Shown: positions 1 through 64,000 of the stretch, in pieces | Layout: every line of letters begins with the position of its first letter | Numbering within the stretch: position 1 is the stretch's first letter | DNA from: Chlamydiales bacterium | GTDB lineage: Bacteria; Chlamydiota; Chlamydiia; Chlamydiales; SM23-39 | NCBI GenBank assembly: GCA_035480615.1 | Contig: DATIHO010000048.1 | Location: forward strand, 2,849 to 66,848 | Direction of reading: 5' to 3' | DNA: 64,000 nt | Made by a program: the position numbers and the translations under genes | Notes under the pieces: model-generated | Databases searched by the model: none | What the model was told of the DNA's origin: nothing | What the model saw: only the letters and a program-made list of their open reading frames with translations

Positions 1-665
1 GTATCGCGATAGCTCATTGTTCTTTTCCACCCTTTCATAGGGATCACGCGAAGATGGCACCCCACTTTATATTCCGCATTAAAAAATCGAGCCAATTCGC
101 CAATCGTCATGCCGTGACAATAAGGAACATTGATATATCCAATAAAAGAGCGCCATTTTTCTTCGAGCATCGGCCCATCTACAACCGTGCCGTTGATTGG
201 GTTGGGCCGATCGAAAACAATCACCTCAACGCCCGCTTTTGCAGCCTCTTCCATCATATAAAACAGGGTCGTTTGATACGTGTAGGCGCGAACGCCAATC
301 CCTTGAATATCATAGATAACCGCATCGAGGCCTTTCAGCATTGCTTCATTCGGGCGCCTTGTTTCTCCGTGCAAACTATACACAGGGATTCCCAACTCTC
401 TGGCGTCGGCCACTTTTTCCCAAGCGTACTTTTGCCCCTTGATGCCATGTTCCGGAGAAAAAATCGCGGACACGCAAATTCCCGCTTTCTGAAAACGGCT
501 TAAGGTAGAGCGCATCTTGGAATCGACGCTCGTTTGGTTGATGATCAACCCCACTTTTTTGTGTTTTAGCGAGGCCCACTCTTCTTCGAAAAAGACATCT
601 ACTCCCAATGAAACTTCGGCCATAAGAAAGAATGGGATCAGGAAAAAAAAGAACACTCTAGTCAT
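1..665 (-). CDS. DUF1343 family protein (NamZ/YbbC-like exo-beta-N-acetylmuramidase); the 3' end runs off the window
   Basis: The ORF track omits it because no stop codon lies inside the window. Manual reverse-strand translation from the ATG (complement of 663-665) gives MTRVFFFFLIPFFLMAEVSLGVD...VGLIINQTSVD...FSPEHGIKGQ...IPVYSLHGETRRP...DIQGIGVRAYTYQTT...VFDRPNPINGT...VPYCHGMTIGELARFFN. These are the conserved DUF1343 blocks. The listed + ORF 54..503 is its antisense shadow. Confidence 0.8.
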   Translation of the reverse strand, partial: MTRVFFFFLIPFFLMAEVSLGVDVFFEEEWASLKHKKVGLIINQTSVDSKMRSTLSRFQKAGICVSAIFSPEHGIKGQKYAWEKVADARELGIPVYSLHGETRRPNEAMLKGLDAVIYDIQGIGVRAYTYQTTLFYMMEEAAKAGVEVIVFDRPNPINGTVVDGPMLEEKWRSFIGYINVPYCHGMTIGELARFFNAEYKVGCHLRVIPMKGWKRTMSYRD

Positions 666-720
666 CGCGATTCATGGTATCATAGAAATCTTCTCTATGC
701 TATAGCTATGAAGAGGCCGC

Positions 721-3700
721 ATGACTTCCCCATATCTTGAAGAGGCGAATGAAATTCTAAATCAGGTGAAAGGACGCCCCCTTACTTTAGCGGAGAGGAA
801 AAAGATAGCGATCGAGCTGGCCGCCCTCATGCTTCATGAAGCAGAATCTACAATGACTGCTCAAGAAAAAAAAACTCAACAGCAACTTGCAAAATTAATG
901 CATGATCAGGCCGGCAAGGCGTTCACTACGGCCATGACAGATCAATGTTTCCGCAGCCATGTACATAGGAGAGTGGCTGATCAAATGATCTATCTTTTAA
1001 ATCGGACCGGCATACCGCAATATTTGGATTGGGTGAAACAGGGAGAGCTCTACTTTTTCAAATCTCTCCCCCTCTCAATCGCTCAATTTCTTGTGCCAAT
1101 CGCAACTTATACGCTTCGAAAAGAGACCGGTAAGGTCATTCTTCCCGGAGAAAGCGCCGTTTTGAACAAACATCTGCAAGAGAGAAAAAAACAGGCCATT
1201 AAGCTCAATTTGAATCATCTGGGAGAGGCAATATTAAGCGAATCAGAAGCCAAACATCGAATGCAAATCTATTTGGAAGATTTGAAAAATCCATTGATTG
1301 ATTATATTTCCGTTAAAATTTCAACCATCTTTAGCCAAATCAATTTGATTGACTTTGACGGCACCGTGAACCAGATCTCAAAAAGATTGGAGATCCTGTA
1401 TCGCGCAGCCATCGAACATCGCGTAAGCGAACCGGACGGTTCTTTGAAAGCGAAATTCATCAACCTCGATATGGAAGAATATAGGGACTTGAGGTTAACG
1501 GTTGCGGTATTTAAAAAAGTATTGGCTGAACCTGAATTCACAGAATATTCAGCAGGGATTGTGCTTCAAGCCTATTTGCCCGACTCACACGAAATGCAAA
1601 AAGAAATCACTGAATGGGCCAAAAAAAGGATTGCGCACGGCGGCGCTCCGATAAAAATCCGAATCGTCAAAGGGGCAAACCTTGCGATGGAGCAAGTGGA
1701 AGCTTCTTTAAAAGGCTGGAGCCAGGCTCCTTATATCTCAAAAACGGAAGTCGATGCCAACTACAAACGGATGGTGGAATATGGCTGTATTCCCGAAAAT
1801 GCTCGAGCAGTGCGACTTGGCATCGCAAGCCACAACCTGTTCGATATTGCCTTTGCCATGCTTTTAAGACTTGAAAATGAAGTAGAGCCCTATGTCGGCT
1901 TTGAAATGCTCGAAGGCATGGCCGATTCCACCTGCCGTATTGTCCATCAGTTAACAAACGACATGCTCCTTTATTGTCCGGTGGCTACAAAAGCGGAATT
2001 TCAATATGCAATTGCCTATCTTATCCGCCGTCTTGATGAAAATACTGGACCTGAAAACTTTCTCCGGCATGTTTTTGGGCTAAAACCGGGAACAGAAGCA
2101 TGGGACAGCCAGACGACTCTTTTTTCTCAAAGCTGTGATGAAATGGAAATAGCGGGTCTTGCTCCCCGCCGCACGCAAAACCGGTTGGCCGCTCCGCATC
2201 ATCCCGATTTTTCCGCTCTCTTCGAAAACGAACCTGATACCGATTTTTCCCTGCCTCAAAATAGGGTCTGGGCTTTAGAGATTTCAAGAACCTGGGAAAA
2301 CAAAAAAATCGCTCCTCTTCCTATGGTGATTGGAGGAAAAGAACTCTTTGACAATACGGATGGAGAAGGGCGCAGTCCGTCCGATCCGAATCATGTCTTA
2401 TTTTCCTATGCCAAAGCCAAAAAACACCATATTGATGCTGCCCTTGAGTGCGCAAAGAAACATGAAAATGGATGGGCTGCGACCACAATTATACACCGCA
2501 GCCATTTGCTCGCGCGCGCGGCTCAAATTTTGCGGGAAAGAAGAGGAGAATTGATTGGAGCCATGATGCTTGAAGGAGGCAAAACCATTCCCGAGGCTGA
2601 TCCGGAAGTCTCCGAAGCGATCGATTTTGCGGAATATTATCGTCAGCAAATGGTGAAAATGGCGGCAATGAAAGATATCAAATGGACACATAAGGGGACG
2701 ATTCTCGTCGTATCTCCATGGAACTTCCCCTGCTCTATTCCTGCCGGAGGCATTTTTGCTGCGTTGGTCACGGGCAATTGCGTTTTATTCAAACCCGCCT
2801 CCGACACCGTTTTTAATGGATGGGTGCTGGCAAATGCGATTTGGGATGCGGGAATACCGAAAGAGATTCTCCAATTTGTCCCTTGCTCAGGAGAGGAAGT
2901 GGGAAACGGGCTGATTACCGATTCGAGAATCGATTGCATCATCTTGACCGGAGGAACGGAAACAGCAAAACATTTTCTAAAAACACGTCCAGATCTTGAT
3001 CTCGCAGCTGAGTCAGGGGGCAAAAATGCGATGATCATCACCGCCCTTTCCGATCGGGATTTAGCCATTAAAGATCTGATCCAATCCACTTTTGGCCATT
3101 CAGGGCAAAAATGTTCCGCCACATCTCTTGCCATTTTGGAAGCAGAAGTGTACGACGACCCCCATTTTAGAAAAACGCTCAGGGAAGCGGCAGCCAGTTT
3201 AAAAGTCGGCTACCCTTGGGATCCTGCGACAAAAATGAATCCCCTCATTCATGCGCCTCGCGGAGTCTTAAAGCGAGGGCTCACAATGCTCGAAGCAGGA
3301 GAGGAGTGGCTTTTGGAACCCAAACAGGATCCGGATAACCCATGCCTTTGGAGTCCTGGAATCAAATGGAATGTGCAGCCGGGCAGTTTTACCCATATGA
3401 CCGAGCTGTTCGGCCCTGTTCTCGCTTGCATGCGAGCAAATGATTTGCATCATGCTATTGAACTGGCCAACGCTGTCCCTTACGGGCTTACCTCCGGCCT
3501 GCACAGCTTAGATAGCCGAGAACACGCGATTTGGCTGGAAACGATCGAAGCAGGCAACCTCTATATCAACCGTACGACGACCGGAGCCATCGTGCGCCGT
3601 CAACCTTTTGGAGGGACAAAAGCGTCCAGTTTTGGCAATGGCTCTAAAGCGGGAGGGCCAAATTATCTCCGGGAATTCATGGTCGCTTCCCAAATCGGCC

Positions 3701-4323
3701 TTCCCCAGGAGAAATTGCCTGTGAATGAATGGGTAAATAATCTTACGATATTTTTGGAAAATCTCGATTTATCTGCTGAGCAGCTCGGCCTTTGGACGAG
3801 TAGCGTTTCGAATTACGCTTATTGGTGGAAAAGGCTTCGTCTTCATCGCGATCCCACAAAAATTGTGGGTCAAGATAATTTTTTTCACTATATTCCGCGC
3901 AAAAAAATTATCTTGAGAATTGAACCCCATTCCAATCCCTTTGATGCGCTGCGTGTTTGCGCTGCCGCCCTCACCTGTGGAGCCGGATTGGAGATCAGCT
4001 GGTCCTATAACGAATCAAAAGCTATCGCTTTAAATTGGCTTGAGCTGGTTCCCGTGCTTCGGGTCATTGAGGAAACGGATCAGGACTTTCTACTCCGCGT
4101 GCGGCAGGGAAAAATGGAGCGGGTGCGCGTAGTAGAAGCCGCGCCCATGTCTCTGCATGCGGCAGCGGCTACATCAGGAGTCCATGTCATAGACGCCCCT
4201 GTTCTTGCCAATGGACGGCTTGAGCTTCTTCATTTTCTGCGTGAAGTTGCAGTCAGCATTGATTACCATAGATATGGAAATTTGGGCTTGCGCGACGGCG
4301 AGCTCCGCAAATCCATTCTATAG
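721..4323 (+). CDS. putA: Bifunctional proline dehydrogenase / 1-pyrroline-5-carboxylate dehydrogenase PutA
   Basis: 1200-aa ORF. The N-terminal half has PRODH motifs (FEMLEGMA, AYLIRRLDENT). The C-terminal half has aldehyde dehydrogenase motifs (VSPWNFP, ESGGKNA, GQKCSA). Confidence 0.9.
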   Translation: MTSPYLEEANEILNQVKGRPLTLAERKKIAIELAALMLHEAESTMTAQEKKTQQQLAKLMHDQAGKAFTTAMTDQCFRSHVHRRVADQMIYLLNRTGIPQYLDWVKQGELYFFKSLPLSIAQFLVPIATYTLRKETGKVILPGESAVLNKHLQERKKQAIKLNLNHLGEAILSESEAKHRMQIYLEDLKNPLIDYISVKISTIFSQINLIDFDGTVNQISKRLEILYRAAIEHRVSEPDGSLKAKFINLDMEEYRDLRLTVAVFKKVLAEPEFTEYSAGIVLQAYLPDSHEMQKEITEWAKKRIAHGGAPIKIRIVKGANLAMEQVEASLKGWSQAPYISKTEVDANYKRMVEYGCIPENARAVRLGIASHNLFDIAFAMLLRLENEVEPYVGFEMLEGMADSTCRIVHQLTNDMLLYCPVATKAEFQYAIAYLIRRLDENTGPENFLRHVFGLKPGTEAWDSQTTLFSQSCDEMEIAGLAPRRTQNRLAAPHHPDFSALFENEPDTDFSLPQNRVWALEISRTWENKKIAPLPMVIGGKELFDNTDGEGRSPSDPNHVLFSYAKAKKHHIDAALECAKKHENGWAATTIIHRSHLLARAAQILRERRGELIGAMMLEGGKTIPEADPEVSEAIDFAEYYRQQMVKMAAMKDIKWTHKGTILVVSPWNFPCSIPAGGIFAALVTGNCVLFKPASDTVFNGWVLANAIWDAGIPKEILQFVPCSGEEVGNGLITDSRIDCIILTGGTETAKHFLKTRPDLDLAAESGGKNAMIITALSDRDLAIKDLIQSTFGHSGQKCSATSLAILEAEVYDDPHFRKTLREAAASLKVGYPWDPATKMNPLIHAPRGVLKRGLTMLEAGEEWLLEPKQDPDNPCLWSPGIKWNVQPGSFTHMTELFGPVLACMRANDLHHAIELANAVPYGLTSGLHSLDSREHAIWLETIEAGNLYINRTTTGAIVRRQPFGGTKASSFGNGSKAGGPNYLREFMVASQIGLPQEKLPVNEWVNNLTIFLENLDLSAEQLGLWTSSVSNYAYWWKRLRLHRDPTKIVGQDNFFHYIPRKKIILRIEPHSNPFDALRVCAAALTCGAGLEISWSYNESKAIALNWLELVPVLRVIEETDQDFLLRVRQGKMERVRVVEAAPMSLHAAAATSGVHVIDAPVLANGRLELLHFLREVAVSIDYHRYGNLGLRDGELRKSIL

Positions 4324-4349
4324 ACAGATTATTTTCCGCTCACATTCCA

Positions 4350-4518
4350 CTAGTGCTCTGTCAAGCTTAAATTTGCGGTTTGGGCTGCGTCAAAGCCGCT
4401 GAAATCGCCGATCGCAAGTGGGTTCGTATTGTATTAATACGGACCCACTTGCGATCGACGATTTGAGCGAGCTTTCACGTCAGCCGAAACCATAAATTTA
4501 AGCTTGACAGAGCACTAG
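4350..4518. repeat. Long imperfect palindrome P1 (~169 bp; arms ~80 bp around the centre TATTGTATTAATA)
   Basis: The left arm is ctagtgctctgtcaagcttaaatttgcggtttgggctgcgtcaaagccgctgaaatcgccgatcgcaagtgggt. The reverse complement of the right arm differs at about 9 positions or indels. P1 lies between the convergent putA and 4532..5161. Confidence 0.85.
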
Positions 4519-4531
4519 CGTACTTTTGGGT

Positions 4532-5161
4532 CTATTTTTGCTTTCTCTTTGCTGCTTCTACTGCTTTTTTTACAGTTGTGTGTAGATCCTGGCTCGCTTT
4601 GACTGCTGCTTGCCGTACCTCTTCTACATCCTCCTGTGCTTTTAATACTTCTGGATCTTTTAGAGACGCCTTATTAACGAGGAATTCGTGCTTTAATTGT
4701 TCACGATACTCCGACAACACCGGCTCGTCTCTTAACATCCTTCCGACCCGAATGAGCAAGCTCTTTGCTTGTTCAGGCTCCGATACTAGCGCCTGAGGGA
4801 CCTCCCCTAACGATATCATGGTTAGGGCAGTATTCCTCATTTGGATGAATTCGCTCTTGAATTCCTCGCGAACATCCGGAGTCATGTACCGAAACACTTT
4901 TCTGATAACATCCATCATTCTAAGATGATTTTCCTTTGCTTGTTCTGGCGAAGTATTTTCTGAAAGATTCTTCCTCCATTGGCGAATGATTTCCTTGCCA
5001 ACCATCTGATCTTGTTTTTCTGCCGTCAATTGTCCCGATTTCTTTCTTCTCATCGCACCCCGAGCAGCCTTTTGTTGCTCCTGAGCAGCCTTCAGAAGCT
5101 CTTCATACTCGGGTGGCAATCCACCCCACGACCTATCTGCTGCAGCAATCTCAATAGACAT
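4532..5161 (-). CDS. Hypothetical charged, probably coiled-coil protein
   Basis: 209-aa ORF rich in K, E and Q. No family recognised. Coding is supported only by its length and by the absence of a competing ORF. Confidence 0.5.
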   Translation of the reverse strand: MSIEIAAADRSWGGLPPEYEELLKAAQEQQKAARGAMRRKKSGQLTAEKQDQMVGKEIIRQWRKNLSENTSPEQAKENHLRMMDVIRKVFRYMTPDVREEFKSEFIQMRNTALTMISLGEVPQALVSEPEQAKSLLIRVGRMLRDEPVLSEYREQLKHEFLVNKASLKDPEVLKAQEDVEEVRQAAVKASQDLHTTVKKAVEAAKRKQK

Positions 5162-5192
5162 AATATCATTCCTTTTTTAATTTTGTTTATTT

Positions 5193-5219
5193 TTGTATAA
5201 AACGATTTGTTTTATACAA
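5193..5219. promoter_or_regulatory. Perfect 11-bp inverted repeat (TTGTATAAAAC-N5-GTTTTATACAA) inside an extremely AT-rich spacer
   Basis: Read directly at 5193-5219. It lies in the ~175-bp AT-rich tract upstream of the minus-strand gene that starts at 5161. It is a candidate operator; its function is unknown. Confidence 0.3.
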
Positions 5220-5467
5220 TTTATTTTAATAAAAATTTAAATTAATTTAAATGATTTAATTAATAACGGGATTTAATTTTTTAATTGAGATTTGTTTTTT
5301 AAATAAAGGGATAAGATTGTTTATGAACCTGTCCCAGAAAAGGTCTATTGGACAAATGACTGCAAGGCTCGCTTGAAACGCTTGATCTTGTAAAATTTCT
5401 GTTCCATATATACACTTTTTCCAACCATCCTTGAAATGAACCCAACACTCAGGTTACTCATCTTGCA

Positions 5468-7354
5468 ATGCTCAATCCAAAACAACAAATCGCTGTAGAG
5501 CACGTAGAGGGGCCGCTTCTCGTTCTCGCCGGACCGGGGTCGGGAAAAACCCGTGTCGTGACTCACCGGATTGCCCACTTGATCGATCTCGGCATCCTCC
5601 CTTCAGACATTCTTGCAGTCACTTTTACAAATAAAGCGGCCGATGAAATGAAAAGCCGGATCCAGACTTTAAGCGGCGTCCGTGTTCTGGCCTGTACCTT
5701 CCATAGTTTGGGGGTCCGTATTTTGCGAGAATCGATCGCTTCTTTAGGATATAGGCCTGATTTCACTATTTATGATGAAGAAGACAGCGAAAAACTGTTA
5801 AAAACCTGTTTAGATCAGGTTCTTACGCAAGACAAGGGATTTCTCCGTTCATTAAAAAGTAAAATTTCCTCTGCAAAAAACGACCTGCTAGATCCCCATG
5901 ACATGAAAGATGTTCTTACGCGAACATCTTACGAGTGTTACCAAAAAAAATTAAAAGACTGCAATGCCCTTGATTTTGACGATCTTCTCTACTTGACTGT
6001 AAAACTACTGCGCGAAAATCTCGGCATTGCCTCTGAATATCAAAACAGGTGGCTCTTTATCCTCATTGATGAATATCAAGATACGAATCTTGCCCAATAT
6101 ACCCTTGCGAAAATCCTCGTCGAAAAACATCAAAACATTTTTGCTGTCGGCGACCCCGACCAGTCCATTTATTCCTGGCGAGGAGCCAAATACCACAACA
6201 TCCTTAATTTCGAATCGGATTTTCCCGGAGCGAAAATCGTTATACTGGACCAAAACTACCGAAGCACAAACCAAATTTTAAATGCGGCCAATGCCTTGAT
6301 TCGAAGAAATAACGAGCGATACGATAAAAAACTTTGGAGCGATCTGGGAGAGGGAGAGAAAATCGGCCTCTTTACCGCCTCAAATGAACGTGAAGAGGCC
6401 GAATTTGTTGCAAATCAAATTCGAACGCATATTTTAAGCGACCAAATTACCTATAATGATATCGCCATTTTTTATCGAACGAATGCCCAATCCAGGGTTT
6501 TTGAAGATTGTCTTTTATCTCGCAAAATCCCTTATGTCATTATCGGCGGACTCTCTTTTTATAATCGGAAGGAAATCAAAGATCTTCTGGCCTATTTAAG
6601 AATGGTTGCGTCCGATACAGATTTGATCTCTTTTCTTCGCACTGTAAATCTTCCCCGAAGAGGACTTGGAGTCGCCGCCCTTGAAAAAATCACAGCCGCC
6701 AGCGAACAATGCAATCTTCCCATTTTTACTTTTTGTGAAGAGATCTTCATTCGTCCGGCAATATACCCTGACCTCAGGCTCAGTCCAAAACAAAAAGAGG
6801 GATTGAAAGAATATGTCCGGATCATCCACTCCCTTAGAGACAAAAGACCTTCTTTAAAAATTTTTGAACTGATCTCGGAAACTTTATCGGAGTCGCGTTA
6901 CCTGTCTTACATCCAGGAAGATTCTGAAACCTTTCAAGATCGTAAAGAAAACCTGGGCGCGCTAATAGAAAAGGCTACCGAATGGGAAGAGGAAAAAGAA
7001 GATCCCACCTTGATCCATTTCCTTGAAGAATTATCCCTCCGATCGCAAATGCAGCAAAACTTACACTATCCCTCAGTGAAATTGATGACTCTTCATAATG
7101 GCAAAGGGCTTGAATTCGCTCTTGTTTTTCTCACAGGGCTCGAAGAAGGCATTTTTCCCCATATCAATGCACAAGACAATGCGACTTCTTTAGAAGAAGA
7201 GCGCAGGCTTTGCTATGTTGGAATGACCCGGGCAAAACGCTATCTTTACCTTTGCTCTGCAATGTATCGCTTTATGTGGGAGTCAAGAAGACAGATGCAC
7301 CCATCGCGCTTCATTGAGGAGATTCCTCCTCAATTTATTGAAGAGTATAACTGA
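5468..7354 (+). CDS. uvrD: ATP-dependent DNA helicase, UvrD/PcrA/Rep family
   Basis: Superfamily 1 helicase motifs are present: AGPGSGKT, DEYQDTN, GDPDQSIYSWRGA, QNYRST, TLHNGKGLEF and VGMTRAK. Confidence 0.9.
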   Translation: MLNPKQQIAVEHVEGPLLVLAGPGSGKTRVVTHRIAHLIDLGILPSDILAVTFTNKAADEMKSRIQTLSGVRVLACTFHSLGVRILRESIASLGYRPDFTIYDEEDSEKLLKTCLDQVLTQDKGFLRSLKSKISSAKNDLLDPHDMKDVLTRTSYECYQKKLKDCNALDFDDLLYLTVKLLRENLGIASEYQNRWLFILIDEYQDTNLAQYTLAKILVEKHQNIFAVGDPDQSIYSWRGAKYHNILNFESDFPGAKIVILDQNYRSTNQILNAANALIRRNNERYDKKLWSDLGEGEKIGLFTASNEREEAEFVANQIRTHILSDQITYNDIAIFYRTNAQSRVFEDCLLSRKIPYVIIGGLSFYNRKEIKDLLAYLRMVASDTDLISFLRTVNLPRRGLGVAALEKITAASEQCNLPIFTFCEEIFIRPAIYPDLRLSPKQKEGLKEYVRIIHSLRDKRPSLKIFELISETLSESRYLSYIQEDSETFQDRKENLGALIEKATEWEEEKEDPTLIHFLEELSLRSQMQQNLHYPSVKLMTLHNGKGLEFALVFLTGLEEGIFPHINAQDNATSLEEERRLCYVGMTRAKRYLYLCSAMYRFMWESRRQMHPSRFIEEIPPQFIEEYN

Positions 7355-8286
7355 TCAAATCCCCGTTTTGCCATATTGACCGTGATCCACTTTTTCCAAT
7401 AGCGATCCCGAATCCTGGCTCCGCGAATATTCGGAATCAGGGAATGGGGACATACCACAACCCCTTTTGTAAAGCTTGGAGCCCACATATCTGCCCATTT
7501 TTTTCGACGGCAAAAAGTTAAAGTGGGAACTCCTAATGCAGAGGCCAGATGGCCTAGACCAGAGTCATTGCCAATCAGATAACCCGATTCATAGATAAAT
7601 CGAGCCAGCAGATTCAAAGTGGAGAACACGGGTATCTGAAATCCCAGGTTTTCTACGTCCTTCCAGCCGTTTTTCTCTTTCAATCCTCCCGGAACAAATA
7701 CCGGCTCGTATCCTTTTCGCTTCAAATGTAAAGCAAGCTTTACAAATTTCTCTTTCGGCCAATTCCTGCTTTCTCTTGCACTTGTCGGATGGACAACAAT
7801 TCTTCTCGAATGCTTTCTCGAAATCAAATCGCTTGGAGCGATGAACCCATTGCTTTTAGTAAGCTGCGGAAGATGAAGGATGTTTTGGCAAAAAAGAAAC
7901 AGGTTTTCCGCGATGGAAAGATGGGGCTGTATCAGGCAGTCAGAGTAATAGGGCTCATTCACAATATGCTTTGAAGGGTAGAGATAAATGACTTTGAGTT
8001 TATTCGGAAATCTCCTTTTTCCTTCTTGAATTAATTTCAAAACAAATTCGCTAGTATCATTTTGCACAACAAAAAATCGATCATAAGAATTTAATATTTT
8101 AGGAAGACAAGAGAGATCGGGATAAGGCTGCAGATGCAAGTGAGGAAACCACTCCTGCATAGACCCGATGGTATTTTGAAAAGTCTCTACTTCCCATCCA
8201 TTTAGATGCAAATTATGCGATAAAACGAGGCAATTGACCCCATCGCCCAATCCGTTATGACAAAAAACCCCAGCTCTGGTGTGCAT
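7330..8286 (-). CDS. Glycosyltransferase family 9 (heptosyltransferase-like)
   Basis: The C-terminal block is RNWPKEKF...YLIGNDSGLGHLASALGVPTLTF, typical of the GT9 ADP-heptose:LPS heptosyltransferase fold. It overlaps the convergent uvrD by 25 bp. Confidence 0.7.
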   Translation of the reverse strand: MHTRAGVFCHNGLGDGVNCLVLSHNLHLNGWEVETFQNTIGSMQEWFPHLHLQPYPDLSCLPKILNSYDRFFVVQNDTSEFVLKLIQEGKRRFPNKLKVIYLYPSKHIVNEPYYSDCLIQPHLSIAENLFLFCQNILHLPQLTKSNGFIAPSDLISRKHSRRIVVHPTSARESRNWPKEKFVKLALHLKRKGYEPVFVPGGLKEKNGWKDVENLGFQIPVFSTLNLLARFIYESGYLIGNDSGLGHLASALGVPTLTFCRRKKWADMWAPSFTKGVVVCPHSLIPNIRGARIRDRYWKKWITVNMAKRGFDQLYSSIN

Positions 8287-8365
8287 GAATGCTCTATTTT
8301 ATTGTCTGACAGTCTCTAAGGCAAGGGTATTGTTTTCTTAGCTGCTCTCTTGCTATTGAAAAAAA

Positions 8366-9640
8366 ATGGGACTGTTGCAAACTCAAACACTCCGCCCCGC
8401 TTTGACTTTTTTGCTTCGTCAATCGCTGGCAATGCTTCAAATGCCTCAAGCTGAACTGGCAAGCTGGCTGCTTTGCGAAATCGAGAAAAATCCGCTTCTC
8501 GAGATCGACGCTTTCCCCCCTTCGCTGCCCCTCAAGGATTGCATACCCGCTCCTCCATCTCTTTATGAACACTTGATGATGCAAATTCACGAAAGATTTT
8601 CCGATCCATCTGAACGAACAAAAGCCGTCTCTTTATTGCATGAGTTGGATGAGCGGGGTTTTGTGCCAGGAAAAACCAAAGATCCCGTCCTGACCGTTCT
8701 TCAAAGTTTCGATCCTCCGGGAATTTTTGCGCGCGACTTAAGAGAGTGCTTAATGCTGCAACTTGATCCAAGCTCTTTAGCTTATAAGGTCGTTGATCTT
8801 TTTTATAAGGAATTTCTGGGTGGAAAGTGGAGCATCATTGAGAAAAAAATCAAACTTTCCAATATGAAAGACATAATCTCAACCCTCTCCCGTCTCTATT
8901 TCCGGCCTGCTGATCTCTTCAAAAATGAATTATGCCAAACTGCGATTGCCGATTTGACGATTTGCAAAATCAATAAGACATGGATCATCGAGTCGAACGA
9001 TCGGCAGCTGCCAAAGTTTCACCTTCGCCCTGATTTTTTGTCGATCCCATGTAGTTCAAAAGAGGAAAAAGAATCTATGCGAAATTGGATCTCTTCTGCG
9101 AAATGGCTGCTTCGCTCTTTAAAAAGGAGAAAATCAATCCTTTTGGCAATCGGGGCTTGCCTTGTGCGAAAACAGGCAGCTTTCTTAGAAAACCGGGAAC
9201 CTTTGCAACCCTTATCGATTCACTCACTGTCTCAGCACCTGCATCTTCATGCATCCACTCTTTCAAGAGCGCTAACTGACAAATATGCACGTACGCCTTT
9301 AGGCATCATCCCTCTTCGATCTTTGATTTCAGCCTCATCGGGGTTTGTAAAGCGCGCTTTACAAACCCTGATTGCCAAAGAACCAACAGGAAGACCTTTG
9401 AGCGATCAAGAAATCGCCGCTGCCCTTCAACAACAAGGCTTTGCTCTAGCTCGTCGAACTGTTGCAAAATACCGCTCTCAATGCAAAATTGCTCCTGCTT
9501 ATCGAAGGAAACATTTTTCTTCTAACTCAGAATCGAGCAAATTTCGTCCTGAAAGCCGCTCTAACACACGAAGCGGAGACTTGTCGGGAAAAAGCATCGC
9601 GGAAACAGGGATTAAAAACGTCTGCTCCAACGCATACTGA
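8366..9640 (+). CDS. rpoN: RNA polymerase sigma-54 factor RpoN
   Basis: The N-terminal region I is QTLRPALTFLLRQSLAMLQMPQAEL. The C-terminal RpoN box is ARRTVAKYR. A tail of about 40 aa follows the RpoN box and overlaps the convergent gene. Confidence 0.85.
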   Translation: MGLLQTQTLRPALTFLLRQSLAMLQMPQAELASWLLCEIEKNPLLEIDAFPPSLPLKDCIPAPPSLYEHLMMQIHERFSDPSERTKAVSLLHELDERGFVPGKTKDPVLTVLQSFDPPGIFARDLRECLMLQLDPSSLAYKVVDLFYKEFLGGKWSIIEKKIKLSNMKDIISTLSRLYFRPADLFKNELCQTAIADLTICKINKTWIIESNDRQLPKFHLRPDFLSIPCSSKEEKESMRNWISSAKWLLRSLKRRKSILLAIGACLVRKQAAFLENREPLQPLSIHSLSQHLHLHASTLSRALTDKYARTPLGIIPLRSLISASSGFVKRALQTLIAKEPTGRPLSDQEIAAALQQQGFALARRTVAKYRSQCKIAPAYRRKHFSSNSESSKFRPESRSNTRSGDLSGKSIAETGIKNVCSNAY

Positions 9641-10434
9641 CCTGAAAGAGCCGCATGCGATACCTGATCTGTAAAAACAGCCCAGCAGCTATTGGAAGGA
9701 AAATCCCAATAGTCTTTTTTACAATTTTTTTGAAAATCGGTGCTTTCTTTCAAAAAATTATGAAGTTGTAACATAAAAATATCGTAAGGAGAGCGAAAAT
9801 TCGATTTTATTCCTGATGCGCGAAGGAAAAGCTGCGTTTTGCGCCGGATCTTTGCAAAGAACGAATAGTCAACCGATTTAGGAAAAGGAACACCATGCCC
9901 TCCATATTTTTCAGCAAGAGCGGCAAAAGGGTCCGAAGTAATCCAATTGCGGCTCATTTCCGGATTGATATTTGTGAAAAATCGAAAAATTCGATGCCCA
10001 TGAAGGGGCCGGGTAGGAAATGCATCGATATGGAGAAGGTCGTTTCTCGCTCGAAGGCGCAAATCCCTTCCCTTTTCCTGAAACGGACGAAAGCTGGTGT
10101 AGTCTATTTTCCAATGCCGGGCATAAGGCGTTAAAGCCAAGTCTAAAAACCCTTTCACCCTCTCTGAATAGCGTCGTAAGATCTCTTTTAAAATTTTTGC
10201 ATTTTCCTCATCCGACTCATGGTTTGTGATCTGATCGATCTGAGGCTTATATGCAATATTTTTCCGCCTTTTTGCTTGTGTTTGTTTTTGCTGTAAAAGA
10301 AAATGAATTTCATTTTGAGGAAATGGAAAGGGAATAGTGGGGAAAAAAAGAATGTTCCCCTTTTCAAGTTCTTTAGCCAAGAAATAAGGATCTTCTTCAG
10401 CTTTATCCACTATAATTTTTTTTGCCATCGTCAT
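9499..10434 (-). CDS. Kdo hydroxylase-like (KdoO family, Fe/2-oxoglutarate dioxygenase) protein
   Basis: Blocks LEKGNILFFP, KNIAYKP, TSFRPFQEKGR and NDLLHIDAFPTRPLHGHRIFRFFTNINP match my recollection of the Kdo_hydroxy family. Not verified by any search. Confidence 0.55.
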   Translation of the reverse strand: MTMAKKIIVDKAEEDPYFLAKELEKGNILFFPTIPFPFPQNEIHFLLQQKQTQAKRRKNIAYKPQIDQITNHESDEENAKILKEILRRYSERVKGFLDLALTPYARHWKIDYTSFRPFQEKGRDLRLRARNDLLHIDAFPTRPLHGHRIFRFFTNINPEMSRNWITSDPFAALAEKYGGHGVPFPKSVDYSFFAKIRRKTQLFLRASGIKSNFRSPYDIFMLQLHNFLKESTDFQKNCKKDYWDFPSNSCWAVFTDQVSHAALSGQYALEQTFLIPVSAMLFPDKSPLRVLERLSGRNLLDSELEEKCFLR

Positions 10435-11218
10435 CCTTGATGTAAGCTAACCGAATCAATCGCCATCTGAGACAGGTTTGTTGATCGGCATAAGAAAAAA
10501 AAGGCTCTCCCCTGGAAAATAGCCGAATCTCGGCATCGGTCAGCCGCATCAAAATCGCGCGCGCGCACCGTACATCTTTCACCGCCCGATGCAAATGCTT
10601 GGCAGCGTTACGCATCCTCCAATGGCAATGCATCAGTCTGAAAAAGCCGGCCCCCACCCAACAAGCCACAGCCAATTGCCCCCAGATAGAAAACAAACTA
10701 GCCACAGCAAACGTTAAAAATGCCCATACCTCCCACGACCTTCGCACAATGGGACCAAAGGCTCTGCGCCACCACTTTTCAGAAACTAAAAACGCAAAAA
10801 ATTCCTCTGATTTTGGCTCATCAAACGCGCTTCTCGCCGCGTGGACCGACTCATGCGCCAGGATTTCATCCCGACTATATCCAAGATACGCCCCTTTTTT
10901 CAATGCCGCTTTAAGCTGCATGGATGTGATCCGCCCTTCTTCAATCCATACCGCCGCCCCTTGCCAGAGGGCGAGTCCCGAATTTGAATAAAAAACAGGC
11001 AGGCAATGGGGCTCAAAATCAAAAACTTCTTTCAAATGGACTCGCACCCATTCCCAATGGTGTTTGGGCATCTTTGACCCTTGTTCAAATGCCGATTTTA
11101 CAGAATCGATTCTTTTTAAAAACATCTCTTCCGTTTCCTGAGGGCCGGGAATAAATCCTTGCCTATTCAAAAAAAGCAACTCTGAATCGCTAATCATGAA
11201 AAAACACCCGTTTGACAC
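10403..11218 (-). CDS. Hypothetical membrane protein with an HExxH motif
   Basis: 271-aa ORF containing HESVH (HExxH) followed by two hydrophobic segments. The true start may be the internal M of MISDSELL (~11197). Confidence 0.5.
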   Translation of the reverse strand: MSNGCFFMISDSELLFLNRQGFIPGPQETEEMFLKRIDSVKSAFEQGSKMPKHHWEWVRVHLKEVFDFEPHCLPVFYSNSGLALWQGAAVWIEEGRITSMQLKAALKKGAYLGYSRDEILAHESVHAARSAFDEPKSEEFFAFLVSEKWWRRAFGPIVRRSWEVWAFLTFAVASLFSIWGQLAVACWVGAGFFRLMHCHWRMRNAAKHLHRAVKDVRCARAILMRLTDAEIRLFSRGEPFFSYADQQTCLRWRLIRLAYIKDDDGKKNYSG

Positions 11219-11265
11219 TTTGTCGAAAAATCGGCTACCATCGATCCATTTTGAGGATTTAAAAA

Positions 11266-13812
11266 ATGGGCAAAGCCCTTGTTATTGTTGAATCTCCTGC
11301 TAAAATCAGGACTCTTAAGAAATTTTTAGGCTCCAATTATTCTTTTGAATCATCGGTAGGTCATATTCGCGATCTCCCTCCAAAAGAGTTCGGGATCGAT
11401 GTGGAACACGATTTTGAGCCTAAATATATCACAATGCCGGACAAGAAGGAAGTGATAGCCAAGCTTCAAGCCGCCGCAAAAAAAGTAGATATCGTTTATT
11501 TATCTCCAGACCCTGATCGCGAAGGAGAAGCAATCGCATGGCATATTGCCTCGATCCTTCCCAAAGGGACCGCCTTCAAAAGAACATCCTTTCAGTCAAT
11601 TACAAAAGACGCTGTGAAAGAAGCGCTCGAGCATCCTCGAGACATCGATATGGATCTTGTGAATGCACAACAAGCCAGACGCCTCCTGGATCGGATCGTC
11701 GGCTACAAAATTTCTCCTATTCTTGCGCGCAGAGTCAAGCGAGGAAAAAGCGGCACATCTGCCGGCCGGGTCCAATCGGTAGCTTTAAAATTGGTAGTAG
11801 ACCGCGAAAAAGAGATCGACGCCTTCCGTCCGGTCGAATATTGGAATATCGGAGCTGTTCTTGAGGGCCAATCCATTGACCGCCCGTTCATCGCTACTCT
11901 TTATACTGTAAATGGACTCAAAGTCGAAAAAGAGCCTCGCGAGAAAGAATGTTTTTTGATCCCCGATGCAAAAACAGCTCAAGAAATTGTAAATAAACTA
12001 AAAGTCGCTCATTTCCTCATCGGTCATGTGGAGAAAAAAGAGCGCAAAAGACACCCTGTCCCCCCTTTTATTACCTCCACATTGCAACAAGAGGCAAGTC
12101 GTCATTATGGATTTTCCGTATCCAGGACAATGAGTATCGCTCAAGGGCTCTATGAAGGCATCGACATGGGCAAAGAGGGCACAGAGGGGCTTATTACCTA
12201 CATGCGTACCGATTCGGTCAATATTGCGCCGGAAGCTTTAAAAATCGCTCGCGATTATATTAGCAAACAGTTTGGGGCCGCTTATCTTCCCGAGCAACCC
12301 CGTGTTTATGCATCAAAAAAAACGGCTCAGGAAGCTCACGAAGCGATCCGGCCGACCAATCCGGTTCGCGATCCGGAACGGATCCGCCAATATCTTTCCA
12401 TCGACCAATATAAACTCTACCTTCTCATTTGGCGCCGTTTTATGGCCTCTCAAATGAATCCGGCTATTTATGACACCGTCTCGGCTGACATTGACACAGA
12501 CCAGGGCCTCGTCCTTCGGGCCACAGGCTCCATCATCAAATTTAACGGCTTTCTCGCGGTGTACGAAGAGAAAAAGGATCGAGGGTTAGATGAAGACGAG
12601 GACATAAAAACCCTTCCCGACCTTCAATCTGCAATGCCCCTGTCTCTTGTTGACGTCATGTCGGACCAGTCATTTACCAAGCCGCCTCCCCGATTTACCG
12701 AAGCCTCGCTCGTTAAAGAACTCGAGCGGCTTGGCATTGGCCGCCCGTCGACTTATGCGGCGATCATGAATAAGATTCAAAGCCGAGACTATACGACGAA
12801 AGAAAATCAGACATTAAAACCTACAGAACTCGGAAAAGTGATCGCACAAATGTTGGAAGAAAACTTCCGCCCGATCATGGATGTGACCTTTACGGCTCAA
12901 ATGGAAGATCAATTGGAGCAAGTAGCCGAGCATAATAAAAATTGGAAAGAATTACTTCGCGACTTTTGGCGCGACTTTATCCCTCTTGTGGACAAAGCGG
13001 AAAAGGAGGCTGTCGTCCCAAAGCTTCTCACTGAACTCGACTGCCCCAAATGCGGCCATAAACTCCAAAAAATCTGGTCGAGAAATAAGTATTTCTACGG
13101 TTGTTCCCACTATCCTGATTGTGATTTCACAAGTGCCATCGAAGCAATCACTTTTAATAAAGACGACTATGCTCCGAACTTCAATTGGGAACAACTTTGC
13201 CCTCAATGCAATTCCCCCATGACCCTTCGCCACGGCCGTTTCGGTCCATTCCTTGGCTGCTCTAGCTACCCCGAATGCAAAGGAATCGTAAACATTCCAA
13301 AAAAAGGGGAAAAGATCTACGGAGCCGCAGAGCTTCCTTCGTGTCCTGCTATTGGTTGCGATGGACATCTCACTCAGCGCAAATCCCGCTTCGGAAAAAC
13401 CTTTTTTTCTTGCAGCAACTATCCCGATTGCGATGTGATTGTCAACACCCTTGACCAGCTTGGGACGAAATATCAAAATCACTCAAAAACACCTTATGTG
13501 AAAAAATCACGCCGCGGCGGCAAAAAGGGGGAACCATTGTCTAAAAAGAAAACCAAAAAAGCCGCGAGCAGGGCTCCCTCAACGCTTTATAAACTTTCTA
13601 CAGAACTTTCCGCGCTCCTCGGAGAAGAAGAACTTTCGCGCGTCGATGTGACAAGACAAATTTGGGCCTATATCAAATCGCACAACTTACAAGATCCATC
13701 TGATAAACGCCTGATCCGCCCCGATCCCGCCCTTGCAAAAATCTTTGGGTCAGATCAACCTCTTCATATGATGAAGCTCGCTGCGATTTTGAATAAACAT
13801 ATGAAAAAATGA
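11266..13812 (+). CDS. topA: DNA topoisomerase I with three C-terminal zinc ribbons and a terminal SWIB/MDM2 domain
   Basis: A TOPRIM N-terminus (ALVIVESPAKIRT, DPDREGEAIAWH) is followed by the type IA core. Three CxxC...YPDC ribbons and a K-rich linker come next. The protein ends in a SWIB-like tail (LSRVDVTRQIWAYIKSHNLQDPSDKRLIRPDPALAKIFG). Confidence 0.95.
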   Translation: MGKALVIVESPAKIRTLKKFLGSNYSFESSVGHIRDLPPKEFGIDVEHDFEPKYITMPDKKEVIAKLQAAAKKVDIVYLSPDPDREGEAIAWHIASILPKGTAFKRTSFQSITKDAVKEALEHPRDIDMDLVNAQQARRLLDRIVGYKISPILARRVKRGKSGTSAGRVQSVALKLVVDREKEIDAFRPVEYWNIGAVLEGQSIDRPFIATLYTVNGLKVEKEPREKECFLIPDAKTAQEIVNKLKVAHFLIGHVEKKERKRHPVPPFITSTLQQEASRHYGFSVSRTMSIAQGLYEGIDMGKEGTEGLITYMRTDSVNIAPEALKIARDYISKQFGAAYLPEQPRVYASKKTAQEAHEAIRPTNPVRDPERIRQYLSIDQYKLYLLIWRRFMASQMNPAIYDTVSADIDTDQGLVLRATGSIIKFNGFLAVYEEKKDRGLDEDEDIKTLPDLQSAMPLSLVDVMSDQSFTKPPPRFTEASLVKELERLGIGRPSTYAAIMNKIQSRDYTTKENQTLKPTELGKVIAQMLEENFRPIMDVTFTAQMEDQLEQVAEHNKNWKELLRDFWRDFIPLVDKAEKEAVVPKLLTELDCPKCGHKLQKIWSRNKYFYGCSHYPDCDFTSAIEAITFNKDDYAPNFNWEQLCPQCNSPMTLRHGRFGPFLGCSSYPECKGIVNIPKKGEKIYGAAELPSCPAIGCDGHLTQRKSRFGKTFFSCSNYPDCDVIVNTLDQLGTKYQNHSKTPYVKKSRRGGKKGEPLSKKKTKKAASRAPSTLYKLSTELSALLGEEELSRVDVTRQIWAYIKSHNLQDPSDKRLIRPDPALAKIFGSDQPLHMMKLAAILNKHMKK

Positions 13813-14975
13813 TTGTTCTTCGATCATCTCTTTTGCCCTCCAAAGCAATCCTTTTTTTTCTTTGGCTATTCCTTCTCGTATTTCCGAAAGGAGGATTTAA
13901 AATTGGTGCGATTCCCATCACTTGGGGATATGTGCTTTTGGGCATTGTCTCTCTTTTTTCCCTTTTTAGAAACCGTTACATGTTTCACAATTTAAGATTC
14001 AGCGCTTTTTTATTTACAATACCATTTCAAATAATCAGCATAATCAGTTTTATCATTCATGGAGTTGCAGATAACTCGTTATTAATTTCATTTTTAGTCA
14101 GTCTGCTATTTCTTCCATGGATTTTTTATCTTTTTTTGTCAGAATATATTGACTCTATGAATCTGTGCTTATTCCTTAGATTAGTAAAGACAGGTGTTCT
14201 TTTCGTTTCTTCATACGGAATTGCTCTTTTTATAATCAAATTAATAACGGGAAAATTAATTGAAATTCCATTTCTAACTGTAAACTACCATGATTATGGA
14301 GAAGTTGAAAACAAATGCAACAATAGGGGAAGTGTGTTTAAACTCATTTCCACTTATAATAATGGAAATATTTACGGAATATGCATTTTAATGCTGCTTC
14401 CGCTATATCAATTTCTGGAGTCTTCCAGATGGAAAAAAACCACAGTTTTTCTTTCTTTGATCTTATCTTTCTCTCGAACTGTCTGGGCAGGTTTGATTTT
14501 TAGTGAAATTATCGCATCCATTCTTCTAAAGAAGAAAAACATAATATTAAAATTGCTCACTACTCTTGCAATTTCTTTGATTGCAATCTTATCTATTACT
14601 TTCTATTTTGGATTTGATTTTTCGTTTCTCTTTGATGTAACAATGGGAGGCAGGGTCGATCAACTGGAATCCTTCAGTGCAATGCATCTTTTCCCCATCC
14701 AATCTTTTAGCGGAATCAATGAAATCGTGTATTTCGGGATCTTATCGAATTTTGGAATCGTTGGTCTGTTAAGTTTTGTAGCGGCATTGACGGGCCCCAT
14801 TTTATTTTCCTTTTCATATCCCTCTTTTTCACCCATCCGACAAGCCATCCTTTGCGGGCTGATCAATTATCTTTTTCTGTCCCTTTCGGATGGCGCTCTT
14901 CTTTTGATCCCTGTACTTGTATTTTACTGGTTTCTAAGCGCTCTGATTCTACGACAAGATTTATACCCGAAGTGA
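13809..14975 (+). CDS. Polytopic membrane protein, O-antigen ligase/polymerase-like (Wzy_C-like)
   Basis: About 10 predicted TM segments, plus an LSFSRTVWAGL block resembling the Wzy_C signature. Its start overlaps the topA stop as ATGA. The middle of the gene is visibly more AT-rich than its neighbours. The last four codons and the stop lie inside hairpin module A. Confidence 0.5.
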   Translation: MIVLRSSLLPSKAILFFLWLFLLVFPKGGFKIGAIPITWGYVLLGIVSLFSLFRNRYMFHNLRFSAFLFTIPFQIISIISFIIHGVADNSLLISFLVSLLFLPWIFYLFLSEYIDSMNLCLFLRLVKTGVLFVSSYGIALFIIKLITGKLIEIPFLTVNYHDYGEVENKCNNRGSVFKLISTYNNGNIYGICILMLLPLYQFLESSRWKKTTVFLSLILSFSRTVWAGLIFSEIIASILLKKKNIILKLLTTLAISLIAILSITFYFGFDFSFLFDVTMGGRVDQLESFSAMHLFPIQSFSGINEIVYFGILSNFGIVGLLSFVAALTGPILFSFSYPSFSPIRQAILCGLINYLFLSLSDGALLLIPVLVFYWFLSALILRQDLYPK

Positions 14976-14999
14976 TTCAAAAGTTGGCCTTTGGGTATA
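14962..14999 (+). repeat. Hairpin module A (TATACCCGAAG-N16-CTTTGGGTATA)
   Basis: The 38-bp sequence tatacccgaagtgattcaaaagttggcctttgggtata is identical to 41752-41789 except for one base. Confidence 0.9.
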
Positions 15000-15166
15000 T
15001 AGAGGGAATTGCAAAACTAACAACCTGAAGGAGCCAAAAATGCTCCAGTAGAACGCAATCTTTCGCCACATCTCACCACAACTTTGCCTTGAATAGAATC
15101 TCCCTAATTTCCTAAAATTATTGCTGTTACACGTTTTGAGCTGTTGTGGAGTACGGCAGCTTAGAA

Positions 15167-15210
15167 GACTGTTAATCCATTGGTCGCAAGTTCGAATCCT
15201 GCACCCGGAA
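15167..15210 (+). pseudogene. tRNA-Asn(GUU) 3'-half remnant (anticodon loop, T arm and 3' acceptor strand only)
   Basis: The sequence gaCTGTTAAtccattggtcGCAAGTTCGAATCCTGCacccgga matches the anticodon-loop, variable-region, T-arm and acceptor layout of bacterial tRNA-Asn. No complementary 5' acceptor strand or D arm lies upstream. Confidence 0.6.
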
Positions 15211-15220
15211 TGTCGTCTTT

Positions 15221-15505
15221 ATGAAAAGTTGGTCTATCATATTTAGGGTTCATGCTGTTCAACGAATGTTTGAACGGCAGATAAGCGAAGAAAATGTAAA
15301 ATATGTAATTCAAAAGGGTGAAGTTATTGAAAATCACCCTTCGGACCAACCCTACCCCAGTAAACTAATTTTGGGGTGGATTGGTTTCAGGTCTTTGCAT
15401 ATTGTGCTTGCTGAAAATGCACAGCAAAAGGAATGGATTGTAATTACAGTCTATGAACCTGACCCTAGTAAGTGGGATGATAACTTTAGAAGGAGAAAGC
15501 CATGA
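15221..15505 (+). CDS. DUF4258-family toxin-like protein
   Basis: RVHAVQRMFERQISEENVKYVIQKGEVIE...SLHIVLAEN...IVITVYEPD fits the DUF4258 pattern. It overlaps the downstream gene by 4 bp (ATGA). Confidence 0.6.
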   Translation: MKSWSIIFRVHAVQRMFERQISEENVKYVIQKGEVIENHPSDQPYPSKLILGWIGFRSLHIVLAENAQQKEWIVITVYEPDPSKWDDNFRRRKP

Positions 15506-15729
15506 AATGTATGATTTGCAAGAAAGGGGAGACTGCAAAAGGCATGGTAACGGTGACTCTTGAGCGCGGTGAAATGACCTTAGTAATAAAAAAAGTTCCT
15601 GCTAATGTTTGTCAAAATTGTGGAGAGGAATACGTAGATGAATCTACGACTTCGCAACTTCTCAAAACAGCAGAGGATGCTTTAAAAATGGGTGTTCACG
15701 TAGATATTCGCAATTTTCAGCTGGCATGA
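15502..15729 (+). CDS. YgiT/MqsA-type zinc-finger antitoxin-like protein
   Basis: The layout CxxC...VPANVCQNCGEEYVDESTTSQL is typical of the YgiT-type zinc finger that partners DUF4258 proteins. Confidence 0.65.
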   Translation: MKCMICKKGETAKGMVTVTLERGEMTLVIKKVPANVCQNCGEEYVDESTTSQLLKTAEDALKMGVHVDIRNFQLA

Positions 15730-15860
15730 GAGGTAATGTTGAGCTGTTTATAGCTAATGAGGCTTGGTTTAAAGATTAAGGAAACGTAAAAAAATCTTTT
15801 AAAATTCATCAAAATTTTGCTACAATCCTCCGATCAACAACCCATATATGGAGACATGTT

Positions 15861-16334
15861 ATGCTAATATCATCACAATCACTTTCCACACGATCTCTTC
15901 TCATGGCGCAAGCTTATGTCACAAATTGTCTAGCTCTTAATGAACCATGGCTCGTAGATGCGCTTGCTGATGAAGTGAGTGCTGTTTGGGCAAGAGTCGA
16001 ATCTGGTTTGGAATTACAGAAAACAGTAACAGAAGGAAAAGATGCTGTAGCAGAGCATTTTCAAAATACTTTCTTTGCAGTTACGAATAATTTCGATTTA
16101 TTGGAAGCAAAGTATTTTGCTTTTGGTCCGCAAGTTACCTTAAAATGTGTTATAGACCAGGATAAGATAGATCCCGATCAAGTCCAAAGGAGATACCACA
16201 TGATTTGTAATATAGATCTCGAGTTCAAAGAGGAAGGAGAGAATCTGAAAATCGTCAAAATCTGGGAAAGAACGTCCAAGCACCTCATCCGTGCGCGGTG
16301 CAATGACCTTAGTGGTAAAAAAAGTTCCTGCTAA
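15861..16334 (+). CDS. Hypothetical protein whose C-terminus reads out of frame into a duplicated antitoxin fragment
   Basis: 157-aa ORF with no family recognised. Its last ~14 codons lie inside the 119-bp duplicate (16292-16410), in a different frame from the antitoxin. Confidence 0.35.
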   Translation: MLISSQSLSTRSLLMAQAYVTNCLALNEPWLVDALADEVSAVWARVESGLELQKTVTEGKDAVAEHFQNTFFAVTNNFDLLEAKYFAFGPQVTLKCVIDQDKIDPDQVQRRYHMICNIDLEFKEEGENLKIVKIWERTSKHLIRARCNDLSGKKSSC

Positions 16335-16410
16335 TGTTTGTCAAAATTGTGGAGAGGAATGCGTAGATGAATCTACGACTTCGCAACTTCTCAAAACAGC
16401 AGAGGATGCT
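16292..16410 (+). repeat. 119-bp direct duplicate of the antitoxin gene segment 15564-15682 (~4 mismatches)
   Basis: gcgcggtgcaatgaccttagtggtaaaaaaagttcctgctaatgtttgtcaaaattgtggagaggaatgcgtagatgaatctacgacttcgcaacttctcaaaacagcagaggatgctt aligns with 15564-15682. The duplicate ends at the stop codon of the minus-strand adhesin gene. Confidence 0.85.
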
Positions 16411-18896
16411 TACGGAGGACAGGGCGTAGCGTTAGGGCAGGATTGAACGGGGTTGATCGTGCCTGAGGTGATAATGGTGCCTACATTCACGGTATCGACA
16501 TCGCATGGCGCCAAGTTGAAGACTCCGCCTCCCGGATTGGAGAGAAGAATATCGGTGCTGCTGTTATTGCCGGTAAACGTGAGGCAGGCTGCTGGGCTGG
16601 GCAAGGTTGATCCGATCGCTATCGCAAGTCCCGCATTGCCCGATAGCGTATTATTGGTAACAGAGCCGACAAGGGTTGTGAATTGTTCCATATCGAGGCC
16701 GGCCGATGCATTCGATGACAAGTTTGCGCAATTGCTCATCGTGTTGCCTGAAATATCCAATGTGAGAGAACCGATACCGGTAGGGGCATAGCTGAGGATC
16801 CCGGTCCCTTGGCATCTATTAATTTCGTTATTCAAGATGGTGAGATTCAGAGTAGCGAAGTCTTGGTTTATAGCGATTCCGTTTGATGAATTTCCAATGT
16901 CTGTAATGGCATTGTTGTTGATAGTGATAGTACCCGTTGTAGAATGGCCGGAGCTGATTATGGCGATTCCATTATCATTGCATCCCGTGATGCTATTGTC
17001 TGTTGCAAGGAGCGTCAAAGTATCGACTGGAGTCGCAAGGACCAGGCCAGAGCCTCCATTATCGGACATTGTATTCATAGATGCTGTGATTTCAAGAGCG
17101 GTCATTGCGCCGGAAGTATGCAGGTAAAGAGCATTCGATGTGTTTTCGGAAAGCGTGTTGCCGCTTAACACGATCGAACACTGATCAATCGTTCCGCTCG
17201 AAATGACCACAAAGCTCGATCCTAAACTACTTTGAGATCCCGTTCCGTTATCCGTTACCGTATTATTGAGAAATCCGATGTCAGCACCGACTACGCTGTC
17301 AAGGTTAAATCGGACGGTGCCTGTTATATTGCCGTTAAAGACATTCCTTTCAATTTGAGCGGAAAAGACGTTGCTGTCAGCTGCGATCTCCACAGGAACG
17401 CTGGAAACAGAAGTTTGCCCTTCAAATGTATTGTCCGAGCAGACGACAGTGGATGTCCCATTTAGAGTCAAAAAGACTCCGTTGACGTTATTCAAAAACT
17501 GGTTGTTCGTGACAGTTATGGAAGCATCGCCGGAAAAGGAAGCCTCGATTGCATAAGTACTTGTATCTTCAATTGTGCAAAAAGAGACATCCAGGCTTTG
17601 AACATCTGTTCCATAGAGGGCATCATTGATCGCAGATGTAATGATAAAGCCGCTTATGGAGTTATTGGCGGCTAGTGTGATTACGTTGCCATCTGTATCG
17701 ATATCGGTATTTGTAATGGTAGGGGAGGAGTTGCTTTGAGCAGGAATGGTGAAAGTCCCAAGGGATGTTTGTATGGAGTGGCTAACGCCTGAGCCCCAAA
17801 AATATTGGTTGTTTTGTAGCGCAATCCCCCCATCCATTCCGGTTGTCGTCCCATCGCCGGGAAATACGTAGATGATGTCGTTCATCCCGGAGTTCGCTTC
17901 AGCTAAAGCAAGCGTCGGATAGGGGCTTTCAAAAGTCCCGTTGGAGCTGCTTGTATTATTGACAAACTGAAAGAAATACGGCTCGCCGGTTGCAGGATCA
18001 ATCGCGGGTGTTTTTTGAGTCCTTTTTCCGACGACGATAATTTCATCTCTTCCTACAGGCTGGACCATTCGGGAGACGAGCGCATCCGCTAATTTGCAAG
18101 AATGACAGGCGTTTGTTGGTTTAACCCGCGATCTGCCTCCAAAAGGGAGGCTCAAGGTAAGCTGTCCCTGGAAATTGTTATGAAACATCCTGTCATATGA
18201 GTCGCTCACTTCGAGCGTGATGTATTCTTTGAACATCGCCGCTAAACGGGCTCTCCCTCCCCAGGTGTTGGGACCTATGGGACCTATGTAATAATAAGGG
18301 CCGGCTGCTGCATAAAAGTCAAAATTTTCCGTTTTACCGAAATGAAAACCGATCTCTGCATCGGCGCCTTTCATCGCGAATTGCCGCTTTTGGGAAAGGA
18401 GGAGATAATGACCTGAAAATCCATCAAAGCGCGTATCGTAGGGTGATGTACTCTTTTTCCCTACCGGCAAATACCCGTTCAGGCGGAAATCCCAAAGCTT
18501 CCCTAGCGTTTCAAGGCCAACTCCCACCTGATTGTAATGGAGCCTTTTCGTATTCCGGTAGTCATAATAGGCGTTCAGTCCAAATGTTCTGCACCCCGTG
18601 ATTCTTCTCAATCCAAGGCCCGCATTTGCTGCCATCTTTCCATTGTTAAAAATATGGCCGCGTACATCGAGAAATGGAATCATGCGCAATGGCTCTGGAT
18701 CGGGGGCAAAAAAGCCCTCGAGCGTCGTGTAGCCTTCGGAATATCCGACTCCACCTGTTTCTATATGCCGGACCGACACGCGGGCATGTCTTTTACCGTC
18801 CTGACAAATGTCTGAACCCGGCGGTTCCAACCCATCGCTAAACATTGCAATAGTCATAAAGCAAGCCAGAAAAATAGCACCAAAATGCAGCGACAT
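16410..18896 (-). CDS. Inverse autotransporter (type Ve, intimin/invasin-like N-terminal beta-barrel) with a parallel beta-helix passenger
   Basis: A signal peptide (MSLHFGAIFLACFMTIAMF) is followed by a ~250-aa region with alternating aromatic and Gly strands. That region (GLGLRRITG..FGLNAYYDYRNTKRLHYNQVGVGLETLGKLWDFRLNGYLP) resembles the intimin beta-domain. About 550 aa of NNxI(S/T)xN and G(T/S)G repeats follow, typical of PbH1 beta-helices. The protein ends in a Cys/Pro tail. Confidence 0.7.
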   Translation of the reverse strand: MSLHFGAIFLACFMTIAMFSDGLEPPGSDICQDGKRHARVSVRHIETGGVGYSEGYTTLEGFFAPDPEPLRMIPFLDVRGHIFNNGKMAANAGLGLRRITGCRTFGLNAYYDYRNTKRLHYNQVGVGLETLGKLWDFRLNGYLPVGKKSTSPYDTRFDGFSGHYLLLSQKRQFAMKGADAEIGFHFGKTENFDFYAAAGPYYYIGPIGPNTWGGRARLAAMFKEYITLEVSDSYDRMFHNNFQGQLTLSLPFGGRSRVKPTNACHSCKLADALVSRMVQPVGRDEIIVVGKRTQKTPAIDPATGEPYFFQFVNNTSSSNGTFESPYPTLALAEANSGMNDIIYVFPGDGTTTGMDGGIALQNNQYFWGSGVSHSIQTSLGTFTIPAQSNSSPTITNTDIDTDGNVITLAANNSISGFIITSAINDALYGTDVQSLDVSFCTIEDTSTYAIEASFSGDASITVTNNQFLNNVNGVFLTLNGTSTVVCSDNTFEGQTSVSSVPVEIAADSNVFSAQIERNVFNGNITGTVRFNLDSVVGADIGFLNNTVTDNGTGSQSSLGSSFVVISSGTIDQCSIVLSGNTLSENTSNALYLHTSGAMTALEITASMNTMSDNGGSGLVLATPVDTLTLLATDNSITGCNDNGIAIISSGHSTTGTITINNNAITDIGNSSNGIAINQDFATLNLTILNNEINRCQGTGILSYAPTGIGSLTLDISGNTMSNCANLSSNASAGLDMEQFTTLVGSVTNNTLSGNAGLAIAIGSTLPSPAACLTFTGNNSSTDILLSNPGGGVFNLAPCDVDTVNVGTIITSGTINPVQSCPNATPCPP

Positions 18897-18954
18897 AGGC
18901 GCCTTTAGTTTATACTAATTTTTTAAATGTCGTAAATAGTGAGTGTAATCTAAT

Positions 18955-19059
18955 AATCCAAGTTGCTAGTCGATCATCCTTAAACTTCGCCCAGGTTTCT
19001 GGGCCATCAAATTTTTTTGGTGGCGAAGTTTTAAGGATGATCGACTAGCAACTTGGATT
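18955..19059. repeat. ~105-bp hairpin (37-bp arms AATCCAAGTTGCTAGTCGATCATCCTTAAACTTCGCC, with one indel)
   Basis: The arms are at 18955-18991 and 19022-19059. The loop contains a small nested hairpin, cccag-gttt-ctggg. The element lies ~60 bp upstream of the adhesin start codon. Confidence 0.85.
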
Positions 19060-19471
19060 AATAATTTTCCCGGAAAGCCTAATTCTTGCTTTGCTTGACG
19101 CAGAGCTCGCGTTTCGCGTGGCAGTGTTTTTGGGTCGTTTGAAATAAGAAATAGGTCTTTCCCGCGTGTCTCATGCCTATGGGGCAACCTTAATCAATCG
19201 TTTTAGCTTCAGGAAATTTATAAGCACGAGGTGTGCTTTTTTCTGTGAATGAAAGCGCTGAGTGAAATTCTGCTTATAGTGTCTCTAAAATTGATTTCTA
19301 TTTCTCATCCTTTTGCATAAGGTCAATTATGATACAAGCTGTCCTTTCCTGAAATGACAGCTTTAACCCTAACTGGCTAATAATGAAAACGATAGTGATT
19401 TTTGTGAAATAATCCAGTCCAAAGTCGTAACGCAACAAGTATTAGAGTTTCTATGAAAAATAGGGGATCGG

Positions 19472-19743
19472 CTATACAACCCGAATTTCTAAAGTTTTTC
19501 CTAGAGCAGAGGTAGCAATCACAAGAGATTTGAGACTGCATGATTTTTTTGGGTCAAGGAGTCGATCTACCGCCGTCCTACTGGTTTTCATTTTTTTTGC
19601 AAATTGGGCTTCTTCTGCTTTTTGAGCTCTTTTTCAAACTGATAAGCCAGGACTCTTTTCACGGCCTCTGTATTGCATTCATCAAAAATGCCTTCTTCTT
19701 TGAGAAAATCATCTAAGCTAGACCCTCGGTGTTTATTTGCCAT
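19472..19743 (-). pseudogene. Frameshifted HTH antitoxin-like gene
   Basis: Manual reverse-strand translation gives MANKHRGSSLDDFLKEEGIFDECNTEAVKRVLAYQFEKELKKQKKPNLQKK*. After a 1-nt shift at an A8 run it continues MKTSRTAVDRLLDPKKSCSLKSLVIATSALGKTLEIRVV*. Joined, the two parts form a typical ~90-aa antitoxin. Confidence 0.6.
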
Positions 19744-19996
19744 GACCTTTTTTCTCCATTTTCGCTGCCATCTGCTTTATAAAAGACAACGGATATTGGA
19801 TTGTGCGGCGGTGTCATCATAGGTCCAATTGAATGAGAAATAGTACCATTTTCGGTGCATTTTATACAACTTGGTTATGAGAAATCCACCAGCTCACGCG
19901 CCAGTCGGAGCTGGTGCGATCGGTATGTGAGATTTAGAGAAGGAGACGTAAATTTTTTCGAGATCAGATTCTTTTGCAATTGAGATCATTTAATCT

Positions 19997-20299
19997 TTAA
20001 GTTAATCGCAAATTCAATCCAAGCGCGATCACCAAAGAAACAAGGGTATGCCACTTGGGATTGCCTGTACCTGAAAGAGTCTTATAAAGACTCTCTCGGC
20101 CGACATTCGCTTTCTTGGCTAAAGCCCCAATTCCACCTTGTGCTTCTGCAACATTTCGAAGAGCAATGAGAAAGAGTTGTTGAGATTCTTCATCCCCTTT
20201 AAGGCTCTCTTCTAAAGCGTCGTTTAAATAAGCAACAGCTTGATCGTGATCTTTTAATTTTTCAAGAAGCCATTCTTCATATTTTTTATTTTTTGCCAT
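19997..20299 (-). CDS. Addiction-module antidote protein, HigA family (HTH)
   Basis: LNDALEE...FLIALRNVAEAQGGIGALAKKANVGRESLYKTLSGTGNPKWHTLVSLVIALGL fits the HigA-type antidote pattern. It overlaps the upstream killer gene by 14 bp. Confidence 0.8.
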   Translation of the reverse strand: MAKNKKYEEWLLEKLKDHDQAVAYLNDALEESLKGDEESQQLFLIALRNVAEAQGGIGALAKKANVGRESLYKTLSGTGNPKWHTLVSLVIALGLNLRLT

Positions 20300-20657
20300 A
20301 TTTCTTCTCCCTGGATTGATATTCCTTTAGGTACTCCTTTGCCTTATCAATATCCCTAGATTGTGATCCTTTATCTCCTCCACACAAAAGCAATATCACC
20401 TTATTGCCTACTTTGGAGTAATAAATCCTGATTCCTGGGCCGTAATGAATTCGTAATTCAGCTATTTCGTTGCCAAGTGATTTACAATCTCCAAAGTTTC
20501 CCAGCTTAAGCCGGCCCAATCGTGTTAAAATTTTAGACCGTGTGTGCATTTCTCGAATGCTTTCAAACCAATCATCAAAAGGATTGCGCCCGGAAGGGGT
20601 CACGTAAAATTCAATCCCGATTTCCATATAGCATATATCGTATCTTTTAAGATACAT
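20286..20657 (-). CDS. Addiction-module killer protein (RelE/HigB superfamily, Gp49-like)
   Basis: IEFYVTPSGRNPFDDWFESI...LGRLKLGNFGDCKSLGNEIAELRIHYGPGIRIYY...VILLLCGGDKGSQSRDIDKAKEY. The true start is probably MEIGIEF at ~20627. Confidence 0.8.
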   Translation of the reverse strand: MYLKRYDICYMEIGIEFYVTPSGRNPFDDWFESIREMHTRSKILTRLGRLKLGNFGDCKSLGNEIAELRIHYGPGIRIYYSKVGNKVILLLCGGDKGSQSRDIDKAKEYLKEYQSREKKYGKK

Positions 20658-20879
20658 CTTTTCAATGGAATTTTAAGTTATTAATTTTGAGATAGTTGCG
20701 AATTTTACAAAAAAGCTTATCCAGTCAAAAGTTCGTAACGTAACCAATAACTGGAGATTTACTGGCAACCACAGTCAAATAGCAGGCTGATCCAACTTTT
20801 CGCATATTACTGCCTCAAAAACAAGAAAAGCGGCCAAAATAACTTCGAATTTATTACGATTGGTATTACAAAGCAATTA

Positions 20880-23159
20880 ATGCAGAGTCAGGATTCCAAA
20901 AAGGGCAATTTTTTATTAAATCTCTTCAAATGGCATCGAAAAAAAGCGACCGATGAGTCGATTGCCATTCATGAAAAAAAACTGCCCTCTACGATCATCG
21001 GAATCGCATTTGTCATTTTTATCGCTGTCTGTTTGTTTTTTTCGAACTCCGGATTTTTCTTTGCCTGGATGAACATCATCGAAGACAAAGCGTATGATTT
21101 GCAAGTGCGCCATACGTTTAAACCCTTAGCACAAAATCCATCGACAGTCATTGTAGCAATCGATGACCAAAGCATTGAGACAGAAGGGCGCCTTCCCTGG
21201 TCACGCAAAAAAATGGCGCTTCTTGTCGAAAACCTCAAAACGCTCGGCGCCAAAGTGGTTGCGTTGGATTTTATGTTTCCCCAATCGGAAGATAATATCG
21301 CCCAGGAAGTGATTGAAGATCTGAAACGAAAAAACAATCCCATCCCTCCTGAATTACAGAGCACGCTGGCAGATTTCGATTATGATGGAATCTTCGCAAA
21401 AGCCCTGAGCAATCAAGCTTCCGTCCTTGGGATGTATTTTGGCATGGGCAATCGATCGGTTGGCATATTGCCAGAGCCTTTGACCAAAATCACTTCGGAG
21501 ATGTCTCATGTGTATCTTCCACATAAAACCAATTACTTAGGAAATATTGAACTTTTACAAAATGCAGCCAAATATGGCGGATTTATCAATTCCACTCCCG
21601 ATTACGACGGCATTATCCGATTTGCCCCATTGATCTATCAATACAGCTCCGACCTTTATGGGTCTCTCGCCTTGGTAGCTGTCCGTCAATTTTTAAATGC
21701 TCAGCAGATCGAGCTCATTTCCAAACCTTATGCAAATCTTGATTTTTTAGAGAACATTACTCTGGATCGAAGGTCCATTCCGGTCGATCCTTATGGAAGA
21801 ATTCTGATCCCTTTTCGAGGAGCAATACCCACATTTCATCAAATCTCCGCAACCGATGTGCTCCATCTCAAAGTAAATCGCGATGCCATTGACGGCAAAC
21901 TAGTTTTCGTTGGAACAACGGCAACGGGCAGCGGCGATCTTTTTCCGGTAGCTGTATCTCCATCATTTTCAGCGATTGCAATTCACGCATCGATCGCACA
22001 GGGAATTATCGATAATTACCTCCCTTATCGCCCAACCTGGGGCAAAGGAGTTTCGGTCGCATTGATTTTGGGATTGGGAATCCCTCTTGCAGTATTTTTA
22101 GCTCGAATAGGCCCCCTGTCAAAAATTGCCTCCTCCTCATTGTGCATTGCGGCACTTCTCTTACTAGACCATTGGCTATGGGTTAATCAACAGATAGTGA
22201 TCTCGGTCTTTTTTCCTATTTTCGTGATTGTAATTCTTCTTTTATTCGATGTGGTCTATGGATATGTCATTAAATCAAAACAAAGCCAGGCAATTAAACA
22301 TATATTCGGTCAATACGTATCGAATGAATATATTGATTTGATGATGCAAAAGAAAAGCGAATTTGGCCTTTATGGAGAAAGCAAAGAGCTGACGATTCTC
22401 ATTTCCGATATCCGCAACTTTACATCTATTTCAGAGAAGATGAGCGCGTCGGAACTCAAGGCGTTTCTTAATTTCTATCTCTCCGAGATGACACAACTCA
22501 TTTTTGATACACGGGGAACCATCGATAAATACATCGGCGATGCGATTATGGGATTTTGGGGGGCTCCTCTTGAAGATGCCCAAACCTCGCTCCATGCCAT
22601 TCTTACAGCATCTGCAATGCATGAAAAACTCAAAGCAATCAATAAACAATTTGCGGACGAGGCCCGTCCCCCGATTCAAATCGGCATTGGCATCGCCACT
22701 GGAATTGTGTATGTGGGGGATATGGGATCAAAATTTCATCGTTCTTATACAGCCATTGGAGACGATGTCAACCTGGCTTCCCGATTGAGCGATCTCACAA
22801 AATATTATTCTGTCGAAACGATTGTGTCCGGCAGTGCAGAAGCTGCAACGCGAGACCGGTTTTTTTATCGAAAGCTGGATCGGGTCAAAGTAAAGGGGAA
22901 AAAATTATCCATTCCCATTTTCGAACTGGTTTGTCCAATTGAAAACGTGACCCCTTCGATCAAAGATGAGATAGAACGGCATCATGAAGCGCTCGATGCC
23001 TACTTGAAAGGAAACTTTGAACTGGCAAAAACAATTTGGGAACAGCTTTTTAATGCAAAAGAAAATAAAAATCTGTATGCCATGTATTTAGCGCGATGCA
23101 AAGAACCAAAACCTTCGGATCCAAATTGGGATGGCGTACAAACATTCGAGGTCAAGTAA
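20880..23159 (+). CDS. CHASE2 sensor domain-containing class III adenylate/guanylate cyclase
   Basis: An N-terminal TM segment is followed by a ~330-aa extracytoplasmic region and then three TM segments. The cyclase core follows (TILISDIRNFTSISEKM, YIGDAIMGFWGAP, IGIATGIVYVGDMGS, YTAIGDDVNLASRL). Confidence 0.85.
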   Translation: MQSQDSKKGNFLLNLFKWHRKKATDESIAIHEKKLPSTIIGIAFVIFIAVCLFFSNSGFFFAWMNIIEDKAYDLQVRHTFKPLAQNPSTVIVAIDDQSIETEGRLPWSRKKMALLVENLKTLGAKVVALDFMFPQSEDNIAQEVIEDLKRKNNPIPPELQSTLADFDYDGIFAKALSNQASVLGMYFGMGNRSVGILPEPLTKITSEMSHVYLPHKTNYLGNIELLQNAAKYGGFINSTPDYDGIIRFAPLIYQYSSDLYGSLALVAVRQFLNAQQIELISKPYANLDFLENITLDRRSIPVDPYGRILIPFRGAIPTFHQISATDVLHLKVNRDAIDGKLVFVGTTATGSGDLFPVAVSPSFSAIAIHASIAQGIIDNYLPYRPTWGKGVSVALILGLGIPLAVFLARIGPLSKIASSSLCIAALLLLDHWLWVNQQIVISVFFPIFVIVILLLFDVVYGYVIKSKQSQAIKHIFGQYVSNEYIDLMMQKKSEFGLYGESKELTILISDIRNFTSISEKMSASELKAFLNFYLSEMTQLIFDTRGTIDKYIGDAIMGFWGAPLEDAQTSLHAILTASAMHEKLKAINKQFADEARPPIQIGIGIATGIVYVGDMGSKFHRSYTAIGDDVNLASRLSDLTKYYSVETIVSGSAEAATRDRFFYRKLDRVKVKGKKLSIPIFELVCPIENVTPSIKDEIERHHEALDAYLKGNFELAKTIWEQLFNAKENKNLYAMYLARCKEPKPSDPNWDGVQTFEVK

Positions 23160-23752
23160 TTCTCTGGTTGGGCGTCTTAGCCATTTTTTCGCTTTTTAGC
23201 GCGGAGCAGGTGGCCAGCGTCACAAATATTAAAGGAGACGCCCAAGCAACCCGGACATTGCAACCTTCCCGAACACTCAAATTGGGCTCCGCGATCTATA
23301 TCGCAGACATGATTCTTGTCGGCCCCAATTCGGCTCTCCAAATCCAATATTTGGATGAAAGTATTTTAGAACTTGCCTCCAACACAAAATATCTCGTCAA
23401 AGAATACAAATATACGAAAGGCTCTGACCAAGACAGCAGCCACTCTCAACTCTTCTACGGGGGGATGCGGATGCTCAGCGGCAAGATTAAACCAAGCCCC
23501 GATCAATATGATATAGAAACACCGAACGCCACTTTGGGCCTTCTCGGCACTTTGATGGAAGCCAATTTCGAAGATGGAATACTGGCCGTAGGCTGCTCTC
23601 AAGGACGAGTGCAAATCACAAATAAGGGAGGGACCGTCGTCATTGGCGAAGGAATGGAGCAGTATGCGATCGTTACATCGTATCTACGGCGTCCGCGCAT
23701 TTATGTCTCGCCTCCTCCCATTTTGATCAGACCTAATATTCGACCGAAGTAA
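23096..23752 (+). CDS. FecR-domain protein (start uncertain, probably ~23168)
   Basis: A signal-like segment LGVLAIFSLFSAEQ is followed by a FecR-like block (IKGDAQATR...LKLGSAIYIADMILVGPNSALQIQYLDESILELASNTKYLV). The first ~24 codons of the listed ORF overlap the end of the cyclase gene and are probably not translated. Confidence 0.6.
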   Translation: MQRTKTFGSKLGWRTNIRGQVILWLGVLAIFSLFSAEQVASVTNIKGDAQATRTLQPSRTLKLGSAIYIADMILVGPNSALQIQYLDESILELASNTKYLVKEYKYTKGSDQDSSHSQLFYGGMRMLSGKIKPSPDQYDIETPNATLGLLGTLMEANFEDGILAVGCSQGRVQITNKGGTVVIGEGMEQYAIVTSYLRRPRIYVSPPPILIRPNIRPK

Positions 23753-23770
23753 TACCAATTTCGGACTCTT

Positions 23771-23935
23771 GTGCAGATAGCCAAAGGTAATGCTGTAACC
23801 ATCGTTCCTTTTCACGCGGAATTGACAACTCAAGAAGCGGCCGATTTTCTTAATATCTCGCGGCCTTTTCTGATTCAATTGCTTGAAAAAGAGAAAATGC
23901 CATTTAGAAAAGGGGGTTGTATTCTTCAATACTAG
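23771..23935 (+). pseudogene. Truncated excisionase-type HTH (MerR-like) antitoxin fragment
   Basis: Manual translation gives VQIAKGNAVTIVPFHAELTTQEAADFLNISRPFLIQLLEKEKMPFRKGGCILQY*. The HTH block ELTTQEAADFLNISRP...LLE..K.PF.K.G is intact, but the usual HRRI...DL tail is missing. Confidence 0.5.
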
Positions 23936-23970
23936 CCCCCTTTTCAAGAATCGATTTTCGGCGCTTTGAA

Positions 23971-24008
23971 CCCGCCTAAAGGCCGATTCTTGAATCATTT
24001 TGGGTATA
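23971..24008 (-). repeat. Hairpin module E (degenerate, inverted copy of modules A and B)
   Basis: The reverse complement reads tatacccaaaatgattcaagaatcggcctttaggcggg. Module A reads tatacccgaagtgattcaaaagttggcctttgggtata. Confidence 0.7.
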
Positions 24009-24180
24009 AGAGGGTGTCTACAAAGTGAGGCTTCGTCGATTTTTGGGATTATTTTGGCCGATTTTCGATTCAAATTGTGGGGGTCATATACGAAAGTTGA
24101 TATTACCCCCACAATTTGAATCGAAAACCGGCTCAAAAGAACCCAAAAATCGACAGAAGCTCACATTGTAGACACTCTCT
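24009..24180. repeat. Long imperfect palindrome P2 (~172 bp)
   Basis: The left arm is agagggtgtctacaaagtgaggcttcgtcgatttttgggattattttggccgattttcgattcaaattgtggggg. The right arm is its imperfect reverse complement and ends ...ttgtagacactctct. Confidence 0.85.
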
Positions 24181-24421
24181 AAGTGGGTTGGGACTACCTG
24201 GCCGGCGTCTAGCCTCAAGGATTAGCTTGGGGCTTTTCTCTATTATGGATGGATCTATGAGCAAAAAGACATCACATACTCTGCATTTTTGAGGTTTAAA
24301 TTCTCCTTGACTTTGCCTTCCTCTTTTTCCTATGCTATTTGGCGTGAAACAGCTATATCTCACCAAATTTATTTCTTCCTTTTTGCTGGCCATTGCGGCC
24401 CTGGATACAAAAGACACATTT

Positions 24422-25384
24422 ATGGAGGACCACATGTCAAACCAAGTTAGCAGTGATGTTTGCAACTTAAGCCTCATTTATAATGAGAACTATCAATATT
24501 CTTTACCTCAAAAAGTTTTGGAGAGTTTTCTATCTGGAAAAGCATTTGATAATCCTGAAGTTTATACAGGTGAAGAATCTGAAAGATTGCGTAGCGATAT
24601 TAACGCATTATGGCAAGGGATTTTGGCAACCAATCCTGTCAGAAAAAATTTAGCTATTATCACAGCTGGCGCACCAGGAGCTGGTAAGACCATCAAGCTA
24701 AGACAAGATTTAGAGGCAAATGCAAGCAAAGGTAGAACCTATGCCTATGTATGCCCTGACGACGTTTGTTTAAAGAATCAGACAAGAACATATGTTGCAG
24801 ACCTTGCAAGTAGCGATGATTCAACGGCTGCCAGACAAAGCGTATATAATAAATGGCGTCCAGGATCTAATGCTGCGACACATTTAATTTTAGGGAACTT
24901 AATTCGAGAAAAGTACGCATTTTACTTTGGATCAACCTCATCGCATCCCGCAACAGGCAAATTTTTTGAATTCCTCAAAGCTCAGGGGTACACCATCAGC
25001 TTGATTCATGTATCGGCTCCAGAGGGCGTTTGCTGGGATTCTATACAAGAACAAAACAAAACCTTTGTAAACACAACAGAACAAGATGTAAAAGAAAAAG
25101 GGTTACTAACTCCTCAAAGGATTAACGACACATTTTTAAAATATGCTGACCAAATTGAGTTTTACTATCGTGACGATGTTAAACAAGATGCGGTATTAGC
25201 TGCTCGGTGGCTTAGAACTGAAGATGCTTCCGAATGTGCTGGAACACTTCAAATTCTTGAACCTAAACAATATGAACAGATTAAATTGGTTCATAATGCC
25301 GCTGTAGGGGTTCTTCAGAAGCCCGAACTTCTTTGGGAAGATGCTGTTGAATCTAAATCTAAAGTTTTAGCAATGACTCTTTAG
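24422..25384 (+). CDS. Zeta-toxin-like P-loop kinase (AAA_33/Zeta_toxin-like), with no recognisable partner
   Basis: A Walker A motif (ITAGAPGAGKT) is followed by YVCPDD and then ISLIHVSAPEGVCW blocks, arranged as in zeta toxin/UNAG-kinase family proteins. The start is set at MEDHMSNQ; the listed ORF begins 90 nt earlier. Confidence 0.45.
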   Translation: MEDHMSNQVSSDVCNLSLIYNENYQYSLPQKVLESFLSGKAFDNPEVYTGEESERLRSDINALWQGILATNPVRKNLAIITAGAPGAGKTIKLRQDLEANASKGRTYAYVCPDDVCLKNQTRTYVADLASSDDSTAARQSVYNKWRPGSNAATHLILGNLIREKYAFYFGSTSSHPATGKFFEFLKAQGYTISLIHVSAPEGVCWDSIQEQNKTFVNTTEQDVKEKGLLTPQRINDTFLKYADQIEFYYRDDVKQDAVLAARWLRTEDASECAGTLQILEPKQYEQIKLVHNAAVGVLQKPELLWEDAVESKSKVLAMTL

Positions 25385-25499
25385 TCTGTGGCTCTGGTTC
25401 CAGATAGGAGCAGGGCTTGTTAACGAAAAAAGACGAGAAAACCGATCACTCAGTAAGAGGGTCGGTTTTTTTAGCTCTTGTGAAAAGCGATTCTTCAAG

Positions 25500-25661
25500 T
25501 AATACCATTTATCAAAAATAAGTTCACTTTGGCAAGGAAGCTGCACAAATTTTTGTGTCTGGAGCGAGCGACCATTGCCTATGGCCAAGGCGCGAGTATA
25601 CCCAAAAATTTGTTGCAAAGCTGACGTAGCCAAAGTGAACTTATTTTTGATAAGTGGTATA
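25500..25661. repeat. Long imperfect palindrome P3 (~162 bp) with a non-palindromic core shared with P4
   Basis: The arms are taataccatttatcaaaaataagttcactttgg... and ...ccaaagtgaacttatttttgataagtggtata. The core (25550-25608) is about 55/59 identical to 55791-55848. Confidence 0.85.
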
Positions 25662-25778
25662 AAATGCCTATTTCGCAGATCATATTTTTCTTTTCATGCA
25701 GCTTTTTGTTTCATGCGTATTGACAAAAAAAGGGAGGTTGTTTACAATACCTTCATATTTTGGTTATGGAAGGCAAAT

Positions 25779-26219
25779 ATGGTTGAAGTTAGAGGTGCTA
25801 CATATAGTAAAAGATCCAATACTACCGCTTCTTGTACCCCAAATCCATGTGCTCCTTCTCCTTGTACGACAAGGGTGATTCGCACAGGCCCTAGCTATAT
25901 TCGTTCCTCGTTTCCCACTTCTTTTTTCCCTTCCTATCCCGTGTACGCCAATCCAACTCCACCCGTGGTCATCCACTCGTCCCCAACTCCTGTTGTAGTA
26001 AGTTCGCCCTATGAGCAGGTGGTTGTTGTCCGGGATGAAGAAGCGAAAAGGCGGGACGCCATTATTGGAGCCCTGGTGATCGGTACTATTCTTCTGGTTG
26101 TAGTTGCAGCCGCCGCAGTGTCTATTTCTCGAGATTGTAGATTGATCCGGGAAGATTGCACGCCTCCCGATCTATTTGGAGATCAATGGTGCACGCCCAT
26201 TTACGACTGTAAATGGTAA
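25779..26219 (+). CDS. Hypothetical Cys/Pro-rich single-pass membrane protein
   Basis: 146 aa counted from the internal ATG (MVEVRGATYSKR...). It has one TM segment (AIIGALVIGTILLVVVAAAAV) and Cys-rich ends. The part of the listed ORF upstream of this ATG runs through palindrome P3. Confidence 0.4.
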   Translation: MVEVRGATYSKRSNTTASCTPNPCAPSPCTTRVIRTGPSYIRSSFPTSFFPSYPVYANPTPPVVIHSSPTPVVVSSPYEQVVVVRDEEAKRRDAIIGALVIGTILLVVVAAAAVSISRDCRLIREDCTPPDLFGDQWCTPIYDCKW

Positions 26220-26292
26220 GAAGCTGTACTAATACCAATCGCAACAAATAACTTCATATTTGAGCCGATTTTCGATCAAAATTTAGACAACT

Positions 26293-26351
26293 TTGAATAA
26301 GCCGATGCGTTTTTGCTTTCCGAGCTTGCGAGGACGCATCGGCTTATTCAA
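26293..26351. terminator. Perfect 18-bp inverted repeat (TTGAATAAGCCGATGCGT-N23-ACGCATCGGCTTATTCAA); possible bidirectional terminator
   Basis: Read directly between the convergent genes ending at 26219 (+) and 26344 (-). There is no clean U-tract, so it is not a canonical intrinsic terminator. Confidence 0.35.
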
Positions 26352-27582
26352 AACTCGCGTTACGCCGGCTCCGGAAATGATGAACGCACGCAAGAATTCC
26401 GGTTCCAATGAGACAGAGGCTGCTCGCCAGCAAGGGACTTTTTTCACTAATGGCAGCGAAAGAACCCGCCAATATGGAGCTGACGAACATGCCAAAAGAC
26501 ATCAGCGACTGCGAAACCCCAAACACTTTCCCCTGATTCTCTTTGCCAGCGAGGTTGGAAAGTAAAGCCAGGATGCTGTTCCAAAGAATAGACCCTCCCA
26601 TCGCCAAGCATGGCAAAATGACATACCACCACATGGTTGTGGGTGTATAAGCCAAAGCCGCTACCAACACTCCAACAATCGGCAAAACACCCAAGATGAA
26701 TACTTCCGGGAGAAAGCAAAGAGCCAGCCCCCTGTTCATAGCTGTAGCACCGATCAGCCAAAAAATAGCCTGATATCCGGAGAATAACCCAATCACTGTC
26801 TGATCCACGTGGAAATGCTGCACTAGCAAAGCTGGGTAAAAAAGAATGAAAAAACCCCATCCCAGGAAAAACAGGCCAGAGATTACAAGCCACCCGCTCA
26901 TCTGTGGTATTCTGGAAAGTTTCGAGAGATCTCTTATTTCCTGTTTCCAGTCATGTTTTTCTCGGTGGTCTTTCACCCGAGTTTCAGAAAAACCCCATAC
27001 GATCCAGACATAGTTAATAAAGAAAAGCGCCGCAGCAAACCAGAGCGGAGTGGAAAAATCCGCCCAAGCAAAATATGTATGAGAAGAGAGAATGCCCCCA
27101 AGAGGCGGCCCTACAATCCAAGATATTCCTCCGGCAATTCCGGATAGCGCCAGATTTTTTCCTTTTTCCCTCTCGGAACTCATGTCGGCAATTGCAGCCT
27201 GGGCAGTGGCTGCATTCGCCGAACAAATTCCTGCAAGAATACGCGAGATCACAAGGCATACAATGCTTCCCCACCATACGGACAGCGCCGATAAAACAAA
27301 CGTCAAAGCGCCGCTTAAAATCGTCCACTCGAGCACTTTTTTTCTTCCCAAATGATCTGATAGAGCGCCAATAAAAGGCATAAAAAGAAATTGGGTAAAT
27401 GGATAACAGGCGATGAGAAACCCTAGCAACACATTGCGTTTTTCTATGCTTGTATCTGCAGGCAAAAACCCATTATTCACATCCAGAACCAAGGGAGCGA
27501 AAATCGTCAAGACAATCCCCCATCCCAACCCATCGTTAAACATCGTAAAAATGAGCGAGTAGAAGGAGCGCTTTCGAATCAT
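26344..27582 (-). CDS. MFS transporter (DHA1/tetracycline-resistance-like)
   Basis: 12 predicted TM segments. An MFS motif-A-like sequence (GALSDHLGRKKV) follows TM2. Confidence 0.8.
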   Translation of the reverse strand: MIRKRSFYSLIFTMFNDGLGWGIVLTIFAPLVLDVNNGFLPADTSIEKRNVLLGFLIACYPFTQFLFMPFIGALSDHLGRKKVLEWTILSGALTFVLSALSVWWGSIVCLVISRILAGICSANAATAQAAIADMSSEREKGKNLALSGIAGGISWIVGPPLGGILSSHTYFAWADFSTPLWFAAALFFINYVWIVWGFSETRVKDHREKHDWKQEIRDLSKLSRIPQMSGWLVISGLFFLGWGFFILFYPALLVQHFHVDQTVIGLFSGYQAIFWLIGATAMNRGLALCFLPEVFILGVLPIVGVLVAALAYTPTTMWWYVILPCLAMGGSILWNSILALLSNLAGKENQGKVFGVSQSLMSFGMFVSSILAGSFAAISEKSPLLASSLCLIGTGILACVHHFRSRRNASFE

Positions 27583-28292
27583 TGAACCGCAATCCCTAAA
27601 TGTTGCATTGCGTCTTTTAAGTCGTGAATCACAATATCAGGCTTCCAGTCGAAAGGATTAGGAAGCTTTTGAGGATTATACCAACAAAAAGGAATTTGTA
27701 AATTTCTGGCCCCTTGCCCATCGCTTGTTAAAGAATCGCCGATCATCAGAGTTTGAGAGGGCTCGGAAGGGATCAGATCAAGCGCTGTTTGAAAAATTTT
27801 AGGGTGAGGTTTGGCAACGCCACATTCTTCAGAGACGACCATGATTTGCGAAAAACGGGAAAACCCTAATTTTTTTTGTTTATTGCGCTGTAAATGAGTA
27901 AATCCATTGGTGACAAATGCAATGGGAATGGAAAAGGATTGTAATGTTTCGAGCAATTCCTCAGCCCCTTCAATCCACTCTGCGTGCAAAATGAGCTGGT
28001 GTTCATAAAACTGGACAATTTCCGGCAAAAATGGGATCTGATAATGATCTGCAATGTGTTTAAAGCGGAGATTTGCAATAGCAGATGTTAAGATTTTTCC
28101 CTCTTCGACGAGATTCCAAAGATTGCGATTCACATCAATGTAATGAGCATAAAAAGCATCCCAAAAACTGAGATGATGAAAGTATTTTGCGTAACATTTC
28201 CTCAGAGAAATTGATTCGCTTTTTTTAAAATCAATCAATGTATCATCTAAATCGAAAAGCACTGCTTTATATCGAATATCTTTAGAATGCAT
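27579..28292 (-). CDS. HAD-IA family hydrolase (YjjG-like nucleotidase)
   Basis: HAD motifs are present: AVLFDLDDTLIDF, VTNG, and IGDSLTSDGQGARN. Confidence 0.8.
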   Translation of the reverse strand: MHSKDIRYKAVLFDLDDTLIDFKKSESISLRKCYAKYFHHLSFWDAFYAHYIDVNRNLWNLVEEGKILTSAIANLRFKHIADHYQIPFLPEIVQFYEHQLILHAEWIEGAEELLETLQSFSIPIAFVTNGFTHLQRNKQKKLGFSRFSQIMVVSEECGVAKPHPKIFQTALDLIPSEPSQTLMIGDSLTSDGQGARNLQIPFCWYNPQKLPNPFDWKPDIVIHDLKDAMQHLGIAVQ

Positions 28293-28303
28293 AATAGACT
28301 TAA

Positions 28304-29149
28304 TTAATCGATTTCATAAAGAGGAGCTGAGAGACGCTTGCCATTGAGAGCATTCCAATAACTCGTCATCTGGGTTCCATCCGGATTTTGAACGATAATG
28401 CAAAAAATCGGTAAAAAAATCTCCGTCGTTTTGCGAATGGCAAAATCATTGCCGAACGCAGCCTGGGTAATCGCTTCAATTTGAGAAGGCCGATACCTTT
28501 TTTTTACACGGATTGCTTTTTTTGTTGGCTTGGTAACAAGCCAATGTTCGAGTTTGGTTTCTGGAATGACCATAAGCCGAGGATTTTGCAAATGCAGCCG
28601 GTACGTATTGCCGGCTTGAACAATTAAGCTTTTTTTTCTACAGCTGTCAATCCATGCATCGAGAATATGATTTTCGATGTTTAAAAATTTAGAAAGTCCA
28701 TCGCGATCCCAGGAACCTCCCCGAGACGCAAGAGCATTAATGACCTTGAATTCTTGCCTCGTTGCATTTGCAGCGATGCAATCCGTAAATCCATGAGTCC
28801 TTTCCCATGTGCTGGTGTTGACGACCATTTCCCCATCGACAAGACCCCATAGAATCACCCCTTCTCCGGTTTTGTCTTGCGATCGCGTATATTTCACATC
28901 CATCAGAAGGTAGGGGACGAATTTGAGCGTCGGTTCGAGAAAAACATGGGCATTATCCGATAGAAGCTCCATGCGATGCGCTTCCATGATGCTTTCAGCG
29001 GTATAATGCACTTCGAGCGTCTGAAATGTATCTGCTGTAAAAAAATCTTCAATTTTCGAGCTGACTCCAGGGAAAAAATTCCAGGCCCAATACCCGACCA
29101 GTCCAAGCGCACACAAAAAAACAAGCAAGCCGGTTCGCTGCATCGACAT
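28304..29149 (-). CDS. Hypothetical N-terminally membrane-anchored protein
   Basis: 281-aa ORF with one N-terminal TM segment. It sits in an operon-like arrangement downstream of rho. No family recognised. Confidence 0.5.
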   Translation of the reverse strand: MSMQRTGLLVFLCALGLVGYWAWNFFPGVSSKIEDFFTADTFQTLEVHYTAESIMEAHRMELLSDNAHVFLEPTLKFVPYLLMDVKYTRSQDKTGEGVILWGLVDGEMVVNTSTWERTHGFTDCIAANATRQEFKVINALASRGGSWDRDGLSKFLNIENHILDAWIDSCRKKSLIVQAGNTYRLHLQNPRLMVIPETKLEHWLVTKPTKKAIRVKKRYRPSQIEAITQAAFGNDFAIRKTTEIFLPIFCIIVQNPDGTQMTSYWNALNGKRLSAPLYEID

Positions 29150-29167
29150 AATTTCTTTTTACTGGTA

Positions 29168-30496
29168 TCAATCTTTCATAGAAAGAAGAAATTCTGCATT
29201 GGTGGCGGTTTTTTTCAATCTAGCCAGCAAAAGATTCATTGCGTCTATTGGGGTCAAATCGGCGATTCCCTGGCGCAAAAGATAAATTTTCGGCAGCTCG
29301 GCCGGATGGAATAAAAGCTCTTCTTTTCGAGTCCCGCTTTTAATCAGATCGATCGCCGGGAACAGCCTCCGGTCGGCAAGGCGCCGATCCAAGACAAGCT
29401 CCATATTCCCGGTTCCTTTAAACTCCTCGAAAATCACCTCATCCATCCGCGAGCCGGTATCAATAAGGGCGGTGGCAATGATTGTCAGAGAACCGCCCTG
29501 CTCAACATTTCGTGCGGCTCCAAAAAACCGTTTTGGCTTATGAAGGGCATTGGCATCGACGCCTCCTGTGAGGATCTTTCCGGAATGGGGCTGCACCGTA
29601 TTGTAAGCGCGGGCAAGCCGCGTAATATTATCGAGCAGAATGACTACATCATAGCCGCATTCAACGAGGCGGCGCGCTTTTTCTATCACCATTTCGGCAA
29701 TTTGCACATGCCTTTCCGGCGGCTCATCGAATGTAGAGGCGATCACTTCCCCTTTGACCGTGCGGATCATATCCGTCACCTCTTCAGGCCGTTCATCAAT
29801 GAGAAGAACGAGAAGAATGACTTCGGGGTTATTGAGTTCGATGGCATTGGCGATGTTTTGCATCAAAATCGTCTTTCCCGATTTTGGAGGCGCGACAATC
29901 AATGCTCTTTGGCCCTTGCCGATAGGAGAAGCAAGGTCCAGGACGCGCGTAGAAAGCCTTTCCCTACTCGTCTCCATCACAAGCCGCTTATTGGGATAAA
30001 GCGGGGTCAGGTTTTCAAAAAGGACGCGGTCGCGAGTTTGTTCGAACGTTTTTCCATTGATCCGCTCCACTTTCAGCATGGCAAAATACTTTTCTTTATC
30101 TTTTGGAGAGCGGATGGACCCGAAGATGGTATCTCCTTTCCGCAAATCAAAACGGCGGATCTGGGCTGGAGATACATAAATATCTTCAGCGGAAGGAAGA
30201 TAATTGTAATTGGGGGAGCGGAGAAATCCAAATCCATCGGGCAAAACCTCAAGAACACCCTCTCCATATAACACTTCATTGGGCCGCTCGGAGATGGTTT
30301 TCACAATCTCAAACACCACCCCCGATTTGGTCAAAGGGGCGGTATGTTTGAGGCCGATGCTGCGGGCGTATGCTTGAAGCTGATCGATATTCATCCGTTG
30401 CAAATCGGAAATTCGAGTCACAGCTTCAAAATTTTGAGAGGATTGTTCGGGAGAGGAAAGATTATTTTTGGATTCGGTTTGTTGATCTTGATTCAT
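29168..30496 (-). CDS. rho: Transcription termination factor Rho
   Basis: A Rho_N and cold-shock-like RNA-binding region ([14 protein letters not shown]) is followed by the ATPase core ([36 protein letters not shown]). Confidence 0.95.
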
Positions 30497-30508
30497 GTAG
30501 GATTTGCC

Positions 30509-31105
30509 TTAGGTTAGAATTTTGTTCAATGCAACGACCTGATTTTTTAAATCATCTATCGTTCCATTATTTTCGATGGTAAAATGGGCCCGTTTTGCTT
30601 TTATGCCGGGATATAATTGCCGCTTCATTCTTCGGTCATATTCTTCTAAAGTGAAGCCCGCCTGCTGAAATCTTCGACGGGCAATCGCATCATCCGCCAA
30701 CACAGTAATGACCCAGTCATAAAATGATTCTCCCCGAATTTCAAAAAGCAAAGGAATCTCTACCACAAATGACGTGTATTTTCCCGAATCACATTGTTTC
30801 AAATACAGTTCTTCGATTGTGCGAAGAACAGCCGGATGCAAAAGCTTTTCCAGCTTTTCGAGCTGTTGCGGATCTTTAAAAACCTTTTCTGCTAACATCC
30901 GTCGGTTTATTTTCGCTTCAATTAAAATGTCTGAGCCGAATTGCCGGATAATTTGCTGCCCGAGATCGGTGTCGGAATCGAGCAGGGCATGAGCAATCGC
31001 GTCTGCATTGACAACGAAAGCTCCCAGCTCCCTGAAGATCCGGCAAACGGTACTTTTTCCGCTTGCTACTCCACCTGTGATAGCAATTTTCTTCAACTTT
31101 AACAT
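30509..31105 (-). CDS. coaE: Dephospho-CoA kinase
   Basis: The P-loop is ITGGVASGKST. Length (198 aa) and layout are typical of CoaE. It overlaps polA by 7 bp. Confidence 0.9.
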   Translation of the reverse strand: MLKLKKIAITGGVASGKSTVCRIFRELGAFVVNADAIAHALLDSDTDLGQQIIRQFGSDILIEAKINRRMLAEKVFKDPQQLEKLEKLLHPAVLRTIEELYLKQCDSGKYTSFVVEIPLLFEIRGESFYDWVITVLADDAIARRRFQQAGFTLEEYDRRMKRQLYPGIKAKRAHFTIENNGTIDDLKNQVVALNKILT

Positions 31106-33765
31106 TCAGCCCAATTTTTGCCAACGGCCATTTGCACTACAATTGGGACATTTAAAGATAAAACCCCCTCCATTTTTTCCTTTACAATTTTTTGCATTGT
31201 CTCAAGCTCTGGATCAGGCGCTTCAAAAATCAATTCATCATGGATCTGGAGAATCATTTTTGATTCCAACTTTCGGCTTTCCAATTCCCGGTCGATTTCA
31301 ATCATGGCCATTTTGATGAGGTCGGCAGCAGTCCCTTGCAAAGGGGTATTGACCGCGAGCCTTTCCGCCGCGGAGCGAATGGCAGGATTTTTATTGTGAA
31401 TTTCGGGGATCGGTCGCTGTCTTCCCGTGAGGGTCGTAACAAATCCCATTTTGCGCGCCTCTGTTTTGCACGATTCGAGATAGTCTGAAATCTTAGGGTA
31501 TCTATTAAAATATTTTTTAATAAAATCTGACGCTTCTTTTATGGAAATTCCAAGCTGTTTCGAAAGTCCAAACGGGCCCTGCCCATAGATGATGCCGAAA
31601 TTGACGGTTTTTGCCGCGTCTCTCATTTCGGAAGTAACCATAGAAGGGGGAATGTCATAGACAAGAGATGCGGTATGGGTATGAATATCCTGGCCTGATG
31701 AAAACGCGCGGATCAGCTCCTCATCTTTGCTAAAATGGGCTAAAAGGCGCAGCTCGATTTGTGAATAATCGGCGCCGATGTAAGACCAGCTGGGGCGCTC
31801 GGGCTTGAAACAGCGCCTGATGGCGAGCCCCTCATTGGAACGGACCGGAATATTTTGAAGATTTGGATTTTGGCAAGAGAGGCGTCCCGTGGCTGCGACG
31901 GATTGGCTGAAGGTGCAATGAATTCGCTGCGTGCGGGGCAAAACGGATGTGGGAAGAGCTTCGATATATGTGGAGCGGAGTTTTTCCAGTCCTCGATAGT
32001 CCAAAAGAAGCTTGGCGATCGGATGCCGGACAGCTAAAGCTTCAAGCACATCGGCTCCGGTTGAAAATTCCGTTTTCTTACGAAACGGCTGCTTGAATCC
32101 CATCTTGACAAAGAGAATTTCACTGAGCTGTTTCGGCGAGTTAAGATTGAATTCCGCTTTTGCTTCTTGAAAAATCTTTTGCCTGAGGTGTTCCAGTTGA
32201 TGCAACTGATTTGCTCCCAATTGCTTGAGCTGCTCCACATCCAAATAAATTCCGGTTCGTTCCATTTTGGCTAGAATGGGCAAAAGCGGTATTTCAATAT
32301 CAGAGAGAAGCTTTGTGAGATTTTTTTCCTCAAGCTCCTTTTCAAACAGTTCTTTCAGCCGTATTGTGTAGTCAACGTCTTCGCAACAATAAGCAGACAC
32401 TTTTTGGATCTCTACATCCATCATGGAAATTTGCTGTTTTCCTTTTCCAATCAAATCGGCAATCGGAGTTTTTATTTTTTTGAATTTCTCAAGCGCAAGT
32501 TCATCCAATCCGTGCCGCCGGTTTTGAGGATTCAAAAGGTAAGAAGCAATCAGAGTGTCAAAGGAGATGGAAGATAGGTGAATTCCCTCATTTTCCAACA
32601 CATGGAGATCGTATTTTATATTATGTCCGAAAAAGGAACATTGCGAAGATTGAAAAAAAGCTTTCAGTAAAGAGATTGTTTTCTCTCCCAATTTTCCGTT
32701 GCGGGGAACATACCACGCTTCTTTAGGCCCCAAACCAAACCCGATTCCGACAAGAGCGGCTGTCATCGGCGATACAGAGGTAGTTTCCGTATCAATACAA
32801 ACCTGGCGCTGGCCTGCCAACTTTTCAAAAAGCCTTTTCAGCTCCTCTTCCTCGTCAATGAAATGGTATACGGCTTGAAGATGCTTTTCCGGTTTTTTAG
32901 AGGAAGTTTTGATTTCTCCCATATCGCGCAAAAGAGATAGGAATTTCATCCGGTGATAAAATTCGGTCAGGGCATTTCTATCGATTTCTTTGATTTCGTA
33001 AAATGTCTCGTTTTTTGGAACTTCCACACTTAAGTTTAAAGTGGCGAGTTCGCGGCTCATCAACGCCTGGGATTTATTGGCTCGAAGGATTTGTTGTTTT
33101 TTTTCTCCTTTGATTTTTTCAGGATGGGCTAAAATCACATCCAAAGCACCCAATTCGGCAAGCAAAGCAGACGCGGTCTTTGGGCCAAATCCGGGAATGC
33201 CCGGAATATTGTCAGACGCATCTCCGACAATGGCTAAATAATCGAGCATTTGATCCGGACGGACGCCGAAGAGCTCCTCAACTTTTTCCGCATTGATCAG
33301 GAGATTGTCTTTATGCGCATGAACCACAAAAACCTTGTCATTGACAAGCTGCATCAAATCCTTGTCGCTCGAGCAAAGATAGACATCGGCTCCCTGCCTC
33401 GCGGCCCATGTGGCAACAGCCGCCATCGTATCGTCCGCTTCTACCCCTTCGACGCAAAGAGTCGAAAGGCCGGCCATCTCGCACCACTCATAGGCCCATT
33501 TAAATTGCGGGTAAAGGTCGGAAGGCGCCTCCTTGCGATGCATTTTATAGTCCGCATACACTGCGAGTCTTGATTTTTTATTATCGGGACCGTCGAATAC
33601 GACGACAAAATGTCCAGGTGAAAAATCTTTGAGCAATTTGTGAATAGAGCGGATAAATCCATATAAGGCGCTGGTCGAGAGTCCTTTATGGTTGAGCATA
33701 GGCCCGATCGCATAATACGATCGAAATAGGTAATTCACCGCGTCGACAATATAGATATTTTCCAC
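31099..33765 (-). CDS. polA: DNA polymerase I
   Basis: A 5' nuclease domain (YLIVGDASDNIPGIPGFGPKTA) is followed by family A polymerase motifs (DYSQIELRLLAH, RDAAKTVNFGIIYG, QIHDELIFE). Confidence 0.95.
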   Translation of the reverse strand: MENIYIVDAVNYLFRSYYAIGPMLNHKGLSTSALYGFIRSIHKLLKDFSPGHFVVVFDGPDNKKSRLAVYADYKMHRKEAPSDLYPQFKWAYEWCEMAGLSTLCVEGVEADDTMAAVATWAARQGADVYLCSSDKDLMQLVNDKVFVVHAHKDNLLINAEKVEELFGVRPDQMLDYLAIVGDASDNIPGIPGFGPKTASALLAELGALDVILAHPEKIKGEKKQQILRANKSQALMSRELATLNLSVEVPKNETFYEIKEIDRNALTEFYHRMKFLSLLRDMGEIKTSSKKPEKHLQAVYHFIDEEEELKRLFEKLAGQRQVCIDTETTSVSPMTAALVGIGFGLGPKEAWYVPRNGKLGEKTISLLKAFFQSSQCSFFGHNIKYDLHVLENEGIHLSSISFDTLIASYLLNPQNRRHGLDELALEKFKKIKTPIADLIGKGKQQISMMDVEIQKVSAYCCEDVDYTIRLKELFEKELEEKNLTKLLSDIEIPLLPILAKMERTGIYLDVEQLKQLGANQLHQLEHLRQKIFQEAKAEFNLNSPKQLSEILFVKMGFKQPFRKKTEFSTGADVLEALAVRHPIAKLLLDYRGLEKLRSTYIEALPTSVLPRTQRIHCTFSQSVAATGRLSCQNPNLQNIPVRSNEGLAIRRCFKPERPSWSYIGADYSQIELRLLAHFSKDEELIRAFSSGQDIHTHTASLVYDIPPSMVTSEMRDAAKTVNFGIIYGQGPFGLSKQLGISIKEASDFIKKYFNRYPKISDYLESCKTEARKMGFVTTLTGRQRPIPEIHNKNPAIRSAAERLAVNTPLQGTAADLIKMAMIEIDRELESRKLESKMILQIHDELIFEAPDPELETMQKIVKEKMEGVLSLNVPIVVQMAVGKNWAEC

Positions 33766-34103
33766 CTTTCCGCTCCTTCAATTTCCGCGCAGAAAAAAAA
33801 CTTGTTGATTTATAGATTAGCAAATCCTTATTAGGGAAATAAAGAAGAGATAATGATCTTGGGATGTATTGCATGATCCGGAATCGGCACACGGAAAAAT
33901 GGGAAAAATACAGGAGCGAAAACTTTTTTCAGCATTTTTCTTGATTAAATTTATCCGCAGGCTTAAAAAATAAAGTAATAACCAAAATTGCCTTCGGAGA
34001 CTGCATGAAAGATGCATCGCTGAAAAGCAGATGGGTGGATATGAAAAAAAAAGAAACAATCTTAGCGCAAGCTAAAAACCTTCTTCCAAAACGGAGAGCA
34101 ACA

Positions 34104-35312
34104 ATGAACTTAGCGACGAAAACAATGCCCTGGATGGCGGCCTCATTTTTAGCGGCTGCATCACTCTTTGGGCAAAATCAAAACCAAGGCGGATGTCCGC
34201 CCCAACCTTCTGTGTGCAAGCCTGTGCCGCCGCCACGTTGCGGCCCTCTTCAAGCTCCACAGCAGCCCACTGTATGCGCATATAATGCGCCTGCAGAAAT
34301 CAATATCGGCATGCAAGGCGATATCGACTTTTTCGTAACCGGCAGCTTTATTTATTGGCAGCCTTCGCAAGACAATATGTCTATCGGGCTGACAGACAAT
34401 AACCCGGTTCTGGGCGTCACTCCGGAACCCACAATCCAGGGCGCTTTTATCGACATGGATTTCGATTTCAAACCCGGTTTCCAAGTCGGTGCGGGAATGA
34501 ACCTTCAATGGGATGATTGGGTTGGATATGTCGAATATACCAGAGTCCACGGAACGCACCATGCCAGTTCAAACGGTCCGTTGACTACCCCAAGCATCTT
34601 GGCAACCCAGGGGCATTCCTGGATCTACGGGATAGCCGGGCAGCTCTTCAATACCGCGAATGGCAGTTACAGAAACAACCTCGACTTCGTTGATGTTGAA
34701 ATGAGCCGCGTCTACTACGTAGGCAGGTGGCTGGTGTTCCATTCGGCATGGGGAGCAAGGGGCGCGTGGATTACGCAAAACATGCATACGCAGTATAGGA
34801 ATACTACGGCTGCAGCAGTGAACGACATATCCGCAACCGTCATGTCTTATCCGGGAGAAGCGAATGTTTATCAAAGAGCGCATTCTTGGGGACTTGGTCC
34901 CAGATTGGGCTTAATCATGGATTGGATGCTTGGCTGCGGATTTAGATTCTTTGGATCCGGTTATGGAGATATTCTATATAGCCAATACAAAATCCAGGAC
35001 AAAACCGTTTTTATCCCATATGTTTCAAATGGCACGTCTCTTGCCACCGGACGCCCGGTCAGCATCATAACATATGATAAGGCCAGAAGCCTCTTGAGAG
35101 CCCACATGGATTTTGAAATGGGCTTGGGATGGGGATCTTACTTTGACCATAATGACTGGCATATCGATCTGTCAGCATCCTATGGATTCCAAGTATTCTT
35201 CGACCAAAATATGTTTCGGCAATTCCCTAGCGCGCGAGTCGGAATCAATACGATGCCGCATGGGAATCTCTATGTACAAGGTTTAACTGCTACGCTAAGA
35301 ATCGATTTCTAA
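34104..35312 (+). CDS. MOMP-like outer-membrane porin (Legionella/Waddlia OmpA-MOMP-like family)
   Basis: The start is set at MNLATKTMPWMAASFLAAASLFGQ (a signal peptide, preceded by GGAGAG). A Cys/Pro-rich N-terminus is followed by beta-strand-rich sequence ending ...LTATLRIDF, with the aromatic C-terminal residue typical of barrels. Confidence 0.7.
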   Translation: MNLATKTMPWMAASFLAAASLFGQNQNQGGCPPQPSVCKPVPPPRCGPLQAPQQPTVCAYNAPAEINIGMQGDIDFFVTGSFIYWQPSQDNMSIGLTDNNPVLGVTPEPTIQGAFIDMDFDFKPGFQVGAGMNLQWDDWVGYVEYTRVHGTHHASSNGPLTTPSILATQGHSWIYGIAGQLFNTANGSYRNNLDFVDVEMSRVYYVGRWLVFHSAWGARGAWITQNMHTQYRNTTAAAVNDISATVMSYPGEANVYQRAHSWGLGPRLGLIMDWMLGCGFRFFGSGYGDILYSQYKIQDKTVFIPYVSNGTSLATGRPVSIITYDKARSLLRAHMDFEMGLGWGSYFDHNDWHIDLSASYGFQVFFDQNMFRQFPSARVGINTMPHGNLYVQGLTATLRIDF

Positions 35313-35343
35313 GAGCGCGTCTGCAGCATAATCATATCTTCGG

Positions 35344-35375
35344 CAGGCCGGAAGAAATTCCGGCCTGTTTTTTTT
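35344..35375 (+). terminator. Rho-independent terminator downstream of the porin gene
   Basis: The structure is CAGGCCGG-aagaaatt-CCGGCCTG followed by T8. Confidence 0.7.
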
Positions 35376-35382
35376 GAAAACA

Positions 35383-38070
35383 TTATGTATTAAATTCATC
35401 GATCAAGTTTGCCACCAACGCAGTCCATCCGGTTTGATGGGAAGCTCCTAAACCACGCCCGCTATCGGCATGAAAATGTTCATAAAAAAACAAATGATCT
35501 TTAAAATGGGGATCTTTTTGGAATTTTTCCACATTTCCAAACATGGGCCTATTGCCTTGCTGATCTTTCTTAAAAAGATTTAAAAGCCTTTTTGAAAAGC
35601 TTTCGGCCATTTGATCCAATGTGACAGCCTCTTCGTTTGGTATTTTGATTTGCAATGAATCTTGAAACACCTCCCCAAGCCGTTTCAACGTTTCAATCAG
35701 AAGATAATTAATAGGAACCCAAATCGGACCTCTCCAGTTTGAATTCCCTCCTTTGATTTTCTCCTTTGTTTCTCCGGGTTCATAGCAAAGCGACTGGCCG
35801 TAAAGGCGAACAGGATGCTCCTTGTGATACTTTGAAAGGCTTCTTAACCCAAATTCTGAACGAAATTCATTAGGATCCCAAAGATAGGTTAAAAATCGGG
35901 CAAGTTCCTTCGAATCCAATAACCCAAATCGAAACTTTGTGCCTGCGGAATGGGAAATTTTTTGGACGCATTTATCAGTCAAATGGGACTTGTTTTTTAT
36001 GAACCATTGAAATGCCGAATAAAAATCGGGATATTGTTTCAATTCTTCCTCATCTAACACATCGCAGGCAAAAAACGGGATGACCCCTGTAAGAGACCGA
36101 ACCCGGATCTGATTGTGCTTCCCATCCGGACACCGAAGTGTGCTATAAAAAAATCCATCCTCTTCGCACCACATATCATAATGACGCCAATACCCCTTTC
36201 TCATCGCGGCCGTTACATACACAAAGTGTTGAAAAAATTTAATCCCCAACCCCTCGTAAATCGCATTTCTTTTTGCCAAAATCAGGGAGATGCGCATCAG
36301 ATTCAGGCAGAGAATCGATATCCATCCCGAGCCATCGGCTTGATCCAATAAAAACCCGGGGGGCAATTTTTCTGACCTCTCTGTAAAAAATCCAATGTTA
36401 TCCATTCCCAAAAATCCCCCTTCGAAGATATTGTGACCGAGGCTATCTACCTTGTTGATCCACCAGGCAAAATTGAGTAGCAGCTTATGAAAGCATTTTT
36501 CGAGATACGGATAATCTTCTTTCCCAAATTTCTTCTTTTCCAACTCAAAAATTTTTAAAACAGCCCAAGCCTGGACAGGGGGATTTACGTCGCTAAATTC
36601 CCATTCATAGGCCGGCAAAGCCCCATTCGGATGCTGAAATTGATCGAAAAGCAAAAGCCAAAGCTGCTGCTTCGCAAATTCCATGTCGATCAAAGCGAAG
36701 GTGAGGGCATGAAAGGAGAGATCCCAAGCCGCAAACCAGGGAAATTCCCACTTGTCGGGCATTAAAAAAACGCGCATGGAGATTACATGACGCCAATGAA
36801 TGTTTCGGATATTCTTGCGCTCTTCGGGAGGAGGTTTTTTGGGGTTGTCTCCTTCAATCCAGGCGCCTACATCGTAATTATAAATTTGCTTATTCCAAAT
36901 CATGCCTGCAAAAGCTTGCCGTTGAATCTCTTTTTCTTCTGCAGAGGCGGTTTTCGGATGGATAGATTGATAAAAAAGATCCGCTTCGGCTTTTCTCAGC
37001 GAGATGACCTCTTCAACAGATTCTAAAGGATTTTTCATCTTGCTTGGCGTCAAACGAAGATAAACAACTTTTCTCTCTCCGGGGGCAATATTCGGAAAAA
37101 AGTAATGAAATGCGGATTTGGTCCCCACCTGTTTGGGATTTACAGTATTCGCATGATTCTGAATGAGATACTGATGAAACGCGTCTTTCACATAGGGAGT
37201 ATCATTTGGTTTTTCCCACAGTGCATTTTGATTCGTATCGTTATTCGTAAAAAGAGAGCGTCCTCCTGAAGAGGCGTAAAGATACCGTTTTCCAAGATGG
37301 TAATCAAATGGAATGTGTTGAGGCGTTGGCATTTCGGTATCATCAGCTACCATGCACAATTCTCCATCCATCCGAATGATCGGTTCCGCCTTTTTCTCTC
37401 CTTCCCAACTCCACTGATTGCGAAACCAAAGTTGCGGTAAAATATGAAGAGGGGCATGGGCGGGACCCCGGTTGATCGCTTCGATCCGAATACAAATATC
37501 GTCAGGTTCTGCTTTTGCATATTCGATATAAAGATCAAAATAACGATCTTCATTAAAAATCCCGGTGTCCAGCAGTTCATATTCCGGATCATCCACCCCT
37601 CTTCCCACATTTTCTTCGACCAGTTTCTGGTAGGGAAAAGGAGTTTGAGGATATTTATAGAGATATTTGAGATAGCTATGGGTTGGAGTCGCATCCAAAT
37701 AATAATAGATCTCCTTTACATCCTCCCCGTGATTTCCTTCGAAGCAACTCAGCCCGAAAAGCCTTTCTTTCAAAATCGGATCTACCCCATTCCAAAAAAC
37801 AGGCGCGAATAGAAGAACCTGATACCGGTCGGAAATTCCTGCGATTCCATCTTCGCTCCATCTAAAAGCGCGAAAACGGGCATGGTCGTGAGGAAAAGAA
37901 CTCCACGCATCCCCATCTACGCTATAATCTTCCCGGACAGTCCCCCAGCTCCGTTCCGCGACATAAGGACCCCATTTTTCCCATTCGGAAAGAAAACCGA
38001 CCGAAGGATTAAACCCCTTGTTTCTTAAAAAATATGAAGCTTCTTCGATTCGTGTTCTTTCCGGATTCAT
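35383..38070 (-). CDS. GH63-like / MGH1-like glycoside hydrolase (putative glucosidase)
   Basis: 895 aa. The N-terminal block is WGPYVAERSWGTVREDYSVDGDAWSSFPHDHARFRAFRWSEDGIAG. The C-terminal part looks like an (alpha/alpha)6 barrel and ends ...FHADSGRGLGASHQTGWT. The assignment is by recollection of this conserved family. Confidence 0.6.
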   Translation of the reverse strand: MNPERTRIEEASYFLRNKGFNPSVGFLSEWEKWGPYVAERSWGTVREDYSVDGDAWSSFPHDHARFRAFRWSEDGIAGISDRYQVLLFAPVFWNGVDPILKERLFGLSCFEGNHGEDVKEIYYYLDATPTHSYLKYLYKYPQTPFPYQKLVEENVGRGVDDPEYELLDTGIFNEDRYFDLYIEYAKAEPDDICIRIEAINRGPAHAPLHILPQLWFRNQWSWEGEKKAEPIIRMDGELCMVADDTEMPTPQHIPFDYHLGKRYLYASSGGRSLFTNNDTNQNALWEKPNDTPYVKDAFHQYLIQNHANTVNPKQVGTKSAFHYFFPNIAPGERKVVYLRLTPSKMKNPLESVEEVISLRKAEADLFYQSIHPKTASAEEKEIQRQAFAGMIWNKQIYNYDVGAWIEGDNPKKPPPEERKNIRNIHWRHVISMRVFLMPDKWEFPWFAAWDLSFHALTFALIDMEFAKQQLWLLLFDQFQHPNGALPAYEWEFSDVNPPVQAWAVLKIFELEKKKFGKEDYPYLEKCFHKLLLNFAWWINKVDSLGHNIFEGGFLGMDNIGFFTERSEKLPPGFLLDQADGSGWISILCLNLMRISLILAKRNAIYEGLGIKFFQHFVYVTAAMRKGYWRHYDMWCEEDGFFYSTLRCPDGKHNQIRVRSLTGVIPFFACDVLDEEELKQYPDFYSAFQWFIKNKSHLTDKCVQKISHSAGTKFRFGLLDSKELARFLTYLWDPNEFRSEFGLRSLSKYHKEHPVRLYGQSLCYEPGETKEKIKGGNSNWRGPIWVPINYLLIETLKRLGEVFQDSLQIKIPNEEAVTLDQMAESFSKRLLNLFKKDQQGNRPMFGNVEKFQKDPHFKDHLFFYEHFHADSGRGLGASHQTGWTALVANLIDEFNT

Positions 38071-39059
38071 GGCTTTACATCTTCCACAAAAGCCGCCGCG
38101 CCAATCAGGCCGGTGTCATCATTTAATACAACTTGAATGGGGATCGTTTGGAGAAGACTCCGAAAACGGCCCTTGCTTATAAAGGAAGAAAGAAAACCCT
38201 CCCCCTTTAATCTTTCCAAAATATGCGGCGCAATTCCCCCTCCCAGATAAATGCCTCCAAGAGCCGAAAATCTCAATGCCACATTTCCCACTTCAGCGCC
38301 GTAAATGGATACAAACCAGTCAAGCGCCTTTGCACATGTCCTATCTTTATTTTTTACTCCCCATTCCGACACCACCATTGCCGGGTCTCTTTGTTCCATT
38401 TCCATTTTCACTTCGGGAGAAAGCAAGCTTTGATTTGTATCCACCAAGAATCGAAAAATATTATAGAGTCCAGGGCCAGACACTACCCTTTCATAGGAAA
38501 CATGATCAAACTGATTTTTAAGATATTGGAAAAGAGCAATCTCCTCATTATTTCGAGGCGCAAAATCCGAATGTCCCCCTTCGGATGCGAAAGGATGGTG
38601 CTTTTTTCCATCCCAATACAATCCCGCTTCTCCGAGGCCGGTGCCTGCGGAAACCAGAGCCCGGTTTCCTTGGCCGCCCGAATTTCCTGTCTGAAGGGAA
38701 TAGAGATCCTCTTTTTTAAGCAAATGCAAACCGTGCGCGTTTGTTTCGAGATCATTCAACAGCTTTGTCTGAATCTGAAACGTATGGCTCAATTGCGCCT
38801 CATCCAATACCCATGGCAAGTTGGTCGCTTTGCATTTCCCATTGAGCACTGCTCCGGCAATCCCAAAACAGGCCTTTGACGCGGTTTTTCCTTCCGATTG
38901 CATGAATTCCTTGATGATCAATTCGAGTCCCGGGTATTTACGGCTGGGATACTTTTTATCGGAAATTTTCTTCCCTTTTTCGAAAAAAGCAAGCCGCGTA
39001 TGCGTTCCCCCGACATCTCCAACCAAGATCATTTTATCTCCTTTGTTTAGAGTTATCAT
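38067..39059 (-). CDS. glk: Glucokinase
   Basis: ILVGDVGGTHTRLA is the N-terminal ATP-binding motif, and the rest follows the Glk family layout. It overlaps the downstream hydrolase gene by 4 bp. Confidence 0.85.
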   Translation of the reverse strand: MITLNKGDKMILVGDVGGTHTRLAFFEKGKKISDKKYPSRKYPGLELIIKEFMQSEGKTASKACFGIAGAVLNGKCKATNLPWVLDEAQLSHTFQIQTKLLNDLETNAHGLHLLKKEDLYSLQTGNSGGQGNRALVSAGTGLGEAGLYWDGKKHHPFASEGGHSDFAPRNNEEIALFQYLKNQFDHVSYERVVSGPGLYNIFRFLVDTNQSLLSPEVKMEMEQRDPAMVVSEWGVKNKDRTCAKALDWFVSIYGAEVGNVALRFSALGGIYLGGGIAPHILERLKGEGFLSSFISKGRFRSLLQTIPIQVVLNDDTGLIGAAAFVEDVKP

Positions 39060-39133
39060 AAGAGGCGCTTTTTTTTCTTTGACTAGAAGGGGATCTTCCT
39101 TCCATGCTTATAGAGATACGGAGGTAATAATCT

Positions 39134-40192
39134 ATGACTCAACAACAACCTGCAGTAGATTCTGCAAAAAAAAAGGCGCTTGAACTTGCCATTGCCCATA
39201 TTCAAAAACAATTTGGGGAAGGGGCGATCATGGCCCTTGGCAAACATTCCGCCGCCCACGGCCTCAGCGTCATCAAAACAGGGGCTGTTTCTCTCGATCT
39301 CGCTCTTGGCGTTGGCGGTGTTCCCCGAGGAAGAATCATTGAAATCTACGGACCCGAATCTTCCGGTAAGTCCACATTGGCAACCCATATTGTTGCAAAT
39401 GCACAAAAATCGGGAGGTCTTGCTGCCTATATCGATGCTGAACATGCTCTCGATCCTGCTTATGCTGCGAAAATCGGGGTCAATATTGACGATCTTATGA
39501 TTTCTCAGCCTGATAATGGCGAAGAGGCTTTGAACATTGCCGAAATGCTGGCCCGCTCCAATGCGATAGATGTGATCGTAATCGATTCGGTTGCCGCACT
39601 TGTTCCCAAATCGGAACTCGAGGGAGAAATTGGAGATCAGCATATGGGGCTTCAGGCCAGGATGATGTCTCAAGCGCTTCGAAAATTGACAGCCACTTTG
39701 TCCAGAAGCAATACCTGCGCAATTTTCATCAACCAAATCCGCGAAAAGATCGGGGTGATGTTTGGAAATCCCGAAACCACGACAGGGGGCCGCGCCCTGA
39801 AATTTTATGCTTCGATCCGGATGGATATTCGCCGTATTACAGGCATTAAAAGTTCAGATAACGGAGCTGATATCGGCTCACGGGTCCGGGTAAAAGTTGT
39901 GAAAAACAAATGCGCTCCGCCATTTCAATCTGCGGAATTCGACATCATTTTCAATGAAGGCATTTCTCATATCGGCTCATTGATCGATATCGGCGTCGAT
40001 TGCGGCGTCATCGATAAAAAAGGGACCTGGTTCAGTTACCAAACCCATCGTCTTGGCCAAGGCCGAGAGGCGGCTCGTGAAGAACTGAAAAACAATTCCA
40101 AATTAACCGAAGAGATTGAAAAAAACATTCTTGCCAAAATGCAACAGGCGAGGACGCCCTCAACAACAAATGCCGCAGAGGCTCTGGTGTAA
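39134..40192 (+). CDS. recA: Recombinase RecA
   Basis: [44 protein letters not shown] and [22 protein letters not shown] are all present. Confidence 0.97.
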
Positions 40193-41023
40193 GGCTTCAA
40201 ACAACTCTTGAAACGGCTCTGTCCAAAGATGGAGTTTTTTCAAAGAGGTTCGAAATAAAGCGATCTCCTTTTCAAAAAGGGAAATCGCTTTTTTTCTTCC
40301 AAATAACATAGCGATATTCATTTCTTTCACGCCATCTTGTACATCGTCTTGCAAATCATCGGCAATCTGAAATGCCATGCCAAGATGAAAGGCCAGTTTT
40401 TGTAACTCTTTCACGCAAGATGTGCATCCGCCTCCAAAAAGCCAACCGAAAAGGAAAGAGATTTCAAACAGGGTAGTCGTTTTTTGCACGATCACTTTCC
40501 GGATCGTCTTCCAGCTTGAATCGGGCGGAAACAGATCTAAATATTGCCCACTTGTGGCGCCCTGGATCCCGGCGCATTTGGTAGCGGCGGAGAGGCAAAG
40601 AAATGAAGCTTCGCTTGCCTTCGAACAAAAACGGTTGTCTTGACTCATTTGCTCCTGATTGAGGTAAATCCCTCCATATCCTTCCGCGATCAACGTATAG
40701 CTCGCCAATATGGCGGTAGCCTCTCCAAAAGCTTTGTGCAAAGAGAGGCGGTTTCTCCGCAATTCATCATTGTCCATACAAGGAAGGTCATCCGCAATCA
40801 AAGACGCCGTATGAAAAAACTCCACTCCCAATGCCGCCGGAAGGACATTTAAACCATTGGATAAAGCATCGGCAGTCATCATGACGATCAATGGGCGGAT
40901 TCTTTTTCCTCCAGAGACAAGGGCATATTCGCAAGCATCGCGCAAACGGCTTTTTTTCCCAAAACGTTCGATTGCCAAGGGGAGTTCTTTTTCAAATTTT
41001 TGACGGTAATTTTCAAGGAGCAT
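40160..41023 (-). CDS. Polyprenyl diphosphate synthase (FPP/GGPP synthase, IspA-like)
   Basis: GGKRIRP is present, with the first Asp-rich motif ([16 protein letters not shown]) and the second (QIADDLQD). Confidence 0.85.
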
Positions 41024-41744
41024 GCGCTTTTTCCGTTAGCTCACGGTTTCTTAAAGCAAAAAGAGGGTTGGTGATAGGTTCTATATGGACTTTTGCGGCC
41101 GCTTCAATTTGACTAAAGGGAGGGATCGACCCGCCAAAATGCAAAAGAGGATAGGAAATGCTGTCTTTGCCAATGAGAGTCCCTGGATTTAAGACGCAAT
41201 TGCACCCGATCTGCACCCGGTCTCCAATCACAGCGCCGAATTTTTTTAAACCGGTCAAAACCCGATTTCCGCAATCCCAAATAGACACTTCTTTTCTATC
41301 AAGACGCAAATTCGCGCATTTGACTCCGGCCCCCAAATTGACTCCATTGCCTATGATTGAATCTCCGATATAGGCGAAATGCGTGGCCGCCACATCGTCG
41401 AGAAGAATCGAATGTTTGATTTCCGTCCCATGTCCAACGACAGATCGATTTCCGCAAATCACCCCCCCCCGTAAATAAGCTCCATGCCGCAAGATGCAAT
41501 TCGAGCCGATGATGCAAGGCCCCTGAATGAACACTCCGGGTTCAATCACCGTATTTCGACCAATTGCGATGAGTTCGGCTCGCTCCAAATGGACTCCCGA
41601 CGCGATTTGAATCTCTATACGGAAAACTGATTTCATCAAGTAATTATTTAATAAAAGAAGCGGCGACCAGATGGGTTCCCCTGGCCTCCAAAGGGCGCTA
41701 TGAGAAAAGCGTTGAAGAGAAAAATAGTCTGAGATTTCAAGCAT
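41013..41744 (-). CDS. Left-handed beta-helix (hexapeptide-repeat) transferase, GlmU C-terminal-like
   Basis: Consecutive hexapeptide repeats are present (IGRNTVIEPGVFIQGPCIIGSNCILRHGAYLRGGVICGNRSVVGHGTEIK...). The gene contains a G9 homopolymer on the coding strand. Confidence 0.65.
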   Translation of the reverse strand: MLEISDYFSLQRFSHSALWRPGEPIWSPLLLLNNYLMKSVFRIEIQIASGVHLERAELIAIGRNTVIEPGVFIQGPCIIGSNCILRHGAYLRGGVICGNRSVVGHGTEIKHSILLDDVAATHFAYIGDSIIGNGVNLGAGVKCANLRLDRKEVSIWDCGNRVLTGLKKFGAVIGDRVQIGCNCVLNPGTLIGKDSISYPLLHFGGSIPPFSQIEAAAKVHIEPITNPLFALRNRELTEKAHAP

Positions 41745-41751
41745 CTTCGAG

Positions 41752-41789
41752 TATACCCAAAGTGATTCAAAAGTTGGCCTTTGGGTATA
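41752..41789 (+). repeat. Hairpin module B (TATACCCAAAG-N16-CTTTGGGTATA)
   Basis: The sequence is tatacccaaagtgattcaaaagttggcctttgggtata, with a perfect 11-bp stem. It lies 8 nt upstream of the start codon at 41744. Confidence 0.9.
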
Positions 41790-41933
41790 GTATACGCGGA
41801 TCTGCCGTTCTTATGAACAACTTCCACAATCTCTATAGATTTAATAGAGTCTAAAGAATTAGATATTCTTCTTCTGTCTTTGTGGAAATGTAGATAACTC
41901 AAGCAGATTTGGGAGAGAAAAAGGGGGGGGAAA

Positions 41934-42026
41934 CCTTGTTCATAACTTGTTGACAACTTGTTCAAAACCCCTCGGTTTTGAACAAAGTCAAACTTATCGA
42001 CAGGTTTTGAACAAAGTTATGAACAA
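41934..42026. promoter_or_regulatory. Array of six ~12-mer motifs (CTTGTTCAWAAC; three direct, three inverted) capable of alternative hairpins
   Basis: The sequence is ccttgttcataac ttgttgacaac cttgttcaaaac ccctcg gttttgaacaaag ... gttttgaacaaag ttatgaacaa. It lies between the stop codon at 42032 and the start codon at 41744, both on the minus strand. Confidence 0.4.
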
Positions 42027-42031
42027 AAAAG

Positions 42032-42559
42032 TTAGAGCTTGGCTAGCGCCCGATAGCCGAAATAAAACAGAGGACAGCCTGCAAGGCAATAGACAAACCA
42101 CCAGCTTGCATCCCATTTTAAAACAACAACTCCCTTATGCGAAAAAAGAAGAATCAAAAGACCGAGTAAAACAAGCTGCGCTCCCAAAGTAAAAAGAACA
42201 GTTGGAATAAACACATTTTTAGATTCTTCCTCTAGAGGAGTTTCTTTCTGAGATGCTTCGCGGCTGGCCTCTGGCTGCCTTGGCGCTGGATGCGATGGAT
42301 AGAGGGATTGGGAAGTTTGAGCATCGACCATCCGATTTGGATTTGAATAGAGAGAAAAATGGCCCTGTTCCGATGTTTCTTTTCTTAAATCGGCTGCGCA
42401 AAACGGACATACAATGACCTCAAGGTCAATTTCCCCTTCGCAGTTGTGGCAAAGTTTTTGTCTTTTTTTGGGTTTTCTCGCAGTTTCTTCCATAGCAATG
42501 ATATTAGCCATTTTCTGTTTTTTCCGTCCCTTGTTAAAATGTTGAAAAGAGGATTTCAT
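42032..42559 (-). CDS. Hypothetical zinc-ribbon membrane protein
   Basis: A CHNC-x13-CPFC ribbon is followed by a low-complexity linker and two C-terminal TM segments. The start is possibly MANIIAMEE (~42511). Confidence 0.45.
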   Translation of the reverse strand: MKSSFQHFNKGRKKQKMANIIAMEETARKPKKRQKLCHNCEGEIDLEVIVCPFCAADLRKETSEQGHFSLYSNPNRMVDAQTSQSLYPSHPAPRQPEASREASQKETPLEEESKNVFIPTVLFTLGAQLVLLGLLILLFSHKGVVVLKWDASWWFVYCLAGCPLFYFGYRALAKL

Positions 42560-43961
42560 GACAGAAAGAAAAAAATTTAATGTGGCTGTGATTGGTTCCG
42601 GACCCGGCGGCTATACAGCGGCGATCCGCGCGGCGCAATTGGGGAAATCGGTTGCGTTGATCGAAAAAGATTTATTGGGAGGCACTTGTTTGAATGTCGG
42701 ATGTATCCCAAGCAAAGCGCTTCTTTCAAACGCTGCGGTTTTGCATCAGGTGAAAAGAGCTGCTGATTTTGGTATTTCAACCGGGCCCATTTCTTTTCAA
42801 TACAGCAAAATGAAAGCGAGAAAAGACGCTGTCGTAGCCAAGATCCGCTCCGGACTTTTGGGGCTTTTGAAGTCCAATCAAATCACTATAGTTCATGGAA
42901 ACGCCAAATTTGAATCTCCCCGGGAATTGAAAATAACGGGCCAGGACAATCTCTTGATTTCTGCAGAACAGATCATTATTGCAACAGGCTCCGTGCCTTT
43001 GGACACTCCGGCTTTTCGATGCGACCACAAACGAATTTTAAACTCCACCTCGATCCTGGAGATTGTCGAAGCGCCTAAAAGCCTTGCGATCATTGGGGGA
43101 GGGTATATCGGCTGTGAATTCGCATCGCTTTTTGCAGAACTTGGGACAAAAGTTACGATTATCGAAGCTCTTTCCGCCATCTTGGCCCCTCAGGGAGCGG
43201 AAGTGTCTCAATATATGACTAAAGTATTCACAAAAAAAGGAATGGAGATTCGGACAAACGCTAAAGTTTTAAAGGTAGAAGATCAAGGACAAAGCGTCCA
43301 GATCCTTTTGGAAGGAAACCAGACGGTTGAGGCGGAGCTTTGTTTAGTCTCGGTGGGCCGCAAAATTTATACCGAAGGGCTTCATTTGGAAAAAGCGGGT
43401 TTGAAACTGGCTGAAAGGGGTTTTTTGGAAATTAATGACAAAATGGAAACAGAGGTGAAAGGAATTTATGCGGTCGGAGATGTAACGGGTAAATGGATGC
43501 TTGCCCATGTAGCTTCCCATCAAGGAATTGTAGCCGCGTCCAATGCCTCTGGTCATTTTGATAAAATGCATTATGACGCGGTCCCTGCGGTCATTTTTAC
43601 AACGCCTGAAATCGCAATGGTTGGAATGACACTGGAAGCTGCAACAAAAGCCGGGTTTAATGCTGTAGTGGGAACGTTTCCCTTGACAATTCTTGGAAAA
43701 GCGCAAGCGGCCCTGGATACTGAGGGATTTTCCCAGATCGTTTCAGATAAAAAAACCGGGCAAATTCTAGGGGCTGTCGTCATTGGGCATGAAGCTTCCA
43801 ATCTGATTGCTGAAATGACCCTTGCCATTCAAAATGAATTGACGCTAGAGTCGGTAATAGGGACGATTCATGCCCACCCGACTCTTGCTGAAAGTTGGCT
43901 GGAAGCAGCCCTCATTGCGGCCGATCGCCCCATTCACTTTCCGCCAAAGCAAAAAAAATGA
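42558..43961 (+). CDS. lpdA: Dihydrolipoyl dehydrogenase
   Basis: VIGSGPGGY, the redox centre GGTCLNVGCIPSK, and the C-terminal dimerisation block HAHPTLAE are present. Confidence 0.92.
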   Translation: MTERKKFNVAVIGSGPGGYTAAIRAAQLGKSVALIEKDLLGGTCLNVGCIPSKALLSNAAVLHQVKRAADFGISTGPISFQYSKMKARKDAVVAKIRSGLLGLLKSNQITIVHGNAKFESPRELKITGQDNLLISAEQIIIATGSVPLDTPAFRCDHKRILNSTSILEIVEAPKSLAIIGGGYIGCEFASLFAELGTKVTIIEALSAILAPQGAEVSQYMTKVFTKKGMEIRTNAKVLKVEDQGQSVQILLEGNQTVEAELCLVSVGRKIYTEGLHLEKAGLKLAERGFLEINDKMETEVKGIYAVGDVTGKWMLAHVASHQGIVAASNASGHFDKMHYDAVPAVIFTTPEIAMVGMTLEAATKAGFNAVVGTFPLTILGKAQAALDTEGFSQIVSDKKTGQILGAVVIGHEASNLIAEMTLAIQNELTLESVIGTIHAHPTLAESWLEAALIAADRPIHFPPKQKK

Positions 43962-44857
43962 ACAAATTAAATATTTTGCCTGAAAATCCCGAATCGCAAA
44001 CAGCAGGCCGCTTCCCTTCCTGGTTGCATCGCAAGATCCCTAATGGAGGAGAGATTTTTCAAACAAATGCGATCTTGGAAAAATATAGGCTAAACACTGT
44101 ATGCGAAGAGGCCAAATGTCCGAACCGGCTTGAATGTTTCACGAAAAAAACGGCTACTTTTCTTGCCTTGGGAAAACAGTGCACTCGGAATTGTGGATTT
44201 TGCGCCATCGATTTTAGCAAAGCTCCAAAAGCTCCTGAGGCTGATGAACCGGAAAGGATTGCCTTATCGGTCAAAGAGCTTGGTCTCAAGCATGCTGTAA
44301 TTACTATGGTCGCAAGGGACGATCTTCCCGATGCGGGCGCTTCCCATATTGCAAGAATTGTCCGCTCTGTTCGGAAGAACAATCCCAATACGACAATCGA
44401 GCTTTTAACATCGGATCTATCGGGCAATTTTGAAGCCCTCGATCTCATCCTTTCGGAAAAACCGGAGATTTTCAACCACAATATAGAAACGGTCCGCTCC
44501 TTGTCTCCTCGCGTTCGGCATAATGCACAATATGATAGGACTTTGGGCATCCTGGAAACAGCGAAAAAATCTAAAAAGACCATTTTCGTCAAATCGGGAA
44601 TTATGGTAGGTCTTGGAGAAACGGAAAAAGAAGTGGAAGAAACCATTCAAGATTTACATCGAATTGGGGTAGATATCATTACGATCGGTCAATATTTACA
44701 GGCAAGCCGGCATAAATTACGAGTGAAATCATTTGTTACTCCCGAACAATTTGAAAAATATTCGGAAATAGGTCGCTCGCTCGGAGTGCCGCACATGTAT
44801 TCAGGCCCTTTTGTCCGTTCATCTTACAATGCGCATCTTTTTGTGAGAGACCGTTAA
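43958..44857 (+). CDS. lipA: Lipoyl synthase
   Basis: The start is set at MNKLNIL, overlapping the lpdA stop as ATGA. The clusters CEEAKCPNRLEC and the radical-SAM CTRNCGFC are present. Confidence 0.92.
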   Translation: MNKLNILPENPESQTAGRFPSWLHRKIPNGGEIFQTNAILEKYRLNTVCEEAKCPNRLECFTKKTATFLALGKQCTRNCGFCAIDFSKAPKAPEADEPERIALSVKELGLKHAVITMVARDDLPDAGASHIARIVRSVRKNNPNTTIELLTSDLSGNFEALDLILSEKPEIFNHNIETVRSLSPRVRHNAQYDRTLGILETAKKSKKTIFVKSGIMVGLGETEKEVEETIQDLHRIGVDIITIGQYLQASRHKLRVKSFVTPEQFEKYSEIGRSLGVPHMYSGPFVRSSYNAHLFVRDR

Positions 44858-44912
44858 CAGTCTCTTGGAGTCCTCTTGATGAAAAATACCCCCCTTCCTA
44901 TGGTGCAATTAG

Positions 44913-46208
44913 ATGCCCAAAAAAAAATCGATACAAGTTGCTACGATTATTCTTGCGGGAGGAAAAGGGACTCGTCTTCATCCTCTTACGCTCCACCATG
45001 CAAAACCTGCTGTTTCCTATGGCGGCCGCTATCGGCTGATTGACATCCCCATTTCAAATTCTATCAATTCTGATTTTCGACAAATTTTTGTAATCGCGCA
45101 ATATCTTTCCGGGGAACTACAGAATTACATCAACAAAACCTATCATTTTGATAATTGCAATCCAGGATCAATTGATATTTTAACTCCTCAAGGGACAAAG
45201 CATGGAAAAAAAACGACTTTTTCCGGAACGGCTGATGCCGTTCGGAAAAATCTTCCAACGATTCTTAAATCGAGCGCTGAGTATTTTCTCATTTTATCCG
45301 GAGACCAATTATACAATATCAATTTTCAAAGTATGGTCGCTTTTGCACGAGAAAAAAAAGCAGATCTCACAATTGCTTCCATTCCTGTGCATGAAAAAGA
45401 GGCGGAGCGGATGGGCCTTCTTAAAATCAATGGAGAGGCCCGGATCATCGATTTTGTTGAAAAACCGAAAGATCCCTCTCGATTGAAGCAGTTTCGATTA
45501 GGTGCGGAATTTTTTGAAAATTGGAACATCTCTCCTCGCAATGAGGCCTACTATTTAGGATCCATGGGAATTTATGTCTTCACACGAAGCGCGCTCATCG
45601 ATCTTCTCCATCAAGACAAACGGCACGACTTCGGTTATCATCTCATCGATACGGCAGTCAAAAACGGGAAAACATCGGCCTTCATTTATCATGGATATTG
45701 GGAAGATATTGGAACGGTCGCTTCTTATTATGAAGCAAATCTCATGTTAACCCATGCAACAAATCGGGGACTCGATACATATGATGAACAGCATCCAATT
45801 TATACGTGCCCTACATTTCTTCCTGGACCTAAAATCAAATCGACCGTCATCAAAGATTCTATTCTTTGCGAAGGCAGTATCATCGAAGCGAAAGAAATCA
45901 CAAATTGCGTCATCGGTTTGAGATCGCACGTAAAAAAAGGGACGATTTTGCGCAATACAGTAATGATGGGGAACCATTATGATTTTCCAACGCATCGTGA
46001 AAATCAATCGCTCGATGACTTTGCAATCGGGGAAAATTGTCTCATTGAAAAAGCGATCATTGATGAAAATGTTTGTATCGGCAATCGGGTCCATCTCGTC
46101 AATAAAGAAAAACGGGAGCGGTTTGATAGCAAGCAAGGTGTTTTTATCCGGGATGGGATCATTATTGTAACGGCCGGGACGCGCCTTCCAAACGGCTTCA
46201 AATTGTAA
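44913..46208 (+). CDS. glgC: Glucose-1-phosphate adenylyltransferase
   Basis: ILAGGKGTRLHPLT, SGTADAV, a LSGDQLY-type block, and a C-terminal beta-helix are present. Confidence 0.9.
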   Translation: MPKKKSIQVATIILAGGKGTRLHPLTLHHAKPAVSYGGRYRLIDIPISNSINSDFRQIFVIAQYLSGELQNYINKTYHFDNCNPGSIDILTPQGTKHGKKTTFSGTADAVRKNLPTILKSSAEYFLILSGDQLYNINFQSMVAFAREKKADLTIASIPVHEKEAERMGLLKINGEARIIDFVEKPKDPSRLKQFRLGAEFFENWNISPRNEAYYLGSMGIYVFTRSALIDLLHQDKRHDFGYHLIDTAVKNGKTSAFIYHGYWEDIGTVASYYEANLMLTHATNRGLDTYDEQHPIYTCPTFLPGPKIKSTVIKDSILCEGSIIEAKEITNCVIGLRSHVKKGTILRNTVMMGNHYDFPTHRENQSLDDFAIGENCLIEKAIIDENVCIGNRVHLVNKEKRERFDSKQGVFIRDGIIIVTAGTRLPNGFKL

Positions 46209-46665
46209 CCTGTTTCACTGCAATCCGATATGTATAAATTTTAGGTTTCTTGGAAAGCTCGGGCTTGAATTGGATTTTTACGTAAACCATTCGGTAATGC
46301 TCTTCTTCCATTCCCTGTTTTTCCCCTTTTCCAAATAAAGTATAAGAACGATCGATTTTTTTTGGTGTTCGTCCTGGCAGTTGGATGGTGATTGGATTTA
46401 AAGAGAAAGGCCCTGTGGTGAGATGATGTTTTGGGATTTTTTCGAAGGGAATTGCATTTTTTAACATCAGTTCCTCGATCTCGGAAAACGTCCAGTCAGC
46501 CAGCCGGTCTCTTTCAATCTCTTCGAGAAGAACGATTTCAGATTGGTAAGCGCGAATGGGTTGTAAAATCAGGGGAATGGCGCAAAGAATCACCAAAGAA
46601 AGAGCCAGTAACACTTCAAGTAGAAGAAATGGCCTCAAAGACTGCCCGCGACAACAATCTCTCAC
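46198..46665 (-). CDS. Hypothetical protein with a pseudopilin-like N-terminal segment
   Basis: The proposed GTG start (complement of 46663-46665) overlaps the upstream stop as GTGA. The N-terminus RPFLLLEVLLALSLVILCAI resembles a degenerate prepilin methylation motif with the conserved Glu. Confidence 0.35.
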   Translation of the reverse strand: MRDCCRGQSLRPFLLLEVLLALSLVILCAIPLILQPIRAYQSEIVLLEEIERDRLADWTFSEIEELMLKNAIPFEKIPKHHLTTGPFSLNPITIQLPGRTPKKIDRSYTLFGKGEKQGMEEEHYRMVYVKIQFKPELSKKPKIYTYRIAVKQVTI

Positions 46666-47417
46666 AACACTGCAATAGGTTGATGGCGAATATAATCGGT
46701 AGATGCTAAAAAATAGCTCACTCCGCGGCTTACTCCAAACAGCGAGCAATTCGATTTCACATTATGAAGATGTCCAAAAACGCAAATCTGAATCTGGTTT
46801 TGTTCCAAGATCTGAGACGCTCGCGAAGGCTGCAGATCCGCTCCAATCGGAGGATAGTGGGTCATGGCGATCCGGATCTTCGCATTGGGATTCATTTGTT
46901 TTAGGCTCATCTTAAGCCGTTCCAATTCGCGAGCAAAGATTTTTTGTGAAAATTCTTCCTGGATCACTTCCTCCCTATTCCCTGAAGACTTTTTACGAGG
47001 ATTTTCTTGAAATTCAATAAATTGATCAAACCGATATTCAGGAGTGTCCCATAGCCTTGCTCCCCCAATTGCTGCGTCGCGCCAATGAAACGCATTGTTT
47101 TGGATCAAATGGATAGAAGGGGGAAGGATTGCAGAAACTTGTTTTAAAGATCCCCACCAGTAATCATGATTGCCTTTGATCATCACTTTCGTTCCCGGTA
47201 AATGATGGATCCAGGCAAGATCAACAGCCGCTTCCTCAAGACGCATCGCCCAAGAGATATCGCCCGGAATTAAGACGAGATCCTCGGGATGAACGAGAGC
47301 CTTCCAGTGGGTCGCGATTTTTTCTGCATGGTTCTCCCATGCAGAACCGAAAATGTCCATTTTCTTTTCCGGGACTCCAAAACTCAAGTGTAAATCGCCA
47401 ATCGTCCAAATATGCAT
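46662..47417 (-). CDS. Metallophosphoesterase (calcineurin-like)
   Basis: The motifs are GDLHL, GDISWA, GNHDYWW, HYPP and GHLH. Confidence 0.75.
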   Translation of the reverse strand: MHIWTIGDLHLSFGVPEKKMDIFGSAWENHAEKIATHWKALVHPEDLVLIPGDISWAMRLEEAAVDLAWIHHLPGTKVMIKGNHDYWWGSLKQVSAILPPSIHLIQNNAFHWRDAAIGGARLWDTPEYRFDQFIEFQENPRKKSSGNREEVIQEEFSQKIFARELERLKMSLKQMNPNAKIRIAMTHYPPIGADLQPSRASQILEQNQIQICVFGHLHNVKSNCSLFGVSRGVSYFLASTDYIRHQPIAVL

Positions 47418-47464
47418 GCCGATTTTGCATCATTTTGGATATCAGGTTACGCAAGAGGCCTATT

Positions 47465-48124
47465 TTATGGAAGATAATGATACACTCCAGTCTCTTCATT
47501 AAGTTTACAATATCCACGTTCTGCCAAATTTTCGATTCGCGAATTTACATAGTCTTGCGTAAGAGGGCTGGGATGAATTCTAGTAGCATAAGATTTGCAT
47601 TTTTGATGAATTTCTTCTTTTGTAAGAGGTTTTGTTGTCAAATGATTACCCGAGGTCAGTAAAGCTACAATCCAGCCATCAACCTCAGAGTCCGTAAGTT
47701 CTATATGAGGAAGCCTCATATTTTGAAGGTAATGTTCACCATCAACATTTATTGCAATTTTATCATTATGAATACAATACCACCTTCCACTATATCTACA
47801 AAACATAGTTAGTCGATTCGTTAATTGAGTTTCTAGTAATGGAAAATATCTTTTTACGACTGAAATCACAGAGCTAACTGTATTATGATTTGGCAACAAC
47901 CGTAAAATGGATGAGTTTTTCTGATCATATCGGATATCACCAAATCGAATTCGCAAATCCCCCAATTCGGCCCTACAATGAGCACATTTGTTCAACATTT
48001 GATCACAGATGGCACAGACTTTTTGAAAACAACAGGACGAATAAACAATTGATGAAGAAGGAAGGTTCTCCCGAAAGCAAACAGGGCACTCAGATCGACC
48101 TATTTTTTGAGCATCACTTGACAT
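47465..48124 (-). CDS. Hypothetical protein with an N-terminal RING-finger-like Cys cluster
   Basis: The cluster is CPVC-x14-CCFQKVCAIC-x6-CAHC. It has eight Cys residues spaced as in IAP/XIAP-type short RINGs (C-x2-C...C-x-H-x3-C-x2-C-x6-C-x2-C), but Cys/Phe replace the Gly-His. The gene is noticeably AT-rich. Confidence 0.45.
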   Translation of the reverse strand: MSSDAQKIGRSECPVCFRENLPSSSIVYSSCCFQKVCAICDQMLNKCAHCRAELGDLRIRFGDIRYDQKNSSILRLLPNHNTVSSVISVVKRYFPLLETQLTNRLTMFCRYSGRWYCIHNDKIAINVDGEHYLQNMRLPHIELTDSEVDGWIVALLTSGNHLTTKPLTKEEIHQKCKSYATRIHPSPLTQDYVNSRIENLAERGYCKLNEETGVYHYLP

Positions 48125-48194
48125 GTATCCTCCTCACATCCTTGTGAAGATGGATAATAGTAGTTGAAAACTATATAATATCATAGGAATATGC

Positions 48195-48872
48195 ATGGAT
48201 GAAAAACACGTATTTTGGGTTCTTTTGAGCCAATGTGCGATAAAAAAAGCTGCGAAACGCACTGTGTTTTTATTGGAAATCCTGATCGGGCTTTTCCTGA
48301 TATCCATTCTCGTTTCCTGTCTTTTTACCTCTATGGCCAAAAGCGCTTTTTTTGAAAAAAAAATCGAATTTACAAGAAATGCGATCTTGGAGCGCCAGCA
48401 CCTGCAAACGTATCTCCAGGATCTTTTTTTATCCCAATATTCGATGTACACCAAAAAACTTGGAAATGAGAAAAACAAGAGTCTGATTGCTGTTTTTGAT
48501 CATGGCATCGATCCGGATCCGGCGTTTAGCGGCTCGGTGCTCGCAAGACTTTATGTGGATGATGAGAGGAATCTGGCTCTTGCTATTTGGCCGATGGAAA
48601 AAAAAGAAAAAACACGCCTTTGGCGCAAAATCAATCTCCTACCTCAAGTAGAAACGTTTCAGATTCTATTTCTGGGAAGCAAAACACGAGACTCTGCTTT
48701 TCCTGTAAACGAAGAACTTGCCTGGAATAATGATTGGCCGAAAGAACGTCAAGAATCCCCCTTGATGATCCGTCTTTTGATCAAGCAAAAAGAGGGCTCT
48801 ATTTCTTACGCGTTTTTCACTTCCGCTGTTTCGCTTGTCTCCTACCAGCAGAAAGGAACAGTAAGTCAATGA
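48195..48872 (+). CDS. Hypothetical protein with a pseudopilin-like N-terminal segment
   Basis: KRTVFLLEILIGLFLISILV resembles a degenerate prepilin leader plus a hydrophobic helix with Glu. No other family signal was seen. Confidence 0.4.
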   Translation: MDEKHVFWVLLSQCAIKKAAKRTVFLLEILIGLFLISILVSCLFTSMAKSAFFEKKIEFTRNAILERQHLQTYLQDLFLSQYSMYTKKLGNEKNKSLIAVFDHGIDPDPAFSGSVLARLYVDDERNLALAIWPMEKKEKTRLWRKINLLPQVETFQILFLGSKTRDSAFPVNEELAWNNDWPKERQESPLMIRLLIKQKEGSISYAFFTSAVSLVSYQQKGTVSQ

Positions 48873-49735
48873 ATATCATTGGATTCGTGCTTTGTATTTT
48901 GTGTATTCTTTCTTTTAGCGCTATCGCCTCATTCCAAAAACAGATGGATTCCTATAGACTGAGAAGAAGCTATCTCGGCCACTTTGCCGCCAACCGTCAA
49001 ATTTTCGATCAGATAATCAGTGAATTTTATGCATCTTTCAAACAAAAATCTGGCCATAAAGAACACGCAACTAACGATTTTAAGCCAAAAACGGAAAATC
49101 CACCACCACCACCTCCTCCTATTAACGGTTCTTGCGCACGGCTCAATCTCTTCCCTCTAATTCATCGAAATATTGAAGATGTGCGGAGCCATTATGAAAC
49201 CGCTGCCCATATTCTCAAGATATTATATGGAGACACTCTTTTTGATAATAAGGCACAATCCGAATACAAATTTTTGGATGCTCTGTTAAAGGAGATTCGC
49301 AATAAAATGGTTAAAGATGAGTTTACGGCTCTTGAAAAAATATCTTTTAAAGATGGGAACGTCCAAAAGATGTATTATAAAATGCTTAAGGGCACCAAGA
49401 TAAATGGATATCTTTCTCTTCTCGATTACTTCAAATTTGAGCCCGTTTCTTCAAAAATCTGCCTTTTTCATGCCCATCCCACCCTTCTTTCTATTTTATT
49501 TACTCCCAAAGGGGCAGATAAACTGTATGCTGCATTGCATGCTTCGCAAGCGCCGGCGGTTACTCAGGAAAGCATTGAGCGGATCTGTCAAGAAGTGCAT
49601 GCTCCTTGCCCCCCTGCGTTCGATCTTTTTGAAATCAAACGGAAAAATCACGAAAAACCCTCAAAGGGTACCTTTATTGGGGAAGATTCCGAATACCGAA
49701 TCTTTCTAAGAAAAGAAGTTATATACCCAAAATGA
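48869..49735 (+). CDS. Hypothetical membrane-anchored protein with a poly-Pro stretch
   Basis: The start is set at MNIIGFVLCILCILSF, overlapping the upstream stop as ATGA. A PPPPPPPI run is present. The last codons YPK-stop lie in the repeat at 49722-49736. Confidence 0.45.
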   Translation: MNIIGFVLCILCILSFSAIASFQKQMDSYRLRRSYLGHFAANRQIFDQIISEFYASFKQKSGHKEHATNDFKPKTENPPPPPPPINGSCARLNLFPLIHRNIEDVRSHYETAAHILKILYGDTLFDNKAQSEYKFLDALLKEIRNKMVKDEFTALEKISFKDGNVQKMYYKMLKGTKINGYLSLLDYFKFEPVSSKICLFHAHPTLLSILFTPKGADKLYAALHASQAPAVTQESIERICQEVHAPCPPAFDLFEIKRKNHEKPSKGTFIGEDSEYRIFLRKEVIYPK

Positions 49736-49736
49736 T
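49722..49736 (+). repeat. Left half of a perfect 15-bp inverted repeat (TATACCCAAAATGAT)
   Basis: Its partner ATCATTTTGGGTATA is at 50564-50578. The core is the same as in hairpin modules A, B and E. Confidence 0.9.
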
Positions 49737-49878
49737 TCTTGGATTGGATTTAGGCTGACTGTTCTTGTTTTTGAGTGTACTTTGGTGTGGATTTTTGCTA
49801 TGATGGGCCCTCTGATGGCACAGAGGGCCAGGAGGATCGAAGCGATCTGGATAATAACCGTAAGAAAGTGAGCATGCT

Positions 49879-50088
49879 ATGGCTGTTCGAGATAAGAATA
49901 AGGTGGTTCGGTCAAAGAAGAACACTACCCGTAAACGCAGGGTGAAGAAGAAATTGGCGGTTCGCCCAGTTCCTAAAAAATCCGTTATGTCCAAGATATC
50001 CATTTTAGAGAAGTCGGGATTAATAGGATGTCTGACAGGAACGGGTGTTACGAGCAAAAATTACAAAGACCTTTTGCTTAAGGCATAG
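49879..50088 (+). CDS. Putative VapB-like antitoxin
   Basis: 69 aa, ending 10 nt before the PIN gene. The C-terminal KISILEKSGLIGCLTGTGVTSKNYKDLL resembles antitoxins found with PIN toxins. The very basic N-terminus is unusual, so the start is uncertain. Confidence 0.4.
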   Translation: MAVRDKNKVVRSKKNTTRKRRVKKKLAVRPVPKKSVMSKISILEKSGLIGCLTGTGVTSKNYKDLLLKA

Positions 50089-50097
50089 TGCTATCTC

Positions 50098-50535
50098 GTG
50101 TTCGAGTTTTCAAAAAAGCTTCTTATCGATACTGGGTTCGTGGTCGCGTTGTTTAATGCTGATGATGAGCATCATGCAAATGCCAGAACAATAGTAGAAA
50201 AGATCAAGGAGCTAAAATGGTACACGACTTCTTTCGTTGTCCAGGAGATTTTTTGGCTTCTTTCTCAAAGGAAGAGTTTCTCCATCGCGTGTGCATTCTT
50301 ATTAAAAGTTCCGTCCCTGTTCGTCTTACCTAATCTGCCTCAAGATTGGCCTATACGAGTTGCGAATATTGTGCGTCGATATTCTTCTGCGAAAATTGAC
50401 TTGGCGGATGCATCATTGGTCGTACTCGCAGATCATTTAAAAACAGGACAGATTGTCTCTATAGATAGGAAAGATTTTTCCATTTTGCGCTGGACCGGGG
50501 GACGAAGTCATTTTTATAATCTGATGGATGAATGA
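50098..50535 (+). CDS. vapC: PIN-domain ribonuclease toxin VapC
   Basis: GTG start. The conserved acidic residues are in the expected contexts: LIDTGF, VQEIFW, DLADAS and SIDRKDF. Confidence 0.8.
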   Translation: MFEFSKKLLIDTGFVVALFNADDEHHANARTIVEKIKELKWYTTSFVVQEIFWLLSQRKSFSIACAFLLKVPSLFVLPNLPQDWPIRVANIVRRYSSAKIDLADASLVVLADHLKTGQIVSIDRKDFSILRWTGGRSHFYNLMDE

Positions 50536-50563
50536 TTCGCCATGCAAAAGAGAAGTGCGAAAG

Positions 50564-50578
50564 ATCATTTTGGGTATA
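50564..50578 (-). repeat. Right half of the perfect 15-bp inverted repeat (ATCATTTTGGGTATA)
   Basis: It is the reverse complement of 49722-49736. It encodes the YPK-stop ending of the minus-strand histidine kinase. Confidence 0.9.
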
Positions 50579-51908
50579 CCATTCGCAACGGTAAATCAAC
50601 TATGAAAGTGCTTCCGGCCCCGGGTGTTGAGGCGACAGATATTGTTCCCATATGTTTTTCGACAATCGTTTTCACGATAGACAAACCCAGCCCCGCTCCA
50701 CCTGATTTACGGGATCGAGCCTTATCGACCGTATAGAACCGGTCGAAGATATGGAGAATATCAGACTCCGGTATTCCTATGCCGTTATCTTGGACATGGA
50801 GCAGTACCCTACTCTCTTTTTTTTGGATCTTTATATCAATATTTGTAGGAACTGAGGAATACTTGATCCCATTTTCAATGAGATTCATGATGGCCAAATC
50901 GAGGAGATGCGCATCTCCAAGAATGGAGGCGGATTGCAGTTCGCTTTGAAAAGAAATGTGCGCGGATAAATGCACTGTCATCGCAAATTGTTTTGCATGC
51001 TCCGCGATCCATACAAGGTCTGTAAGCTGGAGCTTGTCTTGTGAATAATTTTCAATGTCCGCAAGGGTAAGTAAGCTTTTAATGAGATTTTCCAGTCGAT
51101 GGGAAGTGCGAACAATTTTTTCAAGAACGTCTTGAAGCATTTGCGGAGAAAGGTTAGGGAAATCTTGTAATGTTTCCGCAAATCCGCGGATGATGGTAAT
51201 CGGAGTTTTTAACTCATGCGACGCATTGGCAATGAAATCTTTTCCCATTTCAACTACTTTAAAATCAGAGCTTTTGTCTTGTAAAACTAAAATGACCCCT
51301 CGTTGAAATCGGGTAGCCGCTACCACTTCGAGATAAATTCCCCTTTTGCTTTCATGCCAACTTTTTTTAACTAACTGAGAAGTTTTCAATACCTCCTGAA
51401 TCAGTTCATGGCAAAGCAAAGCTAAATCTTTTTGCATCCCATCAATTCGATTCAGCGGAATCGATAAAAGTTCAGCACGAGAAACTCCAAGAAATTTGCA
51501 CGCCCATTCATTCGCAAATGTTGTTTTGGCCTGCATATCAGTCGCTATGACCCCTTCTCCCAAAGATTCGAGGATCTCTTCAACTTCCCTCCGAGCCAGT
51601 TTCAGACGGACGATTTGTTTTTCGAGATTTTCATTCATTGCATTCAAGACGGCCGCAATTTTTTCAAACTCTTCTTTTGAATAGCTGCGGATAAGATTCG
51701 CGGTTTTTCGAAAAGGGGATCCCCGTTTCATGAATATTAAAAAAAAATAAATCAAAAACTCGGCCCCTAAAATAAGAAGCATGATTCGAAATTCAACATT
51801 TAAAAATAGGTTCAGGACAAGAAAACAAAAAATAATAAGATTTATATCTTTGCGGATTCTAAGAGACCGTCGCATAGAAATTTTCCGAGCCTGTTTCTGT
51901 GACAACAA
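50565..51908 (-). CDS. Sensor histidine kinase (TM, PAS, HisKA and HATPase_c domains)
   Basis: The PAS-like segment is ILESLGEGVIATD. The H-box is ANASHELKTPITIIRG, the N-box LIENGIKYS and the G-boxes DNGIGIP and GGAGLGLSIV. No response regulator is adjacent. The 5' end overlaps the upstream gene, so the start is uncertain. Confidence 0.85.
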   Translation of the reverse strand: MLSQKQARKISMRRSLRIRKDINLIIFCFLVLNLFLNVEFRIMLLILGAEFLIYFFLIFMKRGSPFRKTANLIRSYSKEEFEKIAAVLNAMNENLEKQIVRLKLARREVEEILESLGEGVIATDMQAKTTFANEWACKFLGVSRAELLSIPLNRIDGMQKDLALLCHELIQEVLKTSQLVKKSWHESKRGIYLEVVAATRFQRGVILVLQDKSSDFKVVEMGKDFIANASHELKTPITIIRGFAETLQDFPNLSPQMLQDVLEKIVRTSHRLENLIKSLLTLADIENYSQDKLQLTDLVWIAEHAKQFAMTVHLSAHISFQSELQSASILGDAHLLDLAIMNLIENGIKYSSVPTNIDIKIQKKESRVLLHVQDNGIGIPESDILHIFDRFYTVDKARSRKSGGAGLGLSIVKTIVEKHMGTISVASTPGAGSTFIVDLPLRMVYPK

Positions 51909-52944
51909 ATGTGTTTTCGTATCTCACTCCCCCCTCTCCCGGCAAATAAAGTCCGGGCTCGATGGTAAATACCATATTGGGCCGCAAGAGGAGATCCCGA
52001 TCTTCGCTGTCAAAGCGGATGACCGGGTGTTCATGCACATCAATTCCCACTCCATGTCCCAGGCCATGCGAAAAAAGCTGCTCCACCCCTTCCTTCGCAA
52101 AAAAAGAGCGGACGATTTCATCCAATTGTCCAAGCCTCGTGCCAGGCCGAATGGCGCTCGCTGCCCTGTCATGAGCCTCTTTCACCAATCGATACAATCG
52201 GTCCAGGACAGAAGCAGGTTGGCCGAAAAAGAAAACTCGAGTCATATCAGCTGCGTAATTCTGCACAATGGAACCGAGATCGAAAAGGGCAATCTGGTTT
52301 TTTTGCAAATGAGCTTTTCCTGTCCGATAATGAGGAAACGCGCTATTCAATCCAAAAGCCACGATTGGATCAAAGCTGCATTTTGATGCGCCCTGCCTGC
52401 GGCAATAGATTTCAAATTCCAATCCGAGTTCCTGCTCCGAGATCCCCTCCTTTAATTTTGCCAAAATAGAGCGAAATCCATCAGATGTAATGCGCGCAGC
52501 TTCTTTTAAAGCGGCGATCTCTCCCTCGTCTTTGCAAACGCGAAGCTCTTTCAGCGGGCGGGGAATCGGAATCCACTCTTTTGAGGGAATGGAATGCTGC
52601 ATTGCGAAAGACCGATCCACCGTCATAAAAGCGCTATCGAATCCCACTCTTTTTGCTTTTTCCAATTCTTTCCCAAGGACGTTTTTTTCCGCTAAAATGA
52701 CGTTGCACGGGACGGTTTTTTTAGCGTGTTCGAAATATCTTCCATCGACGATGAGCGATGCTGTGTCCGGCGTTAAAAGAATCGTTGCGAGCGAAAACCA
52801 CTGATTGGTTAAATAAAAGATATCCGAGGGGTTTTCGATCATCAATGCGTCTACTTTAAAATCGGCCATATAATTGCACGCACGACCCAACCTCATGAAT
52901 CCTCCAATATTTTTTTCAGCTGTTCTATGTTGACATTCTTCCAA
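51859..52944 (-). CDS. M24 family Xaa-Pro aminopeptidase
   Basis: The metal-ligand blocks are FDLGSIVQNYAADMTR, HGLGHGVGIDVHE, IEPGLY and VRYENT. The start is probably at MRLGRACNY (~52896), just after the mutL stop. Confidence 0.85.
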   Translation of the reverse strand: MEECQHRTAEKNIGGFMRLGRACNYMADFKVDALMIENPSDIFYLTNQWFSLATILLTPDTASLIVDGRYFEHAKKTVPCNVILAEKNVLGKELEKAKRVGFDSAFMTVDRSFAMQHSIPSKEWIPIPRPLKELRVCKDEGEIAALKEAARITSDGFRSILAKLKEGISEQELGLEFEIYCRRQGASKCSFDPIVAFGLNSAFPHYRTGKAHLQKNQIALFDLGSIVQNYAADMTRVFFFGQPASVLDRLYRLVKEAHDRAASAIRPGTRLGQLDEIVRSFFAKEGVEQLFSHGLGHGVGIDVHEHPVIRFDSEDRDLLLRPNMVFTIEPGLYLPGEGGVRYENTFVVTETGSENFYATVS

Positions 52945-54551
52945 ATTCTTCTCCCTAAAGGATCATAAAGGGAATCGCTGCATTGGAGAAGTTTTTTCCA
53001 TAACAGGCAAGCTTCATCCGGGGCGAATTTCTTTTTTGTTGAAGACGCATAGCGGCAAACCGCCATGTCCAATTTTTTTCCAATCGACCAGGCATCTAAA
53101 AAATCAAAAAAATCCTCGGGCTGTAAAAGAGAAGGAAGGGCATCGATTGCAATTGTCTTTTTCCCAATCCACCTGCATTCAATTCCCATGCTTTGCAGCT
53201 CATCTACTATTTGTTCGTCTTTGACCGAAACCTCAATAGGCCACATAAGCGCCTGTGCTGCCGTCGGCCCTTTTTTGATGGACTCATATAAAACTCTGGC
53301 GTGAGCTTTTTTCAAGTCGATAAGAAGCAGTTCTTCGGCTTGCAAAAGAAACAGGCCATCCAAAATGGCCAATGGACGCAAGGCAAAAGAAAAATCAAAA
53401 GAGGGGGAAGGGGCAGGTTTTTGTGTTTGAGTGGGCAATTCTTCCGTGAAAGAAAAAGGGGCCGCCGCAAAAGAAAGGCTTCGGGAAAAAACGAGAGCCG
53501 GAGGTTGAAGCGCGGAGGCTACCGCATGTTCCACTTTCCGGAATATTTTTTTCTCGTCTGCAAAACGGACCTCTTTTTTTTGAGGATGGACGTTGACGTC
53601 GACGAGATCGGGGGCGAGTTCTAAAAAAAGAATAAAAGAAGGGAAGCGCGCTTCGTCGATTCTCGTCCCCAATCCCGCTTTTACAGCTTTCGCAATCAAA
53701 GGGGAAAATACGGCTCGTTTATTGATAAAAAGATATTGGCTTCTTCTTTGTGCGTTCGCCTCTTCGGGAGAGGCAAGCAATCCCCAAATTCCACAGCCCA
53801 GAATCTCATGCGGCATGGGATTTAAAAGTGCTGCAATTCTTTTTTTTTGCTCTTGAGATTCTAGTTCCAGGATGATTTTCCCATCGGATTCTAACGAAAA
53901 GGAGATTTCGGGATGCGCGAGCGCGGCTATTTCTACAACCCGCATGACAGCAGAGCGATTTGCCGCTGCTGATTTTAAAAACTTTTTTCTCGCCGGCACA
54001 TTAAAAAAGAGATCGCGCACCCAAACGCTTGTCCCGCGATTGCGGGCGCAAGGCTCGATCGTTGTAATTTTCCCCCCTTCGGCTGCGATGCGGGTTCCAA
54101 TGCCCTGTCCTTCGGAAGTTCGCATTTCAAAGTGGGAAACGGCGGCAATTGCTGCAAGAGCCTCTCCTCGAAACCCCATCGTTGTAAGGGCGAATAAATC
54201 GTTTTCCGTCCGAATTTTTGATGTAGCATGCCGCTCCAAAGATAACCGGGCATCTTCCTGATCCATCCCCCATCCGTCATCTTCAATTTTCAGCGATGAC
54301 ATTCCTCCTTCTTCAATGAAGATTTTAATCGTTTGCGCGCCTGCATCAAGGCTGTTCTCGATCAATTCTTTCGCAATTGCCGCCGGATTTTCAATCACTT
54401 CGCCGGCAGCGATTTTATTGATTACGTCTTCTGTAAGATGAACGATTTTTTGCGACACATTATCTCGACTTTGTACAATTTTGCGATCAACTCGCTGACG
54501 CTCGTTGATCGTAAGATTGGACAAGAAAAAAGTTGATAGAGAGCGCTCCAT
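52893..54551 (-). CDS. mutL: DNA mismatch repair protein MutL
   Basis: The GHKL N-terminus is INKIAAGEVIENPAAIAKELIENSLDAGA, DDGWGM, FRGEALAAI. The true start is probably the GVSQKIVHL GTG at ~54458. Confidence 0.9.
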   Translation of the reverse strand: MERSLSTFFLSNLTINERQRVDRKIVQSRDNVSQKIVHLTEDVINKIAAGEVIENPAAIAKELIENSLDAGAQTIKIFIEEGGMSSLKIEDDGWGMDQEDARLSLERHATSKIRTENDLFALTTMGFRGEALAAIAAVSHFEMRTSEGQGIGTRIAAEGGKITTIEPCARNRGTSVWVRDLFFNVPARKKFLKSAAANRSAVMRVVEIAALAHPEISFSLESDGKIILELESQEQKKRIAALLNPMPHEILGCGIWGLLASPEEANAQRRSQYLFINKRAVFSPLIAKAVKAGLGTRIDEARFPSFILFLELAPDLVDVNVHPQKKEVRFADEKKIFRKVEHAVASALQPPALVFSRSLSFAAAPFSFTEELPTQTQKPAPSPSFDFSFALRPLAILDGLFLLQAEELLLIDLKKAHARVLYESIKKGPTAAQALMWPIEVSVKDEQIVDELQSMGIECRWIGKKTIAIDALPSLLQPEDFFDFLDAWSIGKKLDMAVCRYASSTKKKFAPDEACLLWKKLLQCSDSLYDPLGRRIWKNVNIEQLKKILEDS

Positions 54552-54746
54552 CTCACATACTCTCTATCTCGCAACATTTTATCGGTTCTTCTCCCTTTCT
54601 CGGTACTTTTTTCTAAGCCTTCTTGGCAAAAAGCTTTGACACTTCTCCATAGATCTATTTGATAGATTTTGTTAGACTTCGTGCAAGCGCGAGTATTTTT
54701 CATCCAGAAAACGCATAATATTTCCCTTAGATATTCTATAAAAAAC

Positions 54747-55523
54747 ATGAAGTGGCTCTATCTTTTCATTCCTTTCCATCTTTTTAGCGCATATGTGGGT
54801 AATCCGGCCAATCCGGCTATTATGAATACCGGGTTTTTTTCTTTAAATTATCCATTTGTTAAAGGGACAAGCGGATATATTTACGACTATACTTCCAACA
54901 AGCGCTATACTGCAGATCAGCAAAATCCCGACTTCGATCCGAACCAAACGTTTAAAGAATTCGGTCTTCATTCGCAGCTTGCTACTTTTTCTATGATTTT
55001 TGTGGAGAGAATGGAAATTTTTGGATCAGCGGGAGGAACAAAAGAACAAGCGAAAGGGCGTACCCACCCGTCTTTTTTGGAAGATTTTGAGAGCCATTAT
55101 CAATTTGCCTGGAGCGCAGGAACAAAAATTGTCCTTATTCAATGGGGAAAAACTTATCTCAGCTGTGACTTCACGTATTTTGCTATCCCTGAATCCAGCA
55201 AAACATTTTTCAAATTCCTCAACCACTTGCATTTACCTATCGATTTCTCACAACACAACTTGGCATTGCAAGAATGGCAGTTCAGCGGAGCCCTCTCTTC
55301 CCGTTTTGCTTTTTTGACTCCCTATGCTGGAGGGACTTATCTTCATTCTCGTCTTCACGTAAGTTCGACCCCTGAAACAGGCCCGATAGATTTTCATAAC
55401 GAACGTAAATTTGGATGGTTTTTCGGATTGACCGCCTCAGTGACAGGCCGTTTCCATCTTAATGTGGAAAGACGTGTCCGAGACGAATTTGGATATACCT
55501 TTTCTACGATCGCTGTATTTTAA
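54747..55523 (+). CDS. Small MOMP/PorB-like outer-membrane beta-barrel protein
   Basis: The start is set at MKWLYLFIPFHLFSA (a signal peptide). The mature N-terminus YVGNPANPAIMNTGFF resembles the chlamydial MOMP VGNPAEP signature. The protein ends ...FSTIAVF. Confidence 0.55.
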   Translation: MKWLYLFIPFHLFSAYVGNPANPAIMNTGFFSLNYPFVKGTSGYIYDYTSNKRYTADQQNPDFDPNQTFKEFGLHSQLATFSMIFVERMEIFGSAGGTKEQAKGRTHPSFLEDFESHYQFAWSAGTKIVLIQWGKTYLSCDFTYFAIPESSKTFFKFLNHLHLPIDFSQHNLALQEWQFSGALSSRFAFLTPYAGGTYLHSRLHVSSTPETGPIDFHNERKFGWFFGLTASVTGRFHLNVERRVRDEFGYTFSTIAVF

Positions 55524-55533
55524 ACCGCATTTC

Positions 55534-55749
55534 TCACATTGATCCACGTTTGGCATGGCAGTTGCAACAAGAACTTGAACATTTGCAAGAAGACGAATCG
55601 TAGACATTACTTGTTCTGCATGTACACTCTTCCGGGCAGTTGCCAGCGTCACAACCTTTTGAGCTTACGCAAGCAGCCATTCCAATGCAGAGAAAAGAAA
55701 ATAAAACTTTTTTTATACAAACACCCCTTTTTTCCTGATATACCGACAC
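55534..55749 (-). CDS. Small cysteine-rich lipoprotein candidate (OmcA-like)
   Basis: 71 aa with a GTG start. A signal sequence and lipobox-like KKVLFSFLCIGMAAC are followed by about a dozen Cys in ~45 aa (CDAGNCPEECTCR...CKCSSSCCNC). Confidence 0.45.
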   Translation of the reverse strand: MSVYQEKRGVCIKKVLFSFLCIGMAACVSSKGCDAGNCPEECTCRTSNVYDSSSCKCSSSCCNCHAKRGSM

Positions 55750-55891
55750 AACCTGAAGAATCGGGAATGTGACAAGGAGGCGGCTTTAGTTTTTTGCGTC
55801 TGGAGCGAGCGACCATTGCCTATGGCAAGGCGCGAGTAACCCCAAAAAAATGCTGCCAAGCCGACGTCGTCAAAAACCGATTCTTCAGGTT
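55750..55891. repeat. Long imperfect palindrome P4 (~142 bp; termini AACCTGAAGAATCGG/CCGATTCTTCAGGTT; core shared with P3)
   Basis: The termini are perfect complements over 14 bp. The core (55791-55848) is about 55/59 identical to the P3 core. Confidence 0.85.
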
Positions 55892-55905
55892 GTTTCGGTA
55901 TATAT

Positions 55906-56013
55906 CTATTTTATTGATTTGAGAACATCTTCTTTTGAATACATCGTCGCCCATTCTATCACAAGTCCTAAAACTCGTGGCGGGAGATTGCCTTGTATCA
56001 AAGTTATCGGATG
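55906..56013 (-). pseudogene. DUF4160-family C-terminal remnant
   Basis: The tail of the listed 62-aa ORF reads ITLIQGNLPPRVLGLVIEWATMYSKEDVL. This matches the G.LP.R.L.LV.EWA...EL block of DUF4160. The N-terminal HxH half is absent. Confidence 0.35.
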
Positions 56014-56077
56014 TGATCTGAGCAAGACTGTCAAAATGACTTTGCAGCTTTTTAATGACTTCACTATTAGAAGAGTG

Positions 56078-57184
56078 TTACTTGATAATTTCAAAAAGAG
56101 AGACGTCTTTGAGATCTGAACAACGTGGCCTTTCTAACAAAACACCTGAGATACGAACGTACTGATTCTGCTTATGAGCATCACAAGCAATTGCATAAAA
56201 TTTTGGCCCAAAAAGCACTTTGGCTTTTGTCTGAGGTTCATCCGCAAGAAGAGTTAGCGTTGCTTCCCCCTGCATATTTCCTTGCTCATCGGCCTCTCCG
56301 TGCAAGGTCAAAACCTTGCCTATAAAGAGGTCTTGATTTACTTCGGTCTGAGGTTTTAGCTTCTGACCAATCCTAACAATCGAAGGAAAATGACGATCTT
56401 GAATTTCAACTTTAGCAGGTACTTTCTCGTCTATAGGAATTTCTGAAGACCATTTCATTTCGAAATCAAAATGAATGGGAGTTTCATCAGGTTTCATCTC
56501 AGCTAATCCAAGACAAAGATTAGCATTTAAACGAAATTCTTCCTCTTCACCCAAAACATCAGCCTTTTCACTGAGTTCAATCAATTTACTGAGAGACCTC
56601 ATTAAATATTCTGCAACCCTTCTTGAAAAGGGAAGTTCTTCTGAATCTTTCTCTAAAGGTAATCTGAGAGTTAAAATATAACTTCCAGCTTCAGGAACTA
56701 CTGAGCGGCATCTATTCATCCATTGCTCAGCAGCAGCTGAATATAACCTCTTAAAATATGGTTTTGGATCACGAACCGACCGAGCAGCTGCAAACAGAAC
56801 TTTACGAACGCCTTCCTCTATAATCCCCTTATCAAGATAAGGCATACAACCACTGCCAATGCGTTCCCCTTTAATCCTGATTTTCAAAACATCCCACTTT
56901 TGCAGCAACACTTCTTCTACAATGTCTCTTGCAGAGCTGTGTTCCTTTTTCGCTAAATACTGAACAGCTTCTTGAATTCTTTGATGATAATCTGCGTAAG
57001 TTCGATCTTTCGGCAAAACAATCTCTTCTTCTTGATCATCAAGCAATTTACGCAAAACTGCGATATCAGGCTCAGATTCCATTACTGTCCATCCTCGACT
57101 CTTTAAATAATCGATCAATGGCTCAGAAAAAAGCTCGCGATCAACAGGATACATAAGCAGGCTCCTCTCTATTAGCAGCGGCAA
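56078..57184 (-). CDS. Hypothetical 368-aa protein, downstream partner of the DUF4365-like gene
   Basis: A long uninterrupted ORF that overlaps the upstream gene (the probable start MYPVDREL at ~57154 still overlaps by 14 nt). No family recognised. Confidence 0.5.
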   Translation of the reverse strand: MPLLIERSLLMYPVDRELFSEPLIDYLKSRGWTVMESEPDIAVLRKLLDDQEEEIVLPKDRTYADYHQRIQEAVQYLAKKEHSSARDIVEEVLLQKWDVLKIRIKGERIGSGCMPYLDKGIIEEGVRKVLFAAARSVRDPKPYFKRLYSAAAEQWMNRCRSVVPEAGSYILTLRLPLEKDSEELPFSRRVAEYLMRSLSKLIELSEKADVLGEEEEFRLNANLCLGLAEMKPDETPIHFDFEMKWSSEIPIDEKVPAKVEIQDRHFPSIVRIGQKLKPQTEVNQDLFIGKVLTLHGEADEQGNMQGEATLTLLADEPQTKAKVLFGPKFYAIACDAHKQNQYVRISGVLLERPRCSDLKDVSLFEIIK

Positions 57185-57659
57185 TCATTAGTTCTTGGAT
57201 TGTCTTGTCTGTAATTCTTTGCGATTGTGTCATATAAACTGTTTCAGATGTGCGGTTCTCACTTGCACTCAGCCCTCTCAAGCTTTTCCAAAAGCCTCTG
57301 CCATAAAGTGAGATTTTTTCTTCATCGAAATCGAACCAATCCTTTTCCACAGGCAAAAAAAGAACAACCAAAATTTTCGGCACCATCGTATTCGCTCGGA
57401 GATCGTCATAATTTTTCTTAGATAAGTTAAATGCGATCGGATCATCAAAGCACTCTTGTTTAGTCGTCTTTAATTGAACATCAATCTTGGGTGATAAGAG
57501 AATGCCTTTTGAACCCTCAATTCTTCCCTTACTGCAAATAGTTACGTCAACGCTATCCATATCGATTCGAGTAGCCTCTAAGGAATAACCAAAACGCGTT
57601 GCTAAAGTGTGAATGTAGATGTAGCTAATCTCTTGCTTTATACCATTTGGCGTCAGCAC
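57141..57659 (-). CDS. DUF4365-like protein (PD-(D/E)xK restriction-endonuclease fold)
   Basis: EISYIYIHTLATRFGYSLEATRIDMDSVDVTI...IDVQLKTT...PKILVVLFLPVEKDWF...GFWKSLRG...SETVYM matches my recollection of the DUF4365 pattern (D..GID..I...vQvK, then LvVv.vP...W...yW.sL). Not verified by HMM. Confidence 0.5.
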   Translation of the reverse strand: MLTPNGIKQEISYIYIHTLATRFGYSLEATRIDMDSVDVTICSKGRIEGSKGILLSPKIDVQLKTTKQECFDDPIAFNLSKKNYDDLRANTMVPKILVVLFLPVEKDWFDFDEEKISLYGRGFWKSLRGLSASENRTSETVYMTQSQRITDKTIQELMIAAANREEPAYVSC

Positions 57660-57749
57660 ATTCTTCCCTAAAATGGAGGTAGTTTATCCTATTCGATGAA
57701 TTTGCAAAAGTCCCTATCTCAAAGCGGTGCAATTTTCTTCTGCAGCCTC

Positions 57750-59453
57750 TTATTCGGGTGGGTTCTTGGAAAAGGTCATTGTGATTTGTTTTTGATAGAA
57801 ACGAAAAATAAAACGCTTTAGAATTCTTTCCTTAGTCTCCTTAATAAAAACCAACTTATTATGAAATCTTCCAAAAACTTTTTGGTAAGATTCTATGATT
57901 GATTGATTATCCGGTTTTTTATGGAAAAAAATGCAAACAAATTGATTCTGTTCCTGAAATTTTTTTGCTTCCTGAAAGACTTGCTCCATTGATTCAGGAC
58001 AGGTGGGAACCAATCGAATCGAATCGATCCAACCATTGATCCATGGAAAGTGATGAAAATAACGATCCGGAAGGAACAGTTTTAAATTCGGAAGACAAGA
58101 AAAAAGCAAAATGGCATCCCACCATGAATTGCTTTCCAAAATAATCAACTCGGATGGCTTGGGCAAAGGGGAGATCACATTGAGTTTTCGAAATCGTTTT
58201 AAAATTTTTTGTGCAAAAAATGGAAACAGGAAACTCGAAAGCCTGCCGGCAATGATAGTGCTTGCTATAAACGACAAAATCCCCATAAAGATAAAACCAT
58301 TCGATGCCGAAAAACCCAATTCTTCACTAATTAAATACAAGAAAAAAGCTGCCAGAAGAACGCCGATGAAACTAAAAAAGTTTGATGCGGCAATCACCTG
58401 CCCCCTTTTTGCATCAGGGCTGTTCACTTGAATAAAAGAATCAAAAGGGATGAGAAAGCCTCCTCCTACAATCCCAAGGAGAGTCAAATTGATAATTGTG
58501 ACAATCAATGAGAAGGAAAATAAAGATAAAGTAAAGAAAAACAGGGCAATAAAAAATCCGGCGACACAAGAAATTCCAGGTTCTACCCGGTCTTTCGAAA
58601 GCTGTCCGGCAATCACCGCCCCGATTGCAATTCCTACCGCGGTGGCTAAAAAAAGATATCCTCCTCCCACTTCGCTCAAATGAAGCGATTGCATAGCGAA
58701 TGGAATGATATTGAGTTGTGTAAATGCCCCGATAAAAAGAAAAAACGCGGAAGAAAAAATCGCAGTCAAAAGATGCGGCACATCCCAACTTGCCTTGAGG
58801 GTTTGATAAATTTCATAGAAAAAAAACGGATTGATTTTTTTTGTCGATCTTTGCGGTTCCGTTCGACGAATTCCAAGACTTGTTAACAAACCAATCACAG
58901 CAATAAAAACACAAAAAAATGAAACAAAAAGAAAATTCTTATGCGTTATGTCTGTGAGCAATGAAGCTAAAAAAGTTCCCAGGATAATTGCTAAATAAGT
59001 GAGCGATGTGAGAGAGCCATTGGCTTTGGAAACCATTTTTTCTTCGACCAATTCAGGAATAATGCCATATTTTGAAGGGCCGAAAAGGGCGCTTTGCGCT
59101 GCCATGCAAAAAAGGCAAATATAAGATCCTGATTCAGATTGAAAAGAAATAGCAAACACTGAAGAAATCAATATAATTAATTCGAGCAATTTAGCTATTA
59201 CTATAATAGTCCTTTTGCTGATTTTATCTGCTAATACGCCCGCCCCTGATGAAAAAAGAAGGAAAGGAATCACGAAAATTGCGCCTGCTAAAGACAAGAT
59301 GGTTGGAGCGGCTGCCGCTCCCTTTACATTGATTAAAAGATAAATCACCAGCAGTTTAAATATATTGTCATTTAAAGCGCCCAAAAATTGCGTCGCATTT
59401 AAAAGATAAAAAGACCGGTAATCATTTTTTTTAAAGAACCAACGCAATTGCAT
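57750..59453 (-). CDS. LplT-like MFS lysophospholipid transporter fused to a degenerate acyltransferase-like C-terminal domain
   Basis: The N-terminus is FYLLNATQFLGALNDNIFKLLVIYLL, followed by ~12 TM segments. The C-terminal ~150 aa align with the PlsC-type layout. ESNSWWD replaces NHxSxxD, and FFHKKPDN replaces FPEGTR. Confidence 0.6.
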   Translation of the reverse strand: MQLRWFFKKNDYRSFYLLNATQFLGALNDNIFKLLVIYLLINVKGAAAAPTILSLAGAIFVIPFLLFSSGAGVLADKISKRTIIVIAKLLELIILISSVFAISFQSESGSYICLFCMAAQSALFGPSKYGIIPELVEEKMVSKANGSLTSLTYLAIILGTFLASLLTDITHKNFLFVSFFCVFIAVIGLLTSLGIRRTEPQRSTKKINPFFFYEIYQTLKASWDVPHLLTAIFSSAFFLFIGAFTQLNIIPFAMQSLHLSEVGGGYLFLATAVGIAIGAVIAGQLSKDRVEPGISCVAGFFIALFFFTLSLFSFSLIVTIINLTLLGIVGGGFLIPFDSFIQVNSPDAKRGQVIAASNFFSFIGVLLAAFFLYLISEELGFSASNGFIFMGILSFIASTIIAGRLSSFLFPFFAQKILKRFRKLNVISPLPKPSELIILESNSWWDAILLFSCLPNLKLFLPDRYFHHFPWINGWIDSIRLVPTCPESMEQVFQEAKKFQEQNQFVCIFFHKKPDNQSIIESYQKVFGRFHNKLVFIKETKERILKRFIFRFYQKQITMTFSKNPPE

Positions 59454-59464
59454 CCTATTGGGTC

Positions 59465-59631
59465 AACCTGAGTGTTGGGTTCAGTTTATAGAGAATTGTC
59501 ACAGATTTCGAGGCAATTTTTGAAGATTTTGACGGGCCCAAGCTAGAAAGCACCTATGGGCTCGTCAAAATCTTCGAAAATTGCCCGAAAGATGCGACAA
59601 GGCTCTATGAAATGAACCCAAAACTCAGGTT
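59465..59631. repeat. Long imperfect palindrome P5 (~167 bp; termini AACCTGAGTGTTGGGTTCA/TGAACCCAAAACTCAGGTT)
   Basis: The arms are about 75 bp around the centre aagctagaaagcacctat. P5 lies between the divergent genes starting at 59453 (-) and 59709 (+). Confidence 0.85.
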
Positions 59632-59708
59632 ATATCAAGGGTATCTAGTCCCCCTTGCTCTTGCAACAGAAAAAGCGTGATTTACGAGTATCTACTCTGC
59701 AATACTTG

Positions 59709-62573
59709 ATGTTCATGAGCAAGCTCTTTCTAAGTCACCGACTCGACCTCCTAGCGGGCCATCTGGCAAATGAAATACACAATGATGGCCTTGGAATTTT
59801 TGCCTCCCGCACAATCATGGTGCCAAATAGCACTCTCAAACAATGGCTTTTCATGCAAATGGCAAATGGGTCTGAGGAAAAAGCGATCGCTGGATGTAAA
59901 ATCATGACTTTACAACAAGCGCTGCAGGCTTCTTCCTCGAGCTACATCGATGTTTTTTGCGCTCTTTTTCAAGAGCTTGAAATGAGCCGTGTGGCGGAAA
60001 TTTGTAATTATTTGAAAGGATCGTCAAAAAGAACTGTGGAACTTGCCGATCAGTTGACCCGCTTAAGTTTACGTTATGGATTTTTGTGCCCTTCCCTATT
60101 TCTATCGGATCCAAATAACCTGAATAATAAAAATTGGCAAAAAACGGTGATTCAAGCCCTTTTTGCCTCAGGAAAGCTGCGGCTTTCTGTTCCCTTGAAT
60201 GGAAAACGGGGGTCCATCCATTGTTTTGGATTTGATTATTTGCCTCCGGTCATCTGGCAATCTTTTCATTTTCATGCCGTCTATCTTTTTTCTCCTTGCC
60301 GCCATTATTGGGAAGATGTTTGTACAGATCGGGAAAAAAAAAGGCTTGATCGTTTTTGGAAAAAAAAGGGGGTCTCTGTTCAGCAAAGAGATCAGCTTGA
60401 AATGTATTTACAAGACGCTCCTCCTCTCTTGGCGAACCTTGGAATGGCCGGTAGAGAAACGCTAAAAATCCTCGATGCGTTCGAGTGGGAAATTCAAGAA
60501 GATTATCAATCTTACGATACGATCAAAAATTCCACGTTATCGAGACTAAAAGAGCGGCTTCTTGATTTCGTCTCCGTTACAGATCGTACATTTCCTGAAG
60601 ACAATTCCATCCAGGTCTCAAAAACCGGCTCTTCCCCATTAAGGGAAATAGAACATGTACGCACGTCCATTTTACAGTTAGTTGAAAAAGAGGGTTTGCA
60701 ATTTTCAGACATTGCGGTTTTGGCTCCAGATATTCAACCCTATTCTTCTTTGATTCAGCTCGTGTTTTTCGACCTTCCCTTTAAGATCTTCGGAATGGAA
60801 ATTGGGACCAAAAGTGTTTTTTATCAAGGACTGCACTCTTTTTTTTCACTGGATTTGGAATGTGATGATTTGATGGATCTTTTTGAAAATCCGTCTTTTT
60901 ATCGGGCAAGGGATTGGGATTTGGAAACTGTGGACCAGATGCGGAAATGGGCTTCAAAAAGAGCGCTATCTGAAGAATGTGTATTGGATTCATGCATTTT
61001 CTTATACCCGCGGGAGCAGGAAAGGAGGATTAGCGAGGGGAATATGGATGCTTTGGAACAATTTCTTGCAATTCACCAATCCCTTAAAGCAGACCTTGCC
61101 TTATTAAAGCACTCTCGCAGTCTTTCAGATTGGGCCAAATGGATTGCGCACATTGTTGAAAAATATTTTTCAGTCGATCTTTCAAATGAAGCGGATGCTG
61201 CCGCCTGGAGGTTTTTCAAGCAAACATTACGAGAGTTGGCGCAAGTGGATTCAGATGGGTATTTATTTCCTTTCGCCCCTATCCAAACACTTTTAAAAAG
61301 ATCAATGCCGGATGGGGAAATGCATGCGTCGCATCTTCATGCCACCCGGTTTGCGAGTCTTTGCGAAGGAGCTATTACTCCGGCCCGCGCTTTATTTTTA
61401 ATTGGAATGGATGAAGAGAGCTTTCCACGCAAAGCCGCCCCCTTTTCCCTCGATTTATTGCAAAAAGAAAAAATTTACGCATTTAACCCTATTGATCAAG
61501 ACCGCTATCTTTTCCTGCAAGCCATTTTTGCAGCTAAAGATTTTCTTCATATGAGTTATCTTCATTTGTCTTGCGATGGCCATCTTGTAAACCCTTGCCC
61601 AATGATCGAAGAATTGAGCCGCTCATTAGATGCCCCAATGAAGGAATGGGTTGTTTTACACTCCGCGCAGCGCATAGCGCCTTCGCTTCCGAGTTCCTCC
61701 ACATCTTCTTTTTTCTGGCCTGAAAACCCTTCTGTTTCATTGCCGGAAGGGGAATTGACCATTCCTTTATCCGACCTCTTCGCGTTGGCTCGCCACCCTT
61801 GGGAATTTTATCTGCAAAGGAAGTTGGGGATTCGTTTTGAAAAATCGGATGAAATTTCCTTTTCCCAGCAAAAAGCAAAACTTTTAAAAGCAGTTCTTCA
61901 ACAACCATTAGGCGATCTTTTACCACAGTTGCCCGAAGGAATTTGCGGCGAAGCCATTCAGGTCGATTTGGAAGAAACCTCGAAGAAATGGAGTCATCTA
62001 ATGCGATTTTGGAAACTTTCTATTGAACCTGCCTCCTTTAAAAAAAGCTGTAGAGAAAGAAAGAACACGGGACTGCAATGGGAATTTCCTGCGATGGATT
62101 TCGTTTTGACTCCGAAGCTTCGCGTAAAACTGGTGGGCGAAATCAAAAATTTTTCCACGCAAGGGTTTATTCATACCGGTAATGATCATTTGGAGGGGCT
62201 TTTGAGAGTTTGGCCTGAATGTTTAGCGACATTGGTCGCTTCCGGCAGATCTGAAATCTATTGTTTGAAAACAGGTAAAATCAAACTTTTAGACAACCCA
62301 TTCGACGCCTTGAAAGCTTTCATTTATTATTATTTTCTTAGTTTATCAGCCCCTTCTCCGCTTCTTTGCCCTTGGGCAGATTCTATTTTACGAAAAGGAG
62401 CTGTAGAATGGGAGAAGAAGATCCAAGACAGGCTTTTGAAGAAATCGGCCCGCTTTGAAGACCCTGTTTCCGATTGGGTCATGGCGCGAATTTCACTTCC
62501 CGCCGCATCCCGTTGGATGGAACATTGGAAAAAGGAGTTGGATATTGCGTTTGCAAAGCTCATCACCCTCTAA
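59709..62573 (+). CDS. recC: Exodeoxyribonuclease V gamma subunit RecC
   Basis: The start is set at MFMSKLFLSHRLDLLAGHLANEI, which parallels the E. coli RecC N-terminus (YHSNRLDVL...). The ~950-aa length and the position immediately upstream of recB also fit. Confidence 0.75.
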   Translation: MFMSKLFLSHRLDLLAGHLANEIHNDGLGIFASRTIMVPNSTLKQWLFMQMANGSEEKAIAGCKIMTLQQALQASSSSYIDVFCALFQELEMSRVAEICNYLKGSSKRTVELADQLTRLSLRYGFLCPSLFLSDPNNLNNKNWQKTVIQALFASGKLRLSVPLNGKRGSIHCFGFDYLPPVIWQSFHFHAVYLFSPCRHYWEDVCTDREKKRLDRFWKKKGVSVQQRDQLEMYLQDAPPLLANLGMAGRETLKILDAFEWEIQEDYQSYDTIKNSTLSRLKERLLDFVSVTDRTFPEDNSIQVSKTGSSPLREIEHVRTSILQLVEKEGLQFSDIAVLAPDIQPYSSLIQLVFFDLPFKIFGMEIGTKSVFYQGLHSFFSLDLECDDLMDLFENPSFYRARDWDLETVDQMRKWASKRALSEECVLDSCIFLYPREQERRISEGNMDALEQFLAIHQSLKADLALLKHSRSLSDWAKWIAHIVEKYFSVDLSNEADAAAWRFFKQTLRELAQVDSDGYLFPFAPIQTLLKRSMPDGEMHASHLHATRFASLCEGAITPARALFLIGMDEESFPRKAAPFSLDLLQKEKIYAFNPIDQDRYLFLQAIFAAKDFLHMSYLHLSCDGHLVNPCPMIEELSRSLDAPMKEWVVLHSAQRIAPSLPSSSTSSFFWPENPSVSLPEGELTIPLSDLFALARHPWEFYLQRKLGIRFEKSDEISFSQQKAKLLKAVLQQPLGDLLPQLPEGICGEAIQVDLEETSKKWSHLMRFWKLSIEPASFKKSCRERKNTGLQWEFPAMDFVLTPKLRVKLVGEIKNFSTQGFIHTGNDHLEGLLRVWPECLATLVASGRSEIYCLKTGKIKLLDNPFDALKAFIYYYFLSLSAPSPLLCPWADSILRKGAVEWEKKIQDRLLKKSARFEDPVSDWVMARISLPAASRWMEHWKKELDIAFAKLITL

Positions 62574-64000
62574 CAGGGCCTTTCATTGTCTTAAGCTCGA
62601 CTGCCCTATTTTTGGACCCCATCTTTTGGAAGCTTCAGCGGGCACAGGCAAGACTTTTGCCATCGAACACGTTGTTGTGCGATTGCTTCTAGAGTCGGAA
62701 GAGATGGAAATTGAACAAATCCTGGCTGTCACATTTACACGGTCTGCTGCGCGGGATTTAAAAAAGAGGATCCGCTCGAATATTCAAGAAGCTCTTTCGC
62801 GTATTCAATCAGGATCAAAAGGATGGGAATATTTAGATCCCCATCTTTTTTCTGCAAAGTCCGCGAAAAAATTGGAAGGGGCTCTTTTGGTGTTTGACCG
62901 GTGTCAAATTTTTACAATCCATGGATTTTGTTATCGCTCGCTTCAAGAATTTGCTTTTGAGGCTGATTTAGGTTTTTTTTTCCCGGACCCTGATCGGGAA
63001 ATCAGGATGCCCAAACGGCTTTATGGACTTGCAAAAAAATTCTTACAAACAGGGGTGAGTCCAGATCTTCTCTGCCTTGAACAGATGGCTCGGCTGCTTC
63101 AAAAGTGCGATACCCAGGATCAGCTGATACGAAAGCTTTTACAAAAGAAAACAAATAAATCCGTTCCATTTTCTATGTTGTTTGAACAATTTCAGGCAAA
63201 TGAACACCTGGCCCTCATTGCTCACTCATGCGAGACATGCGGGCTAAAGGCCTTTGAGCGAATCCGATCAAATTACAAGGCAGAAGTAAAGGGCGACTTT
63301 GAAGCGCAAATCGAGGCGCTTGCCTCCATGGCTCGATCCCCTCTTGATGCATTTCGCAAGCTCCTCCGTGAAAAAGGGAGCCTTTTTGCGTTTCTTGACC
63401 CCAAAAATAGAAAAATAAAAGCCACGGAAAAATGCCCGGAATTTTTCGAAATGGCCTCTAAGACGATCTATCCTTTGATTCAAGAGGCCATGCATCCCGG
63501 AAATGTTTTTTCGCTGCTGCAAAACGCGTGGAAAGAAATTGAAGAGCCGATCCTTCTTGAAGAGCAATGTTTTGGCCCGGATGAAATTTTGCATCAAATG
63601 AGAGTCGCATTGAATAGAGAGGGTTTTGCTTGCTGCGTTCGACAAAAATATCGAGCTGTGATCATTGATGAGTTCCAAGATACCGATCCTATGCAATGGG
63701 AAATTTTGAAAACCCTTTTTTTGGATATCGAAAAGCCTTTGATGGCTTTTTACCTTGTAGGCGATCCGAAGCAATCGATTTATCGTTTTCGAAAAGCGGA
63801 TATTTACACGTATTTTGAAGCCAGGGCGTCTTTGGGGGCTTCAGCGCTTTATTGTCTTGATACAAACTACCGCTCCTCTTCTGATATGGTCTCTGTCTTA
63901 AATGCCCTTTTTGAGCGCGATTGGCTTTTTTTGCCAAAATTAAAAACAACAATCCCTTCATTTTCCGTGCAATCCGGAAGAGAGATACAATCTGATTTTT
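62545..64000 (+). CDS. recB: Exodeoxyribonuclease V beta subunit RecB (UvrD-like helicase-nuclease); the 3' end runs off the window
   Basis: The ORF track omits it because no stop codon lies inside the window. Manual translation gives ...LKLDCPIFGPHLLEASAGTGKTFAIEHVVVRLLLES...ILAVTFTRSAARDLKKRI...IIDEFQDTDPMQW...LVGDPKQSIYRFRKADIY. The proposed TTG start at ~62545 is preceded by AAGGAG; this start is uncertain. Confidence 0.85.
   Translation, partial: MRLQSSSPSNRAFHCLKLDCPIFGPHLLEASAGTGKTFAIEHVVVRLLLESEEMEIEQILAVTFTRSAARDLKKRIRSNIQEALSRIQSGSKGWEYLDPHLFSAKSAKKLEGALLVFDRCQIFTIHGFCYRSLQEFAFEADLGFFFPDPDREIRMPKRLYGLAKKFLQTGVSPDLLCLEQMARLLQKCDTQDQLIRKLLQKKTNKSVPFSMLFEQFQANEHLALIAHSCETCGLKAFERIRSNYKAEVKGDFEAQIEALASMARSPLDAFRKLLREKGSLFAFLDPKNRKIKATEKCPEFFEMASKTIYPLIQEAMHPGNVFSLLQNAWKEIEEPILLEEQCFGPDEILHQMRVALNREGFACCVRQKYRAVIIDEFQDTDPMQWEILKTLFLDIEKPLMAFYLVGDPKQSIYRFRKADIYTYFEARASLGASALYCLDTNYRSSSDMVSVLNALFERDWLFLPKLKTTIPSFSVQSGREIQSDF

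Follow-up and report, generated by a model that had tools for sequence, protein, structure and literature searches.

The P3 and P4 elements

The window, i.e. the whole stretch of 64,000 nucleotides analyzed here, displays a G+C content of 43.5% and contains two full copies of a short palindromic element, P3 and P4, in addition to derivatives and solo ends. Its proteins mark it as part of a Chlamydiales metagenome-assembled genome, one of them being 100% identical to an MFS transporter listed by NCBI under 'Chlamydiales bacterium'. P3, which belongs to subtype B of the family described below, occupies positions 25503-25659 of the forward strand (157 nt, ends TACCATTTATC...GATAAGTGGTA) and is bordered on both sides by TAA (25500-25502 and 25660-25662), read from the sequence as a 3-bp target-site duplication. 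P4, of subtype A, extends over 160 nt of the same strand (55741-55900, ends TACCGACACAACCTGAAGAATCGG...CCGATTCTTCAGGTTGTTTCGGTA) and lies between two TA dinucleotides (55739-55740 and 55901-55902) that form a putative target duplication. The inverted arms were located at 25502-25533/25629-25660 in P3 (32 nt, 97% complementary) and at 55738-55764/55877-55903 in P4 (27 nt, 96% complementary), and the fold z-scores relative to shuffled sequences are -10.4 and -8.7, respectively. Both elements are recognized over their full length by R1, the covariance model of the family, which comprises 164 positions and 58 pairs: P4 scores 139.2 bits (E 9.9e-28) and P3 138.1 bits (E 1.7e-27). The next matches of the model in the window do not exceed 47 bits and score equally on both strands.

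The first-pass annotation had reported that P3 and P4 share a core of about 59 bp, identical at some 55 of 59 positions, between arms that differ. Both observations were confirmed. Alignment of the cores of P3 (25550-25608) and P4 (55791-55848), both on the forward strand, with blastn-short yields 55/59 identities (93.2% over 59 columns) and one gap, corresponding to the extra C of P3, and a 28-mer taken from it has exactly two occurrences in the window, as compared to 0.00 expected from shuffles. The homology is even longer than initially described, with 74 of 85 positions identical between 25550-25634 and 55791-55874 and a fainter likeness leftwards to ~25531 and ~55772 (CAAGGA[A/G]GC), for a total of about 105 nt. 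The outer 45+45 nt of the two elements are only 57% identical. Taken separately, the outer arms of P3 are 84.5% identical to those of copy L017 in the MAG JBGAFT01 and the outer arms of P4 93.8% identical to those of copy L015 in a Rhabdochlamydiaceae MAG. An exchange of cores between P3 and P4 by concerted evolution was considered and rejected: the core nearest to P3 is indeed that of P4, at 0.879 vs 0.868 for unrelated copies, and the core nearest to P4 is that of L001 (0.909).

The core is organized identically in both elements. A GGAGCGA loop strand (25561-25567 in P3, 55802-55808 in P4) is followed by an apical hairpin (25568-25593 and 55809-55833), which reads GCG-A-CC-A-TTGCC / loop / GGC(C)AA-GG-CGC in P3, and by a 3' loop strand (25594-25599 and 55834-55839), all on the forward strand. 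The latter is degenerate in both cases, GAGTAT in P3 and GAGTAA in P4, the family consensus being GAGTGA. Among the 130 copies kept (matches listed, GC < 55%), CGAGTATA is found in the P3 core alone. A second internal loop, defined by conserved alignment columns, consists in P3 of the 5' strand CAAGGAAGCT (25533-25542, forward strand; CAAGGAGGC in the family) and its partner strand GCTGACGTAGCC (25620-25631), and in P4 of the 5' strand CAAGGAGGC (55773-55781, forward strand) and the partner GCCGACGTCGTC (55860-55871). No ORF is conserved in the element, as the frames of P3 and P4 differ and the indels vary between copies. A short ORF behind an AAGGAGG motif was rejected because it displays no correctly spaced start codon and lies in different frames in P3 and P4.

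The resemblance of the left flank of P3 to the right terminus of P4, from which a nested insertion had been suggested, withstands closer inspection. The flank AAAAGCGATTCTTCAAGT matches the right arm of P4, and its pattern is present nowhere else in the window (0.01 expected); AAAASCGATTCTTCARGT is likewise restricted to 25483-25500 and 55873-55890, vs 0.01 expected. P3 therefore adjoins a remnant of a subtype-A right arm, GTGAAAAGCGATTCTTCAAG (25480-25499, forward strand), which is its apparent insertion site and fits an insertion into an older copy. The remnant is incomplete, as no more than TATTTCG (~25669-25675) is left on the other side of P3, downstream, to recall the remainder of the arm.

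The remaining elements of the window are shorter. A core-less mini-derivative of 38 nt with subtype-A-like ends (TATACCCGAAGTGATTCAAAAGTTGG|CCTTTGGGTATA) is present on the forward strand at 14962-14999, its left arm matching full-length copies such as L016 and L034, and a second copy, 97% identical, is found on the same strand at 41752-41789. Solo subtype-A-like ends are located at 23983-24008 on the reverse strand (TATACCCAAAATGATTCAAGAATCGG) and at 49722-49747 on the forward strand (TATACCCAAAATGATTCTTGGATTGG).

Distribution and probable mobility of the family

The exact core 20-mer was retrieved in 19 stretches of one-genome-per-species contigs. Two matches in Gemmatimonadota genomes were dropped as chance matches to the search pattern, and the 17 true core loci are distributed among 8 species-representative genomes. 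Seven of these carriers are labelled Chlamydiae or Rhabdochlamydiaceae, the eighth being an unclassified 'bacterium' MAG; Candidatus Acheromyda pituitae, assigned to the Rhabdochlamydiaceae by NCBI, is among the seven. Up to 6 copies (JBGAFT01) or 5 copies (CALBHK01) were found in a single genome; such copies are near-identical, yet they occupy unrelated loci. The metagenomes were scanned with GCGACCATTGCC-N3-7-GGCAAGGCG, a pattern looser than the genome 20-mer, which returned at least 120 stretches and with them at least about 110 further copies; some 12 matches in high-GC contigs were dropped as chance matches. The working set, in which a match was kept if the GC content around it was below 55%, comprises at least about 130 copies of genomic and metagenomic origin, and the central 21 bases are set by the search patterns, so that their invariance is in part a matter of ascertainment. 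The core pattern had no match in viral contigs and plasmids. The core is thus conserved well beyond this genome and is far from being confined to the two copies in which it was first noticed, the element being widespread among environmental chlamydiae.

Complete copies measure 157-166 nt, mostly 161-166 nt; among the matches listed, 69 complete copies of 160-169 nt end in TATAC...GTATA. Three subtypes can be distinguished by their ends: subtype A (TACCGAAACAACTTGAAGAATCGG..., represented in the window by P4), subtype B (TACCATTTATCAAAAATAA..., represented by P3) and subtype C (TACTCGTTCCAGTTGAAA..., with no copy in the window). They can be aligned end to end and have in common a number of islands, namely the TAC ends, TTGAC/GTCAA, CAAGGAGG opposite CCGACGNNG and the core. 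Since the subtypes align over their full length with these shared islands, the arms of P3 and P4 are diverged homologues belonging to one element and not unrelated stems. The first-pass annotation had seen in the core a possible functional cargo carried in the loops of different stems. The capture of a cargo by unrelated stems is not supported, but the modularity implied by this proposal has some basis: ends of three kinds are associated with one interior, and these ends also accompany other interiors (L082:684-845, L123:7553-7725 and 941-1113, L053:1410-1576). Short core-less forms exist as well, at L035:4773-4877, at L122:1246-1328 and as the pair of mini-derivatives of the window. As core-less derivatives occur in more than one copy, the core is not strictly required for movement.

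A transposon origin is indicated by several features. The elements are non-coding and shorter than ~300 bp, display terminal inverted repeats (TAC...GTA) and a target-site duplication, and are present in multiple dispersed copies, as is the rule for MITEs. Of the 20 copies of subtype B, 16 carry the same three bases on both sides (TAA 9, TTA 6, TCA 1), vs 7.9 on average and at most 14 when the pairing of the flanks was shuffled 2000 times. In subtypes A and C, P4 included, TA is found on both sides of 38/44 copies, which is consistent with a TA duplication and equally with a 2-nt extension of the inverted repeat. Copies may abut through a shared TA (GGTA-TA-TACC in L034, L045, L053 and L062) or be interrupted by other small elements (L127, L136, L138). 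P4 is also where two assemblies of the same organism, made independently, break off (window positions 55851 and 55875); this organism has also been assembled as GCA_964526555.1. The orthologue of the flanking MFS gene in the closest other genome is 65% identical, and the other assemblies of the same organism end at repeats. Mobility is presumed on the strength of the duplications and of the distribution of the copies. P3 and P4 are thus very probably two MITE copies, of different subfamilies, of a ~160-nt family of Chlamydiota, and it is likely that this identity holds together with a core that is the conserved center of the family instead of a separate gene.

The same duplications bear on the possibility, listed in the first-pass annotation, of a recombination site. 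The core could in principle be the site of a site-specific or single-strand recombinase, comparable to integron attC sites, REP/RAYT or IS200/IS605, and its imperfect palindromes, fixed extrahelical bases and strand-specific fold do recall attC. However, subtype B is bordered by a 3-nt duplication that varies (TAA, TTA or TCA), and single-strand HUH or tyrosine systems are not known to make target duplications. The copies are moreover single, dispersed and intergenic, without cassette arrays, and GTAG or CGTC tags are missing from their ends. At ~120 loci (matches listed), no integrase, RAYT or TnpA was recurrent, the sole recurrent mobile-element protein being an IS630-family DDE transposase. 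Such a recombinase site is accordingly considered highly improbable.

This transposase emerged from the clustering of the ORFs around the ~120 listed loci, being present in five of them. It carries DDE_3 and HTH_33 domains, as in IS630-family transposases, and belongs to an insertion sequence of 1143-1145 bp with 27-bp inverted ends (TAGCACTTCCAGTTGAAAGGCACCCAAA) and TA flanks. The insertion sequence adjoins copies in other chlamydial contigs, where it is inserted exactly at the MITE ends; no transposase is present within the window. Subtype-C ends agree with those of the insertion sequence at 14-16/25 positions (e.g. CTTCCAGTTGAAA) and neighbouring core-less MITEs at 18-19/25, while subtypes A and B, i.e. 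P4 and P3, agree at only 9-11/25. These sequence likenesses make the link to IS630 reasonable for subtype C, and its application to P3 and P4 would be an extrapolation. The elements would be moved in trans by a DDE transposase, the IS630-family enzyme being the candidate mover of the TA-flanked subtypes. The T-N-A duplication of subtype B differs from the TA expected of IS630, so that this subtype may depend on another enzyme or on a variant one. When the loci listed were searched for an autonomous element with subtype A/B ends, the only long pair (L067, 3285-4833) was rejected as it encloses Ku and a DUF393-like gene and no transposase.

Fold and conservation of the interior

A fold alignment was prepared from 44 copies with less than 90% mutual identity and processed with RNAalifold. 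The predicted structure is one continuous hairpin of 58 pairs, 43 of which show double changes. Paired cells reach 95.6% (95.1% in helix 1), vs 34-44% when the partners are slid by 1-3 columns, and the covariation score is 0.532 vs 0.170 in shuffles, the observed values being reached in 0/500 shuffles. The core had been described as unpaired and non-palindromic; this description has to be corrected, as the core is embedded in the continuous hairpin and itself contains an interrupted 10-bp hairpin (GCG-A-CC-A-TTGCC / GGCAA-GG-CGC). Three parts can be recognized in it: a variable stem (GTCT/AGAC), an internal loop (5'-GGAGCGA / 5'-GAGUGA) and the 10-bp apical hairpin with its two bulged A's (GCG-A-CC-A-UUGCC / loop / GGCAA-GG-CGC). 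The apical loop is variable and 3-4 nt long, most often GAGA (22), GAAT (11), UUCG (11) or TTT (9) among the matches listed. The stems change by paired substitutions, and the CAAGGAGG/CCGACG loop, the GGAGCGA/GAGUGA loop and the bulged A's of the apical hairpin are fixed.

In antiparallel notation, the GGAGCGA/GAGUGA loop gives the succession A·G, G·A, C-G, G·U, A·G, G·A, in which two pairs may be taken to lie between two tandem G·A motifs, and the second loop (GGAGGC / GCCGAC) could form a further tandem G·A beside GGC/GCC. Both internal loops would then contain tandem sheared G·A pairs. On this reading only the forward strand would fold well, its complement having C·T mismatches. A K-turn in the GGAGCGA/GAGUGA loop was rejected upon inspection of the geometry, which lacks the 3-nt bulge directly before GA. 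The forward strand is indeed the more stable one, in 63/68 copies when RNA parameters are applied and in 59/68 when DNA parameters are applied, and G·T-type mismatches outnumber A·C-type mismatches 26 vs 9 in the inner stem and 47 vs 34, not significantly, in the outer stem; the copies being phylogenetically related, p-values on mismatch types and fold energies overstate their independence.

These properties can be read as those of a structured RNA carried by the transposon, either a small RNA or a signal acting in cis on the regulation, stability or processing of host messages, the forward transcript forming a rod that would bind a protein through its conserved G·A loops and its bulged A's. 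The strong covariation of the pairs around fixed asymmetric loops, the greater stability of the forward strand, the G·T excess of the inner stem and the frequency of GAGA and UUCG apical loops all favor it. So do two copies found with R1, L097:5653-5817 and L049:365-526, which keep the GGAGCGA...GAGTGA motif around an apical helix that is wholly changed and still perfectly paired, and the tendency of the elements to lie next to the 3' ends of genes, the left neighbour being directed towards the element in 40/64 cases and the right one in 42/68. Against this reading, covariation in long DNA palindromes can result from template-switch correction without any RNA and was therefore not counted as proof of one; the UUCG loops belong largely to the subfamily of one genome, the mismatch excess does not extend significantly to the outer stem, and the loops of young copies mutate as fast as the stems.

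The discrete small-RNA gene proposed in the first-pass annotation finds no support here. No promoter- or terminator-like site is present within P3 or P4, and a good promoter at 25720-25748 lies outside P3. A sigma-70 promoter built on the TTGACA island was rejected, as no conserved -10 is visible in the alignment and none is returned by the scanner. Comparison of the window to Rfam 15 gave 0 matches at gathering thresholds, and E-value scans of P3 and L015 recovered just generic long-hairpin, miRNA-precursor and terminator matches far below the gathering scores. There is also no preference of orientation: over ~90 loci with crude ORF calls, 11 elements are sense and 9 antisense to co-directional neighbours, so that many copies would give only the reverse strand by read-through; 18 elements lie between convergent genes vs 8 between divergent ones. 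A structured RNA of this kind is thus judged unlikely.

Whether the motifs are maintained once a copy is inserted was addressed from the private substitutions of five young subfamilies. These amount to 7/286 (2.4%) in the GGAGCGA/GAGTGA loop, 7/330 (2.1%) in the second loop and 47/2173 (2.2%) in the stems, the test resting on small counts, 7+7 loop events in 22 sequences. By our estimate, strong constraint after insertion would give roughly one event or fewer per loop, vs the seven seen. Between lineages, the variability of the two loops (0.07 and 0.11) is about 3-4 times lower than that of the stems (0.31). Equal rates in young copies, combined with conservation among lineages, imply that inserted copies decay freely and that the lineages which spread keep the motifs. 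The degenerate 3' strands of P3 (GAGTAT) and P4 (GAGTAA), both singletons among the 130 matches listed, fit such a free decay.

These data could also be taken to mean that the core has no function, being merely the slowest-decaying part of a young, horizontally spread family in which the likeness of P3 and P4 reflects shared ancestry. The lack of constraint in inserted copies, the 3' degeneration of both cores of the window and the contribution of exact-match search patterns to the apparent invariance are in line with this reading. However, the GGAGCGA/GAGTGA loop strands lie outside the metagenome search pattern, yet they are conserved, varying about 4 times less than the stems, and the core is still 93% identical between subtypes whose arms have fallen to 57%. 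An element that is otherwise kept 95% palindromic still has its asymmetric G·A positions, although drift or palindrome-correcting mutation would erase them, and one interior is retained with three different end types. An absence of function is for these reasons regarded as very unlikely.

Proposed role of the core and relation to known elements

The constraint on the motifs between lineages, which is absent within young copies, indicates a role in the propagation of the element itself. The core, we infer, acts in the spread of the element itself and not as a host small RNA, and a function as propagation module is put forward as a tentative proposal, plausible but somewhat short of probable. 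According to this proposal, the core would be retained because lineages need it in order to keep spreading and not because inserted copies serve the host. The interior would be a cis-acting module that raises the chance of propagation without being indispensable for movement. It may be recognized as a folded strand, hairpin or cruciform, or by a DNA-bending protein, and a protein-binding site, another of the functions initially listed, is a possible role of the core. Such recognition would help the two ends of a very short (160-bp) element to meet, the analogue being the IHF site of Correia elements.

Correia elements (CREE/NEMIS) carry a center that binds IHF, and their hairpin transcripts are RNase III substrates (PMC2649163, PMC2229807). 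Like the chlamydial family, these elements of Neisseria are ~100-160 bp long, non-coding and TA-flanked, with many dispersed intergenic copies, inverted repeats starting with TATA(G/C) and a conserved non-palindromic center. In contrast, the chlamydial family belongs to another phylum, shares no sequence similarity with them in its termini or interior, pairs over its full length (58 pairs) and displays fixed G·A loops and bulged A's; the promoter-creating ends of Correia elements have no counterpart in P3/P4, and no IHF consensus (WATCAANNNNTTR) is visible by eye in the chlamydial core. The resemblance thus concerns a possible mode of working and not membership. The 107-bp RUP of Streptococcus pneumoniae is a MITE thought to be moved by IS630-Spn1; RUP and the chlamydial elements are both short and non-autonomous, tend to lie in or beside other mobile elements (PMC3049150) and have inverted ends recalling, in the chlamydial case for subtype C (14-16/25), those of an IS630-family insertion sequence of the same genomes. 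Sequence, size and host of RUP are nevertheless unrelated, and the family departs from it by the 9-11/25 agreement of the subtype A and B ends and by the T-N-A duplication of subtype B.

ERIC/IRU are intergenic imperfect palindromes of ~127-165 nt, conserved across species, for which the purpose of the conservation is unexplained (reviewed in PMC2229807). The chlamydial elements are likewise intergenic imperfect palindromes with an unusual conservation across species; ERIC shows no sequence similarity to them and no clear target duplications or transposase partner, whereas the chlamydial family offers evidence of both kinds. Target duplications of 3 bp, T-N-A or T-W-A, are made by Tourist/PIF-Harbinger MITEs and the IS1031 group of the IS5 family. 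The duplications of subtype B, P3 included, are of this type (TAA/TTA), but in its interior this subtype is homologous to the TA-flanked ones, and neither an IS5-family transposase nor matching ends were found in the DNA examined. REP/BIME are palindromes of 20-40 nt with a GTAG/CGTC tag, no target duplication and a linked RAYT gene, unlike the present elements, which measure ~160 nt, are untagged, show T-N-A or TA duplications and, among the matches listed, have no recurrent RAYT-like ORF nearby. In behaviour, the family is thus closest to Correia elements and pneumococcal RUP; by sequence, it is a member of none of these groups, nor of ERIC.

Neither a paper on the core sequence nor a description of MITEs in Chlamydiota turned up in the literature that could be searched, and this phylum goes unmentioned in a 2024 review of prokaryotic MITEs. 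The elements therefore apparently constitute a MITE family of Chlamydiota undescribed so far, which is unusual in that its interior is both strand-specific and strongly conserved and in that ends and interiors have been shuffled as modules. A bolder view, which we hold to be rather unlikely, is that the interior is a self-contained, strand-specific structured module (RNA or folded ssDNA) that has been joined by recombination to three or more kinds of ends and boosts the spread of the MITEs carrying it. If true, bacteria would possess a hitherto undescribed kind of module, be it a portable 'transposition enhancer' or a mobile RNA that binds protein.

Environmental chlamydiae are known mainly from metagenome-assembled genomes, and this repeat breaks such assemblies. 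The R1 model allows annotators to mask or flag the copies, and the presence or absence of individual copies could serve as a strain marker. The family also provides a clean case for the question of why ERIC and the centers of Correia-type MITEs are so conserved, and the proposed role in propagation is testable with the candidate transposase now at hand.

Distinct hairpin repeats in the window

A near-perfect palindrome of 169 nt (window 4350-4518), flanked by CTAG, is built from the nested arms 4350-4387/4481-4518 and 4397-4430/4436-4469. Its ends (TAGTGCTCTGTCAAGC) have their first 7-8 bases in common with the ends (TAGTGCTTCC) of the IS630-family insertion sequence of locus L116, and it probably represents a MITE family different from that of P3 and P4, the two full MITE copies of the window. 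The covariance model of the P3/P4 family (R1) scores this palindrome at 44-47 bits on both strands, a match which reflects generic hairpin likeness only. Two further long palindromes, located at 18951-19063 and 59467-59629, are unrelated in sequence, which brings the number of different hairpin-repeat families in the window to at least four or five. A solo copy of the terminal 22-25 nt (TGAACCCAAAACTCAGGTT) of the palindrome at 59467-59629 lies at 5432-5456. In addition, a direct repeat of 119 nt, 97% identical, is found at 15564-15682 and 16293-16411 with a spacing of 729 nt.

Solo MITE ends and the genes beside P3 and P4

A solo subtype-A-like MITE end (23983-24008) directly adjoins a palindrome of 172 nt (24009-24180) whose arms of 81 nt are 84% complementary and separated by a 10-nt spacer. 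A 27-nt piece of this palindrome (24050-24076) is found again at 26257-26283, near position 26236, where three Logan assemblies of the same organism end. Two back-to-back solo ends with bases in common are located at 50569-50590 (...TTTTGGGTATACCATTCGC...); from its sequence, this segment looks like a subtype-A-like right end joined to a subtype-B-like left end, and the fused ends are probably leftovers of abutting insertions.

Upstream of P3, a gene at 24332-25384 codes for a P-loop protein of 350 aa that matches Zeta_toxin/AAA_33 weakly (E 1e-7), and a hairpin and a T-run follow the gene at about 25445-25476. The left end of P4 overlaps the putative GTG start of a cysteine-rich ORF of 71 aa (55534-55749, minus strand), and P4 is thus placed in the 5' region of that gene. 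This ORF displays a lipoprotein-like N-terminus (…FLCIGMAAC…) and recalls the small cysteine-rich envelope proteins of chlamydiae; neither it nor the adjoining 284-aa ORF has a Pfam match.

Apparently exchangeable centres and insertions at MITE ends

In several MITE copies (L136, two copies in L138, and L049), the right arm is split at the same relative point, after GCCGAC/GCCAAC, by another small hairpin element that is rich in G+C (~CCCAGGGGTCCTCAAAGACGCATCGTCTTTGGGGTGGGGCG). Elsewhere (L123 7553-7725 and 941-1113, L082 684-845, L053 1410-1576), the family-type ends and outer loop enclose an interior hairpin other than that of the family, such as ...CAGCTAAACTTAAAAAGTTTAGCGATGCAGG..., which points to alternative centre modules that can be interchanged.

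Complete copies of the IS630-family insertion sequence (1143-1145 bp, a single DDE_3 ORF, 27-bp ends) are carried by L136 (reverse complement, ~729-1874), L116 (100-1242) and L069. On these three independent contigs the element lies precisely within the TA at which two MITE ends abut (GGTA-TA|IS|TA-TACC), and the MITE termini therefore appear to be favoured targets.
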